A stretch of DNA of 15,250 nucleotides, from the NCBI GenBank assembly GCA_019057865.1, contig JAHLWP010000061.1, positions 1 through 15,250 of the forward strand, in the 5' to 3' direction. Origin of the DNA: Promethearchaeota archaeon (GTDB lineage: Archaea > Asgardarchaeota > Lokiarchaeia > Sigyniarchaeales > SOKP01). Shown piece by piece: positions 1 to 15,250 of the stretch. The position numbers and the translations under genes are program-made. The notes beneath the pieces were generated by a model. The model made no database searches. It was not told the DNA's origin and saw nothing but the letters and a program-made list of their open reading frames with translations. Position 1 is the first letter of the stretch. Each line of letters opens with the position of its first letter.

Positions 1-30
1 TGATTCGTTACTCGGAGGTTCTTTTGACAT
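1..30 (-). CDS. Possible 5' end of a gene running off the left edge (MSKEPPSNES...)
   Basis: ATG at 30..28, frame open to the window edge, same strand as and 65 nt downstream of the E2-like gene. Only 10 codons are visible. Confidence 0.3.
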   Translation of the reverse strand, partial: MSKEPPSNES

Positions 31-95
31 GTTTTTCAATTACCATTTCAATAAAAACAACTTAATAATAATAACTAGATTTTCTTCATATTTAA

Positions 96-920
96 TTATA
101 ATTCTAATTCCTTCAATCCATAACCTGATTCAATTAATTCATTTAGTTTGTTAATAAAACGAGTAGCAGGGGCACCGTCTAACACATCGTGATTAAATAA
201 TACAGTAATCGTTAAATATTCTCTAATTTCGATTTTATCATTAATAACTCCAGGTTTTTTTGCAATTCCTCCAACCGCAAAAGCTAATGGATGAGAAGTA
301 GTTGGAATTGGCCATCCATAGAATTTTCCGAACATTCCAACCGCAGTTACTATAATTGTACCCATTATTTTCTTAGCTCTTAAGGGATTTTTCAATAGTT
401 TTTTTATTAAAAATCTTCTTATTGATTTCGGAAGACTCGTATATAATTTAACCCATCTTTTAATTGAATCCTCTCCAAGTACAGTAGCTCCATCAACTTC
501 CTCCGACTGTGCTGCTCTAATTTCTTCATGAATTTCTTTAACACTTTTTATATTTGTTTTTCTTATAACTACCGACATTACAACTTTCATTCCTTTAGCT
601 ACCCTTTCGACAGGAACTGAGATATCAACATCATCAAAAGATATAATCTTACGTTTACCCTTCATCATTGAATGAACTTCTTTAAATTCACTCGCTGCCT
701 TTCCTATGCACTTCAATAGCCAAGCAGTAAATGAGAACTTTATAGCAGTCTCTTTTTCATAATTATCAATGATTTTCCGTCCATAGGTTACATCAACTTC
801 AAATAGTCCCTTTACGTAATGTTTATTATCTCCAACTGCAAGAAAATCAAGAGTAGGAATTCTATCTTTAGGAAATTTAGATATCTTATATGAACCAATG
901 ATTTCTTCTTTCTTGGTCAT
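96..920 (-). CDS. Stand-alone 2-oxoacid dehydrogenase acyltransferase (E2) catalytic-domain protein, no lipoyl domain
   Basis: C-terminal NHDVLDGAPATRF matches the E2/CAT HxxxDG motif, with KFSFTAWLLKCIGKA and MGTIIVTAVG upstream. ATG at 920 is preferred over TTG at 929. Confidence 0.85.
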   Translation of the reverse strand: MTKKEEIIGSYKISKFPKDRIPTLDFLAVGDNKHYVKGLFEVDVTYGRKIIDNYEKETAIKFSFTAWLLKCIGKAASEFKEVHSMMKGKRKIISFDDVDISVPVERVAKGMKVVMSVVIRKTNIKSVKEIHEEIRAAQSEEVDGATVLGEDSIKRWVKLYTSLPKSIRRFLIKKLLKNPLRAKKIMGTIIVTAVGMFGKFYGWPIPTTSHPLAFAVGGIAKKPGVINDKIEIREYLTITVLFNHDVLDGAPATRFINKLNELIESGYGLKELEL

Positions 921-997
921 TCTAATCAATTACAAATCTTAGATTCGTCTTCCCTAAATCTAAAAGTAAAAATAAAATTTAAAAGATTGAATATATA

Positions 998-1036
998 AAA
1001 AAAAATAAGCTTTATTACTAATAATAAGCTTTTTTT
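998..1036 (-). terminator. Imperfect inverted repeat with T-tract downstream of merA, possible terminator
   Basis: AAGCTTTATTA...TAATAAGCTT flanked by A/T runs. The context is AT-rich, so support is weak. Confidence 0.3.
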
Positions 1037-1155
1037 ATTTAAGTTGGTTTTTTAGATTTCTTTAACCAATTTAATAAATAATATGCATTAGATAAGAGGA
1101 TTTAAATTAATTATTTATATCATTTAAATTTAAGAATGAATGAATTATTTATTTC

Positions 1156-2559
1156 TCACTCAATGCAACAACTTATAACAGATATATCTCGTTTGAATGA
1201 TTGAGCTGTAAGTTTAATAGCTTCTGACAATGTAGGAAAAACGTGTATTGTGTTAATAACATCATCGAGTGTCATATGGTTCTTAATAATCATAACACCC
1301 TCATGAATTAAATCAGCAGCATTAGTAGATAAAATGTGAATACCTAAAATTTCTTCGGTTTTTCTATTGATAACGATTTTTAGTACTCCTCTATCTTCAT
1401 TAATGATTTTTGATTTAGGTACAAAACCAATTGGAATAGTATTACATCTGCAATCAAAACCCATTTGATTTGCTTGGAGATCAGTTAAGCCGACACTTCC
1501 AACTTGAGGGTTGGTAAAAATGGCATGTGGAACTACTCGATTTTCCATTTTAATCTGTTCATCTGATAAAGCATTAGTAGCAGCAATCATACCTTCTCTT
1601 GCAGCAACAGTTTCGTACATTGGTTCACCTATAACATCTCCAGCAGCCCATATATTTTCTCCTACCTTCATAAATTCGTTAACGATAATTTGTCCCTTCT
1701 TTCCTAAATTTATTCCAATTTCTTCTAATCCTAGATTGTGAGTGTTAGGCTTCCTTCCTGTTGCAATTAAAATTTGTTCTGCTTTAAATGTTGACTCATT
1801 GTTATTATGAAGTACTTTTATTACGTTCTCATTACCTTCATTTTCGATTTCAAGTATATTTGCATTTGTATAAATCTCGATTCCCTCATCTTGAAGATAA
1901 TTTTTTAAATATGTAGAGATCTCAGGTTCTTCATTTGGTACTATGCTATCCAGCATTTCAAAAAGATGAACTTTTGTCCCAAATCGAGAAAATAATTGAG
2001 CAAATTCAACCCCTAAAGCACCCCCACCTAAAACTATCATAGTCTTTGGGAGCTTTTTTAATTGAAGTGCTTCAATGTTAGTGATATAATCAACTTGGTC
2101 AATACCCTTTATTGGTGGAATAAAAGATGAGGAACCTGTAGCAATTATAAATTTCTTTGCTTTGAATGTTTTTTGGTTATCCACTTGAATTTCTGAGTTT
2201 GAAACAAATTTAGCATTACCTTCAACAAGATCAACGTTTGGTAATTTTTTCAAAACATTTTCATATTTATCATGCTGCAATTGGTTGATGAGATTATTTT
2301 TTCCCTCGATGACTTTTTGAAAATTAAAAGAAATCGATGATTTGATCCCTTCAAATCTTTGCTTTCTCGATTCGTAAATTAAATCTCCGATATTTAGTAA
2401 ATATTTTGTTGGAACACACCCTACATTTACACATGTTCCACCTAATCCTATTGCATCGTTATTTACCATTAGGGTTTTAATTTTTAAATCATTAGCTTTC
2501 ATTGCAGCAGCAAATCCAGCAGCGCCTCCGCCAATAATAATTAAATCATAAAAATCCAT
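1156..2559 (-). CDS. merA: Mercuric reductase, core form without NmerA domain
   Basis: GGGAAG FAD motif, redox GGTCVNVGCVP, GGGALG NAD(P) motif, C-terminal vicinal cysteines SCCIE. HVFPTLSE lacks the catalytic His of lipoamide dehydrogenase. Adjacent to a merB-like gene. AGGTGA RBS precedes ATG 2559 (the track starts at GTG 2568). Confidence 0.9.
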   Translation of the reverse strand: MDFYDLIIIGGGAAGFAAAMKANDLKIKTLMVNNDAIGLGGTCVNVGCVPTKYLLNIGDLIYESRKQRFEGIKSSISFNFQKVIEGKNNLINQLQHDKYENVLKKLPNVDLVEGNAKFVSNSEIQVDNQKTFKAKKFIIATGSSSFIPPIKGIDQVDYITNIEALQLKKLPKTMIVLGGGALGVEFAQLFSRFGTKVHLFEMLDSIVPNEEPEISTYLKNYLQDEGIEIYTNANILEIENEGNENVIKVLHNNNESTFKAEQILIATGRKPNTHNLGLEEIGINLGKKGQIIVNEFMKVGENIWAAGDVIGEPMYETVAAREGMIAATNALSDEQIKMENRVVPHAIFTNPQVGSVGLTDLQANQMGFDCRCNTIPIGFVPKSKIINEDRGVLKIVINRKTEEILGIHILSTNAADLIHEGVMIIKNHMTLDDVINTIHVFPTLSEAIKLTAQSFKRDISVISCCIE

Positions 2560-2784
2560 TTTTATCACCTATTAATTAAAATTATAAATTTTTGATACAA
2601 TATTGTCATTTGATTAATAGATAATAATACTTAATTCTAACTATAATTCTTGTTATTATAAAATATTAAAAAAAGAAGATTTCTATTCTTAACCAATAAC
2701 TAATTTTAATATTCAATTCACATTGTAAAAATGATTAAAGAAAATTAATTTTTGTGAGATCCCTAACACTAAATTATTCAGTTA

Positions 2785-3645
2785 TTATTCGCAACATTTA
2801 TCCTTATTATCAGTTGATGGTATCTCTAACCATTCAATATTTTTTTGATCTTGGTCAATAGATATTTCACAACTTGGAACACAGTCTATATCTAATCTTT
2901 TCTCAAAAATCTTCCGAGCTAAAATTAGTGCCTGTTTCATATTTATAGTCGTACCTTTTTGATCTGGATGTTGTTTTTCCCACTCTTTAAGACTTTCATT
3001 TGAAATAAAAAATAAAGTAGTAGAACATTGGGATCCCAGATATGTGATTAGATTTTTAGGTTGTTGCAATGCAATTTGCTCATCTTTAATTTCAATTTTA
3101 ATTTCTTGTTTAGTTATGGGATCTTTTGACAAAATCGTAGCATCTTGATTGTATGTGAAAGGAAGACCCAGTGCATCAATAACACAAGCAGCCTCAATTG
3201 GTTTGAGAGTTCTTCCATCTTTTAATATAACCTTATGCTCATATCCAATTTTAGAGATACGTGGAACTATTTTGTCATCAACATCTTTTTTTCTATGAAT
3301 TACTCTTCTCTTCTCAAGTTTTGTTATTATTTCTTCTAGATCCTGAGGAGAAATATTTAATTCTTTTCCAATTTCATTAAAAGTGTTAATAATATCGTAC
3401 TTTGAGTATTGTTCTACAATGTAATCAAAAACTTTTTCCTGACTTGGAGTCATCCCAACTTGAGGAAATCCTCTTTTAACAAATTGTAAAACAAGTTTTT
3501 CTTCAAGCTGTTCGTCGTAATTTAATTTTAGAGCTCTTTTAATTTCTTCAATGTCCGGAAAATGATGATATTGCTTATATTCACTTAACAAATATGTTAG
3601 AATCTTTCTTTCTTTAAGTGTTAATTTTGAGTCGATACTTCTCAC
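2785..3645 (-). CDS. merB: Organomercurial lyase MerB-like protein with extended N- and C-termini
   Basis: AACVIDAL (C154, D157) and SQCSTTLFF (C207) match the MerB Cys-Asp-Cys triad. ATILSKDPITKQEIKIEI matches the S-x-C-P-x-T-G segment, and SLKEWEKQHP matches the C-terminal helix. Directly upstream of merA. Confidence 0.8.
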   Translation of the reverse strand: MRSIDSKLTLKERKILTYLLSEYKQYHHFPDIEEIKRALKLNYDEQLEEKLVLQFVKRGFPQVGMTPSQEKVFDYIVEQYSKYDIINTFNEIGKELNISPQDLEEIITKLEKRRVIHRKKDVDDKIVPRISKIGYEHKVILKDGRTLKPIEAACVIDALGLPFTYNQDATILSKDPITKQEIKIEIKDEQIALQQPKNLITYLGSQCSTTLFFISNESLKEWEKQHPDQKGTTINMKQALILARKIFEKRLDIDCVPSCEISIDQDQKNIEWLEIPSTDNKDKCCE

Positions 3646-3802
3646 TTTTCAACATCCTTTGTAAATGTAAAATAGTTAGAAATAAACCTATTCCAACAAT
3701 GGTCTAATATTTATGCTAATTAATAATTTTTTATTTTTATTCTCTAGATTAAGAAAAAAGAAATATTAGATTTATGTTAAAAATTCGAGATCGCCATCCC
3801 GT

Positions 3803-3838
3803 CTCAACCAATAACTAGCATTTGCTTATTGGCATCAT
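3803..3838 (-). promoter_or_regulatory. Eukaryote/Lokiarchaeia-type SECIS element in the 3' UTR
   Basis: Minus-strand RNA: A-UGAU GCCAAUAA GC AAA UGCUAG UUAUUGGU UGAG. It has an AUGA/UGA core, an 8-bp upper stem and AAA 10 nt above the core, and starts 8 nt after the TAA of a gene with in-frame UGAs. Confidence 0.8.
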
Positions 3839-3846
3839 TGATTTTT

Positions 3847-4059
3847 TTATATTGATTTTTTTTCTCTTTCTTGAATTTGTAATCAGGGAACGCTACCATA
3901 TGCACAAAGTACTCAATTTCATCCATGAGGATTTTCTTTCCCAGTAATGATTTCTTTACAATTTTGACATTCAAGACTCATAAGTCATTGATTTTCCTTT
4001 ATTTCTACTGCATTTGAATATCTGCAAAATGGACATTCTACTAGGCATTTATATATCAT
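3847..4059 (-). CDS. GDCCVxC-domain selenoprotein, 70 aa, four in-frame UGA codons read as Sec
   Basis: Manual translation: MIYKCLVECPFCRYSNAVEIKENQULMSLECQNCKEIITGKENPHGUNUVLCAYGSVPULQIQEREKKSI*. UGA at 3987-3985, 3921-3919, 3915-3913 and 3885-3883. Fits the family pattern CPxC...C...ECxxC...GDCCVFCSYGSVPCPPIQ as I recall it. SECIS immediately downstream. Confidence 0.85.
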
Positions 4060-4084
4060 ATTGGTCAGTTAAAAAATTATTAAT

Positions 4085-4100
4085 AGATTTATTTAAATCT
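4085..4100 (-). promoter_or_regulatory. TATA-like box (TTTAAATA) within a perfect palindrome AGATTTA-TT-TAAATCT
   Basis: Lies about 30 nt upstream of ATG 4059, the spacing expected for a leaderless or short-leader archaeal transcript. The sequence is AT-rich, so chance is possible. Confidence 0.35.
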
Positions 4101-4162
4101 TAAGTAAAAACTCTTAAGTATATTAAAAAGTATATTGAGAAAAAAATACTTCTAGTATTAAA

Positions 4163-4417
4163 CTAACTGTCTTCGATAATCTTTTTAATCTCATCTGGTT
4201 TTGGAATCCCAATAATTTTATGTTTCTCATCAACAATGATGGAGGGAACAGCTTTAATGTCATATTTCTCAATTTTTTCCCGTATCTCTTCTTGAATTAG
4301 ATCTTGTAAATTGTATTCAATTATTTCACATTTTTCGCAAATGTTATTCCTCAATATTTCAATAGCATTTTTACATAAATTACATCCAGCACTAAAAATT
4401 TCAAATTTATGTCCCAT
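4163..4417 (-). CDS. Small thioredoxin/glutaredoxin-fold protein (CxxC plus a second CxxC)
   Basis: FEIFSAGCNLC active site, ICEKC, and the IKAVPSIIVD cis-Pro motif. Confidence 0.85.
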   Translation of the reverse strand: MGHKFEIFSAGCNLCKNAIEILRNNICEKCEIIEYNLQDLIQEEIREKIEKYDIKAVPSIIVDEKHKIIGIPKPDEIKKIIEDS

Positions 4418-4576
4418 TTAAGTTTAACTCCAATTTATTATATTGATTACTATATACTATCATTACTTAAATATTTTCAATTATCATCCAAGTACATTTT
4501 GGATATGAAAATCTAATAAAGGATTAAATAATTTTAATAACCTTATAAGAGACTAAATTAATCCACACTTTTCTGC

Positions 4577-4927
4577 TTATGATTGAATTGACTTTTTATG
4601 AGCCCACTCCATGAGAGGTATCATTGCATCTTTCACTTCTATGCCATCTTGCGTCAATGTATATTCGACTCTTGGTGGAATTTCTGCGAAATTTTCTCTT
4701 TTTATAAGCTCTGCTTTTTCTAATTCTTTTAATCTTATTGATAAGGTTCTTGGACTTATTCCATCTAAATTTTTCATAAGTTCATTAAATCTAATTCTTT
4801 TATTATTACTAATTGTACCAATAATTACCAATGCCCATTTTTTACTTAAAACTTCAATAACTCCTTCAATCGGGCAAAAACATATCCCATTTTCCTCTGT
4901 ATTGTTACATTTAGAATTAGTATTCAT
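4577..4927 (-). CDS. HxlR-family (DUF24) winged-helix transcriptional regulator with Cys-rich N-terminus
   Basis: CPIEGVIEVLSKKWALVII, RFNELMKNLDGISPRTLSIRLKELE and EIPPRVEYTLT motifs. Confidence 0.92.
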   Translation of the reverse strand: MNTNSKCNNTEENGICFCPIEGVIEVLSKKWALVIIGTISNNKRIRFNELMKNLDGISPRTLSIRLKELEKAELIKRENFAEIPPRVEYTLTQDGIEVKDAMIPLMEWAHKKSIQS

Positions 4928-5084
4928 ATTGATAGTAAATCACCTTATTTTTACTTACTATGCTACTATACACTTGTTAATTTAAATACTTTACTATTTA
5001 TACTTAATATATAATATATAGCAATTAATTAAAAATTTATTTATTGGAATTAATATAAAAAAAATTTTTGGAGGAAATAAAAAA

Positions 5085-5219
5085 ATGTCTAATCAACTTA
5101 AGCCAGTAAAAGATTTGGAACCTCTTAAGGAAGATGATAGTTGCGTTTGCGGTTGTATAAGCTCAAATGATAGCAACTGTGAAGAAGAAACAACATCAAA
5201 TGAAAAATGTTGTGAGTAA
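5085..5219 (+). CDS. 44-aa acidic Cys-rich micropeptide, metallothionein-like
   Basis: MSNQLKPVKDLEPLKEDDSCVCGCISSNDSNCEEETTSNEKCCE*. GGAGG RBS at 5070-5074, divergent from the HxlR gene. Not in the ORF track. Confidence 0.7.
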   Translation: MSNQLKPVKDLEPLKEDDSCVCGCISSNDSNCEEETTSNEKCCE

Positions 5220-5395
5220 AAACGAATAGGGTTTACATAGATGCAACCTTGACTCTAGTCGACCATCACTCTTGTCTACAAGAAATTCGCAAAAAATATG
5301 CAATCTAATACACGATTTATCAAATTAAAATTAAATCTTAAACTAAAATCTGAAATATTACTTTTTTTTCCATTTATGGCGATTGATTATTTAGG

Positions 5396-5578
5396 TTATG
5401 AATGTAGAAATGAAATTGATTTTAAAAAAGGCTTTTTTTGAGTAATATAAATTCTTATATAGTAATGTAATTCATCCACAAAATTCTTTAAATTGAATTT
5501 CGGAGCAATAATGCTTTCTTCCCAAGATCTATAACTTGTTTGTGGGAGCTGGCTGTTAATGAAATAAGATTTTGTCAT
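5396..5578 (-). pseudogene. Chimeric ORF: a probable gene start fused to the repeat sequence
   Basis: ATG directly follows the glycosyltransferase stop and has an AGGAGA RBS. After about 27 codons the frame runs into the 83-bp repeat. Confidence 0.45.
5415..5497 (+). repeat. 83-bp direct repeat, copy 1
   Basis: ATTGATTTTAAAAAAGGC...AAATTCTTTAAATTGAA, 81/83 identical to 13160..13242. Confidence 0.95.
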
Positions 5579-6058
5579 CTATAATCTCCTCTGAGAATTT
5601 ATAATAGCAAGTTGAGTTCCCTTACCATATCTTATCCACATCTTACAAAAATCTATAAAATTATTTGAAAAATCATGAAATACAATAGATCTACTCTCTT
5701 TCGCAAAGTAGTATCCTCTTTTTCTTAGTCTTAAACATAAATCTGTGTCTTCTCCTCCAGCAAAAGAAAAATTGGTATTGAATCCTCCAATTTCGATTAG
5801 TGGTTCCTTTTTAAAGCAGCAATTTACTGTGGGGATGTAATTCAAGTGTCTAGGAGCTTCGAGTATCTTATGTTCTGTATAATATTGACTAAGAATATCA
5901 TTATTAACGGATTTAACTACACCACCACTACCAACTAATTTCACTTCGCTTTCATTTAGCTTTAGAGTAACAAAATTTATCCAATATCTATGAACAATGA
6001 CATTATCGTCAGTAAAAGCTACTAAGTCATTATTTGAAGTCGTGAATAGCCCTCTTTT
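5579..6058 (-). pseudogene. N-terminally truncated family 2 glycosyltransferase
   Basis: The frame is open upstream of the track's GTG: KRGLFTTSNNDLVAFTDDNVIVHRYWI (DxD region), then IGGFNTNFSFAGGEDTDLCLRL and RYGKG. The N-terminal GT2 strands and a start codon are missing, with a stop at 6145. Confidence 0.75.
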
Positions 6059-6228
6059 ACAAAATCGTAATCGAGAAGCTCGATCTTTTCTGGAATTATT
6101 TTCAAGAGGAGTTTTCTTTTTCCTCGAACAATTTTTTGAACCTTATCAAACTCTTTATCCCCTTCTCTTAAAAAGATCAGTCTTTTTTTCCCAGATGCTG
6201 AAATTTCCATGCCTTGTATTTTACCCAT
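6022..6228 (-). pseudogene. Probable C-terminal fragment of a pyridoxamine 5'-phosphate oxidase-like (FMN split barrel) gene
   Basis: KIQGMEISASGK and LLKIIPEKIELLDYDFVKEGY resemble the PNPOx-like C-terminal strands. Resemblance from memory only. Confidence 0.35.
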
Positions 6229-6350
6229 TAGGTGAGTGTGGATTTTTCGCTCGTTTACAATAGTTTTTGGAATTTATAATTTATAGATGAAGATTTTAAA
6301 TTATTAACTGATATCTTTTTTATTACTAAATATATTAATGATGATATTTA

Positions 6351-6476
6351 ATGGCAAAAATAGAAGTTGCATGCAAAGCATGTGGAATGAAGTTTAAAGG
6401 AAAAACGGAAGAAGAAGCAAAAAAGAAGTTGATGGAACACTCTCAAAAGGCTCATCCTATGCCCAAAAAGATGTAA
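6351..6476 (+). CDS. 41-aa C2H2-type small metal-binding protein (DUF1059-like)
   Basis: MAKIEVACKACGMKFKGKTEEEAKKKLMEHSQKAHPMPKKM*, with CxxC...GxTEEE...HxxxxH. A T-tract follows at about 6509-6522. Not in the ORF track. Confidence 0.75.
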   Translation: MAKIEVACKACGMKFKGKTEEEAKKKLMEHSQKAHPMPKKM

Positions 6477-6893
6477 ATAGACGTTTAATAGGTCTTTATA
6501 ATATTCACTTTTTTCTTTTTTTAATGAGTATATAAGTATCCTAATATTTATTTAAAGGTCTACTTATCGACATTATTCATTCTAGAGAAAAACTCCTTTA
6601 CTTCTTTACAAAATTTGGAAAAAATTACAATAGAAGTTAATAAAAGTTTCTTAGAATGAGGAAGGATGTATTTTATTTGAGATAAAAATCAACCATTTTT
6701 TGATGTCTAAAATATTTATAAAAAAGATTGAAGGAATGGAATAGTCTTGATGTAAAGTTTTGAAGGTGTAAAATACTTCAAATGAGTTAAAGGATAGTTT
6801 TTCAGTATACTCAGAAAATGTGAGTAGGTTAATATTAGAATCTCCATATTATTTAATATTAAATAATTAAAAACTTGAAAAATCTGATTTAAT

Positions 6894-7517
6894 ATGAGAA
6901 AATTTTATGATATTTCATTGGTAATTAATAATGAAACAATAGTATATCCAGGAAATGAACCCGTAACTCTAAAACAATATGCTTTTAGAGAAAATGCCCC
7001 TGTAAACGAATCTTTAATTACTATGGGCTGCCATACAGGATCGCATGTAGATTCTCCATTTCATATTAGAACAAATGGAAAGAAAGCAAGCGAATTGCCT
7101 TTAGAATCATTTTATGGTAAATGCAAAGTATTAGATCTAACTCACATTGATTTAGAAATCCGTAAAACTGATTTACAGAAATATAACATTGAAAAAGATG
7201 ATATAATACTTTTAAAAACAACTAATTCGAATCATTACAAAAGTTTCAAGGAAGATTTTGTATATATAAAGATGAACGCAGCTAAATATTTGGTTGAAAA
7301 ACAGATCAAAACGCTTGGATGTGATTATTTAAGCGTAAAAAAATTTGGTGGAGACAATAAGGTACACGAATTGATAATAAACAATATGACGTTATTTGAA
7401 GGCCTTAATCTAGCAGAAGTTTCTCAAGGGGAATATATTTTTGTAGGCTTACCTTTGCGACTTGAAGCAGATGGTGCTCCTGCTAGAGTTATTTTAATAC
7501 AGAAAAAAGATAATTAA
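6894..7517 (+). CDS. Cyclase-family metal-dependent hydrolase (kynurenine formamidase-like)
   Basis: HTGSHVDSPFH, GCDYLSV, EGLNL and DGAPARV motifs. Confidence 0.9.
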   Translation: MRKFYDISLVINNETIVYPGNEPVTLKQYAFRENAPVNESLITMGCHTGSHVDSPFHIRTNGKKASELPLESFYGKCKVLDLTHIDLEIRKTDLQKYNIEKDDIILLKTTNSNHYKSFKEDFVYIKMNAAKYLVEKQIKTLGCDYLSVKKFGGDNKVHELIINNMTLFEGLNLAEVSQGEYIFVGLPLRLEADGAPARVILIQKKDN

Positions 7518-7538
7518 AGTCAAAAATTTAAGAAATAA

Positions 7539-8486
7539 TTAAAATTTATATATACGACTATTTTTTCTTTCATTTGCTATATAATCACTTTTACCATACG
7601 GATGACCACCAAATCCGTGACGCATTATTGCCACCGCTCTATAAGAATCATTTGGTTTTATCCTTGATTTAAATAATTCTATAACGGCCTGCGTTATCAC
7701 AGGGATAGGTATCTCTTTATTAATTGCCTCTTGAACTAGCCAATTAACTTCACCTGTATCTTCTATAAATGCTGGAACATCATCGATTTTGTTATTTAAA
7801 TCCCTTAATCCTTTTTCCATTAATTCGACAAGCCAACTTCGTATTACTGACCCATTTGAATACATTTTAAAAATATCTGGTAAGTTTAAATCAAATTCAG
7901 ACCTATTCAACAGTTCTACACCTTCACCAATTGCTTGAAGCATTCCAAATTCAATACCATTATGAACAAGTTTAACGAAATGTCCACTCCCAGAAGGACC
8001 ACAATATAAATACCCATTCTCAACAGCTAATTTTTTAAGGATGGGTTCAGCTAATTCAAATCCTTTTCGATCTCCACCAATCATAAAACAAGCGCCATTT
8101 CGGGCCCCTTCCAAACCTCCGCTAGTTCCGCAATCTAAAAAGTAAATGTGTTTTTCTTCAAGATCTTTTGCTCTTCTTTGTGAATCTTTATAAAATGAAT
8201 TGCCCCCGTCTAATAATACATCTCCTTTTGCAAGGAAAGGAGTTATTTCATTAATCACTTTATCAACAAGTGATCCAGCAGGTAAAGAAAGAAAAATAAC
8301 TCTTGGAGCTATTAAGGAATTTTTAAAACTCTCATAATCAACAAGTACCTTAATACCTTTATTTGCTAAATCTTTTCTCTCTGAAATATCTTTTCCAACA
8401 ACAATTATTCCTTTATCAACACACTGTTGAGCAAAATTTCCACCCATTTTCCCTAGTCCAATAATTCCTAATTCCATTAAATCCAC
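7539..8486 (-). CDS. gnd: 6-phosphogluconate dehydrogenase (decarboxylating), short YqeC-type
   Basis: GLGKMG, DGGNS, DCGTSGG, GHFVKLVHNGIEFG, SVIRSWL, DTGEVNW and MRHGFGGH motifs. The start may be ATG 8477. Confidence 0.93.
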   Translation of the reverse strand: MDLMELGIIGLGKMGGNFAQQCVDKGIIVVGKDISERKDLANKGIKVLVDYESFKNSLIAPRVIFLSLPAGSLVDKVINEITPFLAKGDVLLDGGNSFYKDSQRRAKDLEEKHIYFLDCGTSGGLEGARNGACFMIGGDRKGFELAEPILKKLAVENGYLYCGPSGSGHFVKLVHNGIEFGMLQAIGEGVELLNRSEFDLNLPDIFKMYSNGSVIRSWLVELMEKGLRDLNNKIDDVPAFIEDTGEVNWLVQEAINKEIPIPVITQAVIELFKSRIKPNDSYRAVAIMRHGFGGHPYGKSDYIANERKNSRIYKF

Positions 8487-8586
8487 ATGTCTATTTTACT
8501 ATTAAATACGGTACTTCATTATATAATTATAATGGTTTTAAATCATTAAAGGAATCTTTATAAAATCCCTATATTCATTTATTATA

Positions 8587-10626
8587 ATGCCTCGATCGAT
8601 TGTTTTCGGGAATCAAAATTTATTAGTATGTATAGATAAAAGTTATAACATTCGAGATCTCTATTATCCTTATGTAGGAATGGAAAATCATCTTGAAGGC
8701 CATGAATGTAGAATAGGGATTTGGGTGGAGGGGAATTTTAGCTGGTTAGAGTCTGATTTATGGGAAAAAAATTTAAAATACGCTAGTGAAAGTCTTATTG
8801 GAGAATCTGAATTTGAGAATCAAACTATAAATTCAAAAATGACTATTAAAGACTGTGTTTATTATAAAAAGAACATTTTTTTAAGAGAAATTCAAGTAGA
8901 AAACCTTTCAAATGAAGATAAGGAATATAGAATTTTTTTTAGCCACGATCTTCAGATAAAAGGAACACGTATAGGTATAACAGCTTATTTTGATCCAGAA
9001 ACCAAAAGTGTGATCCATTACCTAAGGGATAGGTGGTTTCTCTTTAATGGAAAAGGAGATAGTATTGGCATTGATGGATTCACAATAGGTAAGACGCATT
9101 TTGGGGCTTCAGTTGGATCTTACAAGGATGCTGAAGATGGATATCTTTCGGGAAATCCTATTGATCAAGGAACTGTAGATTCTACTATTCAAGTAAATGT
9201 AAAAGTTAAAGGAAAACAGAAAGGAGTAGTTAAATATTGGTTCACAGTTGGATTAGATTCTACTGAAGTTAAGCAATTGAATGATTTTATTATTACTAAA
9301 GGGATTTCAAATGCTATAGAGGAGACACTTGCATTTGATAGAACTTGGGTAAAAAAATCAAACCTGGACTTCTTTGATTTACCAGATAATGTAATCAAAT
9401 TGTTAAAACAAAGTTTGTTATTAGTTAAAAGTCAAATGGACAAAAGTGGTGCTATTATTGCAGCAAATGATACAGATATCATGCAATTTAATCGAGACCA
9501 TTATTCATATCTTTGGCCAAGGGATGGCGCTCTAGTGGCTTTATCATTATCTAAAGCAGGTTATGCTTTCTTAACAAGAAAATTTTATCAACTGTGTGGA
9601 AAATTAATCACATCTAAAGGATTTCTTTTACATAAATATAATCCTGATGGGAGCATAGGATCATCGTGGCATTCTTGGTTTAATAAAGAAGAAGGATTAA
9701 TATTGGCAATTCAAGAAGATGAAACTGCGCTAGTGTTATATACATTAGGGGAGTATTATAAGATTTATAAAGACATGGATTTATTAGCAGAATTATATTC
9801 TAAATTCATTATACCCGCCGCTGATTTTATGGTAGAATTTCGGGATGAAAGAGGTCTTCCACTTCCAAGTTATGATCTTTGGGAGGAGAGAAGAGGAATT
9901 CACGCTTTTACCACTGTTTCTGTAATTGCCGGATTAAGATCTGCTGCTAAATTCGCGGAATATTTTGGTGAGATAAAAAGAGCTAAAATTTACAGAGAAA
10001 CCGCCGAAAAGATGAAAGCTGCGATGATCAAATATTTATTTGATATAAAATTGAACAGATTTTTACGTACGATTAATTTTCAAAAAGATGGTGGTATAAT
10101 CAAGGATATGATAATGGATGCGAGTATCTATGCAATCTTTGAATTTGATGTATTTTCAATTAACGACCCTATGGTACAGTCAACCATGAATCAAGTAATA
10201 GAAAGATTAAGGGTTAAAACTGATGTAGGAGGGATTGCAAGATATGAAAACGACTATTATCATAAGGTTTCGGAGGATGTTATTAATGTGCCGGGAAATC
10301 CATGGTATATATGTACATTATGGATTGCTGAATGGTATTTGAAGAATGCTAAGGAGGGGATTAATTCAAAAGATAATTTAGATAGAGCTAAAGATATACT
10401 AAAATGGGTTGCAGATCATTCATTATCAACTGGAGTATTGGCAGAACAAGTCAATCCTTATACGAATGAACCTATCTCCGTGAGTCCACTTACGTGGAGT
10501 CACGCCACATTAATATTAACTGTACTTGAATATCTTGATAGTTTCTCAATCTTCAAAGCTTGTCCTCATTGTGGTCAACCTCTCTCATTTAAAGATAGTT
10601 TTAAAATAAAGAAAGAGAGGCATTAA
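8587..10626 (+). CDS. Glycoside hydrolase family 15 (glucoamylase-like)
   Basis: YSYLWPRDG, QEDETA, DLWEERRG, GIARYENDYY, LAEQV and SPLTWSHA motifs. Confidence 0.92.
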   Translation: MPRSIVFGNQNLLVCIDKSYNIRDLYYPYVGMENHLEGHECRIGIWVEGNFSWLESDLWEKNLKYASESLIGESEFENQTINSKMTIKDCVYYKKNIFLREIQVENLSNEDKEYRIFFSHDLQIKGTRIGITAYFDPETKSVIHYLRDRWFLFNGKGDSIGIDGFTIGKTHFGASVGSYKDAEDGYLSGNPIDQGTVDSTIQVNVKVKGKQKGVVKYWFTVGLDSTEVKQLNDFIITKGISNAIEETLAFDRTWVKKSNLDFFDLPDNVIKLLKQSLLLVKSQMDKSGAIIAANDTDIMQFNRDHYSYLWPRDGALVALSLSKAGYAFLTRKFYQLCGKLITSKGFLLHKYNPDGSIGSSWHSWFNKEEGLILAIQEDETALVLYTLGEYYKIYKDMDLLAELYSKFIIPAADFMVEFRDERGLPLPSYDLWEERRGIHAFTTVSVIAGLRSAAKFAEYFGEIKRAKIYRETAEKMKAAMIKYLFDIKLNRFLRTINFQKDGGIIKDMIMDASIYAIFEFDVFSINDPMVQSTMNQVIERLRVKTDVGGIARYENDYYHKVSEDVINVPGNPWYICTLWIAEWYLKNAKEGINSKDNLDRAKDILKWVADHSLSTGVLAEQVNPYTNEPISVSPLTWSHATLILTVLEYLDSFSIFKACPHCGQPLSFKDSFKIKKERH

Positions 10627-10627
10627 A

Positions 10628-11710
10628 TTGAAAGCTATTGTAGTCACACCGGGTAAAGCTAATTCAGTAAGAATAGCAGAGCTATCTCAACCGAAAATAA
10701 AAACTAACGAAATACTAATAGAAGTTATAAGAGTGGGGATTGATGGAACAGACAGGGAAATAATCGATGCAAAATATGGTTTAGCTCCTGAAAATGAAGA
10801 ATTCTTAGTATTGGGACATGAAGCATTAGGAAAAATTAGAGAAATCGGTGCAGATGCAAAAGAAAATGCTAACAACCTTAAAGAAGGGGATATTGTTGTT
10901 CCACTCGTACGGAGACCTGATGATTGCTCCTATTGTCAAAATGATATGCAAGATATGTGTATTAAAGGTGATTATACTGAAAGAGGAATTAAGGGTCAAC
11001 ATGGATATCTTTCTGAATACTTTACTGAAATCCCTAAATATTTAGTTAAAATCCCCAAAGATATTGAAAAGATTGCTATCTTACTTGAACCTTTAAGTAT
11101 TGTTGAGAAAGGTATAAGACAGGGCTGGAGCATCCAGAACAGAATTCCTTGGGAACCAAAAAATGCACTTGTATTAGGACTCGGGGTAATTGGAATTTTA
11201 GGGTGTCTTGTTTTAAAAGCAATGGGTATTGATGTTTATGTTTATTCAATGGAAGATGATTCAAATTCAAAAGTGAAATTAATTAAAAAAGTAGGTATTA
11301 ACTACATTTCTGCTTCTAAAAAGGATATGCTTAAATTGCCAACTTTGATAGGTAGAAATATTGATTTTATATTAGAAGCAACAGGAAATTCATCAGTAGC
11401 ATTAAATGCAATGTCTTTAATTGGAATTAATGGTGCCTTATGTTTAACGAGTGTAACAGGAGGACTAAATAGAGTAACTATCTGTGCAGATTGTTTAAAT
11501 TTAAATTTAGTTTTAGGAAACAAAGTTATTTTTGGAACTGTAAATGCTAATCGTATAGATTTTGAAAAAGGGGTCAAACATTTACAATTATATAATAAAA
11601 AACATCCAGGGCTTCTGGATAAATTGATAACTAATCGGTTTAAACCCGAAGAATTTAAAAAAGCTTTTGAAAATTTTAAAGATTTAAAAGCGGTGGTTGA
11701 ATTTAAATGA
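10628..11710 (+). CDS. Zinc-dependent glucose 1-dehydrogenase (MDR family)
   Basis: GIDGTD, LGHEALG, VRRP, ERGIKG, LLEPLS, and LVLGNKVIFGTVNA motifs. TTG start 1 nt after the GH15 stop. Confidence 0.88.
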   Translation: MKAIVVTPGKANSVRIAELSQPKIKTNEILIEVIRVGIDGTDREIIDAKYGLAPENEEFLVLGHEALGKIREIGADAKENANNLKEGDIVVPLVRRPDDCSYCQNDMQDMCIKGDYTERGIKGQHGYLSEYFTEIPKYLVKIPKDIEKIAILLEPLSIVEKGIRQGWSIQNRIPWEPKNALVLGLGVIGILGCLVLKAMGIDVYVYSMEDDSNSKVKLIKKVGINYISASKKDMLKLPTLIGRNIDFILEATGNSSVALNAMSLIGINGALCLTSVTGGLNRVTICADCLNLNLVLGNKVIFGTVNANRIDFEKGVKHLQLYNKKHPGLLDKLITNRFKPEEFKKAFENFKDLKAVVEFK

Positions 11711-11913
11711 GAATTACAATTTTAAATGAATGCCGTAGACTAGCATTAAACTATAATTATTCGCATGACAAAGAAGAGTCACTCTAAATTAAAAAAACAA
11801 CGGGAATTCTAGTACCCTTAATGATAGGCTTTCCTCCTAGAATTTCCGGATTGCTTTCGATAATATCTGACATTTTCTATGATACTCTATAGTAAAATAT
11901 ATTTAAATACATA

Positions 11914-12165
11914 TTGGAAAATCTTTTATTGAAAGAATCGCACCTAGAGAGAGGTGGTATGGTGAGAAACGTTGTAAAAGGATTAGACATTACAGCTCAA
12001 GCTTTGACGGATGGTAAAGAAATCCCTCAAGAAGCGATCGACTTATTCTCAAAAAAATTTATACCAAATTCTCTCTATAATATAATTGTCAATTTGGGTT
12101 GGAGACTACAGGCACGTAGATATGGGAAAAAAAAAAAAATAAGAGATAAAACTTACACTCGCTAA
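11914..12165 (+). pseudogene. Possible decayed hemerythrin-domain fragment or hypothetical ORF
   Basis: VKGLDITAQALTDGKEIPQEAIDLF loosely resembles hemerythrin-like N-terminal helices, but the His ligands are absent and the tail runs through a poly-A tract. Confidence 0.25.
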
Positions 12166-12202
12166 GTTTTTCCAAAATTCTTTTGTTACCATTAATTATA
12201 AC

Positions 12203-13054
12203 CTATAACCCGACCATTTCAATGCTTATATCCCAAATCTTTTTAGCAAGCGTCTCATTGTAGGAATCTTTTGATGATTTTTGTTCTTGTTTATTAATAA
12301 AATACTTCCCAGTTATCGCTTCTACTTCTGGTGAGGATGCTAAATATATCGAAGTTTCAGCTCCTTTTTCAGCCGTTTTGAAAAAGCGTCTTACTATACC
12401 TTTTTTAGGTTTAGATCTGTCTACACCTAAATTTGTGTTTACAACTCCCGGATGAACAGTGTTCAGAGTAACTCCTGTGCCTTCTAATCTTCTACTAAAT
12501 TCATAAGACGTTAACATCAGAGCTAATTTTGAATCTCCATATAATCCCATAAATCGACGTTTTTTATGCTCACCTTGTAGGTCCTCAAAATCAATTGTTC
12601 CAAGTTTATGTGCTGCTGAAGCTACATTTATTATTCTACTTGGGGCGCTCCTTTTCAGTGTATCAAGTAATAGATTAGTCAATAAAAATGGTGCTAAATG
12701 ATTTACCGCAAAATTCATTTCGAATCCATCAACCGATGAAACTCGCTTCGAGAGCATTACTCCGGCATTATTTATAAGCACATGCAGATTCTGGTACTTA
12801 TTCTTGAACTTTGTTGCCAAATTTCGAATTGAATCCAAGGATGATAAATCACATAATAATAAATCCACATTTTTATTTCCTGTTTTTTCAATTATCTCTT
12901 TTAGCGCGGGTTCTCCCCGCTCCTTATTTCTACAGACAATCACTACAGTTCCATTCATTTCTGCTAATCCCATAGCCGTAGCTTTACCAATACCCGAATT
13001 TGCTCCTGTGATCATACAAATTTTTCCTTCCATACTCATATTTTCTATCTTCAA
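12203..13054 (-). CDS. Short-chain dehydrogenase/reductase, retinol dehydrogenase-like
   Basis: TGANSGIG, LINNAG, VNHLAPFLLTNLL, RIINVAS, YGDSK and HPGVVNT motifs. The start is more likely ATG 13039 or 13033. Confidence 0.93.
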   Translation of the reverse strand: MKIENMSMEGKICMITGANSGIGKATAMGLAEMNGTVVIVCRNKERGEPALKEIIEKTGNKNVDLLLCDLSSLDSIRNLATKFKNKYQNLHVLINNAGVMLSKRVSSVDGFEMNFAVNHLAPFLLTNLLLDTLKRSAPSRIINVASAAHKLGTIDFEDLQGEHKKRRFMGLYGDSKLALMLTSYEFSRRLEGTGVTLNTVHPGVVNTNLGVDRSKPKKGIVRRFFKTAEKGAETSIYLASSPEVEAITGKYFINKQEQKSSKDSYNETLAKKIWDISIEMVGL

Positions 13055-13159
13055 CTCAATCTTAATCTAATTTACGTATAAATTAATATTAGTAAATAAT
13101 TCATAATTTATCAAAATAGCATCTATATCTTATAAATCAGTCTTTAAAAATAGAAATTC

Positions 13160-13242
13160 ATTGATTTTAAAAAAGGCTTTTTCTGATTAATATAAATTCT
13201 TATATAGTAATGTAATTCATCCACAAAATTCTTTAAATTGAA
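13160..13242 (+). repeat. 83-bp direct repeat, copy 2
   Basis: 81/83 identical to 5415..5497. Confidence 0.95.
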
Positions 13243-13533
13243 AGCTATTAAATCATTATTTGAACTTAAAATCCCTAAATATCTAGAATCCCTGGTACCA
13301 AGAGAGTACTAGGGTGAATTTCTCTAATTTAATACCTAATTCTATTATGAATTCGTGAAACAACCGAAATTTTAAATAAATTGTTTACTATAAATGCCAA
13401 TAATTGAGAAAAAAGCATGATTATCTCAATTTTATTTATTTACTCAAATAGATTCTATTTCTTAAAAGATTTAAGTATTAAACGCTATTCATAATATAAG
13501 AAGAAATGTCTAAAAATAATTAAGATACTCCCT

Positions 13534-13935
13534 ATGAATAAAGAAATCGCACTTAAATGGTTGAAACAAGCTAAACATGATTTAGAAATAGCTGAGAAAA
13601 ATATCTCTATTGGAGGGTATGATATTGCAGCTTTTCTTTCTCATCAATCAGTAGAAAAATTATTAAAATCAATTTTTGCTCTGGAAGGAAAAAAAATTCC
13701 CAAAATTCATTATATTGAGGATTTAGGTAAAAGATTACATTTATCGAATCAAATCTTGGATAAAGTCATCGATTTGACAGGAGATTATACTTTTACTCGA
13801 TATCCTGATGTCGCTGAACAGTTACCATATGAAATTTATACTAAGGATATAGCCATAAGTAAAGTAGAAAAAGCAAAACATATATTTGCTCAATTAGAAA
13901 ATAGATATAAGGAGTTATTAAAAAATGAAGAATGA
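13534..13935 (+). CDS. HEPN domain protein
   Basis: WLKQAKHDL, AAFLSHQSVEKLLKS, PKIH and TRYPD motifs. Confidence 0.9.
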   Translation: MNKEIALKWLKQAKHDLEIAEKNISIGGYDIAAFLSHQSVEKLLKSIFALEGKKIPKIHYIEDLGKRLHLSNQILDKVIDLTGDYTFTRYPDVAEQLPYEIYTKDIAISKVEKAKHIFAQLENRYKELLKNEE

Positions 13936-14245
13936 TAAGTTAATTAAACTTTTTAAAAAGACATTATTACCACAGATCCTTAAAGAATATAACCCCCAAG
14001 CAATCATAATTTTCGGATCTCGAATAAAAGGGAATGCTACCTTGAATTCTGACTTAGATATCATAATCGTGTCAAAATTGTTTCAAGAAATTCCATTTAT
14101 TGAACGAATGTCATCTTTATTAAAAAAGTTTGATTTTCCTAGACATATTGATTATATCTGTTATACTCCAGAAGAATTTGAAAGAATTAAGGGTGGATCT
14201 TCTCTCATCATAGACGCGTTAGAATATGGAGAAATCATCTCTTAA
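13925..14245 (+). CDS. Minimal nucleotidyltransferase (MNT), partner of HEPN
   Basis: IIFGSRIKG...SDLDIIIV and YTPEEF motifs. Overlaps the HEPN gene end. Confidence 0.9.
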   Translation: MKNDKLIKLFKKTLLPQILKEYNPQAIIIFGSRIKGNATLNSDLDIIIVSKLFQEIPFIERMSSLLKKFDFPRHIDYICYTPEEFERIKGGSSLIIDALEYGEIIS

Positions 14246-14477
14246 AAACAACCAATATCTAATTCATTGGATTGGGACAACTCTAGAACGTTCTTTTAAA
14301 TTTTTAAATGACCACCTAGAATTAAAAGCAGTAGGAAAAGAAGAAAGAATTGACTATACCCTGAAATGGAAACGATTATAATTATAGCCTTGTAATATTG
14401 AATATATTCTCATAGTCATAACGAATTAAAAACACCTAAACAAAGGATATTTAATTAAGTGCTCTTATATTATAATT

Positions 14478-14705
14478 ATGGAATTTTCTTTCGATAAAGT
14501 TGCTAATGCCCTCTACATTCGTTTTTCAAATGAAAAGATCTTAAATTCTGATGAAATAGCAGAGGGAATTATCATTGACTATGGCAAAGACGAGAATATT
14601 GTAGGTGTAGAAATTTTAAACTTTACAAGCAGAAAGTTGGACCTAAATGATCTTGTTAAAATGATTATAGAAGAATTAATACCAAAACTAGCACAATGCC
14701 AATAA
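14478..14705 (+). CDS. DUF2283 family protein (putative antitoxin)
   Basis: FDKVANALYIRF...IIIDYGKDENIVGVEIL. Confidence 0.85.
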   Translation: MEFSFDKVANALYIRFSNEKILNSDEIAEGIIIDYGKDENIVGVEILNFTSRKLDLNDLVKMIIEELIPKLAQCQ

Positions 14706-14821
14706 AGTTCACTAAGAATGCCCTAGAACGAATGAGGGTTCGAAATATCTCCAAAGGGGAGATAATTGATGCTATTGAAAATCCAGAAAAATATTATGAT
14801 ATAAATTACCTTCTTATCTAA
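14696..14821 (+). pseudogene. Truncated DUF4258 family (RelE-like putative toxin) gene
   Basis: MPIKFTKNALERMRVRNISKGEIIDAIENPEKYYDINYLLI* overlaps the DUF2283 stop. The usual FTxHAxxRM His is Asn, and the frame ends after 41 aa at the hicA 3' end. Confidence 0.7.
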
Positions 14822-15056
14822 ATAATACCTTCATAAATTCTTTCTTATCTATTTCGAGGTAATCTGTGATATCCGATAAAATGTTATTAATTGTACCAAT
14901 TTTCAAACTCTTATGATTTGGAATAGTTATATGAAAATCTCCTTTAATTGTGGTAGTTAATCTCATAAGACTCCCCGTCTGCCTAGAGATTTCAAATCCA
15001 AATCTTTTTAATAATTTGGATAATTTCTGCCCGCTAATATTACGCGGGATTTTCAT
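14814..15056 (-). CDS. hicA: HicA-family toxin, catalytic His apparently replaced by Leu
   Basis: LKRFGFEISRQTGSLMRL...ITIPNHKSLKIGTINNIL. Confidence 0.85.
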   Translation of the reverse strand: MKIPRNISGQKLSKLLKRFGFEISRQTGSLMRLTTTIKGDFHITIPNHKSLKIGTINNILSDITDYLEIDKKEFMKVLFR

Positions 15057-15250
15057 AAAGTTATAACCTCTTCCTTTACAAAATGTAACCGTATAATGCG
15101 AGGTCTTTCTTTCTCATCAAAATGACATTTTATGGCATCTCTAATTGAATCCTTTAATTCAGTAAGATTATCAGCTTCAGTATGGATAGAGGCTTCTAAA
15201 GCTCTTGCTTCATAACCTCCTTCTAAAGATTCTTCAATAAGGAATATTAT
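15053..15250 (-). CDS. HicB-like antitoxin, 5' end outside the window
   Basis: IIFLIEESLEGGYEARALEASIHTEADNLTELKDSIRDAIKCHFDEKERPRIIRLHFVKEEVITL*. Its TGA overlaps the hicA ATG (ATGA). Confidence 0.8.
   Translation of the reverse strand: MIFLIEESLEGGYEARALEASIHTEADNLTELKDSIRDAIKCHFDEKERPRIIRLHFVKEEVITL

Follow-up and report, generated by a model that had tools for sequence, protein, structure and literature searches.

A mosaic gene island in a Loki-type Asgard archaeon that resembles a selenium-using variant of mercury detoxification

The mer loci of archaea typically consist of merA alone or of merA with a small metal-binding protein, as in the arsR-type merR-merH (TRASH)-merA arrangement of Sulfolobus/Saccharolobus, and as a norm they lack MerR, MerT, MerP and NmerA (PMC3466566). 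The occurrence of merA and merB in Asgard/Lokiarchaeota MAGs was reported in 2025 (PMC12484752). A selenocysteine-assisted organometallic (SAO) system has been described in Clostridioides difficile and other anaerobes (bioRxiv 10.1101/2022.07.06.499078), and the GDCCVxC family (NCBIfam NF041374) is known as 'hypothetical protein GOS_B' (PMC2398784, PMC13188914).

We analysed a stretch of 15,250 nt (the window) from Promethearchaeota archaeon (Lokiarchaeia; Sigyniarchaeales; SOKP01), which covers positions 1-15,250 of contig JAHLWP010000061.1 in assembly GCA_019057865.1, a MAG with 99.7% completeness and 5.15% contamination. All six genes that a preliminary description had assigned to a mercury system were found by profile searches and an ORF check at the positions listed below, and homologous loci from Promethearchaeota, Hermodarchaeota and Hodarchaeota agreed with the Asgard lineage that it had proposed. 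The HxlR, thioredoxin (Trx), GDCCVxC, MerB-like and MerA genes are co-oriented on the minus strand, separated by gaps of 100-216 bp, and a gene for a 44-aa peptide diverges from them on the plus strand:

1156..2559, minus strand: merA, core mercuric reductase without NmerA, 467 aa (TIGR02053, residues and PDB matches)
2687..2708, minus strand: decayed copy of the SECIS 3' half in the spacer between merB-like and merA, matched to 3802-3823 by repeat families D3/D5; a degenerate hairpin and T-run follow it
2785..3645, minus strand: MerB-family protein (PF03243), 286 aa, its MerB core preceded by two winged-helix domains and followed by a tail ending in KCCE
3779..3801, minus strand: immediately 3' of the SECIS, another conserved hairpin (3786-3801) with a T-run (3779-3783)
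3804..3838, minus strand: eukaryote-like SECIS in the GDCCVxC 3' UTR, starting 8 nt past the stop codon and covarying in alignment A1; AUGA core (3835-3838), 8-bp helix, apical loop with conserved AAA, and 3' GA (3804-3805)
3847..4059, minus strand: GDCCVxC/GOS_B family gene (NF041374), 70 codons, with four in-frame TGA read as Sec codons (UGA): U25 (3985-3987), U47 (3919-3921), U49 (3913-3915) and U59 (3883-3885)
4163..4417, minus strand: Trx-fold protein, 84 aa, cytoplasmic, with a CNLC motif (Thioredoxin_3, 42 bits)
4577..4927, minus strand: winged-helix regulator of the HxlR type, 116 aa, its N-terminal part carrying a CFCP motif (PF01638, 78 bits)
5085..5219, plus strand: 44-aa acidic Cys peptide with CxCxC and a terminal CCE, preceded by a GGAGG motif and divergent from HxlR

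The merA product passed the curated MerA model TIGR02053 with 539 bits (cut-off 454), and its best PDB matches were the mercuric reductases 5x1y, 4ywo and 1zk7. According to the signature-residue criteria of PMC8261052, its set is complete, comprising CVNVGC, the KY tyrosine, a C-terminal CC (in the ending SCCIE) and the archaeal-type Phe, whose Phe605 equivalent lies in HVFPT as in M. sedula 4ywo. The protein opens at the FAD-binding GxGxxG motif and carries no NmerA/HMA domain, as had been claimed; its start is more likely the ATG at 2559, downstream of a Shine-Dalgarno-like AGGTGA, than the GTG at 2568 chosen by the ORF caller. Judged by these sequence features, the window encodes a true NmerA-less mercuric reductase, the gene for which is patchy among Asgard genomes (22 of 301). 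Neither a MerR nor a real ORF with membrane spans was detected in the window, where hydrophobic scores came from antisense shadow frames only. Searches of the whole 99.7% complete genome gave no match to MerR_1, MerT or MerC and found no MerP, and HMA domains were confined to two P-type ATPases on another contig. The reported lack of MerR and MerT/P/C consequently holds in cis and in trans, with no conventional merR/merT locus elsewhere in the genome. It had been called non-canonical; the lack of MerR, MerT, MerP and NmerA is however the norm in archaea and no oddity (PMC3466566).

The MerB-like protein scored 69.7 bits against PF03243 (cut-off 27; E 3e-19), whereas its best NCBIfam model was SaoL, at 73 bits under a cut-off of 140, and NCBIfam MerB gave 36 bits under a cut-off of 193. 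An alignment to MerB2 (5c17) shows that the protein retains the CxxD motif and an equivalent of C159, with Asp in place of Cys117, which is the '117alt' class (PMC8261052). The triad C154, D157, C207 (Cys-Asp-Cys) is invariant among 11 Asgard homologues, while the C-terminal CC is present in only 7 of them. Its N-terminal part matched LexA_DNA_bind and MarR, with the winged helices modelled at pLDDT 70-95; no CU motif was seen in the protein and no SAO neighbourhood around the gene. We take this "merB" to be a MerB-family variant, so that a MerB-domain gene is indeed present but the assignment to canonical MerB does not stand. The statement that MerB is uncommon in archaea is weakened by MerB-domain genes in 25 of 301 sampled Asgard genomes and by the Asgard merB published in 2025 (PMC12484752).

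With U scored as C, the GDCCVxC frame reached 44.3 bits against NF041374 (cut-off 40); its AF2 model had a pLDDT of 91, and it gave no TRASH or YHS matches. The zinc-ribbon cysteines C9, C12, C31 and C34 remain Cys, as does C52; U25, U49 and U59 align to invariant Cys of all-Cys homologues, and U47 to the Asp of GDCC. All four TGAs are retained in 11 other genomes, their positions being fixed across 5 genera at protein identities of 32-84%. Neither the UGA within the AUGA core nor the A of the 3' GA varies in A1, and the SECIS helix shows compensatory changes in 6 of its 8 pairs with 91% of cells paired, a covariation reached by none of 500 shuffles. A covariance model built from these elements alone also matched 10 nt past a two-UGA FlpD/MvhD gene of the same genome, which encodes SepSecS (390 bits) and an adjacent tRNA-Sec with a UCA anticodon. 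The second hairpin (helix 2 of A1), 77% paired across 10 genomes with mostly one-sided changes, is present in the minimum-free-energy fold and is followed by T-runs at homologous loci, and is likely a transcript end or an accessory stem. The Sec protein was thus borne out, and we regard the four-TGA frame as a real selenoprotein gene.

As regards synteny, merA lies directly downstream of GDCCVxC, or after an inserted MerB-like gene only, in the window, in MAG DZ3M.28 and in two other genomes (G222 and G231), and in sampled genomes with both genes merA was always the next resistance gene after GDCCVxC. The order Trx-GDCCVxC-MerB-like-MerA is also found in one other MAG, and Trx adjoins or is near the MerB-like gene in C61, L052 and L058. 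The G222 and G231 loci with GDCCVxC-merA have neither Trx nor the peptide. Among thioredoxin-like families the Trx came closest to MJ0307 and MTH895/ArsE, under both cut-offs. Such recurrent synteny is not chance: GDCCVxC-MerA is a recurrent pair and Trx-MerB-like a second module. Of the co-occurrence expected across Asgard genomes, GDCCVxC is found beside merA, but Trx goes with MerB-like rather than with merA. MerB-like orthologues mostly lie beside ThiF/TusA/ThiS and MvhD/HdrA genes and not mer genes (in five other MAGs the context is ThiF-TusA-ThiS-NMT1 ... MarR-MvhD-HdrA). The segment 2687-2708, aligned against the GDCCVxC 3' UTRs of the window and G231 (alignment A3), is probably a recombination scar.

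At least three other genomes carry the HxlR gene (91-96% identity) in divergent arrangement with the gene for the 44-aa peptide, and the sequence examined around these pairs contains no mer gene. Full-length peptide homologues (61-74% identity) occur in five other genomes of the family with all five Cys conserved (CxCxC and terminal CC), and the peptide matched no Pfam or NCBIfam family. In G121, about 850 bp separate HxlR from a homologue of window ORF 96-929, whereas 1156-4417 stands between them in the window; both flanks (HxlR/peptide and ORF 96-929) show synteny to other genomes from the family. HxlR/peptide is a resident flank into which the island is inserted, and the locus is a mosaic, not one fixed operon. 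A single operon is also made doubtful by the 100-216 bp gaps, by the terminator-like T-run that follows the SECIS hairpin, and by promoters that are likely separate.

We propose, with somewhat better than even confidence, that these genes represent a mosaic accessory island for mercury/soft-metal detoxification beside the resident HxlR/Cys-peptide pair of a Loki-type Asgard archaeon. The gene identities, Sec recoding, synteny and absent parts are observed, and the metal specificity, direction of transfer and regulation we infer as follows. Using NAD(P)H, MerA would reduce Hg(II) in the cytoplasm to Hg(0) through the CVNVGC pair and the C-terminal Cys-Cys. The GDCCVxC protein combines an all-Cys structural zinc ribbon with a second Cys cluster bearing four Sec, decoded through one 3'-UTR SECIS, and may be a very high-affinity trap for Hg(II) or soft metals like it, either buffering the metal or feeding it to MerA. 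The latter would be the job of NmerA, or of Sulfolobus MerH, to which Schelert et al. reportedly ascribed a chaperone role. Trx and the MerB-like protein appear to be a second module recombined into the GDCCVxC-MerA pair, in which MerB-like may cleave Hg-C or related metal-C bonds, and Trx may hold thiols/selenols reduced or help strip metal. Dedicated uptake proteins and MerR have no part in this scheme, and control, if any, would come from HxlR-type thiol-sensing regulators. A thiol/selenol relay from MerB through the small proteins to MerA is plausible as pure inference. By established chemistry, Hg bonds more strongly to selenolates than to thiolates, and a downhill transfer to the MerA cysteines from the four-Sec site is therefore not obvious; this site should outbind MerA thiols for Hg(II), which speaks for a sink or sensor no less than for a relay.

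A serious competitor, though one we hold less than probable, is that the four-Sec protein is a general soft-metal/metalloid sink or chaperone (As, Cd, Cu, Ag, Hg) serving whatever efflux or detoxifying enzyme is nearby, and not a specific Hg donor for MerA. Its distribution is not mercury-specific, since of the 11 other genomes that carry the four-Sec gene, 8 lack a MerA above cut-off. GDCCVxC is flanked by P1B ATPases with HMA/YHS domains in G222, G228 and G255, and in G144 it comes after genes for an ArsM-like methyltransferase and a Sec-Sec protein. Copper and HMA genes also occur around the bacterial Cys form, and very tight soft-metal binding by selenolates is established chemistry. This reading has to accommodate merA as the next resistance gene wherever it is present, and bacterial Cys forms within mer gene sets at 3 of 5 plasmid loci inspected (merR-merT-merP-GDCCVxC, merC-merT-GDCCVxC-FAD oxidoreductase and arsR-merTP-GDCCVxC). 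The association of the Sec protein with merA had been anticipated, and across genomes the synteny ties it to merA and to other metal genes. Rather unlikely, in our judgement, is that the MerB-like protein is no organomercurial lyase: it would be either a metal/organometal-sensing transcription factor, with two winged helices and a MerB-type ligand pocket, or a SaoL-akin sulfur/selenium/organometallic enzyme secondarily placed beside merA. The two DNA-binding-type domains, the SaoL top score under cut-off, Asp117 and the ThiF/MvhD-type context of its orthologues would fit this reading. However, a helix-turn-helix-like domain stands at the N-terminus of canonical MerB too (Pfam HTH_15, which gave no score on the window protein), and the invariant triad, the missing CU motif and SAO neighbourhood, and the position between GDCCVxC and merA in two independent genomes speak against it.

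We consider it improbable that the six genes together make up a single dedicated, co-regulated and wholly cytoplasmic relay replacing MerR, MerP and NmerA, in which HxlR senses Hg and the peptide, thioredoxin and Sec protein hand Hg(II) from MerB to MerA. The gene orientation, a genome without MerR/T/P/C, HxlR paralogues that flank Trx or MerB-like genes on C61 and L056, and a vicinal Cys pair ending three products (SCCIE in MerA, KCCE in MerB-like and KCCE in the third) would fit it, but the HxlR/peptide pair without mer genes, the G222 and G231 loci, the inconstant MerB-like CC and the split into separate units do not. The six-gene set does not amount to a single conserved system. Least credible, and largely refuted, is an artefact, whether a pseudogene or chance TGA-rich frame or a mis-binned/chimeric contig. 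The MAG contamination, a near-identical second copy of Trx-GDCCVxC-MerB-like on a 6.7-kb contig and the appearance of the frame in public protein sets solely as TGA=W mistranslations could be read that way, against which stand the fixed, Cys-aligned TGAs, the SECIS covariation and the syntenic flanks.

The window shares with other archaeal mer loci a MerA that lacks NmerA and has the archaeal Phe605, the absence of MerT, MerP and bacterial MerR, and, close upstream of merA, a gene for a small Cys-rich and presumably metal-binding protein. That protein is however a GDCCVxC zinc-ribbon protein with four selenocysteines and not TRASH, a MerB-family gene and a thioredoxin are added, and the nearby regulator is of the HxlR and not the ArsR type. 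Bacterial mer operons share the small-protein family, as merR-merT-merP-GDCCVxC on Pseudomonas plasmids and before a MerA-like flavoprotein on a Croceicoccus plasmid (merC-merT-GDCCVxC-oxidoreductase). Their GDCCVxC proteins are all-Cys, or listed with one Sec and a bacterial in-frame SECIS, whereas that of the window has four Sec, GUxUVxC for GDCCVxC, a 3-residue insert, a eukaryote-like 3'-UTR SECIS and no accompanying MerT or MerP. SAO is similar in its MerB-like protein (SaoL), small thioredoxin-like protein, Cys-Cys ends, selenoproteins with Sec in Cys-packed metal sites and anaerobic host; in contrast, the window lacks an ABC importer, the SaoE exporter, a DsrE-like protein, a CU motif, a SaoL score above cut-off and a SaoT match for its Trx, and its true MerA points to detoxification. 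With the canonical broad-spectrum operon (Tn21/pDU1358, merR-T-P-(C)-A-B-D) the window has in common MerA and MerB-family genes side by side and the logic of Hg-C cleavage followed by Hg(II) reduction, but it dispenses with MerR, MerT, MerP, MerC, MerD and NmerA, its MerB belongs to the 117alt type and has an additional winged helix, and its accessory proteins are cytoplasmic thiol/selenol proteins. The island looks like a selenium-using variant of mercury detoxification.

The six genes that the preliminary description had placed between positions 1156 and 5219 and read as one mercury system were all found there. The features of the locus are as follows.

Features of the mercury-related locus
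1156-2559/2568, minus strand: MerA (TIGR02053)
2785-3645, minus strand: MerB-domain protein (Pfam MerB)
3804-3838, minus strand: eukaryote-like SECIS element, eight nucleotides past the Sec4 stop codon
3847-4059, minus strand: Sec4 GDCCVxC frame, 70 codons with four TGAs
4163-4417, minus strand: thioredoxin-fold (Trx) protein with a CNLC motif
4577-4927, minus strand: HxlR winged-helix regulator
5085-5219, plus strand: 44-residue cysteine-rich peptide

The remaining genes of the window, whose G+C content is about 29%, encode sugar and redox enzymes, and domain searches detected neither MerR nor a membrane transporter among the window genes, as had been claimed. At the level of the genome (4.26 Mb in 87 contigs, 99.7% complete, contamination of 5.15%), searches for MerT, MerC and MerR_1 gave no match and HMA domains were present only inside two P1B ATPases. 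Hence, this is not a classical bacterial mer operon, and no conventional merR or merT gene acting in trans was found. An Rfam scan and a tRNA search of the window gave no match either, and a shared operator, sought in five intergenic regions, yielded only AT-rich short repeats that were indistinguishable from chance.

Read with TGA as Sec, the Sec4 frame specifies a 70-residue protein with four selenocysteines. When U was scored as C, it reached 44.3 bits on the model of the GDCCVxC family (NF041374; cut-off of 40), in an alignment that spans positions 3-57 of the 58-position profile. A phylum-wide six-frame search recovered the gene with its full set of four TGAs in a further 11 genomes, from five genera of the window's own order, as well as all-Cys GDCCVxC forms in three other families. 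In view of the family match and the conserved TGAs, a spurious open reading frame was rejected, and a second TGA-containing frame (3777-3974, 65 codons) was discarded as a gene, having no family and no support. In the protein alignment, nine Cys/Sec columns and one Gly were invariant; U25, U49 and U59 correspond to Cys in invariant columns, U47 corresponds to the Asp of GDCC, and the zinc-ribbon cysteines and C52 stayed Cys. The motif that names the family follows a three-residue insert in the Sec4 protein and reads GUNUVLC, with Sec in place of the Asp and Asn in place of the first Cys. An AF2 model of the protein was confident (pLDDT of 91), and a Foldseek search of the GDCCVxC model against the PDB retrieved only generic zinc ribbons, with no match at E <= 0.001.

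Previous work has described this family as the one-Sec bacterial selenoprotein 'GOS_B' (PMC2398784; table in PMC13188914), the only name under which our literature search found it in print, GDCCVxC giving no result. The published Asgard selenoproteome comprises seven families, and GDCCVxC, which is not among them, would be an additional one. In public protein sets the Sec4 gene was present only as mistranslations with TGA read as W (four unnamed entries in a word-indexed protein search), and it is invisible to standard callers.

We also analyzed the SECIS element against the published features of eSECIS elements, namely an AUGA...GA core, a helix and apical A's (PMC11227280). The core of the element is AUGA with a 3' GA, the helix spans 8 bp and the apical AAA is conserved; a second hairpin and a T-run follow on the 3' side. 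In the alignment of SECIS regions, compensatory changes were observed in six of the eight pairs of the helix, with 91% of the cells paired. A covariance model (R1), built only from SECIS elements of Sec4 genes, also found an element in the same genome 10 nucleotides past an FlpD/MvhD gene with two in-frame UGAs. FlpD/MvhD is a known Asgard selenoprotein (PMC11227280), which indicates that this type of SECIS is the working type of the genome. The genome also encodes SepSecS (390 bits), adjoined by a tRNA-Sec candidate with a UCA anticodon (G000 C41:175206-175322; L003:1501-1617, minus strand), which scored 34.6 bits against an Rfam gathering score of 47 because of a 31-nucleotide insertion in the T-arm region. 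Plain ARAGORN reported no more than 13 tRNAs for this genome, a low number that probably reflects introns in many tRNA genes. From the conserved UGAs, the SECIS element and the machinery, incorporation of selenocysteine into the Sec4 protein is predicted, and with four Sec codons served by a single eukaryote-like SECIS the gene would be a small, naturally occurring model for the recoding of multiple UGAs.

Several relatives (G231, L045, L046 and L047) end the Sec4 gene with a UGA stop codon, and in the Asgard genome G231 (L039:5977-5984) this stop lies within the AUGA core, so that coding sequence and SECIS overlap. Apart from the island, open reading frames of about 160 codons with a Sec-Sec (TGA-TGA) pair were observed at two sites of the source genome (G000 C57:15393-15911, L089:1034-1507, plus strand; C23:88311-88851, L090:1553-2044, minus strand) and in the Asgard genome G144 (L046:1900-2330), with the motifs ...HADUUAD... 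and ...SGCUUEK.... Each of the two in the source genome is followed by a strong SECIS (52 and 41 bits with R1), and none of the frames matched a family in Pfam or NCBIfam. The C23 gene comes after an Acr3-type (SBF) pump that is divergent from ArsR, and the one in G144 has an ArsM-like methyltransferase on one side and the Sec4 gene on the other. These frames are a candidate for an unrecorded selenoprotein family in arsenic clusters.

MerA was evaluated with the criteria of Boyd and Barkay (PMC3466566) and Christakis et al. (PMC8261052). It scored 539 bits on TIGR02053 (equivalog cut-off of 454.45), being the sole gene of the genome above this value, and its closest solved structures, from Lysinibacillus (5x1y), the archaeon Metallosphaera sedula (4ywo) and the Tn501 core (1zk7), are all mercuric reductases. 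The redox Cys pair (207/212, Bacillus numbering) is found in GGTCVNVGCVP, aligned with the same motif in the three structures, and the C-terminal vicinal pair (628/629) in the terminus ...ISVISCCIE, aligned with their SCC. The equivalent of Tyr264 is kept (the tyrosine of KY), and position 605 is Phe (HVFPT), as in HMFPT of the M. sedula enzyme, Phe being archaeal and Tyr bacterial at this site. As the preliminary description had noted, the NmerA domain is absent. By these residues, MerA is predicted to be a competent mercuric reductase.

The distribution of merA was patchy, with the gene present in 22 of 301 Asgard genomes. In another Asgard family (G134 C2:125539-127626), merA is directly followed by a short MerB-domain gene (about 190 residues), so that merA-merB pairs with another type of MerB also exist in other parts of the phylum. 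Contig C23 of the source genome (C23:91173-92004; L097:7174-8005, minus strand) contains three MerA-like fragments, broken by frameshifts or stops, which cover model positions 182-464, the last one with 119 bits. They adjoin the ArsR/Acr3/Sec-Sec cluster and look like a decayed second merA.

The product of the gene called merB in the preliminary description is a MerB-family protein of 286 residues, and the designation held in part. Residues 137-248 matched PF03243 with 69.7 bits (gathering score of 27), and compared with MerB2 (5c17) the protein keeps Cys96-x-x-Asp99 (CVID) and Cys159 (the cysteine of GSQC), so that the Cys-Asp-Cys triad is intact. However, the NCBIfam MerB models NF009710 and NF033555 were not reached (36 bits vs. 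193 and 31 bits vs. 200, respectively), the nearest NCBIfam model being SaoL (NF040728; 73 bits, below its cut-off of 140), and the canonical Cys117 is missing, the position 21 residues past Cys96 being Asp. In the classification that separates MerB proteins with Cys117 from a '117alt' class (PMC8261052), this Asp places the protein in the latter, as a possible lyase. The N-terminal 130 residues gave matches to LexA_DNA_bind and MarR. Among 11 Asgard homologues with 73-94% identity, C154, D157 and C207 were invariant, and a C-terminal Cys-Cys was present in seven; a Sec residue at this terminus was ruled out, as read-through of the homologues met plain stops. An AF2 model based on 11 close homologues reached a pLDDT of 61, with about 50 in the MerB core, too poor to judge the pocket.

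PF03243 genes were detected in 25 of the 301 sampled Asgard genomes (12 of 70 genera), and loci homologous to the MerB-like gene in MAGs titled Promethearchaeota, Hermodarchaeota, Hodarchaeota and Promethearchaeia, on which basis the host was assigned to the Loki-type Asgard archaea. The usual setting of the orthologues is not mercury: in five Asgard MAGs (L053, L055, L056, L057 and L059; around 6001-6860 of each locus), orthologues with 73-76% identity are flanked by ThiF, TusA, ThiS and NMT1-like genes on one side and by MarR, MvhD (FlpD) and HdrA-like genes on the other. This context hints at a function connected with carriers of sulfur or selenium rather than with mercury.

The synteny survey across Asgard genomes bore out the association of the genes only for part of the locus. 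The order Trx-GDCCVxC-MerB-like-MerA was found again in the MAG DZ3M.28, and GDCCVxC with its SECIS followed by merA is a recurrent unit, present in the Asgard genomes G231 and G222, in the latter with a P1B ATPase after merA. In contrast, the 44-residue peptide, a real conserved gene (61-74% identity in five genomes, with CxCxC and the terminal CC kept), was in every case paired divergently with an HxlR of 91-96% identity, and the 12 kb examined contained no mer gene. The window HxlR itself scored 78 bits on PF01638 (cut-off of 20.8). The Trx protein belongs to a small archaeal Thioredoxin_3 group which takes in the MJ0307 and MTH895/ArsE families, and it accompanies the MerB-like gene on contig C61 of the source genome and at loci L052 and L058, with a 4-nucleotide overlap of the two genes in L058.

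On C61, a 6.7-kb contig (L008:1083-3190), Trx is followed by a four-TGA GDCCVxC gene with its SECIS and by a MerB-like gene, with no merA after it. The three products are 80, 90 and 94% identical to those of the window, respectively, and an HxlR other than the window one (49% identity) lies beside the genes in divergent orientation; this second copy may be a true paralogue or reflect strain heterogeneity, given the contamination of the MAG. The MerB-like gene is preceded by a spacer with homology to the one that precedes merA in G231, and the window spacer upstream of merA (2569-2784) contains at 2687-2708 a decayed 3' half of a SECIS, with hairpin and T-run. The homology between the window and C61 ends exactly at the 5' edge of this decayed copy, which looks like a recombination scar. 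Spacer homology and the SECIS remnant would fit a history in which GDCCVxC and merA formed the older pair and the MerB-like gene was inserted between them. In the Asgard genome G121, HxlR and the homologue of the window frame at 96-929 are only about 850 bp apart, which indicates that 1156-4417 is itself an insertion. The locus is thus a mosaic.

By sequence, the island encodes a MerA that is competent, a member of the MerB family whose triad is intact, a metal-site protein with four Sec codons and a CxxC thioredoxin, and the Sec4 gene is genetically tied to merA and metal ATPases. In a mechanism built on these parts, Hg(II) or organomercurials would enter the cell with no dedicated uptake, and Hg(II) may be released by the MerB-like enzyme. 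The Sec4 protein would bind Hg(II) and either present it to the C-terminal cysteines of MerA or act as a buffer, thioredoxin would keep the sites reduced, and MerA would volatilise Hg(0). Of five plasmid loci inspected, three had a bacterial all-Cys homologue within a mer gene set, in one case immediately ahead of a MerA-like flavoprotein, which supports a mercury role for the GDCCVxC family. The simple relay of the preliminary description, with all genes forming one system, retains the presence of the genes, a MerA competent by sequence and the GDCCVxC-merA linkage; the mosaic nature of the locus speaks against it, as do the genes' appearance of separate transcription and the fact that eight of the 11 other carriers of the Sec4 gene have no MerA. 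Moreover, selenolates are expected to bind Hg more tightly than thiolates, which is at odds with a simple hand-over. That the Sec4 protein is a dedicated selenol chaperone or trap for Hg(II), acting together with a MerA that lacks NmerA and, in this island, with a MerB-like lyase as well, and that this would be the first selenium-dependent mercury-resistance system, is put forward tentatively, as a possibility that we consider rather doubtful.

If the Sec4 protein does handle mercury, selenium use would be directly coupled to mercury detoxification in anaerobic sediment archaea. Such coupling, if true, would bear on models of Hg/MeHg turnover in marine sediments, where Asgard carriers of merA and merB have recently been reported.

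Both merA and merB were reported in Asgard/Lokiarchaeota MAGs in 2025 (PMC12484752); what is particular here is the composite island of the Sec4 GDCCVxC protein, a MerB-like protein of the 117alt class, Trx and MerA. It is not a member of the bacterial SAO system, as the MerB-like protein falls below the SaoL cut-off and has no CU motif (its metal site contains one Cys only and lacks a TGA), and the window contains neither the ABC transporter nor the SaoE-like gene of the nine-gene SAO neighbourhood; the likeness to SAO lies in its MerB-like, Trx-like, CC-ended and Sec-packed proteins. Likewise, without being a member of it, the island resembles the Sulfolobus merH-merA system in its logic.

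Follow-up and report, generated by a model that had tools for sequence, protein, structure and literature searches.

Positions 3838-3803 on the minus strand very probably represent a functional lokiSECIS, that is, a type I eSECIS-like element, lying in the untranslated sequence 3' of a 70-codon gene of the GDCCVxC family, where it is predicted to serve four in-frame UGA codons. Together with a 3' hairpin the element extends to about position 3786. This reading draws on the architecture of the element, its match to a covariance model, the selenocysteine (Sec) machinery of the host, the conservation of the UGAs, the co-occurrence and covariation of the SECIS in orthologues, and the link of the gene family to metal genes. 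The window, which is the whole stretch of DNA analysed, is a complete contig of 15,250 nt (C81) belonging to an assembly of 4.26 Mb with 29% GC.

Sequence and fold of the candidate element

Read 5' to 3', the candidate opens with AUGA; a stem of 9 positions encloses a loop of 11 nt whose last two letters are AG, and GA follows the return strand. Its parts and the structures adjoining it are as follows:

3838-3835, minus strand: 5' core motif AUGA (sequence, and covariance-model alignment to invariant columns)
3834-3826, minus strand: helix II, 5' arm, UGCCAAUAA (fold, covariance-model alignment, stem covariation across orthologues)
3825-3815, minus strand: apical loop GCAAAUGCUAG, 11 nt, with unpaired AAA (3823-3821) and ending in AG (fold, covariance-model alignment)
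3814-3806, minus strand: helix II, 3' arm, UUAUUGGUU (fold, covariance-model alignment, stem covariation across orthologues)
3805-3804, minus strand: 3' core motif GA (sequence, and covariance-model alignment to invariant columns)
U3841-C3840 with G3803-A3802, minus strand: C-helix of 2 bp, directly before hairpin III
3801..3786, minus strand: hairpin III, CGGGAU-GGCG-AUCUCG, directly after the 2-bp C-helix (MFE fold)
3848-3779, minus strand: largest plausible extent of the element (by eye only)

An earlier note on this DNA had described an AUGA...GA core with an apical AAA, lying 8 nt from a stop codon and 44 nt from the last UGA, all of which was confirmed on the minus strand (UAA stop to AUGA, 8 nt; last UGA, at 3885-3883, to AUGA, 44 nt). 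The architecture likewise stands, though it is better parsed by the published lokiSECIS frame, in which AUGA precedes a stem of nine positions, the 11-nt loop closes with AG and GA follows, than by the AUGAU...UGAG originally proposed. In lokiSECIS an AUGA is followed by a 9-bp stem enclosing an 11-nt loop, with GA or AA after the stem; the first five loop bases favour A, and the last is an ultraconserved G which usually follows an A (PMC4989117). The stem of the candidate opens with a U.U at position 1 and a G.U at position 2, followed by seven Watson-Crick pairs, position 1 being non-standard also in five of the seven lokiSECIS elements from which our model was trained. AUGA is invariant across these seven, and every canonical element of the genome has either GA or AA as its 3' motif. 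The apical loop GCAAAUGCUAG has AAA at positions 3-5 and the AG end, but its positions 1-2 are GC (AU in the related genomes G042 and G022). This GC start departs from the A-run usual for the genus; G[U/G]AAA loop variants have been described in other Asgard lineages (PMC11227280).

The energy of the hairpin, -8.4 to -9.1 kcal/mol, lies under the threshold of -5 kcal/mol used for type I eSECIS-like elements, for which a stem of 7-15 bp with at most two mismatches and a loop of 8-20 nt are further specified (Huang et al. 2024, PMC11227280). In the placement of AUGA and GA, in stem, loop length and energy, in its position downstream of a UGA-containing gene of a Sec-equipped genome, and in matching the covariance model R1 described below, the candidate agrees with this class. 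Stability alone is no evidence, since the z-scores are unremarkable: the MFE of -9.1 kcal/mol did not differ significantly from that of shuffled sequences (z = -0.65 over 61 nt; z = -1.65 over 91 nt), and the flanks of the element likewise folded no better than shuffles.

Sheared pairing of G3836 and A3835 with A3804 and G3805 is predicted (tandem G.A/A.G), and the kink-turn bulge would be A3839-A3838-U3837 (AAU), above the 2-bp C-helix. Tandem G.A/A.G pairs, an AAU bulge and a C-helix are what we take to be the standard kink-turn layout. By eye, a possible helix I joins an A-run at 3848-3842, which overlaps the stop codon, with a U-run at 3783-3779, the pairing being weak. It is not part of the MFE structure of the candidate nor is it conserved in G042 or G022, and with at best five A-U pairs the lower helix was rightly called weak in the earlier note. 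The U5 run following the element could instead, we presume, be an archaeal termination signal. The conserved second hairpin (3801-3786) had been overlooked.

Since AUGAUGC looks like a C box and UUGAG like a D box, and Rfam snoRNA models match at 13-16 bits, the same letters might suggest an archaeal C/D-box sRNA that extends over the gene's 3' end. Those scores compare with gathering scores of 39-50, the boxes lie some 30 nt apart without C'/D' boxes or room for guides (stretches of about 12 nt), and the box-like letters are those of the SECIS kink-turn, a bona fide lokiSECIS giving the same weak snoRNA matches; we find such an sRNA scarcely credible here. The Rfam SECIS_1 model (RF00031) had no match at E up to 10 in either the whole window or the 141 nt around the element. 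It also misses the bona fide lokiSECIS behind hdrA-vhuD on contig C14, so that this negative is uninformative; eukaryotic SECIS tools are known to miss lokiSECIS (PMC4989117).

SECIS elements of the genome and the genus

A strict pattern scan of the 4.26-Mb genome for the 9-position stem and 11-nt loop layout returned 56 sites, 20 of them with a loop ending in G, and at least nine of these 20 lie behind selenoprotein genes. Classical lokiSECIS with loops of the form AAAAA..AG were found behind three hdrA-vhuD pairs, vhuU and a Prx-like gene (prxL), all with in-frame UGAs. The comparison with the elements behind selD, hdrA and vhuD which had been proposed earlier came out in favour of the SECIS reading, similar hairpins being present behind all of them in the same genome. 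In its flanks (UCA-AUGA...GA-GAC) the candidate is more like the selD elements found in the same genome than like the hdrA/vhuD type. Descent from a selD SECIS was considered on this account and set aside, the flanks being similar and nothing decisive.

For the covariance model R1, seven elements of the genome other than the candidate were used (three behind hdrA-vhuD, those of vhuU and prxL, and two others). The model was limited to 45 columns because the MAFFT alignment of the extended elements was too ragged in its 3' half for one structure line. A covariance-model search had been suggested as a check, and R1 places the candidate first in the window at 25.5 bits (E = 0.0065 with 116 kb searched), the next match in the window scoring 17.1. 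In the search of the entire genome the candidate's two copies come 12th-13th with E = 0.47, and at least nine of the 11 matches above them stand behind demonstrable UGA-containing genes. A further match of 23.1 bits, at a Heimdall locus, was judged to be chance on account of its poor pairing and its location within a coding region. Given that chance match and the genome-wide E of 0.47, the R1 score is supportive but insufficient alone. R1 is genus-specific, with matches in 24 of 24 congeners and none in 16 genomes of other families; sister-family and type II elements are outside its reach, and only position, core motifs and pairing served to recognise them.

Hairpin III is kept in G028, G042, G022 and even behind the pseudogene of G045. 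Nearly all lokiSECIS of this genus have a hairpin at the same place, as do the elements behind both selD genes, and in nearly all lokiSECIS of this genome, both selD elements included, it is enclosed by a helix I pairing the 5' flank with the stretch beyond the hairpin. Helix I and hairpin III appeared together in the constrained MFE fold of 22 of 28 non-redundant elements from 24 congeneric genomes, compared with 118 of 560 folds with shuffled flanks. In the hdrA-vhuD set, comprising 14 orthologous elements, pairing reaches 93% in helix I and 87% in hairpin III; compensatory pairs number two in the former and one in the latter. The C-helix of the sister family is a conserved UGC/GCA. A three-way layout is not mentioned in the texts of PMC4989117 and PMC11227280.

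One might tentatively propose that the SECIS of this genus is a three-way, "k-junction"-like RNA, and that the GDCCVxC element is a distinct short-range subtype of it; we hold this as a possibility that is rather less probable than not. The parts of such a junction may be a closing helix I, a C-helix of 2-3 bp, the AAU bulge, the G.A/A.G pairs and helix II, and the conserved hairpin III may, on a three-way reading, branch from the 3' strand. The traits of the subtype may be an almost constant distance of 43-48 nt to the last UGA, the GC/GC mini-stem that may form at the apex, and the near absence of helix I. If this were true, the subtype could be tuned for fast, repeated delivery of Sec to closely spaced UGAs.

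Two of these traits can be followed in the orthologues of the client gene. In each of the nine orthologues with a simple hairpin, 43-48 nt separate the last UGA from AUGA, while the length of the C-terminal tail ranges over 7-12 codons and that of the gap from stop to AUGA over 8-20 nt. This near-constant distance may reflect a spacing constraint; alternatively, the stop codon may merely drift inside a stretch of fixed length. As to the mini-stem, an alternative fold pairs loop positions 1-2 with 7-8 (GC/GC; AU/GU in two congeners) and leaves AAAU as a tetraloop. It gains support from one compensatory change, G-C to A-U, in G042 and G022.

Alike to lokiSECIS (Mariotti et al. 2016) in core, stem, loop length, unpaired loop adenines, AG end, near-stop position, Sec machinery and service of several UGAs, the candidate differs from it in the GC start of the loop, the weak helix I, the unlisted client gene and a last UGA only 44 nt away. 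With eukaryotic SECIS (RF00031) it shares the 3'-UTR position, the AUGA...GA quartet, unpaired apical adenines and action at a distance on several UGAs, although its helix II is shorter (9 positions) and the hairpin of the genus would branch from the 3' strand below the kink-turn. The SECIS of Methanococcales and Methanopyrus (GAA_A type) are also archaeal and also lie in an untranslated region. Their GAA_A bulge and their lower stem of about 10 bp with a short GC-only upper stem were not seen in the fold or sequence of the candidate (by reading). The earlier statement that methanogen SECIS lack the core found here was nonetheless too strong, since the hdrA and vhuD SECIS of Methanococcales and Methanopyrus carry [A/G]UGA_[G/A]A (PMC4989117, PMC11227280).

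The client gene, its host and its orthologues

The gene upstream of the element and its recoded positions are:

3847..4059, minus strand: 70-codon gene of the GDCCVxC / GOS_B family; ATG at 4059-4057, stop UAA at 3849-3847 (translation with TGA read as U; NF041374)
3985..3987, minus strand: UGA codon 25, predicted Sec, aligned with a Cys that is invariant in the Cys-forms from bacteria and Heimdall
3913..3921, minus strand: UGA-AAU-UGA, codons 47-49, a UxU pair replacing the vicinal CC of GDCC (alignment)
3883..3885, minus strand: UGA codon 59, predicted Sec (translation)

The four in-frame UGAs (codons 25, 47, 49 and 59) lie 146, 80, 74 and 44 nt upstream of AUGA. With U read as C the product scores 44.3 bits against NCBIfam NF041374 [cut-off 40], the "GDCCVxC domain-containing (seleno)protein" family, whose pattern is CPxC...C...CxxC...GDCCVxC...PC. 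All nine Cys columns of the family are filled by Cys or Sec, GDCC being changed to HG-U-x-U, and the four Sec replace exactly the four conserved Cys of the family which lie outside the CPxC...CxxC ribbon and the Cys of VxC. The N-terminal half of the protein resembles zinc ribbons. The family corresponds to "hypothetical protein GOS_B" (Zhang and Gladyshev 2008, PMC2398784) and is listed with a single Sec in bacteria (table in PMC13188914). It is absent from the Asgard selenoprotein lists of PMC4989117 and PMC11227280 (five and seven families), and our literature search found no paper tying the GDCCVxC/GOS_B family to Asgard. A second copy of the gene, 93% identical, is present in the same genome on contig C61.

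R1 found no second SECIS-like match in or near the gene, and one element would therefore serve all four UGAs. The idea that a single SECIS is used for decoding several Sec is thus supported, but was known before: in Loki a common SECIS serves both HdrA, with up to five Sec positions, and VhuD, with two (PMC4989117). The other selenoprotein genes of the present genome are also multi-Sec.

The genome is equipped for Sec incorporation. A candidate tRNASec, with a UCA anticodon, a CUUCAAA anticodon loop and a 31-nt T-loop insertion, is located directly beside SepSecS, the gene for EFsec is 3 kb away, a PSTK homologue is present, and two selD genes lie in tandem with one in-frame UGA each. The T-loop insertion is a peculiarity reported for the tRNASec of Loki (PMC4989117). 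A gelsolin-domain protein encoded in the genome points to Asgard, as does a Heimdallarchaeota MAG placed in the same phylum as the host; taken with the Loki-type tRNASec insert, SepSecS, EFsec, PSTK and the pair of Sec-containing selD genes, the Asgard host which had been deduced earlier is borne out. UGA is not reassigned in this genome, where it ends 197 of 1,643 long frames as an ordinary stop, including merA of the same gene cluster.

A search which reads through stop codons recovered orthologues from 11 related genomes in at least four genera, with 29-77% identity, and all of them keep four UGAs; the in-frame UGAs claimed in the earlier note, the UxU pair among them, are therefore both present and conserved. 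One orthologue has a fifth UGA which changes CxxC to CxxU. Three of the genomes with an orthologue (G068, G074, G079) are each assembled as a closed single contig. HG-U-x-U occurs in all 12 aligned Sec-form copies (11 related genomes plus the copy on C61), and among these 12 other copies none has reverted to Cys. The UGA columns are occupied by Cys in a Heimdall homologue and in at least 592 bacterial loci. Comparisons within the genus gave a pN/pS of 0.26-0.34 for the part of the gene following the first UGA and equally low values for the part preceding it; the reading frame beyond the UGAs is by this measure under purifying selection.

The element might be real but inefficient, with truncated peptides dominating and the full four-Sec protein being rare or formed only with plentiful selenium. 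Four recodings in a span of 35 codons, two of which have just one codon between them, would multiply losses, helix I is weak, and the R1 score is below those of the canonical elements. One would then hardly expect selection on the frame to be as strong after the first UGA as before, four UGAs to be kept over deep divergence with no Cys reversion in the 12 other copies, or the other selenoprotein genes of the genome to be multi-Sec as well, and on balance we think an inefficient element unlikely.

Every Sec-form has a SECIS-like element 0-108 nt past its stop. In nine orthologues this is a simple hairpin (type I-like), whose loop measures 11 nt within the genus and 12 nt in members of the sister family; the remaining two, which belong to a single genus, carry a mini-stem at the apex (type II-like). 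AUGA is retained in 10 of 11 orthologues and is AAGA in the other. The stems are fully different between lineages yet 70 of 72 cells pair at positions 2-9, with 2-3 pair types per position, as against 29-44 of 72 in a control in which the partner was slid. Pairs were counted by script from coordinates; a gapless alignment had shifted the 3' arm of the sister family by one column. No SECIS-like element was found downstream of the all-Cys Heimdall homologue, and behind the pseudogenised copy of G045, which has three UAA stops, the stem is decayed (5 of 8 pairs, 14 bits). We consider this comparative evidence decisive for a predicted SECIS.

Two further explanations must be weighed against these data. 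The hairpin pair might mainly be a 3'-end, terminator or mRNA-stability structure, or a regulatory kink-turn site of the L7Ae type, rather than a recoding signal; it is intergenic, is followed by the U5 run and has weak Rfam look-alikes among C/D-box kink-turn RNAs. We judge this improbable in that the same layout is seen behind every other selenoprotein gene of the genome, that it accompanies every Sec-form, is absent behind the Cys-form and has decayed with the pseudogene, and that four conserved UGAs need a recoding signal for which no other candidate was found in or near the gene. A chance AU-rich hairpin beside a decaying or non-coding frame is more improbable still, even with a non-significant folding energy, a genome of 29% GC and chance R1 matches in the low twenties of bits: the protein passes the NF041374 cut-off, UGAs and frame are conserved in 11 genomes and the stem covaries. 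Chance would seem already to be effectively refuted by these sequence comparisons.

Decoding, the mercury cluster and significance

If 3838-3803 is a lokiSECIS, the AUGA...GA kink-turn at the foot of the 9-position helix would present the apical loop with its unpaired AAA. The element would recruit archaeal EFsec with Sec-tRNASec, either directly or via a kink-turn-binding adaptor; no SBP2 is known in Asgard (PMC11227280). Ribosomes pausing at each of the four UGAs would then insert Sec rather than terminate. We infer that the SECIS could stay folded during decoding of the last UGA, 44 nt upstream, whereas a ribosome terminating 8 nt upstream would have to melt it. The predicted product is a zinc-ribbon-like mini-protein in which the four non-ribbon Cys are replaced by Sec.

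The gene order on the same strand is HxlR regulator, thioredoxin-like gene, client gene, winged-helix/MerB-like lyase and MerA core:

4163..4417, minus strand: thioredoxin-like gene, 84 aa, upstream (Pfam Thioredoxin_3, 42.1 bits)
2785..3645, minus strand: winged-helix plus MerB-like lyase gene, 286 aa, without UGA, downstream (Pfam MerB, 69.7 bits)
1156..2568, minus strand: MerA mercury(II) reductase core, 470 aa, without NmerA domain (TIGR02053, 539 bits; cut-off 454)

The lyase also matches NCBIfam MerB_rel_SaoL with 73 bits, under the cut-off of that model. MerA ends in SCCIE, after which UGA acts as an ordinary stop. The earlier note had placed the element in an operon context, and here it does less well: there is a conserved AT-rich stretch upstream and the U5 run after the element, so that the gene may be its own transcription unit.

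Acting beside MerA and the MerB-like lyase, the product is probably a module that binds soft metal (Hg) with very high affinity or passes it on. Among the best 80 of at least 592 bacterial loci the most frequent neighbours are MerTP (20), MerR-type (14) and ArsR-type (10) regulators, P-type ATPases and CzcA pumps, which gives independent support for a soft-metal role. In the genus of the window the gene adjoins merA, with or without a merB-like gene. Linkage to mer was not found outside this genus, the neighbours in the sister family being unrelated; a role in mercury handling is thus not general, the mer context being confined to the genus. The bacterial GOS_B/GDCCVxC proteins belong to the same family and share its link to mercury and heavy-metal genes. 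Bacterial members are recorded with one Sec and have their SECIS inside the coding region after the UGA, whereas in Loki there are four or five Sec, UxU stands for CC, and a 3' lokiSECIS is used.

Vertebrate selenoprotein P likewise has many UGAs in one short reading frame and a 3'-UTR SECIS, and its Sec-rich product has an affinity for soft metals. The parallel drawn earlier with this protein holds for the decoding of many UGAs via a 3' SECIS; it is an analogy only, for the proteins are unrelated, and selenoprotein P has two SECIS hundreds of nt away versus one element at 44-146 nt here.

Since both the RNA type and the service of several UGAs by one SECIS have been published, the advance is incremental and not categorical. 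The RNA type itself is known; what is new here is the client gene, unlisted among Asgard selenoproteins. The lokiSECIS system has very probably been recruited to a gene family beyond the set of hydrogenase, Hdr, SelD and redoxin reported for Asgard, with four or five Sec in about 70 residues, and this in a mercury-detoxification cluster. It provides a natural test case for several close UGA recodings by one 3' element in an organism without SBP2, and for the minimum distance between UGA and SECIS. Gene callers miss such genes, which should serve as a warning to annotators. There is in this genome an apparent cluster of Sec-rich proteins that handle metals or metalloids. The client gene, two UU proteins and several SECIS matches suggest that Asgard selenoproteomes, and especially the part of them concerned with metal(loid) handling, exceed what surveys of known families have recorded.

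Layout and placement of the SECIS elements

In the genus, the SECIS elements have a conserved three-way layout, the kink-turn stem being flanked by a helix I that closes the structure and by a short hairpin III. Two examples from the genome of the window (G000) are:

L017:3352-3440, lokiSECIS with three-way layout
L020:3447-3535, lokiSECIS with three-way layout

In constrained MFE folds, this layout was found in 22 of the 28 non-redundant elements (L110-L139) versus 21% of the shuffled-flank controls, and compensatory changes are present in helix I. The text of PMC4989117 and PMC11227280 makes no mention of it.

The distance from the last UGA of the four-UGA gene to the AUGA of its SECIS is 43-48 nt in nine orthologues (window 3883-3838 and loci from L003-L014). 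Among these same nine, the length of the coding tail (7-12 codons) and the gap between stop codon and SECIS (8-20 nt) change inversely. The distance is 75 nt in one type II-like element and 141 nt in the other.

Copies and variants of the four-Sec gene and of merA

Further versions of the four-Sec gene were located in G000 and in two related genomes (G045 and G071):

L001 (G000 contig C61) 1001-2758, second block of Trx, four-Sec gene, SECIS and MerB-like gene, 93% identical
L013 (G045) about 1449-1700, - strand, four-Sec pseudogene with three UAA stops
L014 (G071) 1429-1710, - strand, orthologue with a fifth UGA, the second CxxC being CxxU

The SECIS and the final 40 codons of the four-Sec gene are identical between L001 and the window, and the L001 block may be either a paralogue or a strain variant within this MAG (contamination 5%). 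In the G045 pseudogene three UGAs remain recognizable and three pairs have been lost from the SECIS stem; gene and element appear to decay jointly. The G071 orthologue carries AAGA in place of AUGA in its SECIS core. Since the MAG is fragmented, sequencing error is a possible source of the G071 variants.

Two other features of the window, and one locus related to its merA, were recorded:

window 1156-1158, - strand, UGA stop codon of merA
window 6331-6397, + strand, C/D-box-like RNA, AAUGAUGA close to the 5' end and UGA close to the 3' end
L029:4895-5496 (G000 contig C23), - strand, pieces of a MerA-like oxidoreductase, DNA 83% identical to the window merA

Were the cluster a single transcript, the merA stop would be 2.6 kb downstream of the SECIS. 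The RNA at 6331-6397, which Rfam SNORD113 matches at 20.4 bits (E = 6.5), is plausibly an archaeal C/D-box sRNA. The MerA-like pieces look like a second, broken merA copy; they lie about 2.5 kb from an ACR3/UU-protein gene pair, described below.

tRNASec candidate and SECIS matches with no client gene identified

Elsewhere in G000 the following were found:

contig C41 175,206-175,322 (L028:2707-2823), - strand, tRNASec candidate with a 31-nt T-loop insert
contig C37 about 63,572-63,616, - strand, SECIS-model match, 50.6 bits
contig C71 19,114-19,157, + strand, SECIS-model match, 42 bits
contig C42 57,201-57,245, + strand, SECIS-model match, 27.9 bits

The tRNASec candidate directly adjoins SepSecS, with EFsec about 3 kb off. 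It was not detected by Aragorn, and Rfam tRNA-Sec scores it at 34.6 bits, below the gathering score. No client gene was identified for the three SECIS matches; upstream of those on C37 and C71 are small membrane-like frames which end at or near a UGA.

Proteins with neighbouring selenocysteines

Two paralogues in G000 of about 165-178 aa, here called UU proteins, contain neighbouring selenocysteines in the motifs ..SGCUU.. and ..HADUU..:

contig C23 about 88,311-88,900 (L029:1864-2397), - strand, UU protein, adjacent Sec and lokiSECIS at the stop
contig C57 about 15,380-15,911 (L021:2983-3512), + strand, UU protein, adjacent Sec and lokiSECIS at the stop

The lokiSECIS elements at the two stops are high-scoring (44 and 53 bits), and neither protein has a match in Pfam or NCBIfam. 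The C23 gene has an ACR3 arsenite pump as its upstream neighbour, with a divergent ArsR also present; the other is preceded by a CpaM-methyltransferase/HgcA-like corrinoid fusion and an HgcB-like ferredoxin. The UU proteins may represent a further, unlisted family of Asgard selenoproteins linked to metal(loid) handling.

Follow-up and report, generated by a model that had tools for sequence, protein, structure and literature searches.

NCBIfam family NF041374 groups GDCCVxC domain-containing proteins and selenoproteins that share a CxxC..C..CxxC..[CC]VxC..C layout and have mer and ars genes as neighbors. A 2026 review that lists 119 prokaryotic selenoprotein families, with one to three selenocysteine (Sec) residues each, includes the family as 'Hypothetical protein GOS_B' with one Sec (PMC13188914). 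In the family literature we found no experimental study of any member and no paper that names the family beyond this table entry. Other selenoproteins linked to organometals and metalloids have been described in bacteria and include the MerB-like SaoL, SaoC, MbdU, Sec-containing HgcA and HgcB, and ArsM fusions (10.1101/2022.07.06.499078; PMC13188914). For Asgard archaea the most complete selenoproteome survey lists seven families (PMC11227280). The SECIS elements of this group are recognized by their place in the 3′ UTR, their AUGA..GA core, an upper stem, and an apical loop with unpaired As (PMC4989117, PMC11227280), and those of Lokiarchaeia are left unmatched by the Rfam SECIS families (Mariotti et al. 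2016, PMC4989117).

Here we analyze a 15,250-nucleotide window of a Promethearchaeota genome that contains what is very probably a four-Sec archaeal form of the NF041374 family, one that surveys of archaeal selenoproteins do not list. The protein passes the family HMM cut-off, is of similar size, has the same Cys layout with 8 of the 9 Cys columns common to both, and likewise has mer and ars neighbors. It differs from the known family in having four Sec instead of none or one, in carrying HG-U-x-U with a 3-residue insertion ahead of it in place of GDCC, and in being archaeal with a eukaryote-like 3′-UTR SECIS, whereas GOS_B has a bacterial in-frame SECIS. The Asgard survey (PMC11227280) does not include it. 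With SaoL, SaoC, MbdU, Sec-HgcAB and the ArsM fusions it would share the placement of Sec at Cys-rich metal(loid)-contact sites of mer-, hgc- and ars-linked genes; a SaoL/MerB-like lyase is its neighbor here, and HgcAB-like and ArsM proteins are neighbors in its relatives. The described bacterial proteins, however, belong to other families, contain one to three Sec, use bacterial SECIS elements and include no GDCCVxC member.

The gene and its in-frame UGA codons

The selenoprotein gene lies between genes for a thioredoxin-like and a MerB-like protein, all three on the minus strand, and is skipped by standard gene callers. Its features are the following.

3847–4059, minus strand: reading frame of the predicted 70-residue GDCCVxC-family selenoprotein (ATG 4059–4057, TAA 3849–3847), assigned by family match and orthologues
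3985–3987, minus strand: UGA codon 25, predicted to be read as Sec; TGA in 24/24 orthologues, on an invariant family Cys, Cys in the all-Cys Asgard forms
3919–3921, minus strand: UGA codon 47, predicted to be read as Sec, first selenol of UxU; TGA in 24/24 orthologues, aligned with the D of GDCC
3913–3915, minus strand: UGA codon 49, predicted to be read as Sec; TGA in 24/24 orthologues, second C of GDCC, an invariant Cys column
3883–3885, minus strand: UGA codon 59, predicted to be read as Sec; TGA in 24/24 orthologues, last family Cys (..PCP), an invariant column
4090–4097, minus strand: archaeal TATA-box-like motif TTTAAATA, about 35 nt upstream of the ATG, read from the sequence

A first-pass annotation had described a 70-codon minus-strand frame with six Cys and four TGA codons ending in TAA, and translation of the region gave exactly this frame, with the TGAs at codons 25, 47, 49 and 59; five of the six Cys are conserved. 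The four UGAs fall within 35 codons and the last is about 45 nt from the SECIS element. The TTTAAATA motif, a putative promoter element, is identical at a second copy of the selenoprotein gene in this genome (on contig C61). In public databases the gene is represented only by entries in which TGA is miscalled as Trp, some of them labelled 'Elf1'.

The open frame by itself is weak evidence, with a chance of about 1% for a 70-codon frame free of TAA and TAG at 29% GC, and a second frame with at least four TGA codons occurs in the window antisense to merA. The selenoprotein gene stands above chance because of its family match (E 1.6e-11), the TGA columns that are invariant in 24 relatives, and a covarying SECIS. 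The same annotation had proposed site-specific recoding with TGA otherwise serving as stop. This agrees with the use of TGA as an ordinary stop at the end of merA and two other ORFs of the window and at the end of 197 of the 1643 genome frames with at least 300 codons between stops (12%), which rules out a genome-wide reassignment of TGA.

Assignment to the GDCCVxC family, also made in the first pass, was upheld by the NF041374 model. With U read as C the protein scored 44.3 bits against a curated cut-off of 40 bits (E 1.6e-11), with residues 7–64 on model positions 3–57 of 58, and the score dropped to 31.2 bits when the TGAs were treated as stops. The literal G-D-C-C-V-x-C signature is absent from the four-Sec clade, in which the motif is H-G-U-x-U-[VIM]-x-C, preceded by a 3-residue insertion. 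An alignment of 41 Asgard Sec and Cys forms (alignment A2), which are 59–75 residues long, has invariant columns at C9, C12, C25(U), C31, C34, C49(U), C52 and C59(U). It reproduced the suggestion that U25, U49 and U59 occupy family Cys positions and that DCC has become UNU: U47 aligns with D, a variable residue with the first C, and U49 with the second C, giving UxU. Three of the four UGAs are thus on invariant Cys columns of the all-Cys homologues and the fourth adjoins the CC dyad. The number of thiol/selenol positions is unchanged at nine, and the Cys framework CxxC-12-C-5-CxxC ... C-x2-C-x6-C is present in what is a stand-alone protein.

Conservation in Asgard archaea

Scanning 400 genomes of the phylum yielded homologues with exactly four in-frame TGA codons in about 24 genomes, all of the same order. 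These carriers span two families and at least nine genera and include the bin41 MAG, which was reported to hold the largest archaeal selenoproteome. An artefact of MAG assembly was rejected on the finding of 25 copies in 24 genomes, three of which are single-contig, closed genomes of 6.0, 4.4 and 4.3 Mb. A separate single-protein search for related loci returned five close relatives.

The 24 orthologues align over 58 codons without gaps and have protein identities of 34–98%. All four Sec columns are TGA in 24/24, and the Cys columns are a mixture of TGT and TGC. Neither TAA or TAG, nor a frameshift, nor a Trp or Arg codon at the TGA sites was present in any of the 24 aligned sequences. The dN/dS ratio (ratio of means) came to 0.43 upstream of the TGAs, 0.35 between them and 0.31 downstream, and since it stays low in all three segments it argues for read-through of the UGAs.

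The distribution of the two forms follows that of SepSecS. In the families that have four-TGA forms this enzyme was found in 129 of 134 and 13 of 14 genomes, and in those that have all-Cys forms in 0 of 31, 0 of 22 and 0 of 12 genomes. The Asgard lineages are split, with all-Cys forms where SepSecS is lacking and TGA forms only where it is present. In one Sec-lineage copy (G141) the N-terminus looks damaged. A copy with two TGAs from an all-Cys lineage (G068) was considered as an intermediate Sec form and rejected, as neither of its TGAs is on a Cys column and the N-terminal CxxC is missing; the gene is probably damaged.

The SECIS element

A SECIS had been placed after the stop codon in the first pass, and a covarying hairpin was found there in all 25 copies. 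A second, shorter hairpin follows it.

3803–3838, minus strand: SECIS core of the Asgard eukaryote-like type I, with AUGA, one unpaired nt, an 8-bp stem, an 11-nt loop, the returning stem, one nt and GA
3779–3802, minus strand: a further short hairpin (CGGGAU-GGCG-AUCUCG) with a U-run behind it, from folding

The core begins 8 nt past the TAA stop and its loop carries a conserved AAA. In 25/25 copies the element is 3′ of the last Sec codon: it starts 5–42 nt after a TAA or TAG stop in 19 copies and 108 nt after it in one, and it overlaps the end of the TGA-extended frame in five. Across the 8 base pairs 90.8% of the cells are paired (alignment A1), as compared to 30–55% in slid controls, and compensatory double changes were counted in 51 cells versus 14.8 in shuffles (0 of 500). 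ATGA and loop A29 are invariant, and the flanking loop positions A28 and A30 are at least 90% conserved. The element therefore has what is described for archaeal SECIS elements of the Asgard type, including the 3′-UTR location, the AUGA..GA core, the upper stem and the unpaired As of the apical loop. No Rfam SECIS family matched in the window. When this genome was searched with a model built from these elements, a SECIS also turned up behind a multi-Sec gene that is MvhD/VhuD-like.

The second hairpin occurs in most copies with register shifts. In a model-fitted alignment only 62–78% of its cells pair, which does not establish it as a component of the SECIS. Less certain than the core, it may serve as an accessory SECIS part or as an archaeal terminator.

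The closest described elements are those of HdrA, VhuD and PrxL in Lokiarchaeia (PMC4989117, PMC11227280), which also sit in the 3′ UTR and combine an AUGA..GA kink-turn core with unpaired As in the apical loop, and in which a single SECIS likewise serves several UGAs. The protein families are unrelated, however. The protein described here has four Sec in 70 residues whereas the much larger HdrA has up to four, and its Sec residues are probably metal ligands instead of being part of hydrogenase or heterodisulfide-reductase subunits.

Selenocysteine machinery

The genome encodes SepSecS (488 bits), SelB (245 bits, cut-off 242), a PSTK-like protein (148 bits, below the cut-off of its model) and two SelD proteins, each with one in-frame TGA. 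A tRNA-Sec-like gene with anticodon UCA and anticodon loop CUUCAAA adjoins the SepSecS gene. It scored 34.6 bits with Rfam, under the cut-off of 47, because of a 31-nt insert, and ARAGORN reported no tRNA-Sec in the genome. Judged from the sequence data, the four UGA codons (25, 47, 49 and 59) almost certainly belong to a real 70-residue gene and are decoded as selenocysteine.

Gene neighborhood

In the window the gene order is HxlR, thioredoxin, selenoprotein, MerB-like, MerA.

4577–4927, minus strand: HxlR-type winged-helix regulator, first gene of the co-directional cluster (Pfam HxlR, 78 bits)
4163–4417, minus strand: thioredoxin-like protein of 84 aa, directly upstream of the selenoprotein gene (Pfam Thioredoxin_3, 42 bits)
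2785–3645, minus strand: MerB-like organometallic lyase of 286 aa with N-terminal winged-helix domains (Pfam MerB, 69.7 bits, cut-off 27)
1156–2568, minus strand: mercuric reductase MerA, core only, with CVNVGC and a C-terminal CC (TIGR02053, 539 bits, cut-off 454)

The MerB-like lyase has a C-x-x-D motif and a C-terminal CC-E, and it matches the NCBIfam SaoL and MerB models only below their cut-offs. MerA covers TIGR02053 positions 1–464, but aligns to the long-form model, NF010311, only from its position 99 onward, and the protein is without the N-terminal HMA domain (NmerA). The module of thioredoxin, selenoprotein and MerB-like genes is present twice in the genome with 93% identity in different surroundings; the second copy, on the contig mentioned above, is also flanked by an HxlR-like gene.

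At 13 of the 25 archaeal loci a metal(loid)-type gene was found within 3 kb, encoding MerA, a heavy-metal P1B-ATPase, ArsM, UU-selenoproteins or HgcA/HgcB-like proteins; MerA is near seven of the loci and a heavy-metal P1B-ATPase near four. The remaining 12 had no recognizable metal gene within this distance. All-Cys forms in other Asgard lineages have NUDIX, CoaBC, M48 protease, ferritin and MFS genes as neighbors, not mer or ars genes. All-Cys relatives also occur on 352 bacterial plasmids, among them clinical Pseudomonas and Klebsiella plasmids. Bacterial homologues include ones of Methylorubrum extorquens AM1 (p2META1) and Runella slithyformis. Seven of these loci were inspected: the gene directly follows MerT, MerTP or MerP in three, is in an ars operon in one and precedes an HMA protein in one, while two were uninformative. 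The earlier remark that the family is often found near mer genes is borne out by the plasmid loci. The gene context as a whole indicates a range of soft metal(loid)s (Hg, As, Cu/Cd-type ATPases) and not Hg alone.

Predicted fold

An AlphaFold2 model with a mean pLDDT of 93 consists of two β-hairpins bearing the CxxC knuckles, followed by two helices. C9/C12 are between strands 4–8 and 15–19, and C31/C34 between strands 28–30 and 37–39. The best structural matches in a wide VIA-align search were small zinc ribbons and fingers, which were weak (Z ≤ 3.7), as were the zinc-ribbon matches of Foldseek in the PDB (E ≥ 1) and the TFIIS/Rpb9/Elf1 matches of a profile search of PDB sequences (E ≥ 0.01). 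The structure and profile searches gave a generic zinc-ribbon likeness only and no functional lead, and no HMA domain was matched in Pfam or NCBIfam. The model suggests a small zinc ribbon in which both CxxC knuckles are kept as Cys. This leaves five thiol/selenol positions outside the knuckles: U25, U47, U49, C52 and U59.

Proposed function

The explanation that we prefer, with a probability of roughly 60%, is a four-Sec GDCCVxC protein with a site for soft metal(loid)s. One Asgard-type SECIS very probably directs insertion of Sec via tRNA-Sec(UCA), PSTK, SepSecS, SelB and SelD. The resulting Sec4Cys1 set (U25, U47, U49, C52, U59) would make up a cytosolic site that binds thiophilic metal(loid)s with very high affinity, with Hg(II) or organomercury, possibly As(III), as ligands. 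The protein would capture or buffer these metal(loid)s beside the MerB-like lyase and a MerA that lacks a metal-binding N-terminal domain of its own, and the adjacent thioredoxin would be the probable reductant. Binding of a metal(loid) is somewhat favored by what we have found; that mercury is the main ligand is more tentative, and we put it at a little short of even odds.

Bonds of Hg to selenolate are stronger than those to thiolate. For this reason transfer of the metal from the Sec4 site onto the MerA Cys pairs would run uphill, and the protein is more likely a sink or buffer than a chaperone of the classical kind. The proposal of the first-pass annotation, a scavenger or chaperone for Hg or methyl-Hg, is plausible and has become better grounded through the gene context, but that context is not restricted to Hg and the assignment is still inferential.

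The proposed job resembles that of MerP and NmerA, which are small, soluble, Cys-rich and take up Hg(II) near MerT and MerA. The bacterial GDCCVxC genes fill the slot right after merT or merP, and the MerA of this locus is without NmerA. In structure the proteins are unlike: MerP and NmerA have the HMA fold (β-α-β-β-α-β) and GMTCxxC, whereas Pfam detects no HMA domain here and the predicted structure is a zinc ribbon plus helices, with a five-ligand site including four Sec where MerP and NmerA have a CxxC pair. By analogy, the GDCCVxC selenoprotein may work like MerP/NmerA while standing outside their family.

A wider form of the metal(loid)-binding explanation, which we consider unlikely on balance, is that Lokiarchaeales process mercury and other organometals by a chemistry built on selenium. 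The protein would then have a tetra-selenolate centre to which Hg(II) or methyl-Hg is bound almost irreversibly, or which even promotes Hg–C cleavage or HgSe formation. It would be one module beside UU-dipeptide proteins, ArsM-fusion selenoproteins and HgcAB-like and MerB-like enzymes, with the genes of these modules travelling together, each with its own eukaryote-like SECIS. If this is true, it would be the most Sec-dense prokaryotic protein known, with Sec as metal ligand and not as redox catalyst.

Unlikely, though the strongest of the competing explanations, is a four-Sec selenoprotein with a redox role, as a small selenol/thiol oxidoreductase or electron relay. The non-ribbon Cys and Sec residues would perhaps bind an Fe-S or second Zn centre, and the protein would re-reduce or service the MerB-like, MerA, ArsM and HgcAB-like proteins together with the neighboring thioredoxin. 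Most known selenoproteins are redox enzymes, and Sec is found at Fe-S ligand positions in Loki HdrA (PMC4989117). The thioredoxin-like gene is immediately upstream and was co-duplicated, UxU, with C and U, offers residues for selenenylsulfide or diselenide bonds, and no metal-specific context is seen around the all-Cys forms in Asgard archaea. The Sec-bearing part, however, has neither a thioredoxin fold nor a CxxC or UxxC redox box, being part of a predicted zinc ribbon with two short helices. Bacterial members directly follow the Hg(II) importers MerT/MerTP and adjoin MerP or HMA proteins, the usual slot of a metal-binding partner. Vicinal CC with a nearby C is moreover a classic soft-metal motif, and its presence counts against a redox role.

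A zinc-ribbon factor that senses metals or binds nucleic acid, for example a mer/ars co-regulator with the Sec site as sensor, is improbable. In its favor are weak matches to zinc ribbons (TFIIS/Rpb9/Elf1, MCM, ribosomal proteins) in profile and fold searches, the name 'Elf1' given to some of the TGA=W miscalls, and the HxlR regulator in the same cluster. All these matches are below threshold (E ≥ 0.01, Z ≤ 3.7) and extend no further than the generic CxxC..CxxC ribbon, whereas conservation in the family is in the Cys/Sec-rich C-terminal half; there is also no basic surface and no DNA-binding domain. That the locus encodes no selenoprotein but is a decaying pseudogene, a non-coding spacer or a UGA-terminated 24-residue peptide, for which one could cite the omission by gene callers, the chance TGA-rich frame in the window and the damaged N-termini of G068 (all-Cys lineage) and G141 (Sec lineage), is very improbable in view of four TGAs kept in 24/24 sequences of 34–98% identity without TAA/TAG or frameshift, a dN/dS of about 0.3 after each TGA, SECIS covariation in every copy and the confinement of TGA forms to lineages with SepSecS.

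Implications

A conserved member of 70 residues with four Sec occurs across an Asgard order, which shows that multi-UGA mini-genes slip past homology-based searches. The selenoprotein catalogue is incomplete. Four closely spaced UGAs with a nearby SECIS provide a test case for decoding. The all-Cys version, carried by hundreds of plasmid-borne mer cassettes in bacteria, is an uncharacterized resistance gene, and the occurrence of Sec at four of the five non-ribbon Cys positions hints at which residues do the work.

Reading frame and conservation

Comparative evidence shows that the window contains a real gene whose four UGA codons are decoded as selenocysteine (Sec, U), with a single 3' Asgard-type SECIS predicted to serve all four. 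We re-read the frame described in the first-pass annotation and found it as stated, between the thioredoxin and merB genes. The gene row comprises the following features:

4577-4927, minus strand, HxlR regulator at the upstream end of the row
4163-4417, minus strand, thioredoxin-like gene, on one side of the four-Sec gene
4059-3847, minus strand, four-Sec gene, 70-codon frame (ATG start, TAA stop) with TGA at codons 25, 47, 49 and 59
3838-3803, minus strand, SECIS core, beginning eight nt after the TAA
3802-3779, minus strand, second short hairpin and U-run
2785-3645, minus strand, MerB-like gene, on the other side of the four-Sec gene
1156-2568, minus strand, MerA gene, next after the MerB-like gene

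Apart from the four TGA codons the frame has no internal stops, and it is omitted from the standard ORF listing of the window. At the genome G+C of 29% the probability of 70 codons without TAA or TAG is about 1%, and a second frame with at least four TGA codons lies antisense to merA. Since a frame of such length is not rare at this G+C content, the case for the four-Sec gene rests on independent tests.

To follow the recoded sites, 400 genomes of the phylum were scanned with NF041374, the NCBIfam model of the GDCCVxC family, reading through stops. Four-TGA matches were found in about 24 genomes, all of the window's own order and spread over two families and at least nine genera. Three other families (f13, f16 and f18) gave matches of 62-95 bits that were stop-free except for a damaged copy in genome G068. 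From the 25 TGA-bearing loci that were fetched, an ungapped alignment of 24 sequences over 58 codons was obtained, with amino acid identities of 34% to 98%. TGA occupied all four Sec columns in 24/24 sequences, the conservation in relatives that a selenoprotein reading had called for, and the five Cys columns used both TGT and TGC. For the segment ahead of the first TGA, dN/dS (ratio of means) was 0.43; it was 0.35 from there to the second TGA and 0.31 in the remainder of the frame, which indicates that protein-level selection acts on the frame across the TGAs. A second four-TGA copy is present in the window's own genome, on contig C61. A binning artefact as the source of the gene was rejected because three carriers are single-contig genomes.

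Two copies look damaged. The G068 copy (L074; G068:C22:9644-9796) belongs to an all-Cys lineage; its first CxxC is gone and its two TGAs lie off the Cys columns. The copy in G141 (L073) has a disrupted N-terminus, but all four Sec codons and the SECIS are retained.

In public protein collections the four-Sec orthologues are present only as miscalls on short contigs in which TGA was translated as Trp. In these entries (P0002-P0025; also locus L083), which are 69-77 residues long, each of the four TGAs appears as W as a result of TGA=Trp gene calling, and four entries carry the JGI/IMG name 'transcription elongation factor Elf1'.

Selenocysteine machinery and SECIS element

TGA is a normal stop in this genome, as the first-pass annotation had proposed: it ends merA at the usual C-terminus of that family and terminates 197 of 1643 long frames. 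All the components of the Sec machinery that had been listed for checking were found, three of them on one contig of the same genome:

C41:173829-175130, SepSecS, 488 bits
C41:175206-175322, minus strand, tRNA-Sec candidate adjoining SepSecS, anticodon UCA, anticodon loop CUUCAAA
C41:178485-179405, SelB, 245 bits (above cut-off), 3 kb from tRNA-Sec/SepSecS

The tRNA-Sec candidate scored 34.6 bits with the tRNA-Sec model; it fell below the Rfam threshold and was missed by ARAGORN because of a 31-nt insert in the T-arm region. The genome further encodes a PSTK-like protein (148 bits) and two SelD proteins, each gene with one in-frame TGA. SepSecS was detected in 129/134 and 13/14 genomes of the families with four-TGA forms and in 0/31, 0/22 and 0/12 genomes of the families with all-Cys forms, so the TGA state tracks the capacity for making Sec. 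Among the relatives is isolate bin41, the MAG cited with the largest known archaeal selenoproteome.

The SECIS core, already placed after the TAA in the earlier annotation, reads AUGA-U-GCCAAUAA-(11-nt loop GCAAAUGCUAG)-UUAUUGGU-U-GA, and the same architecture occurs 3' of the last Sec codon in 25/25 copies. It starts 5-42 nt past the TAA or TAG in 19 copies and 108 nt past it in one; in the other five the frame, continued through the terminal TGA, enters or passes the SECIS. Some relatives, namely L054 and L055 (genomes G264 and G236) as well as L066, L067 and L069, have lost the TAA, and reading on from the last Sec codon the first stop in frame is a TGA; in G264 and G236 this TGA lies within the AUGA core, 45 nt past the last Sec codon.

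A plain MAFFT alignment shows no variation in the ATGA or in one loop A, and conservation of 90% or more at the loop As on either side of it. The eight stem pairs were 90.8% paired as compared to 63.5% in shuffles and 30-55% in slid controls, and 51 cells were changed on both sides versus 14.8 in shuffles (0 of 500). In a model-fitted alignment of 33 elements the helix was 93.6% paired, with double changes at 8/8 pairs. The second hairpin pairs less consistently (62-78%). The element is an AUGA_GA, A-rich-loop, type I 'eSECIS-like' SECIS, as described for Lokiarchaeia (PMC4989117; PMC11227280). When used to search the same genome, a covariance model of these elements also detects one behind an MvhD/VhuD-like multi-Sec gene.

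Family assignment and predicted fold

With U read as C, the product matched NF041374, 'GDCCVxC domain-containing (seleno)protein', at 44.3 bits (E 1.6e-11; curated cut-off 40 bits) over model positions 3-57 of 58, in agreement with the proposed family; a Pfam search gave no above-threshold matches. The family and the status of its bacterial members as selenoproteins were already known; so were the use of Sec by Lokiarchaeia and their eukaryote-like SECIS elements. In a 2026 review of prokaryotic selenoproteomes (PMC13188914) the family appears as 'Hypothetical protein GOS_B', with a single Sec. Our literature search found no paper using the name GDCCVxC, no archaeal member, no member with more than one Sec and no functional study.

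The all-Cys Asgard forms have nine Cys arranged as CxxC, C, CxxC, CC, C, C. An alignment of 41 sequences, Sec and Cys forms together, bore out the earlier assignment of U25, U49 and U59 to invariant Cys columns and the conversion of DCC to UNU: U47 aligns with the D of GDCC, the first C of the dyad corresponds to a variable residue, and U49 falls on the second C. The four-Sec forms carry a 3-residue insertion ahead of this motif. Both CxxC pairs are Cys in every sequence; of the five other positions four are Sec and C52 alone remains Cys.

The AlphaFold2 prediction, made with U as C from the 41-sequence alignment, is confident (mean pLDDT 93, pTM 0.77): two β-hairpins hold the CxxC knuckles, and helices 50-54 and 60-68 come after them. 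PDB searches gave only a weak zinc-ribbon resemblance (Foldseek E ≥1, VIA Z ≤3.7, profile E ≥0.01). We read the modeled protein as a structural zinc ribbon that would present a second, five-ligand site, the five ligand residues probably converging in space.

Gene context

The window MerA scored 539 bits with TIGR02053 (cut-off 454) and has the CVNVGC motif and a C-terminal CC; it is core-only, the N-terminal HMA domain being absent. The MerB-like protein passes Pfam MerB, is below cut-off with the SaoL and MerB NCBIfam models, and has a C-x-x-D motif. It carries two winged-helix domains at its N-terminus, and both proteins end in a vicinal Cys pair (MerA ..SCCIE, MerB-like ..KCCE). The 1758-bp thioredoxin/selenoprotein/MerB-like module occurs twice in the assembly (window 2703-4456 and C61:1001-2758; 93.1% identity). 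The C61 flanks are unrelated to those in the window: the module adjoins a divergently transcribed HxlR-like gene, with no MerA within reach. The pair is either a true duplication or reflects a second strain in the MAG (5% contamination).

Of the 25 archaeal loci, seven have MerA no more than 3 kb from the four-Sec gene, four have a heavy-metal P1B-ATPase with YHS domains at that range, and two have ArsM (above cut-off in the sole one tested, G165). A metal-type neighbor, counting also HgcA/HgcB-like proteins and UU proteins (separate selenoproteins with two adjacent Sec), was present at 13/25 loci and none at 12/25. In G155 and G175 the row consists of HgcA-like, HgcB-like, a CC-rich small protein and two UU selenoproteins, each with its own SECIS, with the four-Sec gene last. 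All-Cys forms of other Asgard lineages stand among unrelated genes, e.g. NUDIX, CoaBC, M48 protease and ferritin.

Related features in the window's own genome (G000) and in fetched loci of relatives were:

G000:C57:~15300-15946, plus strand, UU protein
C23:88276-~88900, minus strand, UU protein, own genome
L052:1843-2286 and 2490-2858, plus strand, UU proteins
L059:1775-2281 and 2371-2811, minus strand, UU proteins
L052:38-1340, plus strand, and L059:3326-4608, minus strand, HgcA-like corrinoid protein beside an HgcB-like gene
C57:13680-14549 and C10:965-1729, plus strand, HgcA-like/HgcB-like entry, own genome

The UU proteins have about 146-198 residues (...HAD-UU-ADV..., ...DSGC-UU-EKV...) and gave no match in Pfam and NCBIfam searches; the SECIS after each gene scored 48-65 bits under the SECIS covariance model. 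The UU genes often sit just ahead of the four-Sec gene. The HgcA-like protein scored 174 bits with NF040863 and 176 bits with NF043039, both below cut-off, and has the motif NVWCAARG and a membrane tail; HgcB-like is a 2x[4Fe-4S] ferredoxin with terminal CC. The pair is directly upstream of the UU genes and, in G155 and G175, also of the four-Sec gene. The literature treats the Asgard members of the fused-HgcAB clade as unverified (PMC10083202).

All-Cys GDCCVxC homologues were found on 352 bacterial plasmids, and seven plasmid loci were inspected for gene context. At three of these the GDCCVxC gene comes right after MerT, MerTP or MerP, consistent with the association with mer genes noted in the first-pass annotation; it lies within an ars operon adjoining ACR3 at one and ahead of an HMA protein at one, and two were uninformative. 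One of the three is a merR-merT-merP-GDCCVxC cassette of Pseudomonas aeruginosa PAO1 plasmid pAMBL1 (NZ_KP873172.1, 5383-6714), without merA and adjoining a Tn3-family transposase; its fourth gene, GDCCVxC, is uncharacterised. Many of the 352 matches seem to be this cassette: the match statistics are identical on Pseudomonas, Klebsiella, Aeromonas and Enterobacter plasmids, pAMBL1 being the one example inspected.

Possible function

We propose that the gene encodes a cytosolic protein that binds thiophilic metal(loid)s, with a Sec4Cys1 site that would capture Hg(II) or organomercury, perhaps As(III), as the metal(loid) enters or arises beside MerB-like, MerA, ArsM or HgcAB-like enzymes. The main rival explanation is a redox role exercised jointly with the adjacent thioredoxin. 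Mercury binds more strongly to selenium than to sulfur, so a role as hand-off chaperone is no more likely than one as buffer or sink, or as a site that assists Hg-C chemistry. In the window, the four-Sec protein may take over the role of the NmerA domain that MerA lacks.
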